Assembly (NCBI GenBank): GCA_963765495.1 | Contig: CAVXWP010000008.1 | Span: 160,001 to 224,000, forward strand | DNA length: 64,000 nt | Source: Blastocatellia bacterium | Lineage (GTDB): Bacteria > Acidobacteriota > Blastocatellia > UBA7656 | Reading direction: 5' to 3' | Shown: positions 1-64,000 of the stretch, piece after piece | Layout: the number at the start of each line of letters is the position of its first letter | Position numbering within the stretch: position 1 is the first letter of the stretch | Program-made: the position numbers and the translations under genes | Notes under the pieces: model-generated | The model's database searches: none | What the model was told of the DNA's origin: nothing | What the model saw: only the letters and a program-made list of their open reading frames with translations

Positions 1-2
1 TT

Positions 3-830
3 GGAGAGATAAGAGCGCGTGTGAACATCCTGCCGCTTGGAGCCGGGGCGCTCGCGGGCACAGGGTTCCCACTCGACCGCGAGATGGTAGCGCGTAGGTT
101 AGGCTTTGACGCCGTTTCCGCTAACAGTCTGGACGCCGTGAGCGACCGCGATTTCGTGATCGAACTGGTTGCTGCCGCCGCGCTCGTTATGGTTCACATC
201 AGCCGCATGGCCGAAGACCTGATAATCTATTCTTCCTCGGAGTTCGCCTTTATAGAGCTATCGGATGCTGTTTCAACCGGGTCTTCATTGATGCCTCAGA
301 AGAAGAACCCTGATTCGCTGGAACTGATTCGCGGCAAGGCGGGTCGCATATTCGGTCACAACGCGGCTTTGCTCGCTACGATGAAGGGGTTGCCGCTGGC
401 CTACAACAAGGACATGCAGGAAGACAAGGAAGCATTATTTGACACGCTCGATACTCTTCAAGGTTCGCTTGGCGTGATGACTACCGTGTTGCGAAATATC
501 AGAGTGAATGAAGAGCGAATGCGCGCAGCCGCTTTGAGCGGGTACTCGAACGCAACCGATCTTGCGGATTATCTTGTCAGATGCGGGCTCGAATTTCGAA
601 TCGCTCACGAAGTCGTCGGCCGGGTTGTAGGCTACGCTATTGGGGAAGGCAGGTCTTTGAGTGAATTGAGGTTGGAAGAGTACAGGCGGTTTTCTGAGTT
701 GTTTGATGACACTTTGTTTGAGGCGATAAGGCTGGAATCGTCGCTTGCGAGCAAATCGGTGACTGGCGGTACGTCGCCTGAGAGGGTGAGCGAGGCGCTC
801 GTCAGGGCAAGGAATGAGTTGAGCCGTTGA
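3..830 (+). CDS. argH: argininosuccinate lyase, 5'-truncated by window edge
   Basis: Frame open from nt 3; PLGAGALAG, NSLDAVSDRD, fumarase-family signature GSSLMPQKKNPD, GLPLAYNKDMQEDKE. Confidence 0.95.
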   Translation, partial: GEIRARVNILPLGAGALAGTGFPLDREMVARRLGFDAVSANSLDAVSDRDFVIELVAAAALVMVHISRMAEDLIIYSSSEFAFIELSDAVSTGSSLMPQKKNPDSLELIRGKAGRIFGHNAALLATMKGLPLAYNKDMQEDKEALFDTLDTLQGSLGVMTTVLRNIRVNEERMRAAALSGYSNATDLADYLVRCGLEFRIAHEVVGRVVGYAIGEGRSLSELRLEEYRRFSELFDDTLFEAIRLESSLASKSVTGGTSPERVSEALVRARNELSR

Positions 831-842
831 TCCTATTAAAGA

Positions 843-891
843 AATTTGAAATAGGCCGCGGATGCCGCGGATGCGGCGGATTTTCGCGGAT
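843..891. repeat. left arm of 49-bp inverted repeat flanking GxxExxY gene
   Basis: aatttgaaataggccgcggatgccgcggatgcggcggattttcgcggat is the reverse complement of 1350-1398 with one mismatch. Confidence 0.95.
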
Positions 892-915
892 CTGATCATG
901 TCTTCAAAGACATGG

Positions 916-1308
916 TCATGAGCAGCTCAAACTCTTCTTGGCATTTGTAAAAACTCTGCGCCGGAATTCAGGCATTGGCCCAAAGTTGAGCAATAGACCA
1001 ATCTCAATTTCTGTTGCTTTCAAATAATTCACCAACTGAGCTTCGTGGGCCTCGCAAATCACATCGGCTACTTTTAACTCCAAAATCACTATGTCTGCAA
1101 CCACTATATCAGCATAGTATTCGCCCACGAGTTGTCCTTGATAGTGAACCTTTATAGGCTGCTGCTGTCTGGCGGGTAGTCCTAATTTCCGCAATTCCAG
1201 TGTCAGAGCATTCTCATAGACCTTTTCGAGAAATCCATATCCCAAGGAGTTGTATGTTCTAAAGAAAGCCTTGATAATCCGGTCTGTCAGGTCTCTTTGC
1301 ACAAGCAT
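916..1308 (-). CDS. GxxExxY family protein (PD-(D/E)XK nuclease-like)
   Basis: 130 aa; GFLEKVY, YYADIVV..ILELK, QLVNYLKAT..GLLLNFG; aggagg RBS upstream. Confidence 0.93.
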   Translation of the reverse strand: MLVQRDLTDRIIKAFFRTYNSLGYGFLEKVYENALTLELRKLGLPARQQQPIKVHYQGQLVGEYYADIVVADIVILELKVADVICEAHEAQLVNYLKATEIEIGLLLNFGPMPEFRRRVFTNAKKSLSCS

Positions 1309-1349
1309 AAATCCCTCCTGAACGTCTACAAGTGACGCAGAGACGACTA

Positions 1350-1398
1350 ATCCGCGAAAATCCGCCGCATCCGCGTCATCCGCGGCCTATTTCAAATT
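1350..1398. repeat. right arm of 49-bp inverted repeat flanking GxxExxY gene
   Basis: atccgcgaaaatccgccgcatccgcgtcatccgcggcctatttcaaatt. Confidence 0.95.
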
Positions 1399-1428
1399 GC
1401 ACACCTGGGATTTAAGGAAAAAATGAAG

Positions 1429-1472
1429 TAGACGGAACGGGCCATCCTACAAAGGCCGACCCGTTCCGTCTA
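1429..1472 (-). terminator. hairpin, probable intrinsic terminator of the BNR-repeat gene
   Basis: tagacggaacggg / cccgttccgtcta arms just past the stop; T-rich run follows on the minus strand. Confidence 0.6.
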
Positions 1473-1474
1473 TC

Positions 1475-4400
1475 TTAGCGAGGCACCTCAATGGGTTTGC
1501 CCGCGAGCAGTGTCGGGACATTATTCTGTCTGAGCTTTTCATTCCATCCGGCGACCGTCTTGCTCAAAAAGTTGTTCACATCCGCAAGCGTTTTCTGTAA
1601 CTCGGTTTGAAGCGATGTGAAGTACTCTTTCTGAGCCGGCGTAGGCGCGGCGTTCGTGCTGTCTATTGTGAAAAACAGCGAACCAATTTTATCGACCAGA
1701 CGCGGCCCGCTCCCCAGATCGTCGTCGTCACTTTCGCCCGCCCGCGCCAGACGGTCAATCATGTCATTCACCTGCTTTTTGTAATCTGCAAACGCCTTCT
1801 TCAAATCCTCCGGCGCATCGGGCATCTGATCCTTGACGGTCTTTTCCCGCTGGCCGAGTTGCTCGCTTATACTGTCGAGTGCGTGCAAGGCGTCGTTTCC
1901 AGCTGACTGCATGTCGCGCAGCTTCATCGCGTAATCGAATGTTGATTCGAGCGCGGTTGTCTCTACCTGTACCGTGGGATCGAGGCGAACCTCCACGCGT
2001 TTTTCTACGGACTTATCCCCGACCATCAATTTTACGGTGTAGGTTCCCGGCAAGGCGCGGGCTCCTCGTGGCCCGCCGAAAAAGCTGTCCTGCTCCTCAC
2101 CGCTCGGCGGGCGGCGCTGGTGCGCGCCTTCATAGCTCAGGTTCCACGACGCGCGGTTCATTCCTTTCTCTTTCGAAACCTTCTCAATTTCGCGTATCAC
2201 CTTGCCTTTTTGGTCGAGAATCTGAATCTTCACTTTAGTCTTATCGTCGGGCTTCTCCTTCAAATAGTAAGTGATCAGCGCGCCGTAGGCCGGGTTCGGC
2301 CCCGTAAAGACCGCATCGGCTATGCCGTATCTCGTGAATCTTGTCGTATATCGCAGGGCCGGGCGTATGTCGAACATATATAAATCGCTGTTCAACACAT
2401 CGGCGCTCGCCTGCTGGATGGGGGTGGCATCATCGAGTATCCAGACGCTCCGCCCGTGCGTGGCCAGTATCAAATCGTTCTCTCGCGGATGAATGTATAT
2501 GTCGTGAACCGCTACCGTAGGCAGGTTCTTCAGATTGAGCGAAACCCACTCTTTGCCACCCGTATAGGAAGCAAAAAGGCCAAGCTCCGTACCCGCATAA
2601 ATCAGATTGGTGTTCTTCGGGTCTTCGCGCACTACCCAGACATATGCGCCTTCGGGCAGATTGCCCGATATGTCGGTCCAGTTCTTTCCGCTGTCGGTTG
2701 TCTTGTAGATGTAGGGCTTGAAGTCATCAAGCATGTGGCGGTCGAATGAAACGTATGCCGTGTCGGCGCTTGTGCGTGAAGGCTCTACGTGCGAGATCAA
2801 AGGCGCTGTGCCCAATCCCTTTACGTTGCGCACAAGATTGTTCCACGTCTGTCCCGCGTCGGTGGTCAGTTGCAGGTTGCCGTCATCGGTGCCCGCCCAG
2901 ATCATCCCCTTTTTCACGGGAGATTCGGCTATGCTGATTATCGTGTTGTTATATTCGGCGGCTGTGTTTTCAATTGAGACAGGTCCGCCCGCGTTCTTCT
3001 GCTTTTCGGGATCATTAGTAGTCAGGTCCCCGCTTATCTTCTGCCACGTCCTGCCGAAATCCGTAGACTTGAACAAGACATTTCCGCCCAGATAGACCGT
3101 GTTCTTATCGTGCGACGAGATGTGTATGGGCGCGTTCCAGTTAAAGCGGTATTTCGCATTGCTTGCCGGGCCTCCCCCGTCTTCGGCTGCCGGGGTGATG
3201 GATTGCTGCTCGCGGTTCTGCATATCGGTTAACACGATGCTGCCGCCCTGCGCTTCGGAAATGTAGAGGTCGGGATTGTCGGGATGGTTGTACATATAAA
3301 ACCCGTCGCCGAAACTCACCATCCGCCAGTCATCGTTTAATATCCCGGCAGGCTCGCGTGTGCGGCTGGGTCCGGTCCAGCTACCGTTGTCTTGCAGACC
3401 GCCCATTACATAATAAAAAGGCTGCCGGTTGTCGGCGTAGATCTGGTAGAACTGCCCAAGCGGCATGTTGTTCACATATTGCCAGGTCTCGCCCTTATTG
3501 TGAGAGACGGCTACGCCACCGTCCTGCCCCTGCCACATGTAATTCGGGTCCTTCGGATCAATCCAGAAGGCGTGATAATCAACGTGCGTGCGCGTAGACA
3601 TGGGCTTGAAAGTGTGCCCTCCGTCAATCGACAGATAGAGGGTTGAGGCTACGCCGTAGACCCGGTTCTCGTCTGTAGGGTCAACTCTCACCCGCGTGTA
3701 ATAAAACCCGCGCTGAACAATGCGCTGATCTTTTGACACCTGTTTGAATGTCTCGCCTTTGTCATCGGAACGGTAAAGCGATCCTTCCTTTGATTCGACT
3801 ATGGCATAAACGACATTCGGATTGCTGGGCGCGGCACGCACTCCGATGCGGCCAAGCAGTTTTGGCAACCCTTCGGTGATCTTCTTCCACGTGCGCCCGC
3901 CGTCGATGGATTTGTAGAGGCCGCCTTTTTCGCCGCCGCTTTCAAACGTCCAGGGCTTGCGCAAAAAATGCCACATCCCGGCGTAAAGTATATTCGGATT
4001 TTCCGGGTCCATAGCCAGATCGCTCACGCCGTGTTCCGGGTCGATATAGAGCGTCTTTTGCCAGGACTTGCCTCCGTCAGTGGTCATAAAGACCCCGCGC
4101 TCCGGGTTTGGGCCAAAGGCGTGGCCGAGCGCGCCGACATAGACCGTGTTCGGGTCGCGAGGGCTGACGATGATGGCAGAAATGCGTTCGGTCTCTTTCA
4201 ATCCCATGTGTTGCCAGGACTTGCCTCCGTCGTTTGATCTGTAGACGCCGTCGCCGAAAGAGACGCTATTTCGAACGTTCGTTTCACCCGTGCCTGCCCA
4301 GATCACATCCGAGTTGTTCGGGTCTACGGCGAGATCGCCTATCGAAATCGTCCCCTGTCGCTCAAAGATTGGGGTCCAACTCATGCCGCCGTTTGTGGTC

Positions 4401-4660
4401 TTCCATATCCCGCCCGAAGCCGTGCCTACGTAAACCAGATTGGGATTTCCGGCAACGCCTTCGACATCGGCGGTGCGACCGCCCATATTGGCCGGGCCTA
4501 TCGAGCGCCATTCGAGGTGTTCGAAGGCTTTGACATCGATGGCCCCGTTCTTTGAATCGTTTTCGGCGTGACGTTGTGCAAGGGAAGTGAGCGGCATGCT
4601 GTAGAGGAAAGCCGCTATTAGGACGACGTACCTTACCTGGCGCAATCGGTGAATACGCAT
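1475..4660 (-). CDS. secreted VPS10/sortilin-like BNR (Asp-box) repeat glycosyl hydrolase-like protein
   Basis: Signal peptide; WRSIGPANMGGR; many S/T-x-D-G-G-x-S/T-W Asp-boxes; C-terminal helical region. Confidence 0.85.
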   Translation of the reverse strand: MRIHRLRQVRYVVLIAAFLYSMPLTSLAQRHAENDSKNGAIDVKAFEHLEWRSIGPANMGGRTADVEGVAGNPNLVYVGTASGGIWKTTNGGMSWTPIFERQGTISIGDLAVDPNNSDVIWAGTGETNVRNSVSFGDGVYRSNDGGKSWQHMGLKETERISAIIVSPRDPNTVYVGALGHAFGPNPERGVFMTTDGGKSWQKTLYIDPEHGVSDLAMDPENPNILYAGMWHFLRKPWTFESGGEKGGLYKSIDGGRTWKKITEGLPKLLGRIGVRAAPSNPNVVYAIVESKEGSLYRSDDKGETFKQVSKDQRIVQRGFYYTRVRVDPTDENRVYGVASTLYLSIDGGHTFKPMSTRTHVDYHAFWIDPKDPNYMWQGQDGGVAVSHNKGETWQYVNNMPLGQFYQIYADNRQPFYYVMGGLQDNGSWTGPSRTREPAGILNDDWRMVSFGDGFYMYNHPDNPDLYISEAQGGSIVLTDMQNREQQSITPAAEDGGGPASNAKYRFNWNAPIHISSHDKNTVYLGGNVLFKSTDFGRTWQKISGDLTTNDPEKQKNAGGPVSIENTAAEYNNTIISIAESPVKKGMIWAGTDDGNLQLTTDAGQTWNNLVRNVKGLGTAPLISHVEPSRTSADTAYVSFDRHMLDDFKPYIYKTTDSGKNWTDISGNLPEGAYVWVVREDPKNTNLIYAGTELGLFASYTGGKEWVSLNLKNLPTVAVHDIYIHPRENDLILATHGRSVWILDDATPIQQASADVLNSDLYMFDIRPALRYTTRFTRYGIADAVFTGPNPAYGALITYYLKEKPDDKTKVKIQILDQKGKVIREIEKVSKEKGMNRASWNLSYEGAHQRRPPSGEEQDSFFGGPRGARALPGTYTVKLMVGDKSVEKRVEVRLDPTVQVETTALESTFDYAMKLRDMQSAGNDALHALDSISEQLGQREKTVKDQMPDAPEDLKKAFADYKKQVNDMIDRLARAGESDDDDLGSGPRLVDKIGSLFFTIDSTNAAPTPAQKEYFTSLQTELQKTLADVNNFLSKTVAGWNEKLRQNNVPTLLAGKPIEVPR

Positions 4661-4783
4661 TGTCTACCTCCTGAAAGAGATTATCCGAATAAACAGCTTG
4701 CGTCGAAGGTGAAGAATAAACCACCACACAGCCCTCCGTCCAACAGGCCCGCGTCAGAAAAGGGAGGCGGTCAAATGAAGGTA

Positions 4784-4885
4784 ATGCGTGATGCGTGAAG
4801 AGTGAGAAAGAATTAGACCGGGTTGACAAGATTTAATGGATATTTAAAATCCTCATCTCTGGGAATCTTGTTAATCCTGTCAAAA
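4784..4885. repeat. intergenic short-repeat cluster (ATGCGTG units plus GACAAGATT / AATCCTGTC inverted pair)
   Basis: atgcgtgatgcgtga at 4784; ttgacaagatttaa ... ttaatcctgtcaa. Confidence 0.6.
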
Positions 4886-4899
4886 AAGACTGCGACGTT

Positions 4900-5793
4900 T
4901 CAGGCATCCCCGGTGATCATCGTTCCCGCGCCTTCATTGGTGAAGACTTCATAAAGCAGCGCGTTTCGCTTCGAGCCGTTGATGATATGGGCGCTGCGGA
5001 CTCCTCTTCGAATCAGGCGGGCGATGGCAGCAATCTTGGGAAGCATCCCAGATGAGACAACCCGTTCCGCGACGAGGCGTTCGGCCTCTTCGACGGTCAG
5101 CCGGGAAATCCTGCTCGAAGGGTCATCGCGGTCGAGGAGGATGCCGTCTACATCGGTCATCATGATGAGCTTTTCAGCTTTGAGGTGAGCGGCTATTTCG
5201 GCGGCAATCGTGTCGGCGTTGATGTTATAAATATTGCCCTGCTCGTCTGCGCCAAGCGAAGAGATCACGGGGATATAAGCGTTTTCAATCAGCAGTTGAG
5301 GCAGGCGGGTGTTGATCTCGACTATGTCGCCGACGTGGCCGAAGTCCACGGTTTCGACCTCGCCCGTTTCTTGATTCAACACGTTTTGAATCTCGCGTCT
5401 GCGGGCCTGAATAATATTGCCGTCAACACCCGACAGCCCCACCGTTTCTGCCCCCGCCCCGCGAAGCGCCGAGAGTATATCCAGGTTGATCTGTCCGGCG
5501 AAGACCATCTTTGCTATTTCGAGAGTTTCCCGATCAGTCACGCGCCTGCCGTTTACAATGCGTTGAGCTACACCCAGCCGCTCGGCAACCGTTGTGAGTT
5601 GCTTGCCCCCGCCATGTATTACCGCTACGAGAATGCCTACCTGCTGACAGAGCGTAATCTCTTCGGCGAGCGAGGAGAGTTGATCCGGGTTTTCAGTGAT
5701 CTTGCCGCTCAGCTTCACGACAAAGATTTTCTTCTTGAATCGCTGAATGTAGGGCAGCGCCTCGCGCAGCAGGTCTAATCTTTCGCTGATCAT
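4900..5793 (-). CDS. argB: acetylglutamate kinase
   Basis: LREALPYI, VIHGGG, GRRVTD, NINADT, GMLPKI; start reset to MISERL because the longer ORF's extension is repeat-derived. Confidence 0.93.
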   Translation of the reverse strand: MISERLDLLREALPYIQRFKKKIFVVKLSGKITENPDQLSSLAEEITLCQQVGILVAVIHGGGKQLTTVAERLGVAQRIVNGRRVTDRETLEIAKMVFAGQINLDILSALRGAGAETVGLSGVDGNIIQARRREIQNVLNQETGEVETVDFGHVGDIVEINTRLPQLLIENAYIPVISSLGADEQGNIYNINADTIAAEIAAHLKAEKLIMMTDVDGILLDRDDPSSRISRLTVEEAERLVAERVVSSGMLPKIAAIARLIRRGVRSAHIINGSKRNALLYEVFTNEGAGTMITGDA

Positions 5794-5807
5794 AATTTTG
5801 TGATTAG

Positions 5808-5886
5808 TGATGCGTGAATCGTGATGCGTGATCGGTTGTCTCAATTCAAAGCGTCTCTCCGGTCACGAATCACGATTCACGCATCA
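5808..5886. repeat. REP-like inverted pair of GATGCGT heptamer repeats
   Basis: tgatgcgtgaatcgtgat ... atcacgattcacgcatca; overlaps the argF' stop codon. Confidence 0.85.
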
Positions 5887-6894
5887 TCCCAGTATCGAGG
5901 CCAGCACGGCCTTTTGCACGTGCAGGCGGTTTTCGGCCTCGTCAATGCTCGCGTTGGTCGGCCCGTCGAGCACGCCGTCGGTCACTACTACGTTGCGGCG
6001 CACGGGCAAACAATGCATAAACCAGCCGTTACGGGTCGAACGCATCGCTTCTTCGTCTATCCGCCAGTGACGATACTTCTGGCGCAGGCTGATGTCCATA
6101 TCCGCGCGCCCGTAGAAATCCTTCCCGCCCCAGCTTTTTGCATAAACAATTTGAGCGCCTGTCACGGCTTCTGTGAAATCGCGCGAAATCTGTACACGCC
6201 CTCCGCTCGCATCAGCCGCAGTTTGGATCTCTGCCATCGCATCCGAGCCGAGATCATATTCGGGAGGGCAGGCGATTGTGAGATCGAGCCCGAACTGGGC
6301 CGCCACCAGCGCAAACGAATTAGGCACAGCCATAGGCAGAGGTTTTGGATGATATGCCCACGAAAGGACTACGGGTTGGCTGGCCAGGTCGCCAAGTTTT
6401 TCGCGTATGGTCATAATATCGGCCAGCGCCTGAAACGGATGATGACGCGATGATTCGAGATTAAAGACAGGCACATCGCTGTATCTGGCAAATCCTCGCA
6501 CTACCAGATCGGCCGATTCATGCTCGTAGTCGAGCATCTCTGGAAAGGCCCGGACGCCGATTGCCGCCACATAGCGCGAAAGCACCCTCGCGGCTTCCTT
6601 GATGTGCTCGGTTTTGTCCGCGTCCATCACTACGCCTTCGCGGTATTCCAGGCTCCACGAGCCCTTGCCTACGTCGAGCGTCACAGCGTTGCCGCCCAGA
6701 TCGTAAACGGCTATCTCCATCGACGCGCGCGTTCGCAGAGAAGGGTTGAAGAAGACGAGCGCCACACTGCGTCCGGCAAGCACTCGCTCGGCGTGCTCAC
6801 CGGCTTTGAACCTCGCGGCCAGGTCGATGAGCGAGGTCAACTCTCCGCGAGTGAAATCTGCCGTGCTGAGAAAATCTTTCTCTTTGATATTCAT
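5884..6894 (-). CDS. argF: N-acetyl/N-succinyl-ornithine carbamoyltransferase (ArgF' type)
   Basis: FFNPSLRTR, HPFQALAD, WAYHPKPLP (AOTCase/SOTCase-type loop), MHCLPVRR. Confidence 0.9.
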   Translation of the reverse strand: MNIKEKDFLSTADFTRGELTSLIDLAARFKAGEHAERVLAGRSVALVFFNPSLRTRASMEIAVYDLGGNAVTLDVGKGSWSLEYREGVVMDADKTEHIKEAARVLSRYVAAIGVRAFPEMLDYEHESADLVVRGFARYSDVPVFNLESSRHHPFQALADIMTIREKLGDLASQPVVLSWAYHPKPLPMAVPNSFALVAAQFGLDLTIACPPEYDLGSDAMAEIQTAADASGGRVQISRDFTEAVTGAQIVYAKSWGGKDFYGRADMDISLRQKYRHWRIDEEAMRSTRNGWFMHCLPVRRNVVVTDGVLDGPTNASIDEAENRLHVQKAVLASILG

Positions 6895-6933
6895 TGGCGT
6901 GAACGAATCTCCAATGTATCGACCTCTTATGAT

Positions 6934-8112
6934 TTAAGCGCTGATCGCTGACAGTTCATCAAGAAACAAATCTATTTCGGGCCGGCGAAGTGTGAGCGGC
7001 GGCAGAAGTCTCAGAACGCTTATGTCGTCGGCAAGCCCGGTGATGATCTTGCGCTCAAGCAAACCCTGCTGAAACGGTTTTGCGTTGCCGCTTTTGAATT
7101 TGATACCGATCAGATAGCCGAGTCCTCTGGTCTCTTCTACCGAGGGAAGCTCTCTCAGCTTTGCAAAAAGATATTCGGAATTAGCGCGGACGTTTTCAAG
7201 CAATCGCTCGTCAAGGATTACATCAATCGTGGCCTCGAGCGCGGCTGAAGCAAGCGGCCCTCCGCCGAATGTGGTCCCGAGGTCGCCAGTCTTGATTTCT
7301 CCCGCTATCTCTTCGGTCACGAGAAGCGCACCCATCGGCACTCCGCTCGCAATGCCTTTCGCCATTGTGACCATATCCGGCAAGATACCGAAACGGCCCG
7401 CAAAAAAGAACTCGCCCGTCCGCCCCATCCCCGTCTGTACTTCGTCGTAGATGAGCATCGAGCCTCTCTTATCGCAAAGCTCGCGAAGTGATTTATAGAA
7501 ATCGGGACCGGCCATTCGAGCGCCGCCCATCGATTGAACAGGCTCAAGGATCACCCCGGCAGTTTCGTCATCAACGAGTTCCGCAATCGCCTCGATGTCG
7601 CCAAACGGCGCGTATACGTGGCCTTCAAGCAAAGGCGATACGCCCTCGCGGTATTTCGGCAGCCCCGTAGCCGAAAGCGACCCCGGCGTGCGTCCGTGAA
7701 ATCCGCCTTCGAACGAGATCATCTTTATCCGGCCCGTGAGCTTTCGCGCGATCTTCATCGCGTTTTCATTCGCCTCTGTGCCCGAGTTGACGAAGAAAAC
7801 CTTTGTGAAAATTTCGGGTGAAATCTCGACAAGTTTCTTTGCGGCGCGCGCGCGAACATCGTTGTAAACAAGATTGGAATAGAAGATCAATCGCCCGGCC
7901 TGCTCGGCTATCGCGCGAACTACGCGGGGGTGCGAGTGACCCGTGGATACGACCGCATGCCCGCCGTACAAATCCAGATAACGGTCGCCTTCTTCGGTCG
8001 TGACCCAGACATCTGTGCCGCTTTCGATGGCGAAAGGGAATTTCTTGTAGGTCGCCACCTGATATCGCTCTTCCATTTCCAGTATGGATTCTCGTTCAAG
8101 CTGTGTAGTCAA
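6934..8112 (-). CDS. argD: acetylornithine aminotransferase
   Basis: NSGTEANE, FHGRT, DEVQTGMGRTG, PLP lysine in MAKGIASG; arg operon context. Confidence 0.92.
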   Translation of the reverse strand: MTTQLERESILEMEERYQVATYKKFPFAIESGTDVWVTTEEGDRYLDLYGGHAVVSTGHSHPRVVRAIAEQAGRLIFYSNLVYNDVRARAAKKLVEISPEIFTKVFFVNSGTEANENAMKIARKLTGRIKMISFEGGFHGRTPGSLSATGLPKYREGVSPLLEGHVYAPFGDIEAIAELVDDETAGVILEPVQSMGGARMAGPDFYKSLRELCDKRGSMLIYDEVQTGMGRTGEFFFAGRFGILPDMVTMAKGIASGVPMGALLVTEEIAGEIKTGDLGTTFGGGPLASAALEATIDVILDERLLENVRANSEYLFAKLRELPSVEETRGLGYLIGIKFKSGNAKPFQQGLLERKIITGLADDISVLRLLPPLTLRRPEIDLFLDELSAISA

Positions 8113-8147
8113 TTCGACACCTCTTTATCAACACAAGCGCTATCAAT

Positions 8148-9179
8148 TCACGGATTCGTTCCTGCCAGTTGCAGCCCTGCTCGTTCTTCCAGGCCGAACA
8201 TCAGATTCATATTTTGCACGGCCTGTCCGGCTGCGCCCTTTACCAGATTGTCGAGCGCCACAAATACAATTACCGTGTCGCCGTTTGCCGCCCAGCCTAT
8301 GTCTACAAAATTCGTACCCTTTACACAGTTAATGTCAGGCGATCCGTTCACAAGGCGTATGAAGAACTCATCGCCGTAATACTCGTTTAATAACTGGCCC
8401 ACCTGATCGCGTGTGGTCGGCTCTTTCACGCTTATGTAGATCGAAGCGAAGATGCCTCGCACGGTCGGGATCGAATGGGTTTGAAAAACCAGGCTGCCCG
8501 TCGCCGGCCATTCGGGGTTGATCGAGTCGAGCAGTTGCTCGACTTCGGGTTGATGCTGATGCTCAAAAACCTTGTAGGCATAAAAACTATTGGCCCGCTT
8601 CGGATGATGAGTGTTGGCCGCAGGTTTTGCGCCGGAGCCTGACGAGCCGGTCTTCAAATCGGCGATGATCTTTCCCGTCGCAAGACCTGTCGCTACAAAG
8701 GGATAGAGGCCGAGTTCGAGCGCGGTCGCAAAACATCCGGGATTCGCGATTCGATTGGCCTGTTTGATCCGGCTGCGATTTACTTCACTCAGGCCGTAGA
8801 CAAATTCCTTTTGAATCCCGATAGCCGTATGATCGCGACCGTAAAACTGCTTGAAAGTATCGGCATCGCTCAGGCGAAAATCGCCCGACAGATCTATGAG
8901 CTTTACACTCGAAGGCACGGCGGGGGCTATCTCCATAGCCTGCCCGTGAGGCAGAGCAAGAAAGACGCAATCGAGCCCTCCGAGTTCGCGCGGGTCGGGC
9001 ATCGCCTCAAATGACAGGTCAGTGAGCTTCGAAAGATTTGGATGAACCGCATCGACTCGCTTGCCCGCGTGCTCGCCCGCCGTGACCCTTCGTATATTCG
9101 CCTCGGGATGAAAAAGCAGGATGCGAAGAAGCTCGCTTCCGCCGTACCCCGATCCACCCAGTATGCCTACATTGACCAC
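8148..9179 (-). CDS. argC: N-acetyl-gamma-glutamyl-phosphate reductase
   Basis: GGSGYGG, LALPHG, IDLSGDFRL, IANPGCF, DNLVKGAAGQAVQNMN. Confidence 0.95.
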   Translation of the reverse strand: MVNVGILGGSGYGGSELLRILLFHPEANIRRVTAGEHAGKRVDAVHPNLSKLTDLSFEAMPDPRELGGLDCVFLALPHGQAMEIAPAVPSSVKLIDLSGDFRLSDADTFKQFYGRDHTAIGIQKEFVYGLSEVNRSRIKQANRIANPGCFATALELGLYPFVATGLATGKIIADLKTGSSGSGAKPAANTHHPKRANSFYAYKVFEHQHQPEVEQLLDSINPEWPATGSLVFQTHSIPTVRGIFASIYISVKEPTTRDQVGQLLNEYYGDEFFIRLVNGSPDINCVKGTNFVDIGWAANGDTVIVFVALDNLVKGAAGQAVQNMNLMFGLEERAGLQLAGTNP

Positions 9180-10258
9180 TTCGCCAGCTTCTCCTTTATC
9201 AGATTTGCCAGGTCCTCTCCGTGATTCACGGCGTTGGCCGCCGCAAGCCCAAGCTCGGTCCTGATATAATCGGCCCCCATCTCTGAATCAGTGACAGGGC
9301 CGCTCACTACATCTATCTTTACTCCGTGACCGGCCAGCAATTCGCGGCCTCCCCACGCGCCTACGAAATCGCCCGCGCAGAAGACAAGCGCAGCCGTGGA
9401 CTCCATCAATTCCGCATCATTAAAGATGCTCTCTACGCCGTAGCCACCAAGTATGCCGTCGCCAAGCTCGATCACCACGCAATCAGGCTCGACCGAGTCA
9501 AGCTCGCGGATGACGCCTTTCGAGATAGGGGCCAGATCGCCGAGCTTTACCGTCGAGGGCAACCCGCAATCGAGAAAACTCAACGTCTTTACCGCGCCGT
9601 GATCCTGCATGTTGAGCGTATCGCGCAGGCAGGCTACTCCCGCGAGCTTTGCCGCCGCTACTCGAAGACCGGCGCGAGCCAGATGCTTTATGATCTCGGT
9701 CGCGGCATAGGTCTTACCTGAATTCATGCAGGTCCCCGCCACAAGGATGAGTGGCACCTTTACATCAAGCGTGTCGAGAGGGGATATAGCTCCTTCTGCG
9801 ATGTTGAGTATCCGTCCGTCACGCACGGGCATGCCAAGCACCTCAACTTCTATGGCATTGTTGAGACTGTGGTGATGCCCCACACAACGGCCTATCAGCC
9901 CGCCCAGGTTTAACAGGTGCAGGCGGTCGCCCGTTTCTATTGCATCGGGGACATCGCCCACAAAGCCTTTGAGCGCACGGCGGTATCCCAGCACACCGGC
10001 TACAATGTCGCCCGGATTGATCTTTGCCATGCGGCCCGTTATCAATTCGAGCGTGTTGTAGGTCGCATTGTCGGTCAGCGTGCGAACAACAACGACATTG
10101 CCCGGACGCGACTCGCACTCGGTAGTGATTTCCAACTCGTGGCCGAGCCCGAGATTCACCGTGGCCGAGGCTATTTTATCCACCCGCACAAGCCTTAAAT
10201 CCGTTCCCTGTGCGACGACTGGCTTCCCGTCTACTTCAATCAATTGCCCGCTCAACAT
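9167..10258 (-). CDS. DUF1611-like P-loop protein of unknown function within the arg operon
   Basis: VAGTCMNSGKT P-loop-like motif, AAKLAGVACLRD, VIELGDGILG; overlaps argC start by 13 bp. Confidence 0.7.
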   Translation of the reverse strand: MLSGQLIEVDGKPVVAQGTDLRLVRVDKIASATVNLGLGHELEITTECESRPGNVVVVRTLTDNATYNTLELITGRMAKINPGDIVAGVLGYRRALKGFVGDVPDAIETGDRLHLLNLGGLIGRCVGHHHSLNNAIEVEVLGMPVRDGRILNIAEGAISPLDTLDVKVPLILVAGTCMNSGKTYAATEIIKHLARAGLRVAAAKLAGVACLRDTLNMQDHGAVKTLSFLDCGLPSTVKLGDLAPISKGVIRELDSVEPDCVVIELGDGILGGYGVESIFNDAELMESTAALVFCAGDFVGAWGGRELLAGHGVKIDVVSGPVTDSEMGADYIRTELGLAAANAVNHGEDLANLIKEKLAKWSM

Positions 10259-10289
10259 TCTCTTTCTCCTTGCTGTAATGTGAGGACAT

Positions 10290-10366
10290 TGATGCGTGAT
10301 GCGTGACCTTTCAGGTAGATGGCTGTTTACCAGCTAAACGCAAATTTCACGCATCACGCATCACGC
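10290..10366. repeat. REP-like inverted pair of GATGCGT repeats
   Basis: tgatgcgtgatgcgtga ... tcacgcatcacgcatcacgc; encodes the last residues and stop of argG (RDA*). Confidence 0.88.
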
Positions 10367-11574
10367 CTCCCCGCTAACTTTCTCATCCTCAAACGAAGCG
10401 CATTGAGCTTTATAAACCCTTCTGCATCGCGCTGATTGTAAACCGTGTCTCGTTCAAATGTGGCAAATGCTTCTGAATAAAGCGAAAGCGGCGAACGCCT
10501 GCCGACAACCGTGCAATTGCCCTTGTAGAGCTTTAGCCGCGCCGTGCCTGTGACGTTCTTTTGCGTCTGATCAAGAAGCGCGCGTATCGCTTCAAATTCC
10601 GGCGAATACCAGAAGCCGTAATAGATCATCTCGGCCACCCGCTCGTTTAGCGAATTCTTCAGGTGGGCGACTTCACGGTCGAGCGTGAGCGATTCCACCG
10701 CCCTGTGCGCTGCCTGCAAAATGGTCATGCCCGGTGTCTCGTAAACGCCGCGAGACTTCATCCCGACAAATCGGTTCTCAACCAGATCCACCCGCCCAAT
10801 GCCATGCTCGCCGCCTATGCGGTTGAGCCGGTCGAGAAGAATCGCGGGCGAAAGCGGCTCGCCGTCAACCGCCACGGGGATGCCTGAGTCGAATTCCACC
10901 TCTACATAGACGGGCGCATCCGGGGCCTGTTCGGGCGAGCGGGTGAGAATGAAAATCTCATCGGGCGGCTCGGCCCACGGGTCTTCTAAAATCCCGCCTT
11001 CGTAACTTATGTGCATCAGGTTGCGATCTATCGAATATGGTTTCTCTTTTGTCGCGGTGACAGGAATATCGTGACGTTCGGCATAGGCTATCAGGTCGGA
11101 GCGCGACTTGAATTGCCATTCGCGCCATGGCGCTATCACTTGAATATCCGGTTCGAGCGCGTAATAGGTAAGCTCGAACCTCACCTGATCGTTTCCTTTG
11201 CCCGTAGCCCCGTGAGCCACCGCCCCGGCTCCTTCCTTGCGCGCAATCTCTATCTGTTTCTTTGCGATCAAAGGACGGGCAAGCGAAGTGCCCAGAAGAT
11301 AAACGCCTTCGTAAACCGCGTTGGCCTTTAGAGCGGTGAATACAAAATCGCGCACGAATTCCTCGCGCAGGTCTTCGACGTATAACTTCGATGCGCCCGT
11401 CGCGTATGCCTTTTCTTCAAGCCCGCCAAGCTCTTCGGCCTGCCCTACATCGGCCGCGAAACAGATCACTTCCGAACCATAGTTTTCTTTTAGCCAGCGC
11501 AGTATGACCGATGTGTCCAGCCCTCCCGAATATGCCAGCACTACCTTCTCAATTTTCTTCTCTTCCGATTGCAT
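10354..11574 (-). CDS. argG: argininosuccinate synthase
   Basis: [41 protein letters not shown]. Confidence 0.97.
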
Positions 11575-11593
11575 TAAATAGTTCCTCCAGATT

Positions 11594-12076
11594 TCACCAC
11601 GACCACAGCGCTCTACTACCCGCCTTTGAAGATCGCCCCTCGGCCCGCTTCGCAGTCTGAGCGGGGCGCGAAAACAGTTTGACGATCTTCTTCATCGTCA
11701 GGCGCTGAGCAGCCTGATTTTTTACCGCTATGATGATCGTATCGTCGCCTGCCACCGTGCCTACGATCTCCGCAATATCCGCTCGATCAATCGCAAGCGC
11801 GGCCGGCTGTGCCTGACCCGTCTCTGTCTTCACGACAATGATGTTATCGCCCGCCGTATCGATAGCCATAACGGGTCCGCCTACAGGAATCGCCGCCTGT
11901 GGCGCAGTGTAGCGCCCATCCACCTTCGCCAATCCTATCTCGACGATGTCTCGCGAAATACTCGATTGAGTAACCTTGAAACCTCGGCGGGCGACCTCGC
12001 GCGCAAGCTCCTGCTGTGTCGCCACCGGCTTCTTGCTGATAATATCCAGTATCTCCTGTTGCCGCTTCCTCTTCAT
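11594..12076 (-). CDS. argR: arginine repressor
   Basis: [26 protein letters not shown] arginine-binding motif. Confidence 0.92.
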
Positions 12077-12089
12077 ATTACCCGTTTCT

Positions 12090-12152
12090 ATGCGCTATTA
12101 TTGCATATTATGCGCATATTACTGCTAAAGATGCATAAACTTAGCATATGCG
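12090..12152 (-). promoter_or_regulatory. putative ARG-box operator region
   Basis: AT-rich stretch with several TGCAT/ATGC half-sites (tgcatattatgcgca, tgcataaacttagca) just upstream of argR. Confidence 0.45.
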
Positions 12153-12372
12153 TTTGCCGATGGTCAAATCATTTAAGGAGAAACAGCAGGGGTGAATTTA
12201 GGGTGAGGGGCAGATCAGGAATCGAAATGAAGGAAAGGGAGGCCAGACGAGGCCTCCTCGATCACTAAAGAGCATCCAGGCGAATCACTTCGAAAAAAGG
12301 GTTAAGACTCTTTTAAAGGGACGAAACAGACCGGGGCTTGCTTTCCCGGATATACAAACAGGCTTGAAAATA

Positions 12373-12549
12373 TTAATAGCCCTTATCGCGGAAAACGAGC
12401 AAATAGACTCCGGCCCCGATAATCGGGAAGCACAGGATTAGAACGATCACTACGACCTTTGTCGCCGTATCGCGGTTTGAGCGCAACACATCACTTATGG
12501 CGAAAATGTCGAGTAAGATTGACGCCATAGTCAAAATCCAACTGAACAT
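12373..12549 (-). CDS. small membrane protein, PLDc_N-like (58 aa, missing from ORF track)
   Basis: Read manually: MFSWILTMASILLDIFAISDVLRSNRDTATKVVVIVLILCFPIIGAGVYLLVFRDKGY; aaggag RBS; P-I-I-G-x3-Y-L pattern. Confidence 0.8.
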   Translation of the reverse strand: MFSWILTMASILLDIFAISDVLRSNRDTATKVVVIVLILCFPIIGAGVYLLVFRDKGY

Positions 12550-12802
12550 ATTGATCTGATCTCCTTTCGTAAGTCGGTATATCTTACACCCGTCCCGGCT
12601 ACTTTGCTTTATCTTTCACGTGCCGATGATCTGGTGAATACCCTTCGATAGGGCCGTGCCCGGCCATTTTACCATTGCCTCTAAGTTTACGTAGCTTTTC
12701 CATCGAAAGTTCTAGGTGTGATCACATAAGTTTACAAAAAAAACGACCCGCGCTCATTTGCGCAGGTCGTTTGGAATAAAGCTGTTCTTCAATGTCTTGA
12801 AA

Positions 12803-14455
12803 CTAATTTCTACGAGGCTCGCCGCCCGGAGATGCGGCGCGCAGTCGGCGGATGCCTTCGGCCATTATTTTTGCCTTTGGCATCTCGGCGATAGAGGTTT
12901 GCAATTGAGCGTCGCCGCCCAGCAATACCTGATATGCCGTATCCTGACCGTAGGCAGCGGTCACGGTCTCATATCGAATCTGCATCTTGATGTAGTCGGC
13001 GTCTTTGTCTACCCTTGCCGGGTCGAGTTTCAGGTCTTTATGCTCGCGCAGGAAATTCTTAAAGGCGGCAAGCACCTTCTCATCCACTACATAATCGTCT
13101 GAGGTGAGACGATGGTGATGATCAGCCGGGCGGGCGGACTTGAATTTCTCAAGACCGGTGATTTGACCGGCTACCAGAGGGCGTGTAAATGAAAAGACTG
13201 GCTCGAACCATTCGCGCTGCAACTCGAAGTAATGCTCCGGTATTTTGACCGCAACATCCGGGTCTATGCCGCCGCCGCCGTAAACGGTGCGCCCCGCATC
13301 GGTTCGTTTTTCGTCCGTGCGGTTAACGGCCTCTTTGTCGCCGCGTTTGAGGTAATAATCATAGAGCGAGCGGCCCGCGTATTCGCGCTGAATCAAGCGC
13401 CCGCTTGGTGTGTAATACTTGCCCGTTGTCAATATGAGAGCCGAGCCGTCCGACAACTCGAACGGATTCTGGACCAGCCCTTTGCCAAAGCTGTTTTCGC
13501 CGACTACGCGGGCGCGGTCGTGATCCTGGAGAGCGCCCGCGACGATCTCGGCCGCAGAAGCGGTGCCGCGATTGATGAGCACCACTATGGGATAATCGTC
13601 CGGCACGGGGTTGAAGGCTGCAAGCTCACGCGCTGGAAATACCGAAGGACGACCGCGCATAGAGACAATCTTTTGACCTTTATAAAGGAAGATGTTTGCG
13701 ACTTTCCATGCCTGATTGACAAGCCCGCCGGGATTTCCGCGCAGGTCGAGTATAAGCGATGTCATTCCCAACTGGCGAAGTTCCGTGAGCGCGTTTTGCA
13801 CCTCGTCGTAGGTAGTCGTGTTGAAGCCGCCCTGCAGGTTTATATATCCGACGCCGTTGTCGAGCAGGAAATAATTTGGGATTGAAGGAAGCGGAACCGA
13901 GCCTCGTTTCAGTTTAAATTCTATTGGCTTTTCCGAGCCGATCCGGGCGATCTTAACCGAAACGAAAGTGCCTTCCGGGCCTTTCAGCTTGCTTGAAACC
14001 TTTGAAACGCCCCAGCCAGCCGTTGACTCTCCGTCTATCGCTATTATCTCGTCGCCGTATCGGATTCCTGCGCGATAGGATGCCGTTCCCTCGGTCGGAG
14101 AGAGTATATAAACCTTGCCGTATCGCTGCCCGATTACAGAGCCAATACCGTAATAGCGGCTGCGCTGCTCATTTTGAAAAGTCTCCCACTGTTGCCGGTC
14201 GAAGTACATCGAATGCGGGTCGAGAGTATGCAGCATCCCGTTGATGGATGATTTGGTAATGCGATCCATATCAACTTCGCCCGCAAAATTATCTTTCGCC
14301 ACCAAAAGAGCGCCTGCAAAGTCCTCGGCGATCTTCTGTCTTGTAACGGTTTGGCCCTGGCTTTCGGAAGCCTGACGCTGTCCGGTGGACGCACCGGCGA
14401 ATGTTAGAGGCAGCCATATTGCTACTGCCAGCAACCAGTATTTTCTTGATTTCAT
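12803..14455 (-). CDS. ctpA: S41A carboxyl-terminal processing protease (PDZ + catalytic domain)
   Basis: LDPHS, LDLRGNPGG, TASAAEIVAGALQDHDRA, FGKGLVQ; signal peptide. Confidence 0.9.
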   Translation of the reverse strand: MKSRKYWLLAVAIWLPLTFAGASTGQRQASESQGQTVTRQKIAEDFAGALLVAKDNFAGEVDMDRITKSSINGMLHTLDPHSMYFDRQQWETFQNEQRSRYYGIGSVIGQRYGKVYILSPTEGTASYRAGIRYGDEIIAIDGESTAGWGVSKVSSKLKGPEGTFVSVKIARIGSEKPIEFKLKRGSVPLPSIPNYFLLDNGVGYINLQGGFNTTTYDEVQNALTELRQLGMTSLILDLRGNPGGLVNQAWKVANIFLYKGQKIVSMRGRPSVFPARELAAFNPVPDDYPIVVLINRGTASAAEIVAGALQDHDRARVVGENSFGKGLVQNPFELSDGSALILTTGKYYTPSGRLIQREYAGRSLYDYYLKRGDKEAVNRTDEKRTDAGRTVYGGGGIDPDVAVKIPEHYFELQREWFEPVFSFTRPLVAGQITGLEKFKSARPADHHHRLTSDDYVVDEKVLAAFKNFLREHKDLKLDPARVDKDADYIKMQIRYETVTAAYGQDTAYQVLLGGDAQLQTSIAEMPKAKIMAEGIRRLRAASPGGEPRRN

Positions 14456-14626
14456 AGTCGAGCGCTTTCTCCTTACCAGTGTTACAAGGAACGAAGCCAG
14501 AGGGTCCGCTCTTCGAATTAAAGCTTGCGAGCCACCCGCAAGATACCTCCAGAAAAATTCTACTGGAAGCCTGCGCGGAAAACAACTATTGCTTTGTCAA
14601 AGCCGTTGTTGTTTTCAATCAGAGGA

Positions 14627-15511
14627 TCATTTCTTGCGGATATGGAGGGGGTAAATACCTATTAGGCTGGAATCGGGCTTGCCTGGAACTCCTTCAACCT
14701 TGAGCGAATAGTCTCCCGCAGGAAAGAAGTTCGAATTGAAACCGATAGTTAATGAGTTATACCTGTCGGGTTTGAGCCCCGTGCTCCCCCAGAAGCGGTG
14801 ATTATCCGAAAGTATGGTAACGCGATAAGTCTTGTACCGGGTCTCTCCTTCCAGGGGCACCGAGATGACGAAGTTCTCAGATGTTCGAGACAGCGTGATT
14901 TCATTGACATTCGCAGGGTTCTGTCCGCCGCCTCCCCTTACAGAGGTCAATACGAAGATGGGAAGGTTTATGCCGGCTCGCATCCATGCCTGAGACGTGC
15001 CTGCCGATTCGGCTTGCTGTTTTCTCGCATCCTCAAGTTCAGCCTCAAGCCCCCGAAGCTGCTCGTTCAAGCTCTGTTCCGTTTCCTGATGTTGTTGCTC
15101 GGAAGAGGATGCAGCTTGTTGCTGCTCTTCAAAACGGCGTTGCCATTCGGCAGAAGCGTTTTTTGCCTGATCGGCTTCAAACTGCAATCCACGAATCCGG
15201 CTTATCAGAAACAATGAAATGAGCACGGCTACCAACAGCACGCCGTAAGCAGCAAACGCCCAGTTTTTTACGGAAGGCCATTCCCATGAGAACCAGCGCG
15301 ACCTCTTCCTCTCCCGCCCCTTTTCCTGCTTTACCTCTTCCAAAGCGAACTGCTTAAAGCCTTCTCTGAAATCTCTCGTCGTCTTTAAGCGATTTATACA
15401 CTCAGGACAGTCAATGAAATGCTCTTCGAACCGCTCGCTCTCCTCTGCGACCAGTCTCCCCATCAGGTACCGATCAATCAGATCGAATTGTTCAATATAC
15501 TTGTGATCCAT
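14627..15511 (-). CDS. zf-HC2 anti-sigma factor-like membrane protein
   Basis: FEEHFIDCPEC (HxxxCxxC), one TM segment, coiled coil, C-terminal beta domain; directly downstream of ECF sigma. Confidence 0.8.
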   Translation of the reverse strand: MDHKYIEQFDLIDRYLMGRLVAEESERFEEHFIDCPECINRLKTTRDFREGFKQFALEEVKQEKGRERKRSRWFSWEWPSVKNWAFAAYGVLLVAVLISLFLISRIRGLQFEADQAKNASAEWQRRFEEQQQAASSSEQQHQETEQSLNEQLRGLEAELEDARKQQAESAGTSQAWMRAGINLPIFVLTSVRGGGGQNPANVNEITLSRTSENFVISVPLEGETRYKTYRVTILSDNHRFWGSTGLKPDRYNSLTIGFNSNFFPAGDYSLKVEGVPGKPDSSLIGIYPLHIRKK

Positions 15512-15532
15512 GATGTTCGCCTGATCTCAATA

Positions 15533-15563
15533 GTAAAGTGTAGTCAAAAACTCGTTCATTGCA
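15533..15563 (-). promoter_or_regulatory. putative ECF promoter, copy A (TGCAAT-N17-CACTTTAC)
   Basis: Same bipartite motif and spacing at 20380 and 22066; ends 21 nt upstream of the anti-sigma ATG. Confidence 0.6.
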
Positions 15564-15612
15564 CTTAACTCCGAAAATACTTAGCACGCCAGTTGATGAA
15601 TTGGCTTCTTTC

Positions 15613-16263
15613 TTAATGATCGTCCGACCCGGGTTCACCCGTAAGTTTCAGAAAAAGCTCCCTGAAGCGCTGGTGCGCTCTGAAAATAATGCGACTGAAC
15701 TGCACTCTGCTGAAGTGAAGATCGGCACAGATCGTTTCCTTCTCCTGTTCAAGGATGTAGTAACGAAAAAGGAGATCCTTATCCCGTTGAACGGTCATCT
15801 CGCTAATTACCTTTCGAACGACTTCGGCTTTCTCCTTCTCAAGCAATTGCTGGGAAGGATCGGATGAGGGGGCTGTCAGACCCTCGGCCGCGTCTATGTC
15901 TTCAGCCTTTATTGCCGACCGCATCTTTCGAACAAAATCAATGGCGATAAATTTAGCCGTTTGACAGATAAAGCCCGAGAGTCTTTCAGGCTCGCGGACA
16001 TCTCCGTGTCGGATTTTTTCGAGCACCTTTATCAAAGTTTCCTGGCGCAGGTCTTCCGCTATAGTGTGATTGCGAACAACCTGGTAGATGATATTGTACA
16101 CGCCCTCCTGATATCGGAGAACCATCTCCTCTTCGGCCTCGTGATCCTGCTGCATGATTCGCGCGACCAATTCCACTAATGAGGTTTTATCATTCAACTG
16201 AATCACATCCATTACTTGTTTGCGAAACGGCCTCCTGATGCCTTTGCTGTCTGTTAAACCCAA
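15613..16263 (-). CDS. ECF-type sigma-70 factor (start may be ATG at 16212)
   Basis: AEDLRQETL region 2, IAIDFVRK, C-terminal region-4 HTH (EKETICADL). Confidence 0.85.
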   Translation of the reverse strand: MGLTDSKGIRRPFRKQVMDVIQLNDKTSLVELVARIMQQDHEAEEEMVLRYQEGVYNIIYQVVRNHTIAEDLRQETLIKVLEKIRHGDVREPERLSGFICQTAKFIAIDFVRKMRSAIKAEDIDAAEGLTAPSSDPSQQLLEKEKAEVVRKVISEMTVQRDKDLLFRYYILEQEKETICADLHFSRVQFSRIIFRAHQRFRELFLKLTGEPGSDDH

Positions 16264-16288
16264 CCTAAATTAACGTGTCGTTTATTAC

Positions 16289-18841
16289 CTATTTATTACC
16301 TATAACGATGAAAGGTGCCCAATAATAGGGATGTCGCGTTTCCTTGCCGCTCTTTAGCATCTGGAGCTTTGCCTCGCGGAGCGCGGCGGCGCTGCCCGTC
16401 TTATCAAGCAAGTGGCGATAAAAATCTTTCATCAGATGGCTGGTCGAGATATCGCTGACATCCCAAAGACTTGCGACAACTGACCGTGCTCCCGCATAGA
16501 GAAAGGCGCGGCTCAACCCAACTATACCTTCCCCGGAATACAGACGTCCGCGCCCGGTTTGACAGGCGCTCAAGACTACCAGATCGCAATCCAGATCCAA
16601 TTCGGCAATCTCGCTTGCTTCCAGGAAACCGTCTTCCTGCGGGTCCATGTCCTGTGTGAGGACAACGGCGGATCGTGAGGGATCACTCACATCAACAAGA
16701 CTGTGTGTGGCAAAATGCAAGCGCCTGTAACGACGCAAGGGCTCTGCTTTAACCGCTTCTTCCGTGCAGTCCTTCCCCAGATAGACCCGTCGATGATCCG
16801 GCTTAAACAGCCCGGCAATTTCCTGAACCTCATCACGCGTCCTGGGGAGCGCGGAAAGATTATATCCGTCAGAAATTCTCATGGCTTGTCTTAGGACGTC
16901 TGCTTCGTCGCCGTTACGTTTTATTTTAGATGTCTGCGGCGCGAAGATTGGATCGCCAAAGGCGAGCAGGTCGAGTTTATCGTCGAGTTTATCGTCGAGT
17001 TTATCGCCGGGTTCATCTCCTTTCTTTGAAGCCCTCAACAAAGAGAGCATGCTCGCCGATGGGAGATAGCTGATTTCATGTTCCTCTATGAGAGAGTGCC
17101 CCTCCTGGTTAAGAGTCTCAAAAGGCAGATAGTAAAGAATGCCATCAGGGACAATGATAAACTTCTTGCCCGGTGCGAGTCGCTCGGCTAATCTGCCAAA
17201 TAATATCGCGGAGAGCCTTGCGGCTAAATCCCGCTGTCTGGCAAGCTCTCTATCGAGAAACAGATTATTGGGTCTGGTTGTAATGATGCTCAGGTACTGC
17301 TCGACCGCTTTTTCAATCTCCTGTCGTCCCGGCAAAATTTCCATTGAGACTTCATCTGGGGAAATCAGCCAGAGGAATGAATGTGACTCGCCTAAGAAGT
17401 ACTCTAACACACACCCATCATCCTGTCTCAGATTCTCTTGAATCTGCTCGACGCCAGCGGTCCGAAACCACGCGAATCTATCTTTGGTGTGTTGCATTTC
17501 GGTCTTTAGCTGTTCTTCCTTCAATTTGAATTCAGCCTCTTGAATGTCGGCTTCAATTTTTGCGCGTTGTTTTAGGCTTAATTGTGGGGAGAGCAACTGT
17601 ATGCGGAGGTCGGCCAGGGATCGGGATATCTCGCCGATTCTGCTGTCGTAATCAAGAAGTCTGGACGGTCCGTTTGTGTGTCGCGCCATTATCACAGAGA
17701 GGATGGCTCGAGATCTGGCCTGCTCGGTTTGGTTATAGGCTTCATTTATGCGACCCTGTTCGATCAAGAGTTCCACAAGCTCTCCATAAGGCGCGCGGCG
17801 CTCTTCGCCGAAAGCAATTGCCCCCGATTCTGTAGATTTGGTGACCGACAGCCAGATTCCTTCGATACGACCGATTGCGCGGAAGTATGATTTCACAGCC
17901 TCCTCTTTCAGGCCGTTTGCGCGTTGTGAACGAGCCAGTTCGAGAAAAGCTCGCCACTGCCATTCCCAGACTCCTCGCTTTTCGCCTTCGCTTGTGACCT
18001 GCTTAAATTGGATGGCAGCTAATTCAACGGCCTGTTGAGCGGCGTCCAGGGCTGCTTCCTTCTGCCCGGAAGCCAGACAGAGATCGGAAATTGAGGAAAG
18101 AACCCTGCCTTTTCCCTCTGCATTCGCTGTCTTTTGATAGATCGCGAGTGCCTCATTAAAGGCCGTGCGCGCCGCATCCTTCAGACCCTGCTGCTGAGCT
18201 ATACGACCAGACAGATGTAATAAAGCTGCTTCCATGTCAGCGTTCTTTTGCAGGCGATTCAATTGCCTTGCCTGTTCAATGAATGTGAAGGCCCGTCCTG
18301 TCTCCTTCGATTGATAGGAAAGCGCCGCCAATCCGACTAATGCTTCCGTCTGCGTATAGGCATCCCTGGCCCTGCGGGCCTGATCGAGTGCTTTCACGTA
18401 GTAACGCCCGGCAAGGTCGAAATTGTAGAGTTCAGCAAAAATTTTTGCGATGGAAGTAAAGGCAAGAGCTTTTATGCGGCTGGGAAGCGGTTTTACCTCA
18501 AGCGCCCGGTCGTAATAGTAAAGTGATTCCTGAAAGCGCTTCCTCTCTCTATAGGCATCACCGACCAGAAGAGCCGAATGCGCGGCCTTTTCAGGTTCTC
18601 GCAATTCAATCCATACTCGCATGGCTTCCAGAAGCCGTTCGCGTGCACCACTTTGATCGCTTGTTTCGGAGAGGCTAAGGGCATCTCTTACCAACTCTTC
18701 TGCCTTGCTAGCCGTTTCCGATTGACGGGCTGTTATTTTCGCCTCAGCACTACGGCCAGGAGCAAGAGATACTGTAGCGATCCAGAGAGCCAGACTCACC
18801 GCAAAAATTGTTATGCAGTTTGAAGAAAATTGTCGTATCAA
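16289..18841 (-). CDS. TPR-CHAT (caspase-like) domain protein with N-terminal signal/TM segment
   Basis: TPR helices; IVPDGILYYLPFETL, LHFATHS (catalytic His), VVLSACQTG (catalytic Cys), HPYYWAPF. Confidence 0.92.
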   Translation of the reverse strand: MIRQFSSNCITIFAVSLALWIATVSLAPGRSAEAKITARQSETASKAEELVRDALSLSETSDQSGARERLLEAMRVWIELREPEKAAHSALLVGDAYRERKRFQESLYYYDRALEVKPLPSRIKALAFTSIAKIFAELYNFDLAGRYYVKALDQARRARDAYTQTEALVGLAALSYQSKETGRAFTFIEQARQLNRLQKNADMEAALLHLSGRIAQQQGLKDAARTAFNEALAIYQKTANAEGKGRVLSSISDLCLASGQKEAALDAAQQAVELAAIQFKQVTSEGEKRGVWEWQWRAFLELARSQRANGLKEEAVKSYFRAIGRIEGIWLSVTKSTESGAIAFGEERRAPYGELVELLIEQGRINEAYNQTEQARSRAILSVIMARHTNGPSRLLDYDSRIGEISRSLADLRIQLLSPQLSLKQRAKIEADIQEAEFKLKEEQLKTEMQHTKDRFAWFRTAGVEQIQENLRQDDGCVLEYFLGESHSFLWLISPDEVSMEILPGRQEIEKAVEQYLSIITTRPNNLFLDRELARQRDLAARLSAILFGRLAERLAPGKKFIIVPDGILYYLPFETLNQEGHSLIEEHEISYLPSASMLSLLRASKKGDEPGDKLDDKLDDKLDLLAFGDPIFAPQTSKIKRNGDEADVLRQAMRISDGYNLSALPRTRDEVQEIAGLFKPDHRRVYLGKDCTEEAVKAEPLRRYRRLHFATHSLVDVSDPSRSAVVLTQDMDPQEDGFLEASEIAELDLDCDLVVLSACQTGRGRLYSGEGIVGLSRAFLYAGARSVVASLWDVSDISTSHLMKDFYRHLLDKTGSAAALREAKLQMLKSGKETRHPYYWAPFIVIGNK
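16970..17005. repeat. in-frame 12-bp tandem repeat x3
   Basis: (gtcgagtttatc)3, encoding DKLD-DKLD-DKLD in the CHAT gene. Confidence 0.9.
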
Positions 18842-18902
18842 GGGTTACCCATCTTTCAAATGGTTGGTCATTGTATCATCGCGCTGATTCTATTGAGAAT
18901 AC

Positions 18903-18957
18903 GATAAAGCTCTTTAGGACCGGGTTATGAACTAACCCGGTCCTAAAGAGCTTTATC
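18903..18957. repeat. perfect 25-bp inverted repeat with 5-nt loop
   Basis: gataaagctctttaggaccgggtta-tgaac-taacccggtcctaaagagctttatc. Confidence 0.92.
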
Positions 18958-18996
18958 ACAGTCACAAACAGGAAGGCCGCAGCCCGACAGAGCGTC

Positions 18997-19770
18997 TTAC
19001 TTTACAATGGACCCGCAACCGAAGGAGTCGGGAGGGAACGAGGGATTGAGATCAATCTTTGTGAAGAACAGGTCATAAAGCAGCGCGCCATCGAGCGAGA
19101 CGTGCTGGAGGAATGGTAGCTGAATGCCGTCTACCTCACGATAATCGGCAAAATCTATTACCAGTGTATGCTGATTGCGGATCATCTGAACCCTTTGAAT
19201 GACATGCCAGCTATCCACCAGCACTACCCAAATGCCTGAGGCAGTCTTTATTTCGAACTTATCCTGATTGCCTTCTACGGGGCCAAGATATACGGCGCGT
19301 AATCTGGCATCTTGAATCTGTTTGAGGATCGGGATAAGCCCGAAGGATTCTACGCTGAACTTTACCGCCCTTGATTCCGATTCATCCAATTGATTGGATG
19401 CGTTCACCAGATTACCTTCTTCGAATTCCGAACGGCAGGCCACCTGTTCGCCGACGATGTCAATTTGTTCCCTCAATTGATGTGGAGCAACCTTGTCGCG
19501 CTTGAAAGTGTTGCCGTCGGTTGAAACCGTGATCTTTCGCTCAAAATACCCCGGCAGGTCGCTTCCGGGGTTCACGTGGTAATACATCAACTTTCTGGCT
19601 TCTGCCACATAGGAAACCAGTGCGTCAGGGGTCTGCAAGACGTTGTGTGCCTGCAGTACCTCATCAATACTTGAAACAGGCCCCGCTGTATTTGCCTTCC
19701 CGGCAAATGCAATCGCGATCCCTGTCGTAAGCAGGCCGATTATGGCCATAGCAAGCATGATTTTTTTCAT
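18997..19770 (-). CDS. secreted hypothetical protein with LolA-like C-terminal motif
   Basis: MKKIMLA signal peptide after aaggag; FADYREVDGIQLPF and INP-type C-terminal motif. Confidence 0.65.
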   Translation of the reverse strand: MKKIMLAMAIIGLLTTGIAIAFAGKANTAGPVSSIDEVLQAHNVLQTPDALVSYVAEARKLMYYHVNPGSDLPGYFERKITVSTDGNTFKRDKVAPHQLREQIDIVGEQVACRSEFEEGNLVNASNQLDESESRAVKFSVESFGLIPILKQIQDARLRAVYLGPVEGNQDKFEIKTASGIWVVLVDSWHVIQRVQMIRNQHTLVIDFADYREVDGIQLPFLQHVSLDGALLYDLFFTKIDLNPSFPPDSFGCGSIVK

Positions 19771-19891
19771 TTGTACTCCTTTCATCCGTGCAAATTAGAC
19801 GGTCGGGCAGTCACGCCCGGCAGATAGCGAGTCTCTGTCCGACCTTTTGGAGCAAACATGGAGCAAGTGATTTACTAAAGAGCAGTCGGTT

Positions 19892-20161
19892 TTAACCCAG
19901 ACAATGGTCAATGCAGGAGGCATATATATCCTCGCATGTTGGGTCTGAACTGATGCCGTTGTGTGACAGACACACTAAATACGCTTCCTGGCACATTTGC
20001 AAACAGGCGCCTTGAGCGAGAGCCGTAGAATAGGGCTTTGCCAGCCCTATGGTCATTACTAAAAGGATCGCCAGAGCGAGGATGGCAAATGCTTTCCGGG
20101 TAGATTCGTAGAGACTCGACAGAGGCGATGTCCCTCTATTTTTGGCTTGAGCCTTGTTCAT
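19892..20161 (-). CDS. small secreted six-cysteine peptide
   Basis: aaggag RBS; hydrophobic segment ending ALA; mature part CLQMCQEAYLVC...CEDIYASCIDHC. Confidence 0.75.
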   Translation of the reverse strand: MNKAQAKNRGTSPLSSLYESTRKAFAILALAILLVMTIGLAKPYSTALAQGACLQMCQEAYLVCLSHNGISSDPTCEDIYASCIDHCLG

Positions 20162-20379
20162 ATCAATCTCCTTTCAGTTTTTCCTGGCGGTCAATCTCCG
20201 CCGGTTCACCGGGGTTATTGGCTGATAAGGAGGCTGGGGGGACATAGGCGAGAGAAAATTTTTCGCACTCGGTAAAAACAGATAAGAGTTGACATTGATA
20301 TGAGGCCCGGGTGTCTGGATGCTTTGACAGTGATTTACATTCAAATCGAATCAGCAGATTTCATTAAAGAGACGCGTGG

Positions 20380-20410
20380 TGGTATGCCGGGCACGCTCAT
20401 GCCACTTTAC
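20380..20410 (+). promoter_or_regulatory. putative ECF promoter, copy B (TGGTAT-N17-CACTTTAC)
   Basis: Motif shared with 15533-15563 and 22066-22096; upstream of the second sigma gene. Confidence 0.5.
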
Positions 20411-20548
20411 AGGTGTAAAGCCCTTACTTTGTCAGCCTATTCTTGATGAGCGATTTGTGTGCGCCTTTGGCGGGGATTCAATCCAGAGAGGACGAGTTTA
20501 GTCCCGGAAGCCCGCGAGGGACACTCTTCGCTGTGGGAGGGAATCAGG

Positions 20549-21271
20549 ATGAAAGATGGGGAGACCAACTTGTGGAAACGTTACCATGAGCACGACCCGG
20601 AAGCGCTTGAGGATTTGGTGAAGCACTATATAGGTCTGGTGCGATTCTGGACTAAGAAGATGACCGGAATAGCTCCGTGGGTGGAAAGGGAAGACCTGAT
20701 GCAAGAGGGATTGATCGCCCTGACAAAGGCAATCCCGGAATTTGAGCCCGATAGAGGAAACGATTTCAGCACCTATGCCGGACCCTGGATTCGCGGGGCA
20801 CTTCTTGCTTATCTGCAAAGTGGGCGCAATTTGCCTCGCCTTCAGTATGAGAACTTTAGGAGAATAGATCAGGCACAGGAAGCCCTTATACGCAGGAAGG
20901 GAGACAAACCAACCCTGGCGGAGATCGCTCAGGAGGCCGGATTGACCGAGCAGCAGGTGCATAGGGCGATTGATGCGATGGCCGTCGCCACGCCGGAGGG
21001 ATTTATAGATTGCGATACAGGTTCAAGTGTGAGAAGTTACAGGGACGAAGGTCCTGAAAATACAATTCTGATTCGTGAATTGTTGTTGAATTTAAATGAA
21101 AGGGAGAGATGGGTATTGGCAGAATTTTATGATCTGGGCTACACGGATCGCGAGATCGCCGACCGGCGCAACCTGACGCCGGACCATGTTAAGAAGATTC
21201 GTCACCGGGCACTGGAAAAACTTGGTAAACTGCTTGATAAGAAACTGGGAGGGCAGCGCCATGAAGACTGA
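20549..21271 (+). CDS. sigma-70 family factor, FliA/SigB-like (regions 2, 3, 4)
   Basis: EDLMQEGLIAL, FSTYAGPWIRG, PTLAEIA, TDREIA..TPDHVKKIRHRAL; start set at MKDGE after ggagg. Confidence 0.87.
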   Translation: MKDGETNLWKRYHEHDPEALEDLVKHYIGLVRFWTKKMTGIAPWVEREDLMQEGLIALTKAIPEFEPDRGNDFSTYAGPWIRGALLAYLQSGRNLPRLQYENFRRIDQAQEALIRRKGDKPTLAEIAQEAGLTEQQVHRAIDAMAVATPEGFIDCDTGSSVRSYRDEGPENTILIRELLLNLNERERWVLAEFYDLGYTDREIADRRNLTPDHVKKIRHRALEKLGKLLDKKLGGQRHED

Positions 21272-21911
21272 AGATCTGGAAAGGGCATTAAGGGATGCGA
21301 AGTTCCACCACCTGGTCGATGATGTGCTCATTTCCTACCGGGACCAAAAACTGGATGGAATCAGCCGCAGACAGGCCGAGGCGCACCTCGATCTCTGCCT
21401 GATCTGCGAGAGGCGTCTTTTGCTTCTTCAAGAAGAGCTATTGGCGCTCGATGATCAAGATATGCATCCCGAGGAAGCGGCTTTGGTGGAGCGGGTATTG
21501 AATCAGATGCGCATAGGACAATCTTCGACTTCAGAGCCCCGAGGCCCCGGCCCTTCGATGAAGGATCGTGTGAACGTGTATATGCAACAGGCATCGGCGA
21601 GTTGGCAAGCCTGTGTGTTGCATATAATACCTGTGCGAGAAGCCGCACCCGGCGACGAGATCTGGCGATGGGAGAGCGAGGATGGCGGGTTTGTGGCCTA
21701 TGCCATCATGAAATCTGCCGACAACCTGGCTTTCCATTTTTCTTCCACAGACCCGGCCCTGGAAGGCGCGCCTCTGAGAATCAAGGCAGGCTCCCTGAGT
21801 CAAGAGACAATATTGAGACGCATCTCTGAGACAGATATTTCCGCTGAAATCGTAATCTCGCGCGATAAACACCCAAATAGTTTCGACGACATCTCCTTCG
21901 AAACCGACTGA
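21261..21911 (+). CDS. zf-HC2 anti-sigma-like protein (no obvious TM segment)
   Basis: EAHLDLCLIC (HxxxCxxC); ATG at 21261 overlaps the sigma stop. Confidence 0.72.
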   Translation: MKTEDLERALRDAKFHHLVDDVLISYRDQKLDGISRRQAEAHLDLCLICERRLLLLQEELLALDDQDMHPEEAALVERVLNQMRIGQSSTSEPRGPGPSMKDRVNVYMQQASASWQACVLHIIPVREAAPGDEIWRWESEDGGFVAYAIMKSADNLAFHFSSTDPALEGAPLRIKAGSLSQETILRRISETDISAEIVISRDKHPNSFDDISFETD

Positions 21912-22065
21912 TGCAGCCCTTGCCCGGGAGGGTATTTAGCCGTTCCTCTACTTCGGGATTGACCGCGCAGATGCTTTCATAGAGTGAAAACCCAGACAAT
22001 GCAAGGCAGTTCTTCACGGCTCTCTATTGCAAATCCAAAAATTGAAAAGAAAAATTCTTCCCGCA

Positions 22066-22096
22066 TGCGATATTTGTCACCCGCTTCGCACTTTAC
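22066..22096 (+). promoter_or_regulatory. putative ECF promoter, copy C (TGCGAT-N17-CACTTTAC)
   Basis: Motif shared with copies A and B; ATG follows at 22099 (15-aa ORF). Confidence 0.55.
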
Positions 22097-22724
22097 CTAT
22101 GAAAGTCTACAACCCGGACTGTGAACCTGGAAGAATTCAAGAGTAGAAACAGCTTCCAGGCTTTCAGATACAGGGGAAATGTAGTTTAATCTGTAATACT
22201 TTCGATGCTATTGATCATTAGCAAGTTTTACTTCCGGGCTATTAAATGAAAAGTTGTTGGCGAGGGTAGTGACTACGTATTGAGAGCCCCTGTAGTTGAG
22301 GGATATTCCAATGCGACCCAGAGGGTTCCCTTGCTCAATTATTTTTCGGATATAGCCGCGCCGTAGGTATGCCGAACAGGGTAGACTGACGGGCGTTTGC
22401 TAGCGCGCCCGATGTCACCCTCTATAGAAAGAAAGTCATAATAGTTCTCAAACTGGTCTGTCGAGGTCCCGAGGAACCACTCTTTGATTGATGTATAAGC
22501 TTCACGTTCCTTCGCGCACTTGCAAGCGGCAGGTTCTCGCAAGTGCGCGAAGTACGCAAAGATTTTCCTGAGAATTAAATTAGCCTTGGAATTGCTCTGG
22601 GATAGCTCTGTATTTCGAGACGGCATTCTTGACACTGCGATCATCCAGCCCATAAAATCGTTGCCTGGGTCGGTCCCCGCTGTGAACGCAGGAATTCTTT
22701 ATTCGATGTTACTGGGGGTATCCT

Positions 22725-24134
22725 TTGAGACTGCGACTGCTTCTCAACCTGGCACTCATCATGGCTGTTATCGCTCTGGAGTCTCATTCTTCAGGGGCAG
22801 CATTCCCTCGTCCAACCATCGGTAATGATGATCGCGTGCCCCAGGAGCTTGAGGTTTTTCAAGGATATCTCGACCCGGCCCCGGATGGAATGGATGTGCG
22901 TTATGTATGGACTCTGCCCGGAGGTCACGGGGAAAACGTACGCATCGCTGATATTGAACTAAACTGGAACCTTCAGCATAACGATCTACTCGAAGTCTCA
23001 AACAGGACATTTCTGCTCGTCAAAGGGATAGACCCGAACCCGGAGATCAATCTACAACACGGGACCGCAGTGCTGGGCGAACTGGCCGCCGCCGATGACG
23101 GCATAGGCGTGACGGGAATCGCGCACGCCGCACAGATAGGGCTGGTCAATCCCGTAGGAGCCGGTGTGAGTCTGAAAGTGGCCGATGCCATCAAACAGGC
23201 CATGAGAAAGCTTGCCGCGGGCGATGTGGTGTTGATCGAAATGCAATCGCCTAACGGACCCCACTTTGATCCTCGCACCGGACTCGGGCTTGCTCCGATT
23301 GAGATAGAGCAGGATGTGTTTGATGCGATACAGGAAGCGACATCACGTGGTATAACCGTGGTCGAACCGGCGGGCAACGGATTCGAAAATCTTGATGACG
23401 CGGCATTTGGCGGCAAATTCAACCGAAACAACCGCGATTCGGGAGCAATAATGGTAGGGGCAGGGTTGCCGCCCGAAGGCATCTATGGCCCGGGGCCGGA
23501 CCGCGTACGGACCGAGGAATCCAACTACGGCTCGCGTGTGGACGTTCAAGGGTGGGGTCGCTTCGTCACGACTTGCGGGTATGGTGATCTGCGTCACGAG
23601 CAGGGCGTCAATAACTGGTACACAACGCTTTTCGGAGGAACTTCGGGCGCTGCCGCGATGGTAGCGGGTGCGGCGGCCATTATACAAAGCGTGGTCAAGC
23701 AGCGAGGCCGCGAGCCGCTCACGGCGGTTCAATTGCGGCGCTTACTCGCTTCAACCGGCACGCCGCAAGCGGGAAACACAAACCAATCAATAGGTCCTCG
23801 TCCGAATCTTCGCGCCGCAATCGAAATGCTCGATACCGATCCGAGCGAATTAGCGCCACGGATTACGGCGATCAAATACAAAAAGACGGCGGGAAAATTT
23901 GTCATTGACGGCGAAAATTTCGTCTTAAATGAATCCATCCTTGAAATAGACGGCCAGCCAGTCATGCGCATAAAGTTTCCTGTCGATTATAGGCTGCCCG
24001 GCGGCGTCGCTTTGCGCATGAAGACTAAAGATAATGTGAGCGCGCTGGTTCCAACAGGCGTTGAAGTTTCATTGACAATTCTCAATCCAACAACCGGGAA
24101 GCGCTCCGAGCCGTTTCCATTTACCAGACCGTGA
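22725..24134 (+). CDS. S8 subtilisin-like serine protease, secreted
   Basis: Catalytic triad motifs IADIE, HGTAVLG, GGTSGA; AGN oxyanion motif; C-terminal Ig-like domain. Confidence 0.88.
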   Translation: MRLRLLLNLALIMAVIALESHSSGAAFPRPTIGNDDRVPQELEVFQGYLDPAPDGMDVRYVWTLPGGHGENVRIADIELNWNLQHNDLLEVSNRTFLLVKGIDPNPEINLQHGTAVLGELAAADDGIGVTGIAHAAQIGLVNPVGAGVSLKVADAIKQAMRKLAAGDVVLIEMQSPNGPHFDPRTGLGLAPIEIEQDVFDAIQEATSRGITVVEPAGNGFENLDDAAFGGKFNRNNRDSGAIMVGAGLPPEGIYGPGPDRVRTEESNYGSRVDVQGWGRFVTTCGYGDLRHEQGVNNWYTTLFGGTSGAAAMVAGAAAIIQSVVKQRGREPLTAVQLRRLLASTGTPQAGNTNQSIGPRPNLRAAIEMLDTDPSELAPRITAIKYKKTAGKFVIDGENFVLNESILEIDGQPVMRIKFPVDYRLPGGVALRMKTKDNVSALVPTGVEVSLTILNPTTGKRSEPFPFTRP

Positions 24135-24198
24135 CCTCTCACGGGGCTCAATCACTCCGGCTGGTGATTTGAAATCTCAAATTTCAGATTGCCAAATC

Positions 24199-24975
24199 TC
24201 AGATGATCGTGCCGCCGCCGTCTACAACCAGAGTGTGCCCCGTGATGTAACCCGATGCCGGTGAGGCCAGAAAGACTGCCACGCCTTTCAATTCGCCTTC
24301 ATTGCCTACTCGGCCCATCGGGACACCGGCTTCTATTTGCGTCTGCGCGGCTTCCAGGACTCGCTCCGTCATTCGGGAAGGGAAGAAGCCCGGGGCAATC
24401 GCATTGACTCTTATGCCGTGGCGCGCCCACTTTGCGGCAAGCTCGCGGGTCAGCGCGATCAAGCCGCCCTTGGCCGCGACATAGCCCGAGATGTGCTGCC
24501 CGTCTTCCATGGAGCCGAGCAGACCGGCTACCGATGCCACGTTTATGATGTTGCCGCTTTTGTGCTTGAGCATTTCGCGTCCGGCCCGCTGTGCGAAAAG
24601 AAACGCGCCCGTCAGGTCTATGTCGATTACCTGTTTCCATTTGTCGAGTGGCATCTGTTCGGCGGGAGCGCCCCAGGTGACGCCCGCATTGTTTACGAGA
24701 ATATCTATACCACCGAATCGCTCAACCGTGTTGTCGACGACTCTCTGAACATCATCAGGGTTAACGACATCGCATAATTCTCCTTCACATTCAAAGCCCC
24801 GGCTCTTAAACTCTTCCACCGTGGGCGTGAGCCACTGTTGGCGGCGGGCAAGCAGCATAAGCGAAGCGCCTGCTTCGGCCAGTCCTTCGGCCATCTCTTT
24901 GCCGAGCCCGCGCGAGCCGCCCGTGACAAGCGCGACTTTGCCTGAAAGGTCAAATAACTCCTTCAAAGTTTGCAC
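24199..24975 (-). CDS. SDR family oxidoreductase (gluconate 5-dehydrogenase-like)
   Basis: TGGSRGLG, NNAG, YVAAK (YxxxK), IAPGFFPS. Confidence 0.9.
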   Translation of the reverse strand: MQTLKELFDLSGKVALVTGGSRGLGKEMAEGLAEAGASLMLLARRQQWLTPTVEEFKSRGFECEGELCDVVNPDDVQRVVDNTVERFGGIDILVNNAGVTWGAPAEQMPLDKWKQVIDIDLTGAFLFAQRAGREMLKHKSGNIINVASVAGLLGSMEDGQHISGYVAAKGGLIALTRELAAKWARHGIRVNAIAPGFFPSRMTERVLEAAQTQIEAGVPMGRVGNEGELKGVAVFLASPASGYITGHTLVVDGGGTII

Positions 24976-25115
24976 CTATAGATCTCCTTTTTAGCGTTTG
25001 TTCTTCTGATTGCGAATAGGCCGATTAAAACGGCAACAAAATACTACTATTCCCGACTGGTTTCAAGCGCCGGGTTTGAAAGGGCTTATGAGGTAAGAGT
25101 CATTGCCGAACGGCA

Positions 25116-26108
25116 TCAGGCAACCGAGCCGGCGCAACTCGACCCGGCTCCCGCCGTACAGCCAAAACAGTGATTGGCCGTATGGATTCGTCTTTGAGCC
25201 AGCTTCCTCAGATCAAGGTCCTCAAGCTTATTAAGCTCCGCAATAGTCCGCGGCATCCCGTTTGATAAAGGCAGTTCGAGCATCTGATTGAAGTCGCAGT
25301 CATAGAGCCGTCCATCCCAGCCTACGCTGATAAGGGCGCGACACATAAGACTCTCGACCGTAGCCGGGTTAAAGCCTGTCACAAGTTTACGCATGTAACG
25401 GTCATAATTTCCCGAGCGGCGCAGATAGCTGAGAAAACGACTGATAGGCATGTTTGTAATAGTGTAGAGGTGGTTGAACCCGACCGAATATCGCGCAGCA
25501 AGTTCACGTTTGAAATCGCGCTCGATGCCTGCCTGATCGGGCGGCAAGTAAGCGCCTACGGGGTTATAAACGAGGTTGAGCGTCAAACCCGAATCTTGCT
25601 TGCCGTACCCCACATCATTGAGTCGTCGAATCGCCCTGATGCTGTCGTCAAAGACTCCCTGTCCGCGCTGGGCATCGGTCTGCTGGGCGAGGAAGTAAGG
25701 CAGGCTTGCGATGACCTCTACCGCATTATCTCTGAAAAACTCAGGCAGGTGTTGCTTTCCCTCCACGAATTGAACCGTGAGGTTGTGGCGAACGAGCACG
25801 TTTGTGCCAAGCGCCCGCGCTCGCCCAACCAGATACTCGAAATTCGGATTAAGTTCAGGCGCGCCGCCTGTAATATCCAATGTGGAAACACCAAGCCGTT
25901 TAATAGCTTCGATGATCTGTTGCGTGGTCTCGCCTGTCATGATTTCCGTGCGCGCTGGACCCGCATCTACGTGGCAATGCTTGCACGCCTGATTGCAGAG
26001 CTTGCCTACGTTGACCTGCAACGTAGAGATTTCGACCGCGACAAGCTCCCCCAGCCCGTGCAAATCAAGCGTCTCGTCAAATGAGATTATGGGCAGCGTC
26101 TTTGTCAT
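25116..26108 (-). CDS. arsS: radical SAM protein, ArsS (arsenosugar biosynthesis) family
   Basis: LQVNVGKLCNQACKHCHVDAGP, DITGGAPE, C-terminal HCFGCTAGAGSSC. Confidence 0.85.
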   Translation of the reverse strand: MTKTLPIISFDETLDLHGLGELVAVEISTLQVNVGKLCNQACKHCHVDAGPARTEIMTGETTQQIIEAIKRLGVSTLDITGGAPELNPNFEYLVGRARALGTNVLVRHNLTVQFVEGKQHLPEFFRDNAVEVIASLPYFLAQQTDAQRGQGVFDDSIRAIRRLNDVGYGKQDSGLTLNLVYNPVGAYLPPDQAGIERDFKRELAARYSVGFNHLYTITNMPISRFLSYLRRSGNYDRYMRKLVTGFNPATVESLMCRALISVGWDGRLYDCDFNQMLELPLSNGMPRTIAELNKLEDLDLRKLAQRRIHTANHCFGCTAGAGSSCAGSVA

Positions 26109-26165
26109 CCCAATCCTTAAAACCAGCATCTGATAACGGCTCTGTGATTTATCTTTTTGGTTTCT

Positions 26166-26495
26166 CTACATTGAAACCTTATCTACGGCGTTATGGGTCT
26201 GGATGCCGTGAATTAGCGCGGCCCCGCCCCTTATGGCCGAGGCCATGTGAATGGCTTCTGTCATCTGCTCCATATTGGAGCCTGATTCGAGACAGGATTT
26301 AGCATAAGCGTCAATGCAATAAGGGCATTGGAGCGCGTGCGCCACGGCGAGCCCGATGAGAGCTTTCTCTCTGCGCGAGAGAGCCCCGTCCTCTTGAGCC
26401 GCGTTGTACCAGTCCATGAATTTTTGAAAAAGATCGGGTCTGTGTTTGCCTATTTCACCGAACCGCTCAAGGTCGTCCTCTTCGTAATAGTGCAT
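26166..26495 (-). CDS. AhpD/CMD-like peroxidase-related protein associated with ArsS
   Basis: REKALIGLAVAHALQCPYCIDAY (CxxC); adjacent to arsS. Confidence 0.85.
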   Translation of the reverse strand: MHYYEEDDLERFGEIGKHRPDLFQKFMDWYNAAQEDGALSRREKALIGLAVAHALQCPYCIDAYAKSCLESGSNMEQMTEAIHMASAIRGGAALIHGIQTHNAVDKVSM

Positions 26496-27116
26496 CCTCG
26501 AATCCTCCGAAACAGATCGTCAAAAGTATTTTTAGATGATACCGATAATCCTGACTCGAAGAAAGCTCGCCTTGACCGGGCGTCTTAAAGTGATGCGATA
26601 AGACAGTACTGGTGTAGCTTATTAAGACAGGGGCTTGATTGGAAGAAGAAAACAGCCCGGTCGCAAATATTAATAATTTCCCGAAAAACGGCATGTTCCA
26701 AGCAAATCAGCGGATGTGATCCTCTGTGGCACAATGGTTGATAGGTATAGAAGCGAGTTCGGAAATTAAATCGAACACTCACAAGCGTCCACAACTAGCG
26801 CGCTCGTATACAGACTAATACTTTAACATAGGCGTGGATTAGTAAAGACGGTTGTGACAGGGGGGCTGAAAGGCCCCCTTTTGCCTGTTTATCGAAGACC
26901 GCGTATTGCTTGTGCGCGCAGGCGCGACTATTACATTATATGGAAGGGAATTGCTGCGGATCGGAGCGACCGCCCCTGGATGAAATTCTCTGGATGAAAT
27001 CCTGTGGATGAATTGCCGACCGCGCATTTATCAATCATAATGCAGCGAGGGCTGCAAAGAATCGAATCAGTCCCATTACCGAAAGGGGCGATTTTGCAAA
27101 CAAAGGAGATTACTAA

Positions 27117-27758
27117 ATGAACAACAAAAAGACCTACCAGGCGAAGCAGTTCAACCTGAGCGGGCTTAACGGCATTTCCGATCAGACCCTTGAGATGCAC
27201 TTCAAGCTCTATGAGGGCTATGTCAAAAACACAAACACGCTCAATGAAAAGATAGCCGACCTCGTAAAGGGCGGCTCGGTTGGCGAGTCGGACATGGTGG
27301 CCTTCTCCGAGTTGTCTCGCCGTCTGGGTTTCGAATACAACGGGATGGTGTTGCACGAATATTATTTCGGCAATATGAAAAAAGACGGATCGGGCGATGC
27401 AGAGAAGAATTCGGCTTTCAACAGTGCGGTCGAGTCAAACTTTGGCAGTTACGATGTGTGGAAGGCCGACTTCACAAGCGTAGGCAAGATGCGCGGCATC
27501 GGCTGGGTCATCTGCTTTCAGGACCCGACAAACGGATACCTGTCAAACCACTGGATAGCCGAGCACGAAGTAGGCAACATAGCCGGATTCAATCCAGTGC
27601 TGGTTATGGACGTATGGGAACACGCTTACCTGCTCGACTACAAACCGGCCGAGCGACCGAAGTATATCGAAGCCTTCTTCTCAAACATTGACTGGGCTGT
27701 TGTTGACGAGCGTCTGAAGATCGGCTCTCAGGCTCGCCCGGCCAGCGGAAATCGGTAG
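27117..27758 (+). CDS. sod: Fe/Mn superoxide dismutase family protein
   Basis: HFKLYEGYV, LHEYYF, DVWEHAY signature; aaggag RBS. Confidence 0.9.
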   Translation: MNNKKTYQAKQFNLSGLNGISDQTLEMHFKLYEGYVKNTNTLNEKIADLVKGGSVGESDMVAFSELSRRLGFEYNGMVLHEYYFGNMKKDGSGDAEKNSAFNSAVESNFGSYDVWKADFTSVGKMRGIGWVICFQDPTNGYLSNHWIAEHEVGNIAGFNPVLVMDVWEHAYLLDYKPAERPKYIEAFFSNIDWAVVDERLKIGSQARPASGNR

Positions 27759-27791
27759 ACCGGAAAGATAGCCACTCAAGACCACCTGAAA

Positions 27792-27820
27792 AAAGGGCCT
27801 GACATTGTGTTAGGCCCTTT
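27792..27820 (+). terminator. hairpin downstream of sod
   Basis: aaagggcctgaca-ttg-tgttaggcccttt. Confidence 0.7.
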
Positions 27821-27843
27821 GGCTTTACGTGAAGCCTGAATTT

Positions 27844-27918
27844 TAGACAGGATAAACAAGATTCACAGGATTCCAAAAGAGCATAAGAAAAATCTCGTAA
27901 ATCCAGTAAATCCAGTCT
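27844..27918. repeat. ACAGGATT-type nonamer repeat inverted pair
   Basis: gacaggataaacaagattcacaggatt ... aatctcgtaaatccagtaaatccagtc. Confidence 0.7.
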
Positions 27919-28080
27919 GATCTTTTTCACGCGCGAATGGGATTTCTTTCGAAGATGAGATAAACTCTATTCTTAGCGATACGTGATGATCCTGAAAATC
28001 CATTAATACAGGCTTGAAGGCCGGGCGTTACCAGAGGAAAGCGATTATGGAACACTTGCGCTCGGTAAAAAATTTGACAC

Positions 28081-28611
28081 ATGGCTGAAAACAAGAGACA
28101 AAAAACTCTCATTCGAATGGTTGTGAATGGGGAATCTATCGAAGTGGCGTTCGCGCCTCATAAGACGCTGCTTGAAGTTCTGCGCGAAGACCTCAACCTG
28201 ACCGGAACAAAGCACGGATGCGAACTTGGCGAGTGCGGAACCTGTGCGGTGCTTGTTGACGGGGTGCCTGTCTTATCCTGCCTCGCGCTTGGGCTCGATA
28301 TGGAAGACCGAGAGGTTGATACGGTAGAAGGTATGGCAAGAGGCGGGCAACTCCATCCTTTACAGGTGGCCTTTGCCGATCTGGGCGCGGCGCAATGCGG
28401 CTATTGCACGCCGGGTTTTTTGCTTACCGCGCAGGAGTTACTTGAAAAGAACCCTGACCCGAATAGAGAGAGCATTAAAGAGGCGCTGTCAGGCAATCTC
28501 TGCCGCTGCACGGGCTATCTGAAGATATACGAAGCTGTAGAACTGGCCGCCGCCCGCATGCGCGGGGAAGAAGCCGAGCCTGCGAGGGAGACTATCTTTG
28601 GCTATGAATAA
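28081..28611 (+). CDS. (2Fe-2S) small subunit, xanthine oxidase family (HcrC/CoxS-like)
   Basis: GCELGECGTC, QCGYCTPG, GNLCRCTGY. Confidence 0.93.
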   Translation: MAENKRQKTLIRMVVNGESIEVAFAPHKTLLEVLREDLNLTGTKHGCELGECGTCAVLVDGVPVLSCLALGLDMEDREVDTVEGMARGGQLHPLQVAFADLGAAQCGYCTPGFLLTAQELLEKNPDPNRESIKEALSGNLCRCTGYLKIYEAVELAAARMRGEEAEPARETIFGYE

Positions 28612-31039
28612 CGGGAATAATGGAAAACCATTAAAGGTTGTGGGCAAGCCTTTTCGAAAGGTGGATGCGCGGGCCAAATGTACGGGGCAGACGCTTTTTG
28701 CCGATGATATAGTTCTGCCGCGCATGCTCTTTGCAAAGCTCCTGCGAAGCCACGTTCCGCACGCCCTGATAAAACGCATTGATGTGTCGAAGGCGGTCGA
28801 ACTCGAAGGCGTTGTTGCCGTTATCACAGGCCGCGATTTGCCTGTTCCATACGGCATTCTGCCTGTGAGTCAGGACGAGCACGCGCTGTGCATCGACAAG
28901 GTGCGTTTCATAGGCGACCCGGTAGCCGCAATCGCCGCCGTTGATGAGGACACGGCATTTGAGGCTATGGACCTGATAGAGGTCGAATACGAACCGCTCG
29001 AACAGATTGCCTCAATCGAAGACGCGCTCAGTATTGAAGAGCCTCGTATTCACGAATACGGCAGCAGCGGAAACATCCATAAAAAAGTCTCACTCGAATT
29101 CGGCGATCTCGAAGAAGGGTTCAGGGAAGCCGATCTCGTGCGCGAAGATGTCTTCTTTTACGAGGGAAACACGCATCTGCCTATGGAGCAGCACGCGGCC
29201 CTCGCTCATTACGACTCGGATGATAAGCTCACGCTTTGGAGCTCGACTCAGACTCCTCATTATGTTCATCGCGCGCTTGCAAAGACACTTGAAATCCCCG
29301 CGAGCCACATTCGCGTGATTGCCACTCCGAACGGCGGCGGGTTTGGCGGCAAAAGCGATCCGTTCAATCACGAGATAGCCGTTTCGAAACTGGCTATGAT
29401 CACCGGCCGACCCGTCAAGATCACGCTCACACGCGAAGAGGTCTTTTATTGTCATCGCGGACGACACCCGGTGCTGATGTGGGTCAAGACCGGAGTCAAG
29501 CGCGACGGCGCTATAACGGCCATGCATTTTCGCACTGCGCTTGACGGCGGCGCATACGGCAGCTACGGCGTGGCGAGCACCTTCTATACGGGCGCGCTCC
29601 AGACCGTTACATACAAGATTCCTCGATACAAATTCGAAGGCGTGCGCTGTTTTACAAACAAGCCTCCCTGCGGACCAAAACGCGGGCACGGCACTCCGCA
29701 GCCGCGATTCGCGCTCGAAGCCCATCTCGACAAGATTGCCGAAGAGCTTGGCCTTGACCCGTTTGATATTCGCCGCAATCATCTGGTTCCTGCCGATTCG
29801 GTGACGGCTAATTATTTGCGCATAGGCAGTATGGGCCTGGGCCGCTGCATCGACAAAATAGTTGAGGCTTCCGGCTGGAAAAACAAATTCGGAAAGCTTC
29901 CTTACGGTCGCGGCATAGGCATGGCCTGTAGCTCATACCTGAGCGGCGCGGGGTTGCCGATTTACTGGAATAACATGCCGCATTCAGGCGTTCAGCTTCG
30001 ACTCGACCGTCAGGGAGGCGTGTGCGTAATGTGCGGGTCTACCGACATCGGGCAGGGGTCGGATTCCATACTTGCCTACATCGTAGCCGAAGTGCTTGGC
30101 ATCGACCCGTTCGATATTCGCGTGCTGACTGCCGATACCGATCTGACGCCGGTTGATCTGGGCAGCTATTCAAGCCGCGTCACCTTGATGACCGGCAACG
30201 CCGCCTTGCAGGCAGCCGAGCGCGCCCGTGAACTTCTGACTATCGCCGCCGCTGAAAAGCTCGGCGCGCCGATCGAGAATATCTCTTTTGCCGAGCGCCG
30301 CGTATTCGATGTAGAGAATCCCGACACGAGCCTGACCTTTGCCGAAGCCGTTCAGCTTGCCGAAGCGAAATACGGAACCATAGGAACGGTTGGTTCCTAT
30401 ACGCCTCCGCGTTCTCCTGGCAAGTTCAAAGGAGCAGGCGTAGGCCCTTCTCCCGCTTACAGCTATTCGGCGGCGACTGTTGAAGTAGATGTTGATCCAG
30501 AGACGGGCATCATCACGGTCGAGCGCGTCTGGATAGCCCACGACATAGGCCGTTCCATCAATCCTACGCTCGTAATGGGGCAGGTCGAAGGCAGCGTGTA
30601 TATGGGGCTGGGAGAAGCCCTGATGGAAGAGATGACCTATCGCGGCAATCGAAACGTGGTTCACAAATTTCCGTCTCTGCTCGAATATAAGAGCCCGACG
30701 ACGCTTGAGATGTGCGATGTGAAGACGATCCTGGTCGAAGACCCGGACCCCAACGGCCCGTTCGGAGCGAAGGAGGCAGGGCAGGGGCCGCTGCTTCCGA
30801 TACCGCCCGCGCTCGTCAATGCGGTCTATGACGCGGTAGGCGTTCGCATCGATGAAGTCCCGGCCAGTCCTGAAAAAGTGCTGGCTGCGATTCGCGCAAA
30901 GGCTCAGGGCAAGGAAGGCCGTTTCGGGCCAAAGACTTTTCCCGACATCGAGTGGCCCGCGCCTTTGAAAGTGCAGACGCCCGAAGAAGGAGGCGACGGG
31001 CGCGAGATGCCGCGCGAGGCCGTCCACGCGAGGGATTAG
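28598..31039 (+). CDS. molybdopterin-binding large subunit, xanthine oxidase family (HcrA-like)
   Basis: GGGFGGK, RGHGTPQ, DIGQGS, YSSRVT, GQVEGS, GAKEAGQ. Confidence 0.9.
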   Translation: MAMNNGNNGKPLKVVGKPFRKVDARAKCTGQTLFADDIVLPRMLFAKLLRSHVPHALIKRIDVSKAVELEGVVAVITGRDLPVPYGILPVSQDEHALCIDKVRFIGDPVAAIAAVDEDTAFEAMDLIEVEYEPLEQIASIEDALSIEEPRIHEYGSSGNIHKKVSLEFGDLEEGFREADLVREDVFFYEGNTHLPMEQHAALAHYDSDDKLTLWSSTQTPHYVHRALAKTLEIPASHIRVIATPNGGGFGGKSDPFNHEIAVSKLAMITGRPVKITLTREEVFYCHRGRHPVLMWVKTGVKRDGAITAMHFRTALDGGAYGSYGVASTFYTGALQTVTYKIPRYKFEGVRCFTNKPPCGPKRGHGTPQPRFALEAHLDKIAEELGLDPFDIRRNHLVPADSVTANYLRIGSMGLGRCIDKIVEASGWKNKFGKLPYGRGIGMACSSYLSGAGLPIYWNNMPHSGVQLRLDRQGGVCVMCGSTDIGQGSDSILAYIVAEVLGIDPFDIRVLTADTDLTPVDLGSYSSRVTLMTGNAALQAAERARELLTIAAAEKLGAPIENISFAERRVFDVENPDTSLTFAEAVQLAEAKYGTIGTVGSYTPPRSPGKFKGAGVGPSPAYSYSAATVEVDVDPETGIITVERVWIAHDIGRSINPTLVMGQVEGSVYMGLGEALMEEMTYRGNRNVVHKFPSLLEYKSPTTLEMCDVKTILVEDPDPNGPFGAKEAGQGPLLPIPPALVNAVYDAVGVRIDEVPASPEKVLAAIRAKAQGKEGRFGPKTFPDIEWPAPLKVQTPEEGGDGREMPREAVHARD

Positions 31040-31053
31040 AAAGGGAACTAGTT

Positions 31054-31629
31054 ATGGCTACACATTCAATGCCTCGTTACACCCCGGAAGAGTACCTTGA
31101 AATGGAACGCAAGGCCGAGTTCAAGAGCGAGTATCTGGACGGGGCTATCTTTGGGATGGTTGGGGCGAGCGAGCCGCACAACCTGATTGTTGCAAATGTG
31201 CTTGCCCGTATCCATTGGCAGTTACTAAATAGTCCTTGTAGGGTTTACTCAAACGACATGCGTGTTGACATCAGAGAGCACGGGATGTTTGCTTACCCGG
31301 ATGTGGTGGCGCTGTGCGACAAGCCTGTCTTTTCTTGTGAGAGAAAGGACAACCTGCTCAATCCGGCGTTGATCGTCGAAGTGCTTTCCAAATCGACCGA
31401 AGGTTATGACCGGGGAGAGAAATTTGTCCGTTATCGCAGAATAGAATCCCTCGTAGATTATGTTTTGACCGCTCAGGACAGGCATCATCTGGAGCATTAC
31501 GTCAGACAGGATCGAGGCTGGTTGTTTACAGAGACAAACAGCCTGGAGGATTCGATTCACCTGTCTTCTATCAACTGTGACCTGCCTGTGAAAGAGATTT
31601 ACGACAAGGTTGATATGGCCGCGCAATGA
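31054..31629 (+). CDS. Uma2/DUF820 family putative endonuclease
   Basis: TPEEYL..KSEYLDG, YPDVV, IVEVLSKSTEGYDRGEKF; start reset to MATHS. Confidence 0.9.
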   Translation: MATHSMPRYTPEEYLEMERKAEFKSEYLDGAIFGMVGASEPHNLIVANVLARIHWQLLNSPCRVYSNDMRVDIREHGMFAYPDVVALCDKPVFSCERKDNLLNPALIVEVLSKSTEGYDRGEKFVRYRRIESLVDYVLTAQDRHHLEHYVRQDRGWLFTETNSLEDSIHLSSINCDLPVKEIYDKVDMAAQ

Positions 31630-31668
31630 TCTGATGGATGACCCGACGCGGGAGAGACTAATACCGTT

Positions 31669-32664
31669 ATGATGAGGCTCCCTAAATTTGAATATCGCAT
31701 ACCGCGAGAGATTTCAGACGCGGTAAGGATGCTTGCCGACGCGGGCGGGCAGGGGCAGTTTGTCGCCGGAGGCACGGACCTCTACCCGAATATGAAGCGG
31801 CGGCAACAGACACCCGCCACCGTTATTTCCATTATGCGGATACCTTCGCTGGGCGAGATTCGCGGAGACGGAAAATCGGGGATGGTGATCGGGTCATCGG
31901 TTTCGCTTACGGAAATTTGCGAACACCCGACTATCAATCGCGATTACCCGGTTGTGGCCAGCGCGGCCCGCCAGATCTCTACACCGATACTTCGAAACAT
32001 GGGAACCATAGGCGGAAACCTGCTTCTGGATACGCGCTGCAACTATTACGATCAGAACTACGAATGGCGCAAGGGCATAAATTTCTGCATGAAAAAAGAC
32101 GGCGAGATTTGCTGGGTCGCCCCGAGCAGCCCAAAATGCTGGGCCGTGCAATCTTCAGACCTTGTGCCTGTGATGGTGGCGCTTGGCGCAAGAGTGCGGC
32201 TGGTTTCGACCCTCGGCGAAAGGATGGTTGACGCGGCGGGGCTCTACAACAACGACGGCATTGATTATCTGCACAAGAGACCCGACGAGATGCTGACTGA
32301 AATTCACCTGCCGCCCGCAGGTGGAAAGCGCGCCGTTTATAAAAAGCTTCGCCGACGCGGCGCATTCGATTTCCCCGTGCTTGGTGTAGCCGCCTCGCTC
32401 GACGTGGACACGGACGGTATGGTGCGCGAGGCAAAGCTTGTTCTGGGAGGCGTCGCCCCGGCTCCTCTCATAGTAAAAGAGGCCGAAGAATTTTTGATAG
32501 GCCGCCCGCTTGACCAGGAGCGGATAAATCAGGCGGCAGAGGCGTGCTACCTGAAGGCGCGCCCCCTGGACAACACCGATTTTCTGATGAACTGGCGCAA
32601 GCAGATGACTCGACCTTTCGTTTTGCGCGCGCTGGAAGAAATATACCGTACCGATTCAAAGTGA
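31669..32664 (+). CDS. FAD-binding medium subunit with extra [4Fe-4S] loop (HcrB-like)
   Basis: AGGTDL, RNMGTIGGN, insertion C-x16-C-x7-C-x8-C (CNYY...CMKK...CWV...C), RRRGAFDFP. Confidence 0.88.
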   Translation: MMRLPKFEYRIPREISDAVRMLADAGGQGQFVAGGTDLYPNMKRRQQTPATVISIMRIPSLGEIRGDGKSGMVIGSSVSLTEICEHPTINRDYPVVASAARQISTPILRNMGTIGGNLLLDTRCNYYDQNYEWRKGINFCMKKDGEICWVAPSSPKCWAVQSSDLVPVMVALGARVRLVSTLGERMVDAAGLYNNDGIDYLHKRPDEMLTEIHLPPAGGKRAVYKKLRRRGAFDFPVLGVAASLDVDTDGMVREAKLVLGGVAPAPLIVKEAEEFLIGRPLDQERINQAAEACYLKARPLDNTDFLMNWRKQMTRPFVLRALEEIYRTDSK

Positions 32665-32736
32665 AAACGGGTGAAGATGGGAAAGCCTTCCTGTCTTTTC
32701 CTCTCTTCACCCTTCGGAACAATGTAGGAGCAGAAA

Positions 32737-34411
32737 ATGCCGATTACTATCCTGCTCGCTGACTCAAGTGCCACAAACAAGAAGCTGGTCAAACGTACGC
32801 TAATAAACGAGGGAATGAGGGTCCTGACGGTTGATGACGGGGAAGCTGCAATCAGGCGGCTGAGCGAAATCCGGCCCGATCTTGTGATCGCCGATATATC
32901 TTTGCCCGGAAAGAACGGCTACGAGCTTTGCGAATTTATCAAGAGCGATACTCGGTTGCAGAGCGTGCCGGTCATACTGCTTGCGGGAGCATTCGAGCCT
33001 TTCGACCATTATGAAGCCCGCAGGGTCAGCGCGGACGCTCATCTGATCAAGCCCTCTGAGTCGCGTGTGCTGGTCGAGGTCGTGCGTCGGCTCACCCAGG
33101 AGAAGACCGCGACCGATAAGCCTAGGCAGTACCTCTTATCGCCTTTCAACGTTGAACCCAGGTCTTCTCGAAGCAAACTGGAATCGAAACAACCGGCCGT
33201 CCTTGATCTTAACCTTTCAAGACAGAAAGAACCCGAAGGGCGCGCTTCTGAGGACATAACTCCGGCTCAGGCGACCTCAGAGGGAACGCCAGAATACTTT
33301 GAAAAGTATGAATTGCCGGAGGACGAGCGTCAGGAAAACGGTGGAGAGCAAATCGTCGAGAATCAGAAGGAATCGGCGATTGTCGAACCAGTTATTCTGG
33401 AAGAGAGGTTGCCGACTCCGCGCGAAACCGAGCAAATCGGGCGTCGAGTCATGTGGGCGGCGCTGGCGTTTCTGGTTCTTGCCGTGACGGCAGTATTGCT
33501 CTATCAGGTTATTGCATCCAGGCAGGCGCGATCAGGAAATCTTGCCGAGTCGGTCAATCTGCCGATAACTCTACCGGCTGACCCGGCTCCGATTATTCCC
33601 GGGGGGGAATTGCCACCCCCCCCTGAGAGCGTAACAACAGGCGAGGACATTAAGCCCGAGGATACTAAGCGCGAAGGTGCTACGGTTCTCAGAAGAAACC
33701 TCGCCTGTCGTGCCTGCTGCTGACGATAAGCCCGCAGCAGACACGAAATCGTCTGTTGATGCAGGCAGGCGGGGCGAGACATCGGCGAAAAAATCGCGCG
33801 CGCGCGCCGTTGCAAGGGTAAAAGAAGCGCCCGCGCGTGCGCCGCGCCAGCCGGAATCCAGAGGGCTTGCAGTAAGGATTGCCCGCGCGCTCGATCTGGA
33901 AAACCGGGGAATGCTCGAACAGGCCGAGGCGCAGTATCGCTCTATTCTCAAGGATTTTCCTAACGACCCGACCACAAGATTTTCTCTCAACCGGGTGAGG
34001 AAAAGGCTCTCGACTCGACGCGAGCAACAGAACAAAGATATCAGATTGCTGCGCGAGGCGGGGTTGAGCAAGTTCAGGAGAGGCGATTATTCGGGAGCCG
34101 TAAACGATCTTTCAATCGCGGCGAAAGCCGGTCTGACAGACACGTCTGTGCTCTACGCGCTCGGAATGGCATACCTGAAAACGGGCCGTCTGGCCGAAGC
34201 GCAGTCGGCCCTGAATAGTTGTCTTGCGGCCACGCCAAATTATGCGCCCGCTATCGTAGGGCTTGCGCAGGTTAAGGCGCGCGCGGGCAGAAATGATCAG
34301 GCAGTTGCATTGCTCAGACACGCGCTCGTGCTGGGCGGCGGGGCCGAATATTCGCCTGACCGAATAAGAGAGATGATCTCGCACCTTGCGTCCAATCAAC
34401 AGGTGCGCTGA
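32737..34411 (+). pseudogene. receiver domain - TM - TPR protein split by a +1 frameshift (ORFs 32737-33723 and 33677-34411)
   Basis: N-terminal REC (LLADS, ADISLPG, KP), TM segment, linker ending in atypical ACRACC*; overlapping +1 frame continues the linker and TPRs. Confidence 0.6.
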
Positions 34412-34432
34412 TCCTTACTAATTTGAGATTTG

Positions 34433-34776
34433 AAATGATGCGTGATGCGTGACTTCAAGGAAACCTGCCTGTTAAAGATAATGTGCAAGGCCAGCAGGTC
34501 ATACCAAATCTTTTCAGATGACGACGTTTGACATTCGAATTCGTAAAATCATAATGATTTTCATCACGCAGGTTAGAATACTTGAAATAGGCCGGGACGG
34601 CCGCGGATGCGGCGGATTAGCGCGGATTAGACCTTATATGATCAGATCCGCGTAGATCCGCCGCATCCGCGGCCGTCCCGGCCTATTAAGGCAAGCCTCC
34701 CGTTCAAATTATGGGGCTATGTGATCTTTATCATCTCTATCTGGATAGATTTGGTATCACGCATCACGCATCATTT
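34433..34776. repeat. GATGCGT inverted pair (20-bp perfect arms) enclosing a second element
   Basis: aaatgatgcgtgatgcgtga at 34433-34452 / tcacgcatcacgcatcattt at 34757-34776. Confidence 0.88.
34582..34687 (+). mobile_element. gene-less (MITE/REPIN-like) relative of the GxxExxY element
   Basis: ~42-bp arms aataggccgggacggccgcggatgcggcggat...; shares outer ttgaaataggccg and asymmetric inner ends (ggattag / atgatcagatccgcg) with 843-1398. Confidence 0.75.
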
Positions 34777-34798
34777 GCGCTTTCCAGAGGCGTCTGAT

Positions 34799-36040
34799 CT
34801 ATTCGTATCGCAGGGCTTCAATCGGGTCGAGGCGGGCCGCCTTCATCGCGGGCCACAATCCGAATATAAGTCCGATGCTTGCCGATACGCTCAACCCCAT
34901 AACGGGAGCCCAGGTTGGAACATAGACCGGCAAGATCATGTTTATAAGAAGGCTGAGCAGCCAGCCTATCAGGATGCCAAGCAATCCGCCCGCGCCCGTA
35001 AGCGCCATGGCTTCGATCAGGAATTGCCAGAGTATGTCGCGGCGGCGCGCACCAATCGCCTTGCGCACGCCTATCTCTTTTGTGCGTTCTGTTACCGATA
35101 CGAGCATGATGTTCATAACGCCGATTCCGCCTATTAGAAGACCGACGCTTGAGATCGCAAACATCAACAAGGCTATCCCGCCCGTGATCTGATGGAACTG
35201 TTCGGTGATCGCATCTGGCGAAGATAATCCGAAATTGTCGTCGGCGTTGAAAGGGACCTCGCGGCGGCGGCGCAAAAGCTGGCGCACTTCATCCATAGCC
35301 TGATTCATCTTTCCGTCCTGGGACTGCGCCATTACGAAATGATCCTTCTCCTGCGGGTACATCTTCTTCATCGACTCGTAGGGGACATATACGGCGCGAT
35401 TCTGATTGCCGCCGTCGTTTTCACCCATAAAGAACGAGTCCTGTTTTTGAAGCACGCCGATTACCCTAAAAGGCTTGTCGTTTACAAGAATCTCTTTATC
35501 GAGCGCCTGAATGTGCGGAAAGAATTTGTCGGCAATGTCTGCGCCTATGACGCAGACCTCCGAGCGGTGCTGATTTTCGATCTCGGTAAAGAACCGCCCT
35601 TCGGCCACGTCTACCGATGCCATGCGCTCATAAATCGGCAGGGTGCCCTGCACTTGAGTCACATAAAGCTCCTGTTCCTGATATCGCACCTTCGAGACAT
35701 CATCGGGGCTGAGAAAGGGGGCTACATACTTGACCGAAGGGCATTGTTCCTGGATGGCAACTGCGTCTTCGTATGTGATGGGCTTTCGCATGCGTTCTTC
35801 GCGCGAGAGGCGGCCTGTGTGGATGCCCGGGTTGAATTTGTATATAAAGATTGTATTGGTGCCGAAGACCTCTATGTCCTGTTGAAACTTCTTATCCAGA
35901 CCGGCAATAAAGGCGGCGATGACCATCACGGTCACAGTGCCTATTACCACGCCCAGCACCGTCAAAAAAGAGCGGAACTTGTGCGCCCGAAGCGTTGCGA
36001 GCGCCATACGGATGCTTTCGCTCATGTCCTGCCGTTTCAT
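34799..36040 (-). CDS. ABC transporter permease, MacB/FtsX family
   Basis: RSFLTVLGVVIG, GGIGVMNIMLVSVTERTKEIGVRKAIGA, PIEALRYE. Confidence 0.93.
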   Translation of the reverse strand: MKRQDMSESIRMALATLRAHKFRSFLTVLGVVIGTVTVMVIAAFIAGLDKKFQQDIEVFGTNTIFIYKFNPGIHTGRLSREERMRKPITYEDAVAIQEQCPSVKYVAPFLSPDDVSKVRYQEQELYVTQVQGTLPIYERMASVDVAEGRFFTEIENQHRSEVCVIGADIADKFFPHIQALDKEILVNDKPFRVIGVLQKQDSFFMGENDGGNQNRAVYVPYESMKKMYPQEKDHFVMAQSQDGKMNQAMDEVRQLLRRRREVPFNADDNFGLSSPDAITEQFHQITGGIALLMFAISSVGLLIGGIGVMNIMLVSVTERTKEIGVRKAIGARRRDILWQFLIEAMALTGAGGLLGILIGWLLSLLINMILPVYVPTWAPVMGLSVSASIGLIFGLWPAMKAARLDPIEALRYE

Positions 36041-36083
36041 AATAATTCCTGGTCCTCTTAATTATATTCTAACGAGCGGCGCA

Positions 36084-37304
36084 TCAATCGGCCCTGAGCG
36101 CCTCTATCGGATCGAGTTTTGCGGCTTTCCACGCCGGATAGATGCCGAAAAACAGCCCGATGCTTGCCGAAACCGTCAGCGCAATGATCGTCCAGGCGAT
36201 TGGCAGTGCCGTGGGCAAAGAGAAAAAAATGGTCCCAAGTTTGGCCAGCCCCCAGGCGAGAGCCACACCCACGCAGCCGCCGAAGAGCGAAAGCATGGTG
36301 GATTCGGCCAGAAACTGTTTGAGAATATCGAAGCGGCGCGCGCCCAGACTTTTGCGAATCCCGATTTCGCGGGTTCGCTCCGTGACCGACACCAGCATCA
36401 TATTCATAATCACTATGCCGCCCACGACCAGCGCGATTGAAGTCACCCCGACCGTGACTATCGAAACGGTCCCGAAAATCTGCTCGCGCAGGTTGTTGAT
36501 AGCATCCGAAGTGATGATGCCGAAATTGTCTTCGTCGTGATAATCCAGATGTCTGCGCCCGCGAAGAATCACCCGCACTTCGTCTTGCGCTCGATCAATT
36601 ACTTCCGGCCCCGTGGCGGCCACTTTCAATGAAAGCGAGCCCCGCGAGCCATATATTTTCTGATATGTCGAGATCGGTATGATGACAAAATTATCCTGCG
36701 GATTGCCAAAGATCGTGCCGATCTCAGTTGCGACCCCGATTATGCGAAAGGGGCGTCCGTCCACTTTGATCTCTCTGCCAATCGGGTCAACCACAGGGAA
36801 GAACTGGCTCACTATCCCGTAGCCAACGAAACAGACATAGCTGTCCTGATTCTCTTCTTCCTGACTTATATAGCGCCCCGTCTCAACCTTGACCGTATCG
36901 ATGTCTACCATGTTGTGAGAGACGCCGCGCAGTTGAATCTCTTCCAGCGAATTGGTCCCGTACTTAACATCGGCTCGCCGGTTGGCCATCGCCGCCGCGT
37001 CTTTCACATAGACGGGATGCTCTTTGATGGCTTCCAGGTCTTCCATCTTAATGTCCTTGTTACGCTTGTTCTTTTCGAGATATTCCTGGAGGCTCGTGAT
37101 CATACCGAGCTTGTTTACAACGAAGGCGTTTGAGCCGAGATCGGCAATCTTTTCGTCTACGTAGTGATTGAATCCTTCTATCAAAGAGACGACTACGATG
37201 ACCGTGGCTACGCCGAAGATAATACCGAGCAGAGTGAGAAAAGAACGAAGTTTATGCGCTCTTATCGCGCTAAAAGCCAGCCTTAATGCTTCACGAAATT
37301 TCAT
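36084..37304 (-). CDS. ABC transporter permease, MacB/FtsX family
   Basis: RSFLTLLGIIFG, GGIVIMNMMLVSVTERTREIGIRKSLGA, PIEALRAD. Confidence 0.93.
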   Translation of the reverse strand: MKFREALRLAFSAIRAHKLRSFLTLLGIIFGVATVIVVVSLIEGFNHYVDEKIADLGSNAFVVNKLGMITSLQEYLEKNKRNKDIKMEDLEAIKEHPVYVKDAAAMANRRADVKYGTNSLEEIQLRGVSHNMVDIDTVKVETGRYISQEEENQDSYVCFVGYGIVSQFFPVVDPIGREIKVDGRPFRIIGVATEIGTIFGNPQDNFVIIPISTYQKIYGSRGSLSLKVAATGPEVIDRAQDEVRVILRGRRHLDYHDEDNFGIITSDAINNLREQIFGTVSIVTVGVTSIALVVGGIVIMNMMLVSVTERTREIGIRKSLGARRFDILKQFLAESTMLSLFGGCVGVALAWGLAKLGTIFFSLPTALPIAWTIIALTVSASIGLFFGIYPAWKAAKLDPIEALRAD

Positions 37305-37544
37305 AACTATTAATCCGTAACGGGGTTAGAATGCGAAAACGCCAATCAGGTTGCCCCATTTCTAAACGACTATCGGCCTGGATAAGTTCAGTATTGTACG
37401 CATGCCAAATGCGGTCTCTTCACAAGCGCAATTTTGCTCTCCGAGAAACCAGCGATCACTAAAAAAGTATGAAATTTCAGATTCGAAATCTCAGGTGTGG
37501 ACGGGCGAAAGAGTCTATTTCCCCAGCGTACTTGACATAAAAGC

Positions 37545-37573
37545 TTGATTATCTCAAGCATGGCTCATATAAA
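37545..37573 (+). promoter_or_regulatory. sigma-70-like promoter for the kinase gene
   Basis: TTGATT-N17-TATAAA about 230 nt upstream of the kinase start. Confidence 0.45.
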
Positions 37574-37805
37574 TTTACGGGTCGCAGAGTCTGAGCGTGG
37601 CCGCCCCGAAGCAGACGCATCCGGTTATCGAGACCTGCACAGGCTTTGCAATCACGCGCGGCTCACCTTTCAACGTGAGATGAGAATATTGAGGCCCGCG
37701 AGATACGCCGGATATTGAGAGAGAATTCCCGGCCTATTCCGCATATTTACGGGGCCGCTAACTATTCCTTCTTTACCAGTGCAGGACATAGACAGGTTTG
37801 GAGAT

Positions 37806-40800
37806 ATGACTACGACCCTCTCGCATTATCGCGTGTTAGAGCGGCTCGGCGGCGGCGCGATGGGCGAAGTCTACAAGGCGGAAGACCTCAGATTGAAGCG
37901 AATGGTAGCCTTGAAGTTCCTCTCACCCCGATCAGCCTCCGACGGGCAATATCCCCGGCGATTCGTGGAAGAGGCGCAGCGCGCAGCCTCGCTCAATCAC
38001 CCCAGCATAGCTACTATTTATGAACTCGGCCGGGAGGGGGATCTGCTCTACATAGCGATGGAGTTTATCGAAGGAGAGAGTCTGGCGCAAAGAATCACGC
38101 GGGAAAGGATGGAAATTAGCGAGATCGTCGATATTGCCATCCAGTCGGCGGAAGCCCTGAGAGTCGCGCACGAACACGGGTGTATTCATTGTGATATCAA
38201 AAGCTCCAACATTATGCTTACCTTCGATGGTGCGGTAAAGGTGCTCGATTTCGGATTGGCCAGGATGGCGCAGGCTGACACCGAAGAGACTCTCGATCCC
38301 GCCCTAGTGGGCATCTGCGAACTGGCAGGCACACCGTCTTACATGTCGCCCGAACAGGCGCGAGGCGAATCGCTTGACCTGCGAACAGACCTCTTTTCAC
38401 TTGGAGTCGTTCTGTTCGAAATGATCACATCTCGACTGCCGTTTGAGGGTGAGAGTCACGCCAGGATTCTTCGCGCCGTTCTCGATCAGGATACGCCTCC
38501 GCTTGGGAACTTTCGAGAAGACGTGCCTCTGGAACTGGAAGCGATAGTCAGACGAGCGGTTGAGAAGAATCGACAAGGACGCTACGCTTCGGCCAAAGAG
38601 ATGATGTCGGACCTCAAACGCCTGAGAGACCGGCTTGAGCCTCCGGCCTACGGCAAATTCGTTCCCGGCAAAGAGCGGGTCGCGCAGTTCGATTTTGTGG
38701 AGAGCGAAATTCCCGAAAGCGCCCCGCACCTGAAATCGCGGGATCAGCTTGACCCGATCAGGCGCTATCGGAGGTGGATTGTGGGGCTCAGCGTTTTCGC
38801 TCTGCTGGCTGCCGCGCTCGACTTCATATTAATCCGGCCCCAGGGCCTTTATCGCTTGAGAGATGCCCTGCTGCTGTTGATCGGTTTTCTGGGTTATGCA
38901 GTCTACAGGAGGCTCAATATTGGGGCTATGAGGCCCGTCCATCGGGCGACAGGAGGGACGGCCTTTCGGGGCTTGCTGCCGTTTCAGGAGGCCGACAGAA
39001 ACCGCTTCTACGGCCGAGAGGCTGAAACGGCGGCGCTGTTTGAGTTGATCACTCACACGGATTTTCGTTTTGGCGTGTTGTATGGAGATTCGGGCAGTGG
39101 CAAGACCTCGCTTATCCGCGCCGCACTGTTGCCCAGACTCTGGGAAGAGGGTTATGTGCCTCTTTACTGCCGGTCCTATAAAGACCCGCTTGCTGCGCTT
39201 CTGGAAGAGTGTCGCAGGCAGAGCGGGGTTGAGACGGGCGAAGGCGAGCCGGTGGTCTCATATCTTCGCAGGGTCGCCTACGAACTCGATGCAAGGCTTG
39301 TGGTCATCTGCGACCAGTTTGAAGAATTCTTCGTGAACTTCAAGACGAGCAAAGAGCGCCACCCGTTCGTAGAGGTGGTTGCCCGATGTCTATCCGCTGG
39401 TGATATGCCGGTCAAGTTTCTCTTCTCGATGCGGTCGGATTTTCTTTATCTGATCGGCGCGGAATTCGATCCCCTTGTGGTCGAGCCTCTGGCAAGCTCG
39501 CGCCGCTTTCATCTGCGCAACTTCGATGAAGACCAGGCGGCAAACATAATTGCAAAGTCGGTTCGGAGAGTGGGTCTGCCCTTTGAACCGGGTCTCAGTC
39601 ATCAGGTGGCGCGCGATCTGGCTGTGAGCGATGTCGTTTTGCCTTCCGAGCTTCAGATAGTAGGGGAGCGGTTGCAGAGCAAACGGATATATACGGTTGC
39701 GGCGTACAGGCGAGCGGGCGGCAAAGAGCAACTCGTGCACGGCTTTCTGGAAGATGTCGTACAGACTTCGAGGGATGTGGAAGCCGCGAAACTGTTATTG
39801 CGCAGCCTGATCTCGGATGAGAATACGCGACTCACACTGCCGCTTGACGAGATCGCCAGACGAACGCAACGCAGCGAAGCTTCGATTGAGCGATTGCTCG
39901 ATCATTTCGTCGAGTCTCGGCTAATACGCGCGATACAGGACGAGACTCCCTGGCGCTATGAATTGATGCACGAATACCTGATCGAAAGGATAAACCGCAT
40001 AACGGGCAGGGTGATGGACGCGACTCAGCGCGCCAACCGCCTCTTGCGGCAGTACGTCTCGGATCACTCGGTAGACAGAGGGGCTCTTATACCAATCAGT
40101 AAAGTCTGGTTTATTCGAAGGTATTCGGACATAGAGAAGGGCGAGCGCGAGCGCAAGTTATTGAGAAAGAGTCTGGTCCGAGGCGGGCTGAAGTCTATAC
40201 TTCTTATTCTGCTGTTGATCGCGGCGGCGACTGCCGCAGCGGCTGCGCTTTCGATAAGAGAAGAGTGGGAGGGAACTCGTTTGAGCGACGGCCACACGGC
40301 TGCTGTTCGGCAAGCGGCCTTCTCGCCCGACGGCAGGTTGCTTGTCTCCGTAGGCGAAGACGCGAAGGTGATCGTATGGGATTTCGCTTCGCGCGAGCAG
40401 CTTGCCACTTTCACAGATCACACGGGATGGATATACACCGTAGCCTTCTCGCCCGACGGCAGATGGTTTGCGACCGGAGGCGCTGACCAAACGGTAATCG
40501 TCTGGGATGCGCGGCGATTGCAAAAAGTGACGACCTTGCGCGGGCACACGGCCACGGTCGCTGCCGTCGCGTTTTCGCCTGACGGTCGGCTGCTGGCTAC
40601 CTCGGGCACAGGCGACTCAACGATAATCTGGAAGGTGGGAGAGTGGCAAAAGCTTCTTATGCTATCCCCTACCGTGTTTGCCGATGGACGTGTGATATTT
40701 ACCTCCGACAGTCGCCAACTCGTATCTTCTATGGGAGAGGTATGGGATGTGACTACGGGGAGGAAAGAGCCAACCAGTTTTGAGGACGGAAACTGGTTCG

Positions 40801-42023
40801 CCCGTTCGCCCGATCAATCGCGCAGCGTAATCATAGGAGGCTCAGGCGTGGTCTATTTCGAAGACCTGATTCATAAGAAGATCACCGGAACCTATCGCGC
40901 TCATCAAGACAACGGGCGCGGCGCGGCCTTCTCGCCTGACGGTAAACTCGTCGCTACGGCCGCCGAAAACATCATCCTCTGGGATGCGGCTACGGAGACC
41001 AAAGTCGCGCGACTCGAACATGCGGCCATTGTCTGGAACGTGAATTTTTCGCCCGACGGGCGCTGGCTTGTCTCGACGCACGGAGACGGGGCCATACTGC
41101 TGTGGGACGTGGCCGAGCGCGTGCTTGTCGCCAATTTCAACGAGCACAGCGGTCCGGTCCGAACGGTTGCCTACTCGCCTGACGGAAAGCGTCTGGCATC
41201 GGCAGGAGAAGACGATTCGATAATACTCTGGAATCCTGAAACGAGGCGAAAGGAAGCCACGCTCGTCGGGCACGGAACGCGGGTGACGGCGGTGGCCTTC
41301 TCGCCCGACGGGAAATGGATGGCATCCTGCGATCAGGACGCTTTAATCATCCTGTGGGACATCGATCAGCGCAAGCTCATTTGGGGTCACACGCAAACCG
41401 ACGAAATCGGAATCAATACGACTTGCTATTGCATAGCCTTTTCGCCCGATGGTCGCTACCTGGCAACAAGCAACACTGTATTAGAGAGCGAGACGGGCCG
41501 AGTGGTAGCTCGATTCCTGGAGGGAAGCACCGTTTACGGAGTGGCCTTTTCTCCGGATGGGCGCAGACTTGCTCGCCTGTCATACCGCGGATATATATCC
41601 CTGTTGAATACCGCCGACTGGCAGGAAGCCTACAGGCAGGAGGTGCGCGGGACGCAATTGATCAATGTAAGCTATTCGCCCGACTCAAGGCGGCTGGTGA
41701 CGGGCGAAAGCGAAGGCAATATACGTTTGTGGGAAACCGAGCCTCTACGTCAGGTTGGAGTGATCGGGCGGCACTCGGCGCGAGTAAAATCGGTAGCCTT
41801 CTCGCCCGACGGTCGCCATCTGGCATCGGCTGGCGACGATCAGACAATCGCCTTGTGGGATGTGGACGGCCCGGGCCTCGTCACCCGCATAGGATCACAT
41901 ACCGCGCCCGTGCTCTCGGTAGCCTTCTCGCCCGACGGGCGGCATCTGGTTTCGGGCGAGCACGATAAATCGGTCCGCGTCTATACCCGACACCGCACGC
42001 TCTGGGGATTCGAGTTGGATTGA
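37806..42023 (+). CDS. Ser/Thr kinase - TM hairpin - STAND-type NTPase - TM - WD40 repeat protein
   Basis: GGGAMGEV, VALK, HCDIKSSN, DFGLA, GTPSYMSPE; PFRGL-like motif AFRGLLPF, Walker A GDSGSGKT, Walker B ICDQFEE, HEYL; about 14 AFSPDG WD40 repeats. Confidence 0.92.
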   Translation: MTTTLSHYRVLERLGGGAMGEVYKAEDLRLKRMVALKFLSPRSASDGQYPRRFVEEAQRAASLNHPSIATIYELGREGDLLYIAMEFIEGESLAQRITRERMEISEIVDIAIQSAEALRVAHEHGCIHCDIKSSNIMLTFDGAVKVLDFGLARMAQADTEETLDPALVGICELAGTPSYMSPEQARGESLDLRTDLFSLGVVLFEMITSRLPFEGESHARILRAVLDQDTPPLGNFREDVPLELEAIVRRAVEKNRQGRYASAKEMMSDLKRLRDRLEPPAYGKFVPGKERVAQFDFVESEIPESAPHLKSRDQLDPIRRYRRWIVGLSVFALLAAALDFILIRPQGLYRLRDALLLLIGFLGYAVYRRLNIGAMRPVHRATGGTAFRGLLPFQEADRNRFYGREAETAALFELITHTDFRFGVLYGDSGSGKTSLIRAALLPRLWEEGYVPLYCRSYKDPLAALLEECRRQSGVETGEGEPVVSYLRRVAYELDARLVVICDQFEEFFVNFKTSKERHPFVEVVARCLSAGDMPVKFLFSMRSDFLYLIGAEFDPLVVEPLASSRRFHLRNFDEDQAANIIAKSVRRVGLPFEPGLSHQVARDLAVSDVVLPSELQIVGERLQSKRIYTVAAYRRAGGKEQLVHGFLEDVVQTSRDVEAAKLLLRSLISDENTRLTLPLDEIARRTQRSEASIERLLDHFVESRLIRAIQDETPWRYELMHEYLIERINRITGRVMDATQRANRLLRQYVSDHSVDRGALIPISKVWFIRRYSDIEKGERERKLLRKSLVRGGLKSILLILLLIAAATAAAAALSIREEWEGTRLSDGHTAAVRQAAFSPDGRLLVSVGEDAKVIVWDFASREQLATFTDHTGWIYTVAFSPDGRWFATGGADQTVIVWDARRLQKVTTLRGHTATVAAVAFSPDGRLLATSGTGDSTIIWKVGEWQKLLMLSPTVFADGRVIFTSDSRQLVSSMGEVWDVTTGRKEPTSFEDGNWFARSPDQSRSVIIGGSGVVYFEDLIHKKITGTYRAHQDNGRGAAFSPDGKLVATAAENIILWDAATETKVARLEHAAIVWNVNFSPDGRWLVSTHGDGAILLWDVAERVLVANFNEHSGPVRTVAYSPDGKRLASAGEDDSIILWNPETRRKEATLVGHGTRVTAVAFSPDGKWMASCDQDALIILWDIDQRKLIWGHTQTDEIGINTTCYCIAFSPDGRYLATSNTVLESETGRVVARFLEGSTVYGVAFSPDGRRLARLSYRGYISLLNTADWQEAYRQEVRGTQLINVSYSPDSRRLVTGESEGNIRLWETEPLRQVGVIGRHSARVKSVAFSPDGRHLASAGDDQTIALWDVDGPGLVTRIGSHTAPVLSVAFSPDGRHLVSGEHDKSVRVYTRHRTLWGFELD

Positions 42024-42027
42024 TTTT

Positions 42028-42135
42028 TGATGATGCGTTATTCGAGATGCGTGATACGTGATTTCTGAAATAAGCACTTGACTGTTAACAGCCATCCGCC
42101 TGGAACTCACGCATCACTCTTCACGCATCACGCGT
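42028..42135. repeat. GATGCGT inverted pair
   Basis: tgatgatgcgt..gatgcgtgatacgtga ... tcacgcatcactcttcacgcatcacgc. Confidence 0.8.
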
Positions 42136-42166
42136 CATCTTCCGGCTGACTCCCGATGGGGTTAAG

Positions 42167-43975
42167 ATGAAATCGAACATTGATCGGATCAAAAGCCTTG
42201 CCGATACGCTGGCTGCATTGCTTGCGCAGGAACAGCATTCCACTCAATCTCTGATTTCATCACTTACGGGATCATTAAGAGCATTGCAAGGCAACACGGC
42301 AGACCGGCGATTCAATCGGCTGCTTGCGCAATTGAAGGTGCTTGCCGAGCGTCTGGACCTGCTGACAGAGATGGCTGCGCGCGACTTTCTGTCGAAGATC
42401 ACATCCGAAGCAGATGAGCTTGCGCGCGTTGCAGCCGATAGCCGTCTCTCTCTCGTGATCATGCAGATCATCTCTCAGCCGAAACATTCTCTGAGTCTCT
42501 TTTGCGAAACTCTGCTTGACGCCTTGATTAAAGTCACACAAACGGAACGCGGGTTCGTGCTTTTCTACCTGCCGGAATCTACGGAGGCGGAGATAGTCGC
42601 CGCTCGCAATTTCCAGACTACGAACCTCTCGCTGAAAGAGTACAACTTCAGCCGGACCTTACTCAGGGAGATGCTCGACCGAGGAGATGCGCTGTTGCTC
42701 GAAGACGCAAGCTCCAACCCTCTCTACTCGAAAGAGGAAAGCGTAGTCAGGCTCGGACTGAAATCGGTTCTGGCCGTTCCTCTGAAGCAGAACGAAAGGA
42801 CGCTTGCGGTGCTCTATCTTGAGAACAACTCGCACCCCTGCGCCTTCACCGATGAAGACAGACGGCTTCTTGAAATGGTGGCCGCCTTTGCTGTCTCTTA
42901 TCTCGATCAGGCGAGGCTCTTGCCCATAGCCCTGGCCGAAGAGACAAGCGTTTTCTTTGACGCAGAGAAAGCCTCAAGAGAGATCATCGGTCGGGATCCC
43001 AAGATTCTGTCGCTGCTTGAAATCATAAACCGGCTCGCCGATTCACCGGCAACCGTGTTGATAGAAGGCGAATCAGGGACGGGCAAAGAACTCATCGCGC
43101 GCGCCTTGCATTATCAAAGCAGCAGGCGCGACCATCCCTTCGTGGCTCTAAACTGCGCGGCCATCCCCGACACATTGCTCGAATCCGAATTGTTCGGCCA
43201 CGAAAAGGGGGCCTTTACCGGGGCCCTGGAACGTTACATAGGCCGCATAGAACAGGGCGACGGAGGGACTATCTTTTTTGATGAGGTGAGCGAGCTTGCT
43301 TATCCACTTCAGGCCAAGCTGCTGCGCTTCCTGCAATCGAACGAATTTGACCGGCTGGGCGGCAAGCAAACCCTCAAAGTGGATGTGCGAGTCGTAGCCG
43401 CCACAAGCAAGGATCTGAAGGCGATGACCGATGCGGGTCAATTTCAACAGGCGCTCTACTATCGGCTGAACGTCATCCCAGTCCGTGTGCCCGCGCTTCG
43501 AGAGCGCAAACAGGATATCCCCCTGCTGATTGATTATGTGCTCGAAAAGTTTTCCACCGTCTACGGAAAATGCATAAGAGTCGAGCGTGATGTTTACGAG
43601 GTGTTGAAAGAGTACGCCTTCCCCGGCAATGTGCGCGAGCTTGAAAACCTAGTGCAGCGGCTAATAGCGCTCGCAGGCGGAGATGTCATCTCCGTCAATG
43701 ATCTGCCCGGAGAGGTGCTTCATATCCAGACGCAGCGAATCAATCTCGAAAAGGAGCCGTTGTATCGTCTGCTGGAGACTCAACCTGCTTCGCTTGACGA
43801 ATTGCGAAAGCGCAAATCGGAACTCAATCGCATCCTCGCCGCGCAAGAACGACAACTGGTCGAACGAGTGATCGAGGAAACGGGCGGCAACCTTACCGAA
43901 GCAGCCACCCGTCTTGGCATGCATCGCGTCACGCTTCACAAGAGACTGAAGCGCACGCGCAAGAAGAGCGATTGA
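42167..43975 (+). CDS. sigma-54-dependent enhancer-binding protein (helical N-terminus, GAF, AAA+, Fis HTH)
   Basis: [48 protein letters not shown]. Confidence 0.95.
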
Positions 43976-43976
43976 T

Positions 43977-43995
43977 TGTAGCCCTTTTGGCTACA
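43977..43995. promoter_or_regulatory. putative bEBP upstream activating sequence 1
   Basis: Palindrome TGTAGC-N7-GCTACA, repeated at 44091. Confidence 0.7.
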
Positions 43996-44090
43996 CACAC
44001 AATTCATGCCTCGGGCCTCGGGATCGTCAATCAACGAGGTGGATCTCTTCTAATAATTAAGCTTCCTTCGAAATCGCGCTGGTTTTGCAT

Positions 44091-44109
44091 TGTAGCTCAT
44101 ACGGCTACA
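44091..44109. promoter_or_regulatory. putative bEBP upstream activating sequence 2
   Basis: Palindrome TGTAGC-N7-GCTACA about 90 bp upstream of the -24 element. Confidence 0.7.
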
Positions 44110-44195
44110 ACGAAAATCCTTCGCCGTACTTCATTCAAACAGGCAAATGTTTTAGACGGGAGAGATAACCTCTTTTGCCGGTTTGCGTCCGCACT

Positions 44196-44212
44196 TCGGC
44201 ACGACCTGTGCT
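44196..44212 (+). promoter_or_regulatory. sigma-54 (-24/-12) promoter
   Basis: TCGGCACG-ACCT-GTGCT, with GG-N10-GC spacing close to TGGCACG-N4-TTGCW. Confidence 0.75.
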
Positions 44213-44387
44213 GTTCATTTTCTGTCTTTACGATCTCTTGGGGTTTGATCGGCATATCGGTCAATTGCAAAATCGAAAACTGCCTTAAGGCCGTCAACAA
44301 ACTGACTGATTACCTGGCTTGAAATGCTCAATAGGTCATAAAAAAAACACTCGAATTGTTTACCCGGCCCTGGGTCCAGGAGGCATA

Positions 44388-47300
44388 ATGAGAAACAGAT
44401 TTGTCGTCTTCGTATCATTGCTGGGATTGTCATTGGTAATTACCTCATCAATTGAAACCATCCGGGACCTTGCCTCTGCTTCGACCAGCAGAGAGCCGTC
44501 TCCATCCGGCGAGCATGTTCAAGGAACGAGCACAACAGCTACATCGGGGGGCGGAAGCGGAAAAAGAATCCTTACCGTCACCCTGAATGTCTCGAATACA
44601 GATGACAGCGGGCCGGGGTCGCTCAGAGACGCGATTGATCAGGCCAACAGTGATGGCGTATTCTCGGTCATTACATTCGATCCCTTGCTTGCCGGTCAGA
44701 GCATTCAACTGCAATCGCCACTGCCCGCCCTGAGCGAGGGCGGCACCACTATCGACGGTGATGTCAACGATGATTGCATACCCGACATAGAACTTAATGG
44801 CCAGCTTGTCAACGATAGCGCCATAAAACTCCTTTCAAACGACAATCTGATTTGCGGCCTCATCATCAATCGTTTTGGGCGAGCCGGGGTTATGATCTCA
44901 GGCGGGCACAACAATCAACTCGAATGCAATTACATCGGAACCGATGCCACGGCTACGCAGAACCTGGGCAATCGAGGTGGCATTGGCATCGGAAACGGTT
45001 CCTCGGACAATCAGGCGGGGCCGGGCAACATCATCGCCTTCAACCTGGGCACCGGAGTTGAGATCGCTGACGGAGCAAACTTTGCTTATCCGACTTTCAC
45101 AGGGCTCACACCCGATTACACGGGGATGTTTCCTGCAATCAGCTTTCCGGCTACGGGAGGAGCGTTCCGCAGCACAGACGGCATCACGCCGATAGACGGA
45201 AACGGGCATCCGTTTGCCGACGAGTTCGGGGCGCGTTTCACGGGCACTCTGAATGTAGGAGCGACGGGAAGCTATACCTTCGCCGTCAGCGTGGACGATC
45301 AGGCGCGACTGCTTGTGGATGGATCGCTTGTGGCTAGTTTCAACATCCCGACAGAGACTCAGGTAACGGTCGGTCTCAGCATCGGAGATCACACGATAGA
45401 GCTCGATTATTTCGACGGGCCTGGAATAGCACGGTTGAGTCTTGCGATCACAGGGCCGGGGTCTGTCGGACTGACAAATGGAGGAAATCCCGGCCTGTTT
45501 GGAGAGTTCTTCCAGTTGCGTATACCGAGCGAGCGAAATCGGATCACACAGAACTCGATCTTTCAGAATGAGTCGCTAGGGATAAATCTGGACGCGCTGG
45601 AAGACGAGACCGGCGTAAACCCAAACGACCCCGGAGACGACGACATCGGGCCGAACACGGCATTGAATTTTCCAGAGATCAACTTTGTCACAGACAACGG
45701 CGACGGCACGTTTACGCTCAACGGTACAGCGCCGCCGAGTTCAACCGTAGAGATATTTGCGACGACTGATGATGATCCTTCGCATCATGGAGAAGGGAAG
45801 AGTTATTTGACAACGGTGACGGCCAATGTGGGAGGGGGAAACTTTTCTGTAACGGTGACAGCGCCTCCTGGGTTTACAGCGGTGACGGCGACGGCCACCG
45901 ACGCGGATGGGAATACATCCGAGTTTTCGCGCAACAAGACGCTTGCGCAGAGCAGATGGAATCCGACCTTTATCTTCTCGAACCTTCCCGACATTTCAGG
46001 GCCGACAGGGTATGTGGCGGGCGACCTCGACGGCGACGGCGATCTGGACCTCATTGCCGCAGGTCACGGAAACAACAGCCCGTGCAGACTGCTTGTCTTA
46101 AAGCAGAACGCCGCAGGCAACTATGACGGAATAAGCCAGGAGCCGATGGGGACAGACGAAGGTCTGTGCAACGGAAGGGAGGCGCTCGCCCTGGGAGATG
46201 TGGATGCGGATGGCGACCTTGATTTCGTCGCGCAGGGCATCGACAACAGCTCGACGCCGAGGCTGATACTGTTTCTCAATGACGGCTCGGGGACATTTAT
46301 GCAGCAGCCCGATATCTTCGGCCCCGGTCTTTTTCAGGGCACAGTTGCCTTCGGAGATGTGGACAATGACGGCGATCTCGATCTTGCGGCAACCGGTCAG
46401 GACTCAGGCGGCACAGAGCGATTCCTGATCTTCAACAATAACGGGACGGGCGCGTTCACCCTGACGCAGGAGCCCAGAGGCGCGGGCAACGGCTACTTTC
46501 ACGGATCATCTTTAGTGTTCGGCGATCTGGACAATGATGGCGATCTGGACATCGTTGTGAGCGGTGGAGGCAACAATGGTAAGAGTCTGCATACTTACAA
46601 GAACAACGCCGGACAGTTCAATCTCGATCAACAACTGATCGTCGAGACCGAAGGGTTGAATAACAGCCTCTTGCGTCTGGCCGATCTGGATAAAGACGGC
46701 GACCTGGACCTTATTGCAGCGGGAAATAATTATGACGGGGTAAGCGAGAGAGCCCGGCTGGTGACGTTTCAGAATCAGGGACAGAGTTTTTCGACCGGCT
46801 TCACGCCTTTACAAGGATTGCCGATAACCGGGGGCTGGGCGGGGCTTGCCGTAGGAGATTGCAACGGCGACGGCTTTCCAGACGTGTTTGCCAACGGGCA
46901 CGACGGGTTCAACTTCCGGCTCTTCTACTTTGAAGGCCAGCCGGGAGGGCTTGTAGAAGCCGACCAGCCGGAAGTGACTTTTGTCGGGCCGGTGATATTC
47001 GGTGATTTCGACGGAGATAATGATCTTGACATGGTGGGCCTCCCGGTCCGCTTTCTCTACACAAACCTTCTCGGCCCGGCCAATTCGGCACCTGGAACTC
47101 CTTCCGGCCTTTTTGCCAGTGTCGAAGGCTCAAGCGCGAGCCTCACGTGGGCTTCGGCTTTCGACGCGGAAAGCGGTTCGCCTTCGCTCAGTTATGAACT
47201 GAGACTGGGGACCGCACCGGGGCAGTACGACGTGATCTCAGGAGTGTACGGCGCACCGCTTATGGGGACCTATCCGCTCGGACGGCTGGCTCCGATGCAG

Positions 47301-50300
47301 CCGGGGCGCAGGTTGAGTCTTGGGGCGGGCACATACTACTGGCAGGTGCGAGCAATAGACACAGGCTTGCGCGCGGGCGATTGGAGCGCGGAATCTTCAT
47401 TCGCCTTGCAGCCCTCGATCACGATCAATGATGTGACGGTGATCGAAGGAGACGCGGGAACCGTGCAGGCAGACTTCATCGTGACGCTTCTAAACCCGGC
47501 GGGGACAGCCACCGTAGATTACTCTACAACGAACGGCACGGCCACTGCCGGAAGCGATTACACGGCTGCCGCCGGGACTCTTACGCTATCGGCAGCCACC
47601 CCGGCTCAGACGGTCAGCATAACGGTCAACGGCGACACCACAGGCGAGGCTAACGAAAGATTCTTCGTCAATCTGAGCAACCCGTCGGGGGCGATCATAA
47701 GCGACAGCCAGGGCCAGTGCATCATCAATAATGATGATCCCGCCCCTGCAATTTCTATCAATGATGCGGCAGCGCCCGAAGGCAATTCAGGGACTCGGAA
47801 CTTGCTGTTCACCATGAGCATGTCCGGCGCAACCCATCAGGATGTCACGGTGGATTACAATCTGGTTGATCAATCGGCCACGGCAGGTAGCGATTACGTT
47901 GCTGATTCGGGAACCATAAGGCTGTTTGCCGGAGAGACTACTCACACGCTCGCCGTGACTATAAACGGAGATATAAGCGTAGAGGGAGACGAGACTTTCA
48001 GAGTAGACCTGAGCAATGCCACAAACGCCGCGCTTGCAGACGCGCAGGGCACAGGAACCATAATCGATGATGAAGGCGTAACGGAGCCTTCGCTTGCGAC
48101 GACCTGGAATCTGGCGCAGGAGGGGATGACCGACAGCTTTGGAGCGGCTACCGACGGCTCTGTTTACGTCCTTGGGGGAAGCTTTGGAGGCATATGGACT
48201 TCACCAGACGGAATCAACTGGACGAAGCGAATAAATCCCGACACTACATCGAAACCCATTCGCGCGGTGACTTACGGCGGCGGGCAGTTTGTGGCCGTAG
48301 GCCCCGGTCCGGTTGCCGACGGAGGCAGTCTTGTGCTGACATCGCCCGACGGAATCGACTGGACGCGGAGAAGCACCGCTCCCCTCAATCGAAGTCTGTT
48401 TGGTGTGGCCTACGGGAACGAGTTGTATGTGGCGACCTCAGGTGGCGTGGTCCTTACCTCCCCTGACGCGATCACATGGACGCAAAGGCAAACGGGTGCT
48501 AACCAGAGACTCAACGCAATAACCTTCGGCGGCGGCCAGTTCGTCGCTGTCGGAAATAGCAGGACCGTAGTCACTTCACCCGACGGAATCAATTGGACCG
48601 TGCGGGGAGGCATTCCGACCGGGGTCGTGGCGATGTTGAACTCCGTCACCCACGACGGGAGCCGGTTCATCGTGGTAAGCTCGGACCCGTCCAATGCGCC
48701 TGATTCCGGAGCAGGGATCATAACTTCGCCCGACGGCATCAACTGGACTCAACAGAGCGTGCCTGTGAACCAGCCGCTTCAAGGGGTCACGGCGGCAAAC
48801 GGCCTGATTGTGGCGGTGGGTAATGCCGGGATGAGCGGCAGTACCATCCTCACTTCTACAGACGGCATCAACTGGACAAGTCGGGCGATTGCCGATCCGG
48901 GGGCGGGAGTCGCGCGCTCTTTCAGGGCAGTCACATACGGCCCGGCAGGATTCCTTACGGCGGACGGGCGCGGAAATATCTTTACCTCGCCCGATGGTAC
49001 GACTGCCTGGGTCAGCCGGACGCTTCCCACTTCGCGCAACTTCTTTGGTGTGGCTCAAAACGGGAACGTCTACTGCGCGGTAGGTGGCAACGGCGTCGCC
49101 GCCACATCACCCGACGGCGTTACCTGGACACAGCAAATCACACCGGACTCCGCAGCTTATTACTTCTGGTGGTCGGTGACATACGGAAACGGATTGTTTG
49201 TGGCATCGGGCATATCCGACTCGATAATGACTTCGCCCGACGGCATAAGCTGGACTGTGAGGAATCCTACTACACCGCTGATTCCGTTTGGGAATCAGAC
49301 ATCGAACCTTACAGACATCACGTATGCCAATGGGATGTTCGTGGCTGTAGGCGAAGCCTATATCTCGCCAGGCCAGACAATCGCGCACTTCATCACATCG
49401 CCCGACGGCATCACATGGACGACACACGATCCGGGGATTACGGCGGGCGGCAGCATAGGCTTTAGCTGGATTTCAGTCACATACGGCAACGGAAAATATG
49501 TTGCGACCCTCACGGATGGTCTCACAGGCGAGTTCTACGTCCTGACTTCGACCGACGCTCAGAACTGGACCAGACAGCCGTCGCCGCTCTTCGATCCATT
49601 CGAGGCCTTTGTGGATGTAGTTTATACAGGCGGGCAATTCGTCGCCGTAGGAGACCGCATATGGACATCACCGGACGGGATCAACTGGACGTTGCGACTC
49701 GACTATATAAACGCCTTCTTTAACAGCGTGGCCAATGGCGGTGGACGCCTCATTGCGGTGGGCGCACAGGGAACAATCTATGGCTCGGCTGACGGCGTCA
49801 ACTGGTCGGCGCAAACCGGCGCAACCGTCAGCACTCAGAACGCGGTCACCGCAAGCCTCAGCGGCGATCAGTTCGTATCGGTCGGCCAGTCGGCCATAGA
49901 ATACGCAGGGTTTTCAGTCCCCGCAGTCTCGATCAACGACATCACGGTGGCGGAAGGCGATTCGGGAATATCGAACGCCACCTTTACGCTCACACTCTCT
50001 TCTGCGAGCAATCAGGCCGTGACGGTTGACTACTCGACTGCCGACGGGACCGCAACTGCCGGAAGCGATTATGTCGCAAGCGCGGGACAGATTACTTTCG
50101 CCCCGAATCAAACGGCGCAGACGCTTTCGATCACGATAAACGGTGATACGGTGAGCGAACCGCTTGAGACATTTTTTGTAAACCTGACGGGAGCTGCCAA
50201 CGCGCTGATTGCCGACAGCCAGGGCACCTGCACCATAGTCAACGATGATGCTACACCGTCGCTTTCGATAAGCGATGCCACTATTCTTGAAGGCAACAGC

Positions 50301-53300
50301 GGAAATGTAAACGCTCGCTTCACCGTGACGCTCTTGCCCGCCTCAAACGATACTGTGACGGTCAATTTCACTACCGCCGACGGCACGGCTGCATCTGGAA
50401 GCGACTATGGTTCGCAATCCGGGACACTGATCTTTCAGCCGAATGATACGAGCAAAACAATTTTCGTTCCGGTTAACGGCGATACGATTGTTGAGCCGGA
50501 TGAGAATTTCTTCGTCGATCTGTCGGGCGAGATGAACGCGATTCTAAAAGACGATCAGGGGGAAGGCGTGATCATCAACGATGACGGCGGCCCCATTGTG
50601 AGCACTACCATCTTTACTCCGCCGAACATCTCAAACAATCTGGGGACGGACTTTGAGGTAGCAATTGTCGAAAGCACGGGGCTCGCCTATGTAGGAGCGC
50701 CCGGCGCATACGGTTCTGAGATAGGTGTCATTCATCCGACTTCAAATGCGGTTCTGACCGTGATTCCCATCTCTTCACCAAATAGCTTCCGCTACTCGCG
50801 CGTCAATCAGGTTACGGGGCTGGTGTACTTCAGCGGCGGAGGGCAGAACCAGAACAACATAGTCGTGATAGACGGGCGGCCTTCAAGCGCGACCTTCAAC
50901 AAGGAGCTTTCTCCGCTCATCTTTCCATCCGAGGTCCAGTCATTTGCAATAGACGAGGTTCACGCCCGGCTCTATGTTACAAGCGTCAATCTTCAGGTCC
51001 AGCCGTTTCAATCGCGAGTCACGATAATTGATGCCAATCCGGCAAGCGCGACCTTCCATCAGCCTCTCGGTGAAGTGCTGTTCCCTGTTGGCGCGCGCGT
51101 GCGCGGGGTCGCGGTCAATAGTCTTACCAACAAAGTCTATCTTGCTGTGACAAACACTTCGCCGGGCGTTTACGTCATGGACGGAACGGGCAGCGGCCTG
51201 ACCGTAATCGCAGGCAGCACCCCGACCTTCGGCGTAGAAGTCAACGAAAGCTCGAACCTCGTCTACGCGACGGCTGTCGGCAATAACCTCAACGCCATTG
51301 ACGGAGCGACCAACACATTACTTGCAAACATCCCGATGCCTGCGCTGATCACAGGAACCCGCTCGTTCGACGAGAAGATAGCCATCCACATCGGGACGGG
51401 AAGGGTCTATGTGCAGAGTCAGGATATAGTCTCAACCGGCAAGGTCGTGGTAGTTGACGGCGACCGCGCAAGTCCCAACTTCAACACGGTCGTTGCGACG
51501 ATTGATGTGGGCAGGGCAATAAACGCGGGCGACATTCTTGTGGACGAAGCCTTGAACAGGGTTGTCTCCACAAGCTTTATAGATTTCAAGACCTCGATTA
51601 TAGACGCAACGACCAACACGGTGGTTTCGAGCATCCCTTCCACGCAAGCGCCGTCCGGGGCGGCTCTGAATCGGATCACACACCGCCTGTTCATAGCCAA
51701 TCAACCAAACTTCGTGCAGAAGGTAGACCTCAATACCGCAGCACTTGAAGCGACGGTTGTGACCGCAGCCGCAGCCGAGATAGGGGCGGTCAATCCCAAT
51801 ACGCATCTCTACTATGTTGGGCGCACGACCGATACGGCAACCGTGCAGGTATTTGATAAGAGCGGCGAAGTCGGAGGAGTCGCGGGGCTTCCTCACGGCG
51901 CGGGTGAGTATGCATTTGCGGTTTGCAATGCGTACACGAATCGGATTTATGTCTTGAACAACCTGTCGAATTTAGATGGGAATGGTTTTACTTATCCGTC
52001 GTTTGTTTCTGTCATTGACGGCACTACGAGCGGGGTGATTGCCAACGTAAATGCAGGCAATCAACCGAGAGGGATGGCCATCAATCAAGCCACTAACAAG
52101 ATCTATGTGACCAATGCCCCGACATTCCAGGGGAATCAGGAAATCCCCGGAGGCATTACCGTAATAGATGGGGCCACCAACACGGCGACCTCTGCCGACC
52201 TGAGCGCATTTCCCGGCGCGTTCTCGATTGAAGAGATAGCCGTCAACGAGGCTACGAACAAAGCTTACGTGCAGATATTGTACGATGATGAAAACATCAC
52301 GCTTGGAGTGCTCGACGGCGCAACCAATATCGTTACCCCTCTAAATGTAGGAGCAGGCGAGGTCGTGGCGATAAGGGTAAACAAAGCCCTCAACCGCATC
52401 TATCTTGTCGGGTTTGACGGTACGATGCACATTCTGGACGGAGCGACTGACACCGAGATTGCCACGCTGAATGTTACTTCGGGGAGCGTGCCGAGGGATG
52501 TGGTTATAAGCGAAGCCACAGGCCGGGTCTTTGTAGCCGATTTCGACAGCGATGCATTGACAGTTATCAACGGCGCTACAAACTCGATCATAACCACGCT
52601 CACGGTGGGCGATGGCCCCGTGGCGATTGCGGTGGATGAACTGACCAACCGCGTCTATGTGAGCAGCGTAAATGACAAAGCCCTCTTCTGCATCAACGGA
52701 GATACCCTGACGGTCGAGTCCACGCTGTCGCTACCGCTTCGGGCAGCACATCTGACTGTTGATTCTCAAGATGGCCGCCTCTACGCATCTACTCTAAACG
52801 GGGCCGAGTTGAGCGGAGTTGTCATCGTTGATATTTGCTCTTACACGATCTCTCCGGCGAGCCTTGCCTTCTCGAAAAAAGGCGGGAGCGGCGCGGTATC
52901 AGTGTCGGCTCAGGCAGGTTGCACCTGGACGGTCAGCGGTAATCCTGACTGGATAACAATCACTTCTCCAGTCCCCGGCAGCGGCAACGGCATCCTCACT
53001 TATGTGGTCAGAGGAAATCTGAGCGGACCTCCTCGCGCAGCCACATTGATCATTGCCGGACAACCTCACACGATAGTGCAGGACGGCAAAACGGAACCCG
53101 GTTGTACCTATTCATTCTCTCCATCGGGCGCGACGTTTTCAGCAAGTGGAGGGGCGGGCAGCATAAATGTGGCGACCGGAACAGGATGTAGCTGGTCGGC
53201 TGTCAGCCTTGATTCGTGGATCACGATCACATCCGGGCCGACAGGCTCGGGCGACGGCACGGTCAATTACGCCGTTGATGCGAACACTGCGGGAGGATCG

Positions 53301-53354
53301 CGCAAGGGCCAGATCATCATTAACGGGAAGGCCTTCAAGGTCAAGCAAAAGTAG
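44388..53354 (+). CDS. giant secreted/surface modular protein (beta-helix with PA14-like insert, 7 FG-GAP, FN3-like, 4 Calx-beta, TSPDG-x2-WT repeats, YVTN-type propellers, 2 BACON-like)
   Basis: ggagg RBS then MRNRF signal peptide; repeat motifs read from translation. Confidence 0.88.
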   Translation: MRNRFVVFVSLLGLSLVITSSIETIRDLASASTSREPSPSGEHVQGTSTTATSGGGSGKRILTVTLNVSNTDDSGPGSLRDAIDQANSDGVFSVITFDPLLAGQSIQLQSPLPALSEGGTTIDGDVNDDCIPDIELNGQLVNDSAIKLLSNDNLICGLIINRFGRAGVMISGGHNNQLECNYIGTDATATQNLGNRGGIGIGNGSSDNQAGPGNIIAFNLGTGVEIADGANFAYPTFTGLTPDYTGMFPAISFPATGGAFRSTDGITPIDGNGHPFADEFGARFTGTLNVGATGSYTFAVSVDDQARLLVDGSLVASFNIPTETQVTVGLSIGDHTIELDYFDGPGIARLSLAITGPGSVGLTNGGNPGLFGEFFQLRIPSERNRITQNSIFQNESLGINLDALEDETGVNPNDPGDDDIGPNTALNFPEINFVTDNGDGTFTLNGTAPPSSTVEIFATTDDDPSHHGEGKSYLTTVTANVGGGNFSVTVTAPPGFTAVTATATDADGNTSEFSRNKTLAQSRWNPTFIFSNLPDISGPTGYVAGDLDGDGDLDLIAAGHGNNSPCRLLVLKQNAAGNYDGISQEPMGTDEGLCNGREALALGDVDADGDLDFVAQGIDNSSTPRLILFLNDGSGTFMQQPDIFGPGLFQGTVAFGDVDNDGDLDLAATGQDSGGTERFLIFNNNGTGAFTLTQEPRGAGNGYFHGSSLVFGDLDNDGDLDIVVSGGGNNGKSLHTYKNNAGQFNLDQQLIVETEGLNNSLLRLADLDKDGDLDLIAAGNNYDGVSERARLVTFQNQGQSFSTGFTPLQGLPITGGWAGLAVGDCNGDGFPDVFANGHDGFNFRLFYFEGQPGGLVEADQPEVTFVGPVIFGDFDGDNDLDMVGLPVRFLYTNLLGPANSAPGTPSGLFASVEGSSASLTWASAFDAESGSPSLSYELRLGTAPGQYDVISGVYGAPLMGTYPLGRLAPMQPGRRLSLGAGTYYWQVRAIDTGLRAGDWSAESSFALQPSITINDVTVIEGDAGTVQADFIVTLLNPAGTATVDYSTTNGTATAGSDYTAAAGTLTLSAATPAQTVSITVNGDTTGEANERFFVNLSNPSGAIISDSQGQCIINNDDPAPAISINDAAAPEGNSGTRNLLFTMSMSGATHQDVTVDYNLVDQSATAGSDYVADSGTIRLFAGETTHTLAVTINGDISVEGDETFRVDLSNATNAALADAQGTGTIIDDEGVTEPSLATTWNLAQEGMTDSFGAATDGSVYVLGGSFGGIWTSPDGINWTKRINPDTTSKPIRAVTYGGGQFVAVGPGPVADGGSLVLTSPDGIDWTRRSTAPLNRSLFGVAYGNELYVATSGGVVLTSPDAITWTQRQTGANQRLNAITFGGGQFVAVGNSRTVVTSPDGINWTVRGGIPTGVVAMLNSVTHDGSRFIVVSSDPSNAPDSGAGIITSPDGINWTQQSVPVNQPLQGVTAANGLIVAVGNAGMSGSTILTSTDGINWTSRAIADPGAGVARSFRAVTYGPAGFLTADGRGNIFTSPDGTTAWVSRTLPTSRNFFGVAQNGNVYCAVGGNGVAATSPDGVTWTQQITPDSAAYYFWWSVTYGNGLFVASGISDSIMTSPDGISWTVRNPTTPLIPFGNQTSNLTDITYANGMFVAVGEAYISPGQTIAHFITSPDGITWTTHDPGITAGGSIGFSWISVTYGNGKYVATLTDGLTGEFYVLTSTDAQNWTRQPSPLFDPFEAFVDVVYTGGQFVAVGDRIWTSPDGINWTLRLDYINAFFNSVANGGGRLIAVGAQGTIYGSADGVNWSAQTGATVSTQNAVTASLSGDQFVSVGQSAIEYAGFSVPAVSINDITVAEGDSGISNATFTLTLSSASNQAVTVDYSTADGTATAGSDYVASAGQITFAPNQTAQTLSITINGDTVSEPLETFFVNLTGAANALIADSQGTCTIVNDDATPSLSISDATILEGNSGNVNARFTVTLLPASNDTVTVNFTTADGTAASGSDYGSQSGTLIFQPNDTSKTIFVPVNGDTIVEPDENFFVDLSGEMNAILKDDQGEGVIINDDGGPIVSTTIFTPPNISNNLGTDFEVAIVESTGLAYVGAPGAYGSEIGVIHPTSNAVLTVIPISSPNSFRYSRVNQVTGLVYFSGGGQNQNNIVVIDGRPSSATFNKELSPLIFPSEVQSFAIDEVHARLYVTSVNLQVQPFQSRVTIIDANPASATFHQPLGEVLFPVGARVRGVAVNSLTNKVYLAVTNTSPGVYVMDGTGSGLTVIAGSTPTFGVEVNESSNLVYATAVGNNLNAIDGATNTLLANIPMPALITGTRSFDEKIAIHIGTGRVYVQSQDIVSTGKVVVVDGDRASPNFNTVVATIDVGRAINAGDILVDEALNRVVSTSFIDFKTSIIDATTNTVVSSIPSTQAPSGAALNRITHRLFIANQPNFVQKVDLNTAALEATVVTAAAAEIGAVNPNTHLYYVGRTTDTATVQVFDKSGEVGGVAGLPHGAGEYAFAVCNAYTNRIYVLNNLSNLDGNGFTYPSFVSVIDGTTSGVIANVNAGNQPRGMAINQATNKIYVTNAPTFQGNQEIPGGITVIDGATNTATSADLSAFPGAFSIEEIAVNEATNKAYVQILYDDENITLGVLDGATNIVTPLNVGAGEVVAIRVNKALNRIYLVGFDGTMHILDGATDTEIATLNVTSGSVPRDVVISEATGRVFVADFDSDALTVINGATNSIITTLTVGDGPVAIAVDELTNRVYVSSVNDKALFCINGDTLTVESTLSLPLRAAHLTVDSQDGRLYASTLNGAELSGVVIVDICSYTISPASLAFSKKGGSGAVSVSAQAGCTWTVSGNPDWITITSPVPGSGNGILTYVVRGNLSGPPRAATLIIAGQPHTIVQDGKTEPGCTYSFSPSGATFSASGGAGSINVATGTGCSWSAVSLDSWITITSGPTGSGDGTVNYAVDANTAGGSRKGQIIINGKAFKVKQK

Positions 53355-53363
53355 TGAACAATG

Positions 53364-53447
53364 AGGGCCGTTGCAAAGATAAAGGGGCAGGCCGCCCCGG
53401 ATCGCGTTTTGCGCGATGAGAATCACTGGTTACTTTGCAACGGCCCT
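53364..53447. repeat. 84-bp element with 15-bp perfect terminal inverted repeats (MITE-like or bidirectional terminator)
   Basis: agggccgttgcaaag / ctttgcaacggccct between convergent genes. Confidence 0.65.
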
Positions 53448-53468
53448 GATTGATTAGTATCGGTCAGA

Positions 53469-54551
53469 TCAGGCATTCGAAGTGTCTGGCGCGGCATCTC
53501 GGCGCAAGGCGCTGGCCAGGCGTTCGGATGTGGTGGTCAAAGTCTTTGGCACCTTGACCGGAAATAAGCGGGCAACCAGAGCCTCTTTCTTATTTTTCAG
53601 GTAAGCCGCTTCCTGAAGCATGCGCCCGCTTTCGGCGAGATTCTCCTTGATGAAATTGCGGCGTGTGACTATGCCCAGGATCTCTTCCTCGATTGATTCC
53701 AGGTCGTGCCAGTCGCCGATCTTATCCTGTAGAGTCCGCAAATAGCCAAGCCCGCGCGATGCGTCGCCGTAGCCCATCTGTGAGACTATCTCAAGGATAT
53801 ATCGTACCCGCTTGGCAGCGATGCGAAGCTGATGAAGGTCGGCCGGGTCGGTAGAAGGATGTGACTGGGCGGCAAGCGACAGAAATTCGCTCAACCTCTG
53901 TTCAAGTCGCTCTGCCGTGTGAAGCGCGATCTTTTTCTTATCGACCCCAAGTATGGCGTATTGACTTGCGCCCGGGTGGGAAGTCTCTTCCGATACGGGG
54001 TTGTCGCCATTTGTAGGGATAGGATCGGCAAGGCCCAGACCCAGTTTTGTAGCAATTCCGGTTATATTTATCTGGGTCAGTTTTAAGGTGGCCTTTCGTG
54101 CGCGTCGCTCGCGCCGCTCTCTGAGTATGGATTTAAGCAGTTTGAATCTTTCGGTTTTGACGGGCCGCCGCGATGAGGAATCGTTATCGAGAACTATCAG
54201 AAACACATCATAGTTGCGAACGACTGAGAGCACCTGTCGCCATTTTCTCAGCCTCTTTTTTATCTTTTTGACGTCCAGTTCATCATCTTTGAACTGCAAC
54301 AGATCGAGCGAAGCCTGGAGCCGTCTGGTTGTGACGCGCATCTTGTGGATGGCATCGACATCTGCGTTTTCAAGCACCGCGCGATGATATTCCTGCAAAG
54401 CCTTCAACTGAGCAACTATGATTTCGCCTAATGTATCAGGCTGGTTACTATTTGAATTTTCCGGAGATGTATCTGTCTGAGAGTTGGCTACCATTTCGCT
54501 TTCAAGCACCATTGCCTGATCTCTCTTCTTGCTTGAGGAACGGGCAATCAA
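53469..54551 (-). CDS. CHAD domain protein
   Basis: IHKMRVTTRRLQA, VRNYDV, LHQLRIAAKRVRY, LQDKIGDWHD. Confidence 0.9.
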   Translation of the reverse strand: MIARSSSKKRDQAMVLESEMVANSQTDTSPENSNSNQPDTLGEIIVAQLKALQEYHRAVLENADVDAIHKMRVTTRRLQASLDLLQFKDDELDVKKIKKRLRKWRQVLSVVRNYDVFLIVLDNDSSSRRPVKTERFKLLKSILRERRERRARKATLKLTQINITGIATKLGLGLADPIPTNGDNPVSEETSHPGASQYAILGVDKKKIALHTAERLEQRLSEFLSLAAQSHPSTDPADLHQLRIAAKRVRYILEIVSQMGYGDASRGLGYLRTLQDKIGDWHDLESIEEEILGIVTRRNFIKENLAESGRMLQEAAYLKNKKEALVARLFPVKVPKTLTTTSERLASALRRDAAPDTSNA

Positions 54552-55030
54552 AGTCTAACGAAGTCCAATACTTATATCCCGGCGCTTGACGGCATGTAAG
54601 AGACGACCAGAAGGCAAGACGAATCGCCTCAAACTGGCTAACACGTAAACGCGGGCTTGATGAAGCACAAAGCTTACTACTACGGTTATCTCAACACAAG
54701 TCACCGGTGATAAGCCCGATAGATCGGGCTTATCTCTTGGGCAATTAGTCCAGCCCTTTATCCGGCCTTAGACTCATAGAACTCCCTGGCTAAAGACTTC
54801 ATGAGAAGAACACTAAATCGCCCTTAAGATAGCTCGCCTTTCAACCAGTTCTAAGAGGAGTGGACTATCTGCCCAAAGGACAGGTCGCCTTCAGACGGCT
54901 GCGGTTTTGTTTATTTCAAACCATGCTTTTTTTGCTGCAAAACATCAGGCCCATTCGCCTTTTATTCGAATTCATCGCTGCTGTCTGTGCTGGATGCGGA
55001 GAGGTAAAACCCGATAAGTCCTGAAAACAG

Positions 55031-55471
55031 CTATTTATCGTTTTTCTCTTCTTGCCTCACCTGTCTCAAGCTGTCTTTATATTCACCGAGCGCGGTCAAA
55101 TAGGTGTAGGTCCAGCTAAAGGCTATATCTACGGCGCGGCGGGCAGTTTTATGGGCCGCTCTTATGCCTGCCGGTCCTTGCTGGACGGCGGCAATTATCG
55201 CCTGCATTATTTTCTGATATTGCCTGTCCCGGCTTTCTCTGGCTATGCGTTTGATGAGTATCAAATTCGACTCGGTAATCTTGCCTTCAATCGGCAAAAC
55301 GGTCGCATCGGCGACTACCTGCATTCGCGCCGCCACAGGAGTAATTTGATCGATGGATAGTTTTTCGATCAATTTGCGGATTTCCTTTTCAGCCGCCACG
55401 TATCCTTCGGGATAAGGTTTGGGATTCGTTGCAGTATTTTCTCCAACACTCCTTTTTTCTGATATACTCAT
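55031..55471 (-). CDS. hypothetical protein
   Basis: 146-aa helical ORF with ggag RBS. Confidence 0.6.
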   Translation of the reverse strand: MSISEKRSVGENTATNPKPYPEGYVAAEKEIRKLIEKLSIDQITPVAARMQVVADATVLPIEGKITESNLILIKRIARESRDRQYQKIMQAIIAAVQQGPAGIRAAHKTARRAVDIAFSWTYTYLTALGEYKDSLRQVRQEEKNDK

Positions 55472-55612
55472 AGCCGTTCTCCGGCATACAGGCGTGTTTA
55501 AGGCACACCAATCCTGATCACACGCAAGTATGCAGTTGAGCAGAGTGGGCCGTTATCGCCAAATGGCGGCCCACTTCCTTTAGATATAGGTTTTGAAGGT
55601 TTACCGGCTTAA

Positions 55613-56633
55613 TCAGGCTTGCGAAGGAGGGGCGCGCGGTCTGATTTGATGGCGCACCCGACACAGGATGCGCCAATTTATTTCACCAGTTGCGATTACC
55701 CGGGAGAGGGTAATCGTTAAAGCGGATGTTTGAAGATAAGTTTGATCGGGCGCGGGCCATTGAAATGCCAGCACCGCCACCGGCTTCGATCTGGGCAGTG
55801 GTTGAGGCCGTGGCGAGGGCGCTGCTTCAGGAGCGCAATTGAGCGCGACAAATGAGGGTGAAGCGTCACGCTGTTTTTCAGCTATTTCTTCGCGAGTGGC
55901 GGACCATTCGGGATAAGCGGCGGCATAGGGCGAATTCAGAGCAACAGCAATTGCCGCCTGCGCTTCGGCCAATCGGCCAATTTCGGAGAGTTCAACCGCC
56001 AATTCGTTATGGTAAACATAGAAATAGAGCGGGTTTTGCCTGGCTACGATTTGTACGAGGGGCGAGAGGTCTTGCAAATACTCCAGGGCTTTCTGGTGAT
56101 TACCTATGTCGCTTTGAATACGCGATATTTCGGAGCGAGCCGTGAGCAAGGTTTGTAGGTCGCTGACTTTTTTATCACGGGCTGCCCGCAAAGCTTCAAG
56201 ATGAAACCTCAAGGCTTCATCAATCTGCCCTGTATTGTGATACATCACGCCAAGCGATTGAATCGCCCGCGCTCTATAGGCAAGTGGCGCATTATCCGCG
56301 ACAGTCTCAAGCAGGGCCTGCGCTTTATTCTCTCTGTCCGGTTCGTTTGATGGCGAGAGCGTGATAATACAGACCCACCTGCCGCGCCCGGCTAATCGGC
56401 AGGTTCATCAATATCTGGCTTGCTTCCTTAAAAGCCTCTATATCACGCAGGTTGTATGCGTGCTCTGCAAGCCGGATCAAATTGTCGGCTAATTGATTGA
56501 ATAAATGGTATGAGTTGGCAGTTTGAGCCAACCGACTCAAAATGAAATGTTGAAGCAATCCATCCTGACCGGCCATGCTTTCGAGGTCGGCAAATCCCAC
56601 TTTGGAGGAACTATCTGTGAAAAAACGATTCAT
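55613..56633 (-). pseudogene. TPR protein split by a single-base frameshift near 56325-56335
   Basis: Upstream frame ends KRTGQRE*; next frame reads KAQALLETVADNAPLAYRARAIQSLGVMYH into the 211-aa ORF. Confidence 0.72.
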
Positions 56634-56928
56634 TCTTGCGGCTTTTTGCATCCTCGCTATTCCAGCGCTGTTTTCCCCTTCACTAGGAGAAAAACAGATG
56701 CAATCTACTCCGTTCGCTACTGTCGCTCTGGCCGGACGCACCACATTGGGCGACTACTGTAGCTGCGGCACTCCCGGCTGCATTTGCGGCCCTGGCGAAA
56801 ATATGGTTACTAATCCGGGGCCATCTGAAAAAAACAAAGATCAAGCAAGTTTACCCGGCACGGATGCGACATCGGGGGTGATGTCGCTGACACTTGCTAT
56901 TTTAATATGGTTTAGAATGCGATTGTAA
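56617..56928 (+). CDS. small Cys-rich exported protein with C-terminal TM plus basic tail
   Basis: ggagg RBS, GTG start; signal peptide; CSCGTPGCIC; ends LAILIWFRMRL. Confidence 0.7.
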   Translation: MKKRFILAAFCILAIPALFSPSLGEKQMQSTPFATVALAGRTTLGDYCSCGTPGCICGPGENMVTNPGPSEKNKDQASLPGTDATSGVMSLTLAILIWFRMRL

Positions 56929-57066
56929 CCAACAACTCTCCAAACCACTTTGACTAAAGTACGCTAAATCAGCCGCCTGGACAACTCGGGCGGCACATGA
57001 TAAGTGTGGCCTCGTGACCAGCGCATTCTATCACACATTAATAGCAACAAAGCAACAATCTTGTCT

Positions 57067-57113
57067 TTCAAACTACAAAAGATCGTTCCTTTCTCAATCT
57101 TTTGTAGTTTGAA
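57067..57113. repeat. 17-bp perfect inverted repeat (possible terminator)
   Basis: ttcaaactacaaaagat / atcttttgtagtttgaa. Confidence 0.75.
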
Positions 57114-57249
57114 CCTCGCTTTTGTTTGAACAGTACTAAAACGCTCGATTTTTATTTAATCCCACGGGGCGGCTATAATTGAGTCAGGAATATTTCATCT
57201 GAAGCATGTGATATTTCCTTAGCCGCTCTTTTTTGATTATCCGTATAAA

Positions 57250-58857
57250 ATGCACGGCTGGATGAGAGATAGTATGGACATTCTCAAACTCGACATTGAA
57301 CAGACCGAATCATACGCGCTCACCGATAGGGAGAAGCGGTTTCAGGTAGCATTTCTGGCTGCGCTTGCCGCGACTGTTGCCGGATTCATTCTGCGCTTTG
57401 TCTTCGATGCCCCGCTCATGCCTGAGATGCTGGCCCAGTTTATCTTTGCCGTGTCCCCCATCTGGGCCGTCGAGATAGCCGTCGGATTCCTCGGCCCCTT
57501 TGCAAAGCATCTGGCCTTTCTCGCCTGCGTCGTCCTGTACGTGACAGCACTTGCGGCTGTGGCATTTGCTTTCCTTCGCTACTATGGCGGGCAGGGAACA
57601 GCTATGGCTCGGCGTCTGGCTATCGCACTTTTATCAATCATCCTCTGGGTAATAACTATGGCAGTCCTTATTCCATTGTTTGGAGCGGGACTGTTTGGCA
57701 AATATCTGCGCCAGGGGTCCATCTATTCATCAGTCTCGCTCTTGACCGTGTATGCGGTTTACGGGCTTTCGCTTGCGCTCCTGCCAAAGCTTTACCTCGA
57801 GAGCCTTAATCTATCGCGCGACAAAAATACATTTCTGAATCGCCGCAGAGTTATAAGAGGTATAGGCTACGCGGTGCTGCTCGTAGGTGTTTATGACATA
57901 GGCCGCTCGCTTATCGAGACATGGTTTTTGAAGGGATCGGGTAGGGTAAAGCAAGGCGACGGCGTCTTCCCAAATATAAACGGGCTTGCGGTTGAAATTA
58001 CTCCGAACGAGGACTTTTATGTGGTCTCGAAAAACGCCTTCGACCCCGAAGTCGATACCCAGCGCTGGCGACTGGAAGTGACGGGCATGGTCGAGAATTC
58101 CTTCTCGTTGACCTTTGATGAAATCAAGGCGATGCCCTCGGTTGAGCAATATGCCACGCTCGCCTGCATCAGCAATGAAGTCGGCGGAGATTTGATAGGC
58201 AACGCTTTGTGGAAAGGTGTGCGGGTTCGAGACCTGCTGGAACGCGCCGGATTACAACCCGGAGTGGTAGATATAAAGATGCGCGCGCGCGATGATTACA
58301 CCGATTCGATACCGCTCGACCGCGCGCTGGCCGATGGGACTATTCTGGTTTATGAAATGAACGACCAGCCGCTTGCCACCAAGCACGGCTTTCCGCTACG
58401 TCTGATAGTGCCGGGCATCTATGGCATGAAGAATGTAAAGTGGATAACCCGACTCGAAGCCGTCGGGCAGGATTTTAGAGGATACTGGCAAACGCGCGGA
58501 TGGGATGATCGAGCAGAGTACAAAACTATGTCGAGGATAGATGCGCCCGATGACGACGTTCGCTCTCAGGCGATTATTGCAGGCATAGCCTTCGCCGGTG
58601 ATCGTGGAGTCAGCAAAGTCGAAGTATCCACCGACGGCGGCAAAAGCTGGAACGAGGCCGAGTTGAAGCCGCCGCTTTCGCCTTACACTTGGGTGCTGTG
58701 GCATAGAGACTGGACTCCCGAACGCGCAGGCAAATACGCTGTAGTCGTGAGAGCGACCGACGGCCTTGGCAACACACAGACTGCTCAGTATGCGCCTCCT
58801 GCCCCGTCGGGCTCGACCGGCTATGACCGCGAGATAGTGGTGGTACGTGATGCGTGA
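57250..58857 (+). CDS. membrane-anchored sulfite oxidase-family (MsrP/YedY-like) molybdopterin oxidoreductase
   Basis: N-terminal TMs; TLACISNEVGG (Mo-ligating Cys), HGFPLRLIVPGIYGMKNVKW, VEVSTDGG dimer domain. Confidence 0.88.
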   Translation: MHGWMRDSMDILKLDIEQTESYALTDREKRFQVAFLAALAATVAGFILRFVFDAPLMPEMLAQFIFAVSPIWAVEIAVGFLGPFAKHLAFLACVVLYVTALAAVAFAFLRYYGGQGTAMARRLAIALLSIILWVITMAVLIPLFGAGLFGKYLRQGSIYSSVSLLTVYAVYGLSLALLPKLYLESLNLSRDKNTFLNRRRVIRGIGYAVLLVGVYDIGRSLIETWFLKGSGRVKQGDGVFPNINGLAVEITPNEDFYVVSKNAFDPEVDTQRWRLEVTGMVENSFSLTFDEIKAMPSVEQYATLACISNEVGGDLIGNALWKGVRVRDLLERAGLQPGVVDIKMRARDDYTDSIPLDRALADGTILVYEMNDQPLATKHGFPLRLIVPGIYGMKNVKWITRLEAVGQDFRGYWQTRGWDDRAEYKTMSRIDAPDDDVRSQAIIAGIAFAGDRGVSKVEVSTDGGKSWNEAELKPPLSPYTWVLWHRDWTPERAGKYAVVVRATDGLGNTQTAQYAPPAPSGSTGYDREIVVVRDA

Positions 58858-58952
58858 TAGATGATGCGTGATGCGTGATTTATCTGTCTTGCAACTTTTA
58901 TTTCACAGGCAGCCTGGCTGAAAGTCACGCATCACCTATCACGCATCACGCA
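58846..58952. repeat. GATGCGT inverted pair joining two convergent stop codons
   Basis: cgtgatgcgtgatagatgatgcgtga / tcacgcatcacctatcacgcatcacg (26 bp, one mismatch). Confidence 0.9.
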
Positions 58953-59903
58953 CTATTTCTTCTTTCGGTGAGCCAGCGTGTTTCGTTCCCAGAAGAGGCC
59001 CTCGCTGTAGCCCTGTATCTCGTGATTAGAACCGGCCATCTCCAGACGTTTTTCAGCAAGGCAGCAATAGTTTTCATCTATCTCCACGCCGATGAAATGC
59101 CGGTTGAGCTTGCGGGCAACCGCCGAGGTAGTGCCAGAACCGAGAAACGGATCAAAGACGACATCTCCCGGATTACTGCTTGCCAGGATGATTTTCGCCA
59201 GCAGCTTCTCTGGTTTCTGCGTGGGGTGATCCGTGTTTTCAGCCATAGACCAGAAGGGAATTGTCACATCAGTCCAGAGGTTCGACGGATGCGTTAGTCG
59301 AAAGCGACCATCCTTGCCGTCCTGCCAGCCCTTTGGCTGCCCGTCCTCGGTGTAGGGCGCGATGACCTGCCGCTTCAATTTCACCGCGTCAAGATTGAAT
59401 GTATAGCTGTTTGACATGGTGAAAAACCATATGTCTTCCGAGCAGTTTTTCCAGTTACTCTTTGCGCCCCGGCCTTTTTCGCGTTCCCACGTGATGCGAT
59501 TTCGAACGGCAAAATATCTGGCCCCAGCCGTGTGAATTGCCGCCGATGACCTCCAGTCTCCACAGATGTAAATGGAAGCCGTGGGCCTGAGCAGCCTGAC
59601 GGTTTCCGATAGCCATCGGTCGAGCCACGCTTCATACTCGCTCAAAGAAGTGGAGTGGAATTTCTCTTTGTTGAATGTCTTGGACAGGTTATAAGGTGGG
59701 TCGGCAAACAGCAGATCAATCGAGTTTGCAGGCAAGTGTTTTAGCGCCTGAAATACATCCTGGCAGATGATTTTATCAATCACGCGATCCGCCGTGACCG
59801 CACCGGAGAGGCTTAAAAGACGCTCTCTGTAGCGACTTCTTTCTTCTTCGCTCAGAGTAATAGTGCGATTGCGCGAGGCGAGGTTCTTCTCTCGATTTGC
59901 CAT
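58953..59903 (-). CDS. orphan beta-class DNA N6-A/N4-C methyltransferase (YhdJ-like)
   Basis: ADPPY precedes HPTQKPE and DPFLGSGTT; no adjacent endonuclease. Confidence 0.9.
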   Translation of the reverse strand: MANREKNLASRNRTITLSEEERSRYRERLLSLSGAVTADRVIDKIICQDVFQALKHLPANSIDLLFADPPYNLSKTFNKEKFHSTSLSEYEAWLDRWLSETVRLLRPTASIYICGDWRSSAAIHTAGARYFAVRNRITWEREKGRGAKSNWKNCSEDIWFFTMSNSYTFNLDAVKLKRQVIAPYTEDGQPKGWQDGKDGRFRLTHPSNLWTDVTIPFWSMAENTDHPTQKPEKLLAKIILASSNPGDVVFDPFLGSGTTSAVARKLNRHFIGVEIDENYCCLAEKRLEMAGSNHEIQGYSEGLFWERNTLAHRKKK

Positions 59904-59968
59904 AGCGAGGGCCGATTCTTAATCACGCTTGTCTTATCATGTTTGCCGGGCGGCCATCATGGCATCCA

Positions 59969-60646
59969 TCATGGTTTGGCCAGCAGTTGGTCGAAGGCGT
60001 CTTCGGGCAGATCGGATAATCTGTTTACAACCAGATCAGCCTCCAGAAACTGATGCGTTGAGAGCACTCCTATGCTGCGCATCCCGGCCCGGCGTGCAGC
60101 CTCGATCCCAGCCGGAGCGTCTTCAACGACTATGCACCTGTCAGGGGGCGTCCCGACTTTAACGGCCGCGGCAAGAAAAATCTGAGGATCGGGCTTGCCG
60201 CGCTCGACCTCTTCGGCCGAGGCCAGCGCATTGAAGTACTTGCCTATGTCGAGCGCAGAAAGTATGACCTCGATGTTGAGCGGCGGGGCGGATGATGCGA
60301 CCGCCTGCCGCCAGCCGTCGGCTTGCAGGCGAGCAAGCCAGTCTCTTACGCCCGGCAACGGTTCGATACCACCCGTTCTTATCATTTCGCGATAGCTCTC
60401 TTCCTTGCTCGCGCTTATGCGCTCGATGTCGGAGGCCGTGATGCCGGATTTGAAATAGCGGCGCAGTATCTCTTCATTGCGCTGACCAAAGGTCGAAAGA
60501 AACTGCTCGTGTGTGAGATCAAATCCTTCGCGAGCAAGCGTATCGCGCCAACTCAACCAGTGATACTCGGCCGAATCTATCAGTGTGCCGTCCACGTCCC
60601 AGAGTACGGCCTTTTGCCTTGCGGTTCTTTCTTTGTCTGTTGTCAT
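59969..60646 (-). CDS. HAD family phosphatase (beta-phosphoglucomutase-like)
   Basis: WDVDGTLIDS, GKPDP, VEDAPAG; start reset to MTTDK. Confidence 0.9.
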   Translation of the reverse strand: MTTDKERTARQKAVLWDVDGTLIDSAEYHWLSWRDTLAREGFDLTHEQFLSTFGQRNEEILRRYFKSGITASDIERISASKEESYREMIRTGGIEPLPGVRDWLARLQADGWRQAVASSAPPLNIEVILSALDIGKYFNALASAEEVERGKPDPQIFLAAAVKVGTPPDRCIVVEDAPAGIEAARRAGMRSIGVLSTHQFLEADLVVNRLSDLPEDAFDQLLAKP

Positions 60647-60709
60647 AATAATCTCCCTGAAGATAGAGGAATCCTTGAGCGTAGACAACCGCCAAAATGC
60701 ATCGACGCA

Positions 60710-60898
60710 AAATGGCGTGGTCATACGCGTAATCCGAAAATTGCGATTTATCTTTTTGACAGGATTAACAGGATTCAATCTGCCGAGACGATCGGAAACC
60801 ACCGGTTGTTTTATGATAATGTTTTGCCTGCTTTGCGGCTTTGCACCTTTGCGCGAATCTATATTTCGCAAAACCGCAATCGCCCTGAGTACGCAAAG
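60710..60898. repeat. cluster of short intergenic repeats (ACAGGATT and CTTTGCG families)
   Basis: ttgacaggattaacaggatt; ctttgcggctttgcacctttgcgc; acgcaaag. Confidence 0.6.
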
Positions 60899-61171
60899 AA
60901 CTTCCTTAGAATTTATTTCATACTTTCTTAAGCTGATTTTGTTTGGGTACTTAACATCAGAGTGAAGAAGCGATCAGTCATATCAGATCGATATGATTCC
61001 AGATTTTACCGCAGAAGGTGAAGAAACAGTATAGCTAATCAGCGTTCTTGTCGGTTATGTGGGTAACAATCCGCCCCACTGAAATATCAATTCAGAAAAT
61101 CCAATACCAGAGTAAGACCCTGTCTTAAATCCACTCTCCCTTACCTCGAAACATGGGATGACACGGAAAAA

Positions 61172-61256
61172 GCTTAACGGCTACTTGAACGGCGCGCTGG
61201 CAGACTCGGGATAACGAACAGGTGGAATCCGCATCCGCTGTAATGAGCAGTTAGGC
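61172..61256 (-). mobile_element. integron attC-like site
   Basis: Minus strand GCCTAAC (contains GNAT stop) tgctca ttacagcgga ... gccgttcaa gtagcc GTTAAGC; 85 bp. Confidence 0.7.
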
Positions 61257-61781
61257 GGCGCGTTTGGATTCAAATGAGAAGACATGCCAACTTTTCCCAT
61301 CCTTATCTAAAGAAATCGGCTCAATCGTCTTGCCGAGAAACTCATTAATTGCTCGCGCCCAGAAATCCTTCGCCTTGTGATTTCGGTCTATAACACGCAC
61401 CTCCCATTTCCCGGGAAAATTTCCCCAAATCTCCCGCGCCACTCTCATCCCGAGCCCAAGCCTGCGAAAGCCGCGAAGGATGAAGAACTCTGCCATATCC
61501 CACACATCTTCGTCATTGGAAATTTCAGAGCCTCTACGCACGAAAACAAAGCCGGCGAAATGACCGTTAGCCATAACTAGAAATGGATAGCGGTTAGATT
61601 CTTTCCAATATAAGGGAAGGTATTTGTAGCCGAAACGACCGTCTGCGCCGAGTTTCAGATCAATGAACTCGCTGAAGTCATACGCATATAGCTCAAGCAT
61701 ATTAGCCAAAATCGGCTCTTGTTCTGGTAATGCTGGAATAATCTCAACATCTACAGCTGAAGTTGTTCTAAAGATTGTCAT
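61251..61781 (-). CDS. GNAT family N-acetyltransferase
   Basis: LYAYDFSEF, AEFFILRGFRRLGLG, NHKAKDFW. Confidence 0.88.
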   Translation of the reverse strand: MTIFRTTSAVDVEIIPALPEQEPILANMLELYAYDFSEFIDLKLGADGRFGYKYLPLYWKESNRYPFLVMANGHFAGFVFVRRGSEISNDEDVWDMAEFFILRGFRRLGLGMRVAREIWGNFPGKWEVRVIDRNHKAKDFWARAINEFLGKTIEPISLDKDGKSWHVFSFESKRAA

Positions 61782-61796
61782 AGATGCATTCCATCT

Positions 61797-62897
61797 TCAT
61801 TTTATCCATATTATCCTTCGCAAGACATTGTAATCATCTTTGTACGTCGTGATATGCGTGCTCTTCCCAATTAGCCAGTGCTTTATACTTGCTGGCTCAT
61901 AGGCTTTAGGATAAATAATTCCAGATTGAAAATCTCCCAGACGGTAGAATGTATCTGTCTCTTCTTCGGCTCCTTCATCCGAATAGGCGTAATTTACAAC
62001 CTGGCCTCCGGCCAATTTGATTCTTAGCTCTATCGATGCATATCCCTCAGTCCCTTCACGTTCATGTAGAACATCTATAACCTGGCCGTAAAAACTGGAT
62101 ACACCTTTGAGCAACTTGATCGGGTCAATCGTTGTTGCTTTCGTCAAGCGATTCTTGAGCCAGGTCAAAGGCTTCTTGCTGTCTTCGTAGGTGCTTAATC
62201 TTTCTTTTTCGAATCCATAGAGGTATCGTCTTGCCAGTATAGGACGCTCCGCTATCGGTTCAAGCATTCCTCCTCTATAGCGGAACCACCGTCCCACAAA
62301 ATACAAGCCTCCTCTTTTCCTTTTCTCCTCTCTTATCGCGTCCCATTGCCATTCCGTTGCAAGAATATTGCAGTAGCTGTCCCCCGGATGTTTTACGAAT
62401 GTGCCTTCTGCCCCATATTCCTCCACGCTGAATTCAAGAGGCTGTTTGTAACCATGTATCTCTGGATCAGGCAAAATGGAGATAGTCCAGTATTGAAATC
62501 CTATGCCGTTTGTTACGCCGGAGCAATCGGCAACTATGATTTCATCATCTTTGTCCCTATCTATATCACCCCTCAAAACTTCAAACATAGATGTACCGCC
62601 GTTATAGGTAGATGCGGGCCATTTCCCGAGGACGCGACCATTCTTTTCGATGGCAAAGAAGATTTCTGCGTCAGATATATGTTTACAAACCCTTAACCCG
62701 TTTCCAATCTCAGCACAATGACTCCGTTCAAAAGGTGTAGTCGCAGGCTCGGTAGGCGCGGGATACTTAGATAGCATGAACGGACGGTCCTGATCTGTAG
62801 TAGCCGATGTCAAACGAAATTGAGTCTTCGTGAATTGGCCACTGCCAGGTGCGGCAAAAACTGCTAGGATAGAAAAGATGCTCAGGATACTCTTCAT
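61797..62897 (-). CDS. secreted hypothetical protein
   Basis: 366-aa ORF, signal peptide, one GDIDRDKDDEI motif. Confidence 0.7.
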   Translation of the reverse strand: MKSILSIFSILAVFAAPGSGQFTKTQFRLTSATTDQDRPFMLSKYPAPTEPATTPFERSHCAEIGNGLRVCKHISDAEIFFAIEKNGRVLGKWPASTYNGGTSMFEVLRGDIDRDKDDEIIVADCSGVTNGIGFQYWTISILPDPEIHGYKQPLEFSVEEYGAEGTFVKHPGDSYCNILATEWQWDAIREEKRKRGGLYFVGRWFRYRGGMLEPIAERPILARRYLYGFEKERLSTYEDSKKPLTWLKNRLTKATTIDPIKLLKGVSSFYGQVIDVLHEREGTEGYASIELRIKLAGGQVVNYAYSDEGAEEETDTFYRLGDFQSGIIYPKAYEPASIKHWLIGKSTHITTYKDDYNVLRRIIWIK

Positions 62898-62965
62898 AGG
62901 TCATCTATTATAAGCCTGGCGACCGAAGATGGCAGCAAGCGCCTATGCACAAAAGGAAACCGACC

Positions 62966-63487
62966 TCATTTCAATACTGAGAGGTATGCCCTCCAGGGTC
63001 CCACTGCTTCTCGATACTGCTTTGCCATTGTTCGCGATACCTGATTGATATGGTCGAGGTCATGTACAACCCACGCCGCCAACAACTCTTCAGCCGTCAC
63101 TTTGCCCAAATCTGGATGTTTTCCTGATTTTTTTAGGTCATTAAGTTTGAGTTTGATTCCCCTGAGCGTGTCAAGATTACCCGACCTTAATATCTCGAAA
63201 GTATTTAATAGTTCGTCCATTGTCTTGCCCTTGCTCATGTCGAATTGCGCAAACCTGTCGAATGGTTGGAATGTCTCTGCTTCTCCTTTATGCAGGATAA
63301 TGTTAAGGCGCGGAATCCAATCGGACTGCTCACCGTGTATAAGATGGCCGAGGACATCAAAGGGGTTCCAGGTTTGCTCACCCTCATTGCTAGTAATCCA
63401 ATCCGAGGGAAGATTTTCAAGCATGGCTCTGAGTACTTGAGGTGTCCTGTCGAGAACTGAAATGGCATGATCAAGATCGAAATTCAC
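62966..63487 (-). CDS. DinB family protein
   Basis: WNPFDVLGHL, HPDLG, WVVHDLDH; aaggagg RBS. Confidence 0.9.
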   Translation of the reverse strand: MNFDLDHAISVLDRTPQVLRAMLENLPSDWITSNEGEQTWNPFDVLGHLIHGEQSDWIPRLNIILHKGEAETFQPFDRFAQFDMSKGKTMDELLNTFEILRSGNLDTLRGIKLKLNDLKKSGKHPDLGKVTAEELLAAWVVHDLDHINQVSRTMAKQYREAVGPWRAYLSVLK

Positions 63488-63666
63488 TCTAAGCCTCCTT
63501 TAATAACAGTTCCAATATATCACAAATGCGACTCCGGTATCCGGTGCCAGCCCAAAGACTGCGGCAATCGAATTGCCGTCAGAAGAGGGACAACGAGACT
63601 ATGGAATGCGCGTTCAATGTAATAAGCGGTTTGGCTCGGCCTTTCATTTAAGATTGCCTGTCTCTC

Positions 63667-63999
63667 TTAGTCAACAAGCAATTCTTTGAGTTCAGACCTG
63701 TCTTTCAAATCCTTAAACCATAGGGGTGGGTTCGGAGGTTTGTCATACTCCTTCAGCCTCAATTCCCACCAACCCACATCTCTCCACTCTCCAAATTTAT
63801 ACCCGACGTTCTTATACACTCCAACCAATTCAAATCCCATTGACTCGTGTAGCCCAACACTGCCCTGATTCGGAAGGGCAATCCCGGCCAGGGCTGTGTA
63901 AAAACCTTGAATCCGAAGGATATTAAATAATGTTTGATAGAGTTTTCGACCGTATCCACGACGATGTGCTTGTGGATCAATATAAATAGAGACATCAAC
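63667..63999 (-). CDS. phosphinothricin/arsinothricin N-acetyltransferase (Pat/ArsN1-like GNAT), 5'-truncated; missing from ORF track
   Basis: Read manually: VDVSIYIDPQAHRRGYGRKLY...AGIALPNQGSVGLHESMGF..VGYKFGEWRDVGWW. Confidence 0.85.
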   Translation of the reverse strand, partial: VDVSIYIDPQAHRRGYGRKLYQTLFNILRIQGFYTALAGIALPNQGSVGLHESMGFELVGVYKNVGYKFGEWRDVGWWELRLKEYDKPPNPPLWFKDLKDRSELKELLVD

Positions 64000-64000
64000 T

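Follow-up and report, generated by a model that had tools for sequence, protein, structure and literature searches.

The stretch of DNA considered here (the window, 64,000 nucleotides from a Blastocatellia bacterium) opens with the 3′ part of argH, which is followed by a short unit of two inverted arms around one gene and by a convergent BNR/sortilin-repeat gene. The features of this locus are the following.

3-830, + strand: argH, C-terminal 275 aa in the window, with Lyase_1 and ASL_C2 matches
843-1398: 556-bp unit, two inverted arms enclosing one GxxExxY gene
843-891: left arm, AATTTGAAATAGGCC at 843-857, then GCGGAT at 858-863, 867-872, 876-881 and 886-891
892-915, - strand: inner edge of the cassette, CTGATCAT, equal to the left end of the 18-nt gene-less loop
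897-914: small stem-loop CATGTCTT..AAGACATG, directly 3′ of the GxxExxY stop codon (direct reading)
916-1308, - strand: GxxExxY / PDDEXK_3 gene, 130 aa, the only ORF between the arms
1309-1349, - strand: 5′ leader of the GxxExxY gene, whose outer end, ..CTA before the first ATCCGC, is the right end of the gene-less loop
1350-1398: right arm, ATCCGC at 1350-1355, 1360-1365, 1369-1374 and 1378-1383, then GGCCTATTTCAAATT at 1384-1398
1429-1472: hairpin with 20-nt arms, between the cassette and the BNR stop codon
1475-4660, - strand: BNR/sortilin-repeat gene, 1061 aa, convergent with argH

The two arms (843-891 and 1350-1398) are 49 nt long, contain one mismatch (98% complementary) and are separated by 458 nt. 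By direct reading, each arm consists of four RCGGAT words spaced 9-9-10 and of a 15-nt outer end, AATTTGAAATAGGCC on the left and GGCCTATTTCAAATT on the right. An initial annotation of this DNA had described a 130-aa GxxExxY gene bracketed at 843-1398 by 49-bp, one-mismatch inverted repeats of GCGGAT units and placed between the convergent ends of argH and the BNR gene, and this description is confirmed on both points. The argH stop codon lies 12 nt ahead of the left arm, and the right end of the unit is 77 nt from the stop codon of the BNR gene. The hairpin at 1429-1472 is a likely shared terminator of these two genes. No target-site duplication is visible at 843/1398, as the same annotation had stated; the terminal TTGAAATAGGCC, which it had left as either repeat or target, belongs to the repeat family's own end.

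A 16-mer of the arm, searched with up to three mismatches, has 9 matches in the window as compared to 1.86 expected, and 9 matches are reached in none of 100 shuffles. When the whole unit is folded as RNA, the arms pair, with a minimum free energy of -219 kcal/mol (z = -9.4). A permissive Rfam search over 700-1600 gave 0 matches, the promoter scan gave 0 sites, and the terminator scan gave one site, no better than in shuffled sequences.

The GxxExxY gene, with GGAGGG 7 nt ahead of its ATG (1313-1318 on the + strand), encodes a protein that matches PF13366 PDDEXK_3 at 2.5e-39 (134.7 bits, curated cut-off 22) and TIGR04256 GxxExxY at 4.7e-38 (130.1 bits, curated cut-off 35). Its motifs are G25-x-x-E28-x-x-Y31, D67, E77-x-K79 and Q91-x-x-x-Y95. 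Among 56 aligned sequences, G25, Y31, D67 and K79 are invariant, and E28, E77, Q91 and Y95 are present in at least 90%. The combination of E, D, ExK and QxxxY is the residue set of nucleases of the RecB/Cas4/lambda-exonuclease type. The AF2 model of the protein has a pLDDT of 93.8, and the nearest solved folds found by Foldseek (E 1.7e-4 to 3e-3, TM 0.44-0.58) are Cas4 SSO0001 (4ic1), the LHK/lambda exonucleases and Hjc, Cas4 being the best match (E 1.7e-4, TM 0.57). On this model, the protein is predicted to be a minimal Cas4/lambda-exonuclease-like PD-(D/E)XK nuclease with a restriction-endonuclease-like fold. A sequence search of the PDB with the window protein found no meaningful solved structure, and tblastn found no match to it in the phage records searched. 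In the available part of one survey, the function of PDDEXK_3/PF13366 is given as "Unknown" (PMC3424549), and GxxExxY is named in passing elsewhere (PMC8934634). In a search of the main texts of open-access papers, no literature linking GxxExxY/PF13366 to repeats was found.

Gene-less hairpins and other repeats of the same genome

The genome of the window (G000) comprises 7.3 Mb in 17 contigs, and a profile search of it finds a single GxxExxY gene, the one described above. The scan for hairpins required two or more RCGGAT words in one arm and, opposite them, two or more ATCCGY words in the other; unit positions 2-6 are set by this rule and do not count as conservation within G000. The scan yields 94 RCGGAT hairpins, namely, 93 gene-less ones and one with a 458-nt loop, which is the GxxExxY cassette. 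Within this family of phased-word hairpin repeats, the unit alone contains a gene.

Of the 93 gene-less copies, 68 have a loop of 18 nt and 8 have one of 19 nt, and in the remaining 17 it measures 9-47 nt. These loops run from CTGAYC.. to ..YTA, matching the first 8 and the last 3 nt of the cassette interior, so that the GxxExxY gene sits exactly in the hairpin loop and the gene-less form corresponds to a cassette that has lost about 440 bp. On sequence comparison, the uniformity of the 18-nt loop points to one deletion derivative that later multiplied. Copies with collapsed cores, AATAGGCC..GGCCTATT, are also present. The outer spacers are complementary in 13/18 (shuffled mean, 6.3). Complementarity of the innermost spacers is seen in no more than 8 of the 93 gene-less copies, as compared to a shuffled mean of 14.1, and the cassette arms are symmetric at this position (TTTC/TTTC); the gene-less copies of today are therefore not descendants of the present arms, and pairing of the stem is not strictly maintained. 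A contig joint from 895 to 1348, with 12 other letters between, was considered as a candidate excision of the unit and rejected as another gene-less copy, in a check that used assembled contigs of one DNA run, in which rare variants are invisible.

One gene-less copy lies in the window itself, within two further tiers of repeats.

34437-34772: outermost tier around the frame, inverted arms of 7-nt period, GATGCGT twice at 34437-34452 and at 34757-34772
34501-34757: MITE-like frame, terminal inverted repeat of about 19 nt, ATACCAAATCT.., with the gene-less hairpin at its centre
34584-34688: gene-less hairpin copy, words at 34603-34670, 18-nt loop

Folded as single-stranded DNA, the copy at 34584-34688 reaches -58 kcal/mol (z = -15.4). 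The frame around it, defined from an alignment of 10 chosen copies, belongs to a MITE-like flank family, an element of about 270 bp with its own 19-nt terminal repeats; a 9-bp duplication was not seen by eye at two of its copies. Across the genome, 128 of 173 anchored flanks of the hairpins fall in 8 flank families, and both flanks do so in 52 of the 94 hairpins. No target-site duplication was seen at 13 gene-less copies with unique flanks. As the gene-less copies lie mostly in mosaic or MITE-like repeats, other machinery may spread them, and other mobile frames may be the source of much of the gene-less copy number.

Such frames are what is expected if the hairpins are generic palindromic repeats (terminator-like, REP-like or MITE cores), spread by other enzymes or by recombination, with the GxxExxY gene doing an unrelated job and caught in one loop. 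We consider this reading distinctly improbable. It gains from a further count, since periodic arrays are found at 467 of 3075 long-ORF 3′ ends in G000 (15%) and a hairpin beside any given gene is therefore not rare. It loses from the exact placement of the gene in the hairpin loop and from the defence-system models of PADLOC, of which 0 families matched; the homologues in other genomes, described below, bear on it further.

Other proteins of the same genome are also associated with repeats. Its two PF01797 genes both lie away from the unit and are flanked by other repeats; the RAYT-like Y1 gene (C17:144209-144484) has another REP, GGGGCAGGGCTTGTCCCTGCCC, on its flanks. A RAYT as mobiliser of the RCGGAT hairpins is ruled out, because the flanking REP differs. 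All four PF05635 genes of G000 lie between inverted 7-nt arrays, of GGGGCCA, TTTTGAG, GGGATGA and GATTTTG. PF05635 is the 23S rRNA intervening sequence (IVS) protein, a four-helix bundle. In a pairing scan of G000, gene-less hairpins were found with TTTTGAG, GATTTTG and GGGATGA and none with GGGGCCA. A gene-less TTTTGAG hairpin of about 95 nt interrupts both 23S rRNA genes of the genome, which ties the whole class to the classical intervening sequences.

These PF05635 cassettes and the interrupted 23S genes lend weight to a reading at the RNA level, in which the arms of the unit matter chiefly in transcripts, where they pair into a long stem, host RNase III cuts this stem, the insert is removed or insulated, and the ORF is a selfish cargo whose protein need not act on the arms at all. 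The paired arms in the fold of the whole unit agree with this, and so does the layout, which equals that of the Coxiella IVS as far as the latter is described in the available part of PMC4990558. Yet the rRNA genes of G000 showed no RCGGAT hairpin, and the mostly non-complementary inner spacers of the gene-less copies are difficult to reconcile with a function in pairing. We regard this reading as improbable.

Homologous cassettes, word arrays and the argH site

In relatives of the same class, TIGR04256 genes are present in 30 of 40 genomes, at 0-8 copies per genome. A total of 79 such loci were examined, 77 of which matched the window protein. Inverted arrays of a 6-7-nt word with a period of 8-10 are found in most of the 78 scored cassettes. 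Under a strict rule, a word present in both arms was called in 43 of 72 relatives and none in 29; words were called as 5-mer cores, exact 6-mers being too strict, and arms were sought beyond the stop codon only. The latter procedure misses arms that are entered by the ORF (L071, L036 and L081), and some of the 29 negative cases are explained in this way, since the ORF reads into the downstream arm.

Mapped on the protein tree, the word labels require 16 changes as compared to 29.9 in shuffles, a value reached by none of 200 shuffles being that low. The protein of the window belongs to a clade of 12 rows with 97% support, in which the labelled members read CGGAT except one, which reads CAGCG. 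That words track the protein tree weighs against an unrelated gene caught by chance in a loop; a correlation of this kind is expected from common descent alone, as gene and arms are physically linked.

The cross-phylum set consists of the best 80 homologues from species-representative genomes, of 52-67% identity, 79 of which could be evaluated. The record titles name Bacteroidota, Ignavibacteria, Gemmataceae, Chloroflexota, Desulfobacterales, Cloacimonadota and others. With an arm defined as at least three xxxGAT units spaced 9-10, arms are present on both sides in 44 of 79, on one side in 22 and on neither in 13, and in 0 of 79 with shuffled arms. The 9-9-10 spacing is seen in 62 of 76 four-unit arms of these homologues. 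The GAT of the word and the 9-9-10 spacing are thus kept across phyla and the spacers drift, which is more than simple stem pairing requires: pairing alone lets every stem position covary, so that the reading at the RNA level fits this poorly. The passenger reading is likewise at a disadvantage here, as the same word type and spacing surround homologues in many phyla, with at least one arm in 66 of 79 cases. Inspection of the flanks of other GxxExxY genes had been proposed with the initial annotation, and the same kind of arms is found in relatives and in other phyla; the objection that other copies lack such repeats therefore fails. This recurrence across many phyla points to an undescribed repeat-plus-nuclease element.

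Co-occurrence of gene and arrays was followed with a pattern specific to this architecture, RCGGAT-N3-RCGGAT-N4-RCGGAT. A homologue at E <= 1e-25 is present in 37 of 300 sampled genomes of the phylum. The array counts are 225 in G000, 47 in G013, 35 in G009, 13 in G034 and 10 in G270, and all four sampled genomes with at least 10 such arrays (G013, G009, G034 and G270) have a homologue at this threshold; the co-occurring genomes include kin, are not independent and amount to about three to four lineages. Each of the 3 genomes whose homologue reaches 60% identity or more has 13 arrays or more. In published genomes that lack a homologue, the N3/N4 array reaches no more than 6 copies, followed by 4; one unpublished genome was set aside in this comparison.

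Arrays are also found apart from the cognate gene. With a looser pattern (N3-4), arrays of a different type, with a period of 10, number 79 in G073, 69 in G271, 59 in G118 and 34 in G111, and no CGGAT-armed GxxExxY gene was found in these four genomes; the words around the GxxExxY genes of G073 and G271 are others, and G118 and G111 lack such a gene. G072 has 179 arrays and a cognate gene of another clade, the word orientation being flipped. In one genus (g21), G029 has 450 RCGGAT arrays together with clade genes; in its companions G026, G025 and G027 (35, 14 and 8 arrays, respectively) the clade gene was not found, and G025 has no GxxExxY gene at all. Orphan arrays may reflect decay following gene loss, or independence from the gene, and they count in favour of the passenger reading.

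The argH loci of 30 genomes were compared. Same-clade cassettes adjoin the argH 3′ end in G013, G021 and G003, where the cassette is read in the direction of argH, the gene that follows is not that of the window, and the arm supplies the last argH codons and the stop (GAAATAGACCRCGGA). As the cassette starts inside the last codons and has the same direction, co-transcription with argH is likely in these three genomes, and this again would suit pairing in transcripts. In G015 and G012, argH is followed directly by the next gene of the G013/G021/G003 type, without a cassette. G009 keeps the argH-BNR order of the window, with a spacer of about 125 bp that contains only a terminator-like hairpin, the counterpart of that at 1429-1472, and no cassette. 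The search for an empty site at the argH 3′ region, also proposed earlier, has thus a positive outcome in G009, G015 and G012.

The cassette of G009, the closest homologue (65-66% identity), lies elsewhere, between orthologues of the G000 genes C12:117038-119023 and 119105-120124, and in G000 these two genes are 70 nt apart, with an empty spacer. Judged from sequence, this reciprocal presence and absence would mean either that the cassette lineage relocated or that two old paralogues were differentially lost. G002 and G020 carry a clade cassette upstream of argH, at a distance of about 0.7 kb and ahead of an acpH-like gene. Of the 12 rows that make up the window clade, 6 have their cassette at or near argH; on the protein tree, the G013/G021/G003 trio forms a clade at 98% and the window protein groups weakly elsewhere. 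The possibility raised earlier that the gene is fixed next to argH is answered in part: it is not fixed, given the empty sites and the different location in G009, but same-clade cassettes do adjoin argH in G003, G013 and G021 and lie close upstream in G002 and G020.

A periodic-word array is present at 13 of 30 argH 3′ ends (11 genera), with unrelated word families and periods of 7-10; this count and the G000 baseline of 467/3075 use different criteria. In 9 of the 30 genomes, the repeat includes the argH stop codon. As the criteria differ, the comparison can only suggest that the argH 3′ end is a favoured site of landing or retention. Since the words at argH ends are unrelated and have periods of 7, 8, 9 and 10, repeated insertion or replacement is judged a likelier cause of this pattern than divergence in situ from a single ancient argH hairpin alone.

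The same evidence bears on whether the unit is a currently active autonomous transposon, with the nuclease as its transposase and frequent movement by itself. Its terminal inverted repeats, the gene-less derivatives with the same ends, the reciprocal empty sites of G000 and G009 and the 0-8 copies per genome in relatives would all suit such an element. Nevertheless, there is one copy in 7.3 Mb, target duplication is absent, half of the clade rows (6/12) keep the cassette at or near argH, and the closest relatives are only 62-67% identical, which gives no sign of recent movement; an active transposon is, in our judgement, very improbable.

The proposed partnership of nuclease and repeat

The best explanation of these observations, to which we give slightly less than an even chance, is that the unit is a partnership of the REP/RAYT type run by a Cas4/lambda-exonuclease-like nuclease and built like the ORF-bearing 23S rRNA intervening sequences. 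The PF05635 cassettes of G000 provide a parallel for it within the same genome. The data show the architecture of the unit, its place in a repeat family, the recurrence of the arms across phyla, the co-occurrence of gene and arrays and the different sites of the cassette lineage in related genomes; that the GxxExxY protein recognises the words, cuts and thereby has the repeats copied is what we infer here. The nuclease would recognise the phased words both in its own arms and in the gene-less hairpins, probably with several protomers on each arm. It would cut at or near the arms or the extruded hairpin, and host repair or replication would then copy or maintain the repeats, the nuclease taking the place of the HUH transposase in a REP/RAYT-like partnership. 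Once transcribed, the arms would form a long stem like that of the ORF-bearing 23S rRNA intervening sequences, so that insertions at gene ends could be tolerated. The gene-bearing copy would move rarely, and gene 3′ ends, argH above all, would be favoured for its landing or retention. Several points count against this explanation: the position of most gene-less copies inside larger mosaic repeats, their non-complementary innermost spacers, the orphan arrays, the homologues and relatives in which arms were not called, and the lack of a target duplication. In addition, strand-transfer chemistry is not evident in a nuclease of 130 aa.

The initial annotation had proposed an autonomous unit in which a PD-(D/E)XK protein fills the RAYT/transposase role. 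The likeness to REP/RAYT is strengthened, as the arms belong to a genome-wide family with 93 gene-less copies and the RAYT-like Y1 gene has a different REP. Autonomous mobility of this gene-bearing copy is not supported, given the single copy and the missing target duplication.

A broader formulation, which we regard as rather unlikely, extends the nuclease-run partnership to GxxExxY cassettes in general. These would be cross-phylum, transposase-free and nuclease-driven self-maintaining DNA, in which a Cas4-like nuclease reads a four-word 9-9-10 code that co-evolves with the protein (RCGGAT, CAGAT, CAGGAT, CACAGAG and others) and seeds and maintains hairpins at gene ends, as a sister system to the S23p cassettes of the 23S rRNA intervening sequences.

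GxxExxY (PF13366) is a large family, and if its protein reads the flanking phased words, it would be assigned a function. In that case, intergenic hairpin repeats of a very common type would be accounted for, the origin of ORF-bearing rRNA intervening sequences would become testable, and the pairs of word and protein would represent a natural series of short-word DNA recognition specificities. If true, the broader formulation above would explain two long-standing orphan families at once. For annotation, the hairpins rewrite gene ends, as seen in the last argH codons and stop, which come from the repeat in 9 of 30 genomes.

Comparison with known systems

Cas4 (SSO0001, 4ic1), the lambda/LHK exonucleases and Hjc share with the GxxExxY protein the PD-(D/E)XK core with the helix-1 E, D, ExK and QxxxY; they are structural neighbours only. 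The GxxExxY protein is about half the size of Cas4 and the lambda exonuclease, the identity is 11-21%, and no Fe-S cysteines were seen in it. As in pairs of MITEs and autonomous elements, the gene-less derivatives have the same ends and inner edges as the gene-bearing copy. Unlike such pairs, the unit has no DDE or other known transposase (its sole ORF is the PF13366 nuclease) and no target-site duplication, and many gene-less RCGGAT hairpins are themselves cores of other MITE-like frames.

The ORF-bearing 23S rRNA intervening sequences differ from the unit in several respects. The ORF has a nuclease fold in the unit and is the four-helix bundle S23p/PF05635 in the IVS; the word period is 9-10 as compared to 7; and the unit lies between protein genes (argH and BNR), whereas the IVS lies inside the 23S rRNA gene. 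In the available part of PMC4990558, the IVS of Coxiella burnetii is described with an S23p ORF in the loop and a 28-bp stem with tandem heptamers of variable number, and its excision by RNase III is shown in vitro. The unit has the same plan of a small ORF in the loop of a long terminal-inverted-repeat stem holding tandem short repeats, and as far as that text goes, origin and mobility are unexplained in both (PMC4990558).

The GGGAATC heptamer arrays of Xanthomonas (Rehm et al., PMC4692102), in the available text of that report, occur as convergent pairs near gene ends with a bias to four units and are read by the authors as G-quadruplex formers. Short-word arrays, the four-unit bias and the convergent inverted pairs near gene ends are common to both systems; the Xanthomonas arrays differ in their period of 7 and their G-rich words, and the text available makes no link to an encoded protein (PMC4692102).

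With respect to REPIN/RAYT systems, the enzyme of the unit is a PD-(D/E)XK nuclease (PF13366) and not a Y1 HUH protein (PF01797), its repeat consists of four phased words in place of the one REP hairpin of RAYT, and the closest GxxExxY homologues are spread over many phyla. The pattern of inheritance is that of a single copy in G000 and 0-8 in relatives, with an argH site common to three genomes and empty in G009, G015 and G012, and with a cross-phylum identity of 52-67%. To the extent that REPIN/RAYT systems are described in the available parts of PMC3116915, PMC3337134 and bioRxiv 10.1101/2022.05.22.493013, they share with the unit a single-copy gene between inverted copies of a genome-wide palindromic repeat, which is present without the gene tens to hundreds of times and whose abundance goes with the presence of the gene.

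Word arrays at the argH 3′ end and in variant cassettes

In nine of the 30 genomes compared (loci L096, L097, L099, L100, L102, L103, L110, L111, and L115), argH takes its final codons, including the stop, from the end of a periodic-word repeat. The repeats that form these ends belong to word families unrelated among the nine genomes, so the C-terminal tail of ArgH is different in each. Just 3′ of argH, the upstream arm is duplicated in tandem in L103 (genome G003) and L096 (G013), and the L103 duplicate also covers the nuclease gene's initial codons.

Two GxxExxY ORFs, L071 (G002, contig C3) and L121 (G009, contig C39, 4554-5054), continue into the downstream arm, and the protein thereby gains a repetitive, word-encoded tail (..NPPNPPNP.., ..HPPHP..). 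A further variant surrounds a GxxExxY gene from a clade other than that of the window protein:

G072, contig C1, 477503-477847: GxxExxY gene (L211)

Here the words are in flipped orientation: ATCCG precedes the gene, and a run of 16 or more CGGAT words with period 9 lies downstream, an array much longer than the usual four units.

Across the whole genome that contains the window (G000), about 1023 periodic-word arrays are found, defined as at least three exact 6-mers at a spacing of 7-11. Of the 3075 ORFs that reach 300 aa or more, 467 have an array near the stop (-20 to +120 nt). In this genome, no gene-bearing copy was seen for the abundant families AATCACG (133 arrays) and GCAGTA (45 arrays).

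PF05635 genes and 23S rRNA hairpins

Inverted arrays of 7-nt words (GGGGCCA, TTTTGAG, GGGATGA, and GATTTTG) are present on both sides of all four PF05635 (23S rRNA IVS protein, a four-helix bundle) genes in G000:

Contig C1, 725049-725363: PF05635 gene
Contig C1, 1070960-1071259: PF05635 gene
Contig C7, 193635-193943: PF05635 gene
Contig C1, 951928-952233: PF05635 gene

By array pairing, three of these words (TTTTGAG, GATTTTG, and GGGATGA) also form gene-less hairpins elsewhere in the genome. One such word recurs in the rRNA genes:

Contig C7, 680743-683875: 23S rRNA gene
Contig C7, 378989-382121: 23S rRNA gene

Both exceed the Rfam model by about 208 nt, and each contains a gene-less TTTTGAG-word hairpin of about 95 nt (L203, 2784-2878). 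Since the arms flanking one PF05635 gene (contig C1, 1070960-1071259) are built from the identical word, this hairpin is likely an intervening sequence.

Nested and collapsed hairpins, and a REP/RAYT pair

Window 34437-34772: three-tier nest

Its outer tier consists of arms of 7-nt period (GATGCGT), its middle tier of a MITE-like frame of about 257 bp with terminal repeat ATACCAAATCT.., and its core, inside that frame, of a gene-less RCGGAT hairpin. In some mosaic repeats of G000, for example the hairpin-flanking families cl2, cl3, cl4, and cl7, all that is left of the hairpin core is AATAGGCC..GGCCTATT, the two halves being separated by few nucleotides or none; such collapsed cores resemble palindromes that have undergone symmetric internal deletion.

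Contig C17, 144209-144484: RAYT-like Y1 gene

This gene carries its own REP, GGGGCAGGGCTTGTCCCTGCCC, on its flanks, and G000 therefore has a conventional REP/RAYT pair in addition to its phased-word hairpins.

Follow-up and report, generated by a model that had tools for sequence, protein, structure and literature searches.

The question raised by the 106-bp palindrome at 34582–34687 is whether a gene-less repeat may be the non-autonomous counterpart of a nuclease gene located elsewhere in the same window, i.e. the 64,000-nt stretch of a soil bacterial genome analysed here. Dispersed palindromic repeats are common in bacteria, and to our knowledge REP/RAYT is the only pairing in which they are linked to an enzyme. 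The arms and asymmetric inner ends of this palindrome are the same as those of the unit around a GxxExxY gene (916–1308, minus strand). A first-pass annotation had interpreted the palindrome as a specific internal-deletion derivative of that unit, 33 kb away, and as the best evidence that the GxxExxY unit moves.

The gene-less palindrome and the GxxExxY unit

The features compared were as follows.

843–899, unstranded: arm of the gene unit, with A-type inner end CTGATCAT
916–1308, minus strand: GxxExxY gene, encoding a minimal PD-(D/E)XK nuclease of 130 aa, with a GGAGG ribosome-binding site ahead
1347–1398, unstranded: other arm of the gene unit, with B-type inner end CTAAT
34582–34627, unstranded: left arm of the gene-less palindrome, composed of TTGAA and the AATAGGCC cap, followed by four word modules at 9–10 bp spacing
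34628–34645, unstranded: asymmetric 18-nt loop, TAGACCTTATATGATCAG
34646–34687, unstranded: right arm, an inverted copy of the left arm

A repeat search of the window revealed that the 49-nt arms of the gene unit are 98% complementary, and that the two 51-nt arms of the gene-less element are 86% complementary with no gap. The left arm of the element, which reads TTGAAATAGGCC GGGACGG CCGCGGAT GCG GCGGAT TAG CGCGGAT, contains, in order, a GGGACGG variant, CGCGGAT, GCGGAT and CGCGGAT as its word modules. It matches the gene-unit arms (843–891 and 1350–1398) at 87% over 46 nt and 86% over 49 nt, the values for the right arm being 83% over 42 nt and 88% over 50 nt. The minus-strand sequence of the gene unit is ...CGCGGATTAG-[447 nt, 900–1346]-ATGATCAGATCCGCG..., compared with ...CGCGGATTAG-ACCTTAT-ATGATCAGATCCGCG... 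in the gene-less element, and the earlier count of 7 bp instead of about 445 bp is thus correct. Since the 15-mer GCGGATGCGGCGGAT occurs 37 + 37 times in the genome, compared with about 0 expected occurrences, the likeness of the element to the gene unit is far beyond chance.

The sharing of both arms and of the inner ends was therefore borne out, but the asymmetry of the inner ends (CGCGGATCTGA versus CGCGGATTARA) was shown to be a trait of the whole family, found in both orientations, rather than a private link between these two loci. Furthermore, the loop at 34628–34645 corresponds to the conserved loop of the family, oriented with the B-end on the left and the A-end on the right, and lies at the position that is occupied by the gene in the gene-bearing copy. 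The centre of the gene-less loop (7–8 nt) corresponds to neither end of the sequence inside the gene unit. The loop was therefore rejected as a simple deletion scar of that unit in its present form, and the proposed descent from the unit 33 kb away had to be abandoned; either deletion or gene insertion may have given rise to the two forms. Far from being a one-off deletion product, the sequence at 34582–34687 is a typical gene-less copy within a family of palindromic repeats dispersed through the genome.

The repeat family in the host genome

The genome-wide copy search called for by the first-pass annotation was performed with an nhmmer profile and identified 209 loci, comprising 131 two-armed copies, 67 single arms and 11 partial copies. 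Family arms consist of four CGGAT words, 9–10 bp apart (one per helical turn), under a AATAGGCC cap; conservation falls on the words and the cap, the spacers not being conserved. The GxxExxY gene is single-copy (one TIGR04256 match in this 98%-complete genome) and is located at the apex of one repeat copy; a single one of the 131 two-armed copies is filled. In total, 97 AATAGGCC...GGCCTATT pairs were found within 3 kb, of which 47 are 101–104 nt long and a single one, of 542 nt, represents the gene unit. The latter is also the sole pair of a left and a right arm at a short distance apart (445 nt) in the nhmmer set. Gene-less forms constitute a length series of internal deletions (102, 93, 83, 33, 27 and 21 nt).

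As stated earlier, GGGACGG (34595–34601) and CCGTCCC (34673–34679) are present, one in each arm of the element, but the preserved pairing that had been deduced from them is weak across the family: the outer modules of the left and right arms agree in 62 copies and disagree in 31, and the fraction of Watson–Crick cells between arms was 0.807, compared with 0.779 with arms shuffled.

The GxxExxY nuclease

The GxxExxY protein matched TIGR04256 (E 4.7e-38, 130.1 bits; cut-off 35) and PF13366 (E 2.5e-39, 134.7 bits; cut-off 22), the sole PF family matched. An alignment of 51 GxxExxY sequences showed that G25, E28, Y31, D67 and K79 are invariant and that E77 is present in ≥90% of the sequences; the catalytic-type residues E28, D67, E77 and K79 are all present in the protein encoded at 916–1308. 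The AlphaFold model (pLDDT 93.4) exhibited a restriction-endonuclease-like fold, for which the best Foldseek matches were Cas4 SSO0001 (E 2e-4, TM 0.58), lambda-type exonucleases and Hjc resolvases. Judged from the kept residues and the predicted Cas4/lambda-exonuclease/Hjc-like core, the nuclease looks active. We know of no transposition chemistry for the GxxExxY protein.

A PDB relative was not detected by sequence, and PHROGs and PADLOC returned no family. The literature searched, on these protein families and TIGR02436, STRR, REPIN/RAYT, 23S rRNA intervening sequences and Xanthomonas heptamers, contained no description of a link between gene and repeat; GxxExxY is mentioned there in passing and, for PDDEXK_3, a function is given as unknown.

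Protein clade, arm word and array abundance in relatives

A tree built from 51 GxxExxY proteins (24 genomes) placed the protein of the window in a nine-row clade (SH-aLRT 97, at most 65% identity), of which eight rows were associated with CGGAT arms. Arm-word labels required 21 changes on this tree, compared with 35.2 when shuffled, and 0/200 shuffles gave a value as low. Furthermore, the 80 closest relatives of the protein (56–67% identity) represent, by record title, Bacteroidota, Ignavibacteriota, Acidobacteriota, Anaerolineae, Gemmataceae, Gammaproteobacteria and Heliomicrobium, and 78 of the 80 were evaluable. At least two RCNGAT words reading inward were present in both flanks of 52 of these 78, compared with nine for the outward-reading control, the ATAGNNC cap and GGATGACGCGGAT phasing being retained by many as well. 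The words are shared by members of the clade in several phyla, indicative of gene and arms being an old, coherent unit.

Repeat abundance, which the first-pass annotation had proposed to compare with the cognate clade, was found to follow it in the main. Among related genomes, which represent non-independent samples, CGGAT-N3-5-CGGAT-N3-5-CGGAT arrays (both strands) numbered 367 in G000, 97 in G009, 96 in G013, 46 in G028, 40 in G024, 24 in G003 and 15 in G002, all seven of which hold a clade member. The 14 genomes of family f1 without a clade member contain 0–7 arrays. The reversed-pattern control gave 0–2. The rule is broken by G023, with 462 arrays and a sister-clade gene only, by G020, with 38 arrays and no CGGAT-type gene seen, and by G019, with 20 arrays and no GxxExxY match whatever.

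The pairing of gene-bearing and gene-less forms is replicated in two other genomes, G013 and G009, each with its own end motifs. In G013, the gene is flanked by ATAGACCACGGAT, which occurs 133 times in this genome and 68 times in G003, and five of the six gene-less loci retrieved are ~85-nt palindromes with unique flanks. The G009 gene is flanked by CCAGCGGAT-N3-4-CGGAT, with 37 occurrences in G009, eight in G002 and 0–1 in G000, G003 and G013. Most of the eight gene-less G009 copies retrieved have outer-flank motifs in common with the G009 gene unit (an ACGGAAA-type outer repeat, TTTCCCAGC...GCTGGGAAA), which the flanks of the latter match loosely only.

A proposed role of the nuclease in trans

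On balance, we lean towards the view that the gene-less copies are the non-autonomous counterpart of the GxxExxY cassette (843–1398) and are served in trans by its nuclease, which would make them comparable, by analogy, to REPINs with their RAYT gene or to MITEs with their insertion sequence. The small PD-(D/E)XK nuclease would recognise the phased words on both arms and would act in trans on gene-less copies, either by cutting them or by their duplication or maintenance through host repair. This view starts from direct observations, i.e. the common arms and inner ends, the ratio of one gene to 131 two-armed copies, the clade-specific words across phyla, array numbers that go with the clade and the replication of the pairing in two other genomes. 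That the nuclease binds or cleaves the arms, or takes any part in their copying, is what we infer. The earlier notion of an autonomous/non-autonomous pair is upheld insofar as gene-bearing and gene-less forms of one family exist, while the nuclease is at present a putative mobiliser.

Carriage by composite repeats and MITEs

The surroundings of the element are organised as follows.

34436–34500, unstranded: host palindrome, a member of the CACGCAT heptamer family, represented by its left arm (TGATGCGTGATGCGTGA at 34436–34452) and its loop; interrupted by the composite
34501–34757, plus strand: 257-bp composite repeat carrying the gene-less palindrome between an upstream module (34502–34582) and a downstream module (34688–34756)
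34528–34555, plus strand: promoter-like site TTGACA-16-CATAAT (11/12 match) within the upstream module, directed into the palindrome
34758–34773, unstranded: right arm of the host CACGCAT palindrome, CACGCATCACGCATCA

The ends of the composite form an 11-nt inverted repeat (ATACCAAATCT at 34501–34511 and AGATTTGGTAT at 34747–34757). Its upstream module is found at 20 loci in the genome, 15 of which adjoin a CGGAT element, and its downstream module at seven; the promoter-like site, predicted from sequence, is kept in other copies of the upstream module. An uninterrupted relative of the host palindrome is present at G000:C9:376743. This arrangement indicates that the copy at 34582 came within the 257-bp composite, which landed in a CACGCAT palindrome, and that it did not insert on its own; a TA duplication at the composite is possible. 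Among the sequencing runs listed, no RNA run and a single DNA run (0.45 of sampled words) contain the locus. Two read-derived joints of 34452 or 34455 to 34756, taken from short, shallow contigs of this DNA run, were rejected, as their shorter side comprises only 20 letters and they most likely originate from other CACGCAT palindromes. Permease orthologues were identified in seven relatives (78–81% identity), where the neighbouring TPR-like gene does not adjoin them. The element is absent from the region downstream of the permease orthologue in all seven, which offer no clean empty site.

Across the genome, 29 of the 209 loci are enclosed by 17-nt terminal repeats, CAGGGCCATTCAGTTTT, and 30 further loci have one such end; 9–10-bp target duplications are present at several of the TIR-bounded copies inspected. 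In addition, ~20 of the 209 loci sit in the composite of upstream and downstream modules. The gene unit is without these outer parts (MITE terminal repeats and composite modules), and no target-site duplication was seen at the ends of the bare palindrome. Carriage in MITEs and composites is another explanation for part of the spread in this genome. Because the copy at 34582 came in a composite, and MITEs contain at least 29 copies, this copy is poor evidence for mobility of the GxxExxY unit, rather than the best.

Alternative explanations

Such carriage is also expected if the word-array palindromes are independent elements (REP/BIME-like or MITE-borne) spread by other machinery, with the GxxExxY gene as homing or passenger cargo at the apex and the gene unit derived from an empty copy, an explanation that we consider unlikely, yet deserving of serious attention. 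The MITE-type terminal repeats round many copies, the 9-bp target duplications at several of them and the composite around the 34582 copy are in agreement with it, as are the arrays in G019 and G020 without a cognate gene and the conserved family loop, of which the gene replaces just the central 7–8 nt. Moreover, four four-helix-bundle genes (S23p-like, TIGR02436; not nucleases) occupy the same position in other word families of this genome, within inverted word arrays of a similar type, and an abundant gene-less family corresponds to each. Many exact-heptamer families are present, and the largest families, CACGCAT (127 close inverted pairs), ACTGCCT (52) and AATCACG (46), contain no gene-bearing copy. 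The composite carriage, the MITE copies, the four-helix-bundle genes and these three large gene-less families weaken the claim that the nuclease acts as mobiliser. Conversely, a homing gene should accumulate, whereas 1/131 two-armed copies is filled, and the retention of word, cap and phasing by one protein clade at 56–67% identity across phyla would not be expected from random lodging in resident repeats. The bare palindromes with unique flanks at five of the six retrieved G013 loci also argue against a passenger origin, as does the negative outcome of a search of the genome for an insertion sequence that bears the terminal repeats of the MITE, in which no CAGGGCCATTCAGTTTT pair 0.7–4 kb apart enclosed a transposase-like ORF.

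It is quite improbable that the repeat is a host structural element (bidirectional terminator, mRNA-stabilising hairpin or small RNA) kept for its stem-loop, to which the nearby gene-bearing copy would be incidental. The element does represent a long, near-perfect hairpin in an intergenic spacer with convergent genes on either side, with a conserved promoter-like site directed into it, and 191 of the 209 loci are intergenic according to a crude ORF map; most Xanthomonas heptamer repeats are transcribed, according to Rehm et al. (PMC4692102). However, Rfam 15 gave 0 matches at the gathering score in the whole window, with sub-threshold generic hairpin (miRNA-precursor) models only at the locus, where a terminator scan yielded neither a match nor a terminator-like T run. 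The loci show no preferred orientation with respect to adjacent genes (38 same, 31 opposite), and the share of convergent-gene gaps is mildly raised, at 43/191 loci compared with 446/2800 background gaps. Conservation on the words, with pairing barely above that of shuffled arms, also speaks against selection for a stem-loop, as do the 67 single arms and the hybrids, which are unable to form a hairpin.

Service by the genome's RAYT (Y1 transposase), as for an ordinary REP/REPIN family, can be dismissed: although two PF01797 (Y1) genes are present, the RAYT-like one (C17:144209–144484) is flanked by inverted GTAGGGGCAGGGCTTGTCCC-type REPs unrelated to the CGGAT arms, the other has different hairpins in its flanks, AATAGGCC or CGGAT sequence is absent from the flanks of both, and the GGGGCAGGGC motif forms five inverted pairs only. 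The repeat does not track the RAYT of the genome, an outcome that the first-pass annotation had named as refuting.

Comparison with known systems

Among the closest known systems is REPIN/RAYT, in which REP doublets occur with a single-copy REP-associated tyrosine transposase (PMC3116915, PMC3337134). As far as the accessible sections of these papers describe that system, both consist of a single-copy gene between inverted repeats that match genome-wide, gene-less palindromic doublets; both also have genome-specific, intergenic repeat sequences, some of which persist in genomes without the gene. The present family differs in that its protein is a 130-aa PD-(D/E)XK nuclease (PF13366), not a Y1/HUH transposase (PF01797), in that its arms are rows of four phased words instead of one REP hairpin, and in that a different REP belongs to the true RAYT of the genome.

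As in MITE/insertion sequence pairs, the ends are common to a gene-bearing form and a shorter, gene-less one, with an internal-deletion series. Unlike in such pairs, no target duplication was seen at the ends of the bare palindrome and the protein is not a known transposase; genuine MITE features (17-nt terminal repeats and 9-bp duplications) belong to larger composites that contain the palindrome, and a matching insertion sequence was not found.

An ORF-bearing intervening sequence with S23p is found in the 23S rRNA of Coxiella burnetii (PMC4990558). To the extent covered by the accessible part of that report, the likeness lies in a small ORF between complementary arms, with the S23p/four-helix-bundle family (TIGR02436) in four other palindromes here. 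Both loci studied here, however, lie between protein-coding genes, the cargo is a nuclease and there are hundreds of gene-less copies. Such intervening sequences are defined by location in helix 25 or 45 and by RNase III excision, and neither locus has this location.

Dispersed heptamers, GGGAATC in Xanthomonas and GGGGAYT in Nostoc, were described by Rehm et al. (2015, PMC4692102). Going by the available portion of that paper, they resemble the present family in forming intergenic arrays of ~4 short units, often as inverted pairs (70–75 pairs per Xanthomonas genome). They are treated there as G-quadruplex-forming simple repeats that are generally not found with mobile elements, and that portion contains no link to GxxExxY or four-helix-bundle genes. 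The CGGAT family, in contrast, has a 9–10-bp period and variable spacers, and is not G-rich.

Significance

This genome offers a clear-cut example, in which the ends around one small nuclease gene recur in ~200 gene-less copies. Its true RAYT system provides an internal control, and the same layout is exhibited by four genes that encode four-helix bundles. As a tentative generalisation, GxxExxY nucleases and, in parallel, S23p-like four-helix-bundle proteins may be single-copy 'keepers' of word-array palindromes that sustain gene-less copies in trans, each clade reading its own 5–7-nt word, once per helical turn, on both arms. Such a partnership would be the second of the REPIN/RAYT type, would have evolved independently of the first and would be widespread among bacterial phyla, with at least five systems side by side in this genome. 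Even if the proteins do not read the arm words, the result still shows that palindromic modules are recycled among composite repeats. If they do, this would explain the role of the large GxxExxY and S23p-like families, the origin of heptamer-type repeats and the look of 23S rRNA intervening sequences, and the proteins would be small, programmable DNA-word binders.

Structure of the element and the gene unit

The element, a gene-less palindrome of 106 bp, was compared with the gene unit (843-1398), in which a GxxExxY gene lies between arms. A repeat search of the window showed that the element arms, 51 nt each and 86% complementary, match both gene-unit arms at 83-88% over 42-50 nt.

Features of the two loci
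843-891 and 1350-1398: gene-unit arms of 49 nt with 98% mutual complementarity, bracketing the ORF
916-1308, minus strand: ORF encoding a GxxExxY protein (TIGR04256, E 4.7e-38; PF13366, E 2.5e-39)
Within 34582-34687: element left arm, read from the sequence in the order TTGAAATAGGCC-GGGACGG-CCGCGGAT-GCG-GCGGAT-TAG-CGCGGAT
Between the arms of 34582-34687: element loop, 18 nt, TAGACCTTATATGATCAG, then the inverted right arm

Read on the minus strand, the gene unit has the form CGCGGATTAG-(447 nt)-ATGATCAGATCCGCG, and its counterpart in the element is CGCGGATTAG-ACCTTAT-ATGATCAGATCCGCG; the first-pass annotation had described this correctly, with shared inner ends and 7 bp in place of the gene-bearing interior. 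That the element is the gene-less form of a repeat whose gene-bearing form houses the GxxExxY gene is well supported.

The protein, the only GxxExxY match in its genome (G000; 7.3 Mb, 17 contigs, 98% complete, with the window on contig 8), retains the nuclease residues (among 51 sequences, E28, D67 and K79 are invariant and E77 is kept in 90% or more). Its predicted fold (pLDDT 93.4) contains a PD-(D/E)XK core, with Cas4, lambda-type exonucleases and Hjc resolvases as nearest structures. Sequence searches returned no solved relative, and PHROGs and PADLOC contained no matching family.

A dispersed repeat family

Genome-wide in G000, matching each AATAGGCC with the next GGCCTATT within 3 kb gave 97 pairs, 47 of which span 101-104 nt, with nested shorter forms of 21, 27, 33, 83 and 93 nt; exactly one pair, of 542 nt, corresponds to the gene unit. 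A profile built on the 47 full copies (non-overlapping loci at E <= 1e-3) identified 209 loci of this CGGAT family (131 two-armed, 67 with a single arm, of which 32 are left and 35 right, and 11 partial), among which the gene unit is the sole left-arm/right-arm pair separated by a short distance. The further copies anticipated in the first-pass annotation are thus present.

The asymmetric inner ends (CGCGGATCTGA and CGCGGATTARA) do occur in both loci, but members throughout the family have them, whichever way the copy is oriented, so they do not tie these two loci specifically. The 18-nt loop is likewise conserved across the family, and its central 7-8 nt match neither end of the gene-unit interior. 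Because inner ends and loop are shared family-wide, the element represents the standard family form with a conserved loop, and the earlier view that it derives specifically from the gene unit, 33 kb distant, by internal deletion was abandoned. Both directions, gene loss from a gene-bearing copy and gene gain by an empty one, fit the G000 sequences.

A crude ORF map places 191 of the 209 loci in intergenic gaps, between tandem (114), convergent (43) or divergent (34) genes, compared with 1690, 446 and 664 background gaps, respectively, on the same map. The loci show no orientation bias with respect to the genes beside them (38 same, 31 opposite).

Association of arm words with GxxExxY clades

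GxxExxY genes were found in 23 of 31 genomes of the class (0-7 copies per genome), and most of the 55 loci examined carry inverted rows of a locus-specific word on both sides (e.g. CACAGAG, CACAAAG, CACGAAG, CGCCAAG, CACAGAT, CGGAT or reverse-complemented CGCAAAG). A tree of 51 proteins places the window protein within a nine-member clade (SH-aLRT 97, identity <= 65%, seven genomes), eight members of which have CGGAT arms. Arm-word labels required 21 changes on this tree, compared with 35.2 when shuffled, and none of 200 shuffles was as low.

The clade alignment was scanned against genomes of 185,579 species, and the 80 closest loci (56-67% identity) bear record titles from Bacteroidota, Ignavibacteriota, Acidobacteriota, Chloroflexota classes, Gemmataceae, Proteobacteria and Heliomicrobium. 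At least two inward RCNGAT words in both flanks were observed at 52 of 78 evaluable loci, compared with nine for an outward-reading control, and an ATAGNNC cap and the GGATGACGCGGAT phasing are also retained at many. Non-coding arms still recognizable at this protein divergence indicate selection tied to the clade of the window protein.

Array abundance (CGGAT-N3-5-CGGAT-N3-5-CGGAT, both strands) followed the clade, with exceptions. Seven genomes with arrays (G000, 367; G009, 97; G013, 96; G028, 46; G024, 40; G003, 24; G002, 15) all hold a clade member, whereas the 14 family-f1 genomes without one contain 0-7 arrays (reversed-pattern control, 0-2). The exceptions are G023 (462 arrays; a sister-clade gene only, with CGGAT words in its visible flank), G020 (38 arrays; no CGGAT-type gene seen) and G019 (20 arrays; zero GxxExxY matches), which belong to one genus and are therefore mutually non-independent. 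The arrays of G028 are tandem, on one strand at ~109-nt spacing (e.g. C24:162747-162988, C63:12963-13213, C86:16299-16539), unlike the G000 palindromes. A CAGGATT-type word flanks a GxxExxY gene in G020 (locus L008), and CAGGATT-type words also form a 24-nt inverted match (96%; TTTTTGACAGGATTAACAGGATTC) between window positions 4863-4886 and 60753-60776.

Gene arms in G013 start with ATAGACCACGGAT, a motif with 133 occurrences in G013 when one mismatch is tolerated and with 68 in G003, most of them forming inverted pairs ~85 nt across; five of six gene-less G013 loci examined are bare palindromes with unique flanks. In G009, gene arms start with CCAGCGGAT, and the counts for CCAGCGGAT-N3-4-CGGAT are 37 in that genome, 8 in G002 and 0-1 in each of G000, G003 and G013. 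Most of eight gene-less G009 copies examined have outer-flank motifs in common with the G009 gene unit, whose own flanks resemble them only loosely. The pairing of gene-bearing and gene-less forms is thus seen three times, with an end motif particular to each genome.

Insertion context and carriers

The element lies within a larger composite.

Composite features
Upstream module: 81 nt, 20 loci in G000, 15 adjoining a CGGAT element
Downstream module: 69 nt, seven loci in G000
34501-34757: composite of both modules and the element, 257 bp, bounded by ATACCAAATCT / AGATTTGGTAT

The upstream module contains a conserved, predicted promoter-like site (TTGACA-16-CATAAT). In a contig 7 copy, the palindrome is identical save for a 16-bp internal duplication, and the modules differ at several positions. 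The composite interrupts a palindrome of another family (left arm TGATGCGTGATGCGTGA and loop, 34436-34500; right arm CACGCATCACGCATCA, 34758-34773), the loop of which continues straight into the right arm in an uninterrupted relative at C9:376743. The interruption is direct evidence of insertion, but by the 257-bp composite and not by the 106-bp palindrome alone; the element, which the first-pass annotation took as its best evidence that the GxxExxY unit is mobile, is therefore poor evidence for such movement. Two further CGGAT elements are nested in other heptamer palindromes, of CACGCAT type and ACTGCCT (C9:271022-271381, C1:973688-973962).

A second composite, a MITE family, has 17-nt terminal repeats (CAGGGCCATTCAGTTTT; 192 matches with <= 3 substitutions, compared with eight for the reversed control), 44 complete pairs with size clusters near 142 and 222 nt, and clear target duplications of 9-10 bp (e.g. 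ATTGCGACT, AGAGAGTTA, GCTTCCTTC and ATGTTAATCC). Such ends enclose 29 of the 209 CGGAT loci; at a further 30 a single end is nearby, and at the other 150 no end lies within 200 nt. Many seemingly bare flanks nonetheless resemble degraded inner parts of the MITE. No insertion sequence or autonomous partner with these ends was found in G000. Mini or full AATAGGCC palindromes occur within the MITE, for example at C6:35400-35660, C9:271100-271350, C8:829560-829701 and C7:15475-15623.

Approximately 35 single arms are hybrids, in which the arm is followed by unrelated heptamer rows (ACTGCCT, CCGGCCC or TCATCCC). Some combine one CGGAT arm, a ~20-nt spacer (CTGATCATGGCTTCAAAATA) and tandem heptamers (e.g. 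C1:955366-955500, C8:608997-609130, C7:361251-361304), often with an extended -10-like TGnTAnAAT box upstream. Given the MITE ends, the composite and the hybrids, carriers distinct from the nuclease can account for much of the CGGAT spread in G000.

Parallel families and alternative explanations

We give somewhat better than even chances to the GxxExxY nuclease mobilizing or maintaining the CGGAT copies, based on association: clade-specific words across phyla, abundance following the clade, and a single-copy gene. This proposal is weakened by the carriers, by the three exception genomes, by parallel families built around four-helix-bundle genes and by orphan families that lack a gene. Tandem heptamer arrays are abundant throughout G000. 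Four genes for four-helix-bundle (S23p-like) proteins (TIGR02436, E 1e-24 to 3e-34) each lie within inverted rows of one heptamer.

TIGR02436 genes in G000
C1:725061-725381
C1:1070960-1071277
C7:193647-193967
C1:951934-952254

Their heptamers (GGGGCCA, TTTTGAG, AGGGATG and GATTTTR) form abundant gene-less families, with 9, 33, 56 and 18 close inverted pairs, respectively; together with GxxExxY, one gene with many gene-less copies is thus seen five times in G000, four times with a non-nuclease protein. The largest families, CACGCAT, ACTGCCT and AATCACG (127, 52 and 46 close inverted pairs), lack a gene-bearing copy. CACGCAT, for which no gene-bearing copy was found in G000, comprises 453 arrays there, and its palindromes occupy short intergenic spacers of the window (4781-4813, 5800-5889, 10289-10366, 42030-42133, 58843-58953). 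The window also contains a 35-nt inverted repeat (18893-18967; 89% complementary, 5-nt gap) and a 12-nt unit repeated three to four times in tandem (GTCGAGTTTATC; 16970-17017) within a long ORF (16289-18841).

These parallel and orphan families fit word-reading proteins of two folds, each serving a family and some since lost, and also fit palindromes that act as generic vehicles for passenger genes. A passenger or homing role for the GxxExxY gene, set against the clade-specific arm words, is rather unlikely.

A host RNA or structural role, for which pairing between the arms is relevant, appears improbable. Across the 131 aligned two-armed copies, Watson-Crick cells between arms (0.807) only slightly exceed those with right arms shuffled among copies (0.779; sd 0.006, maximum 0.797), and although arms agree at the outer module in 62 copies, they disagree in 31, so that the covariation expected from the first-pass annotation held only marginally. 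The innermost spacer is often unlike between arms (TTT with CTA 17 times, CTA with TTT 13 times). In the alignment, information concentrates at the AATAGGCC cap and at the individual CGGAT cores, whereas the spacers carry little, and the CGGAT words have a 9-10 bp period; the arms resemble a recognition-site array on one helix face more than a stem maintained by pairing.

A RAYT (REP-associated Y1 tyrosine transposase) origin, which the first-pass annotation named as a finding that would refute its reading, retains almost no probability, as CGGAT arms are absent near both Y1-transposase matches in G000. The match at C17:144209-144484 has the features of a typical RAYT, with inverted REPs of GTAGGGGCAGGGCTTGTCCC type on its flanks, and the second gene lies between small hairpins of other kinds. 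The GTAGGGGCAGGGCTTGTCCC family is small in G000 (five inverted pairs of the core motif; RAYT region C17:144000-144650, outside the window).

Relation to known systems

In the literature searched, GxxExxY, PDDEXK_3 and TIGR02436 receive passing mentions or none. For Xanthomonas and Nostoc, PMC4692102 describes heptamer arrays in convergent pairs; it treats them as simple repeats that form quadruplexes and are 'generally not associated' with mobile elements. The layout of an ORF within arms, as in the CGGAT gene unit, is also found in ORF-bearing 23S rRNA intervening sequences (PMC4990558). REPIN/RAYT (PMC3116915, PMC3337134) is the closest working analogy for the gene-bearing and gene-less CGGAT system, but the CGGAT system does not belong to it, because its enzyme is a GxxExxY nuclease and not the defining transposase.
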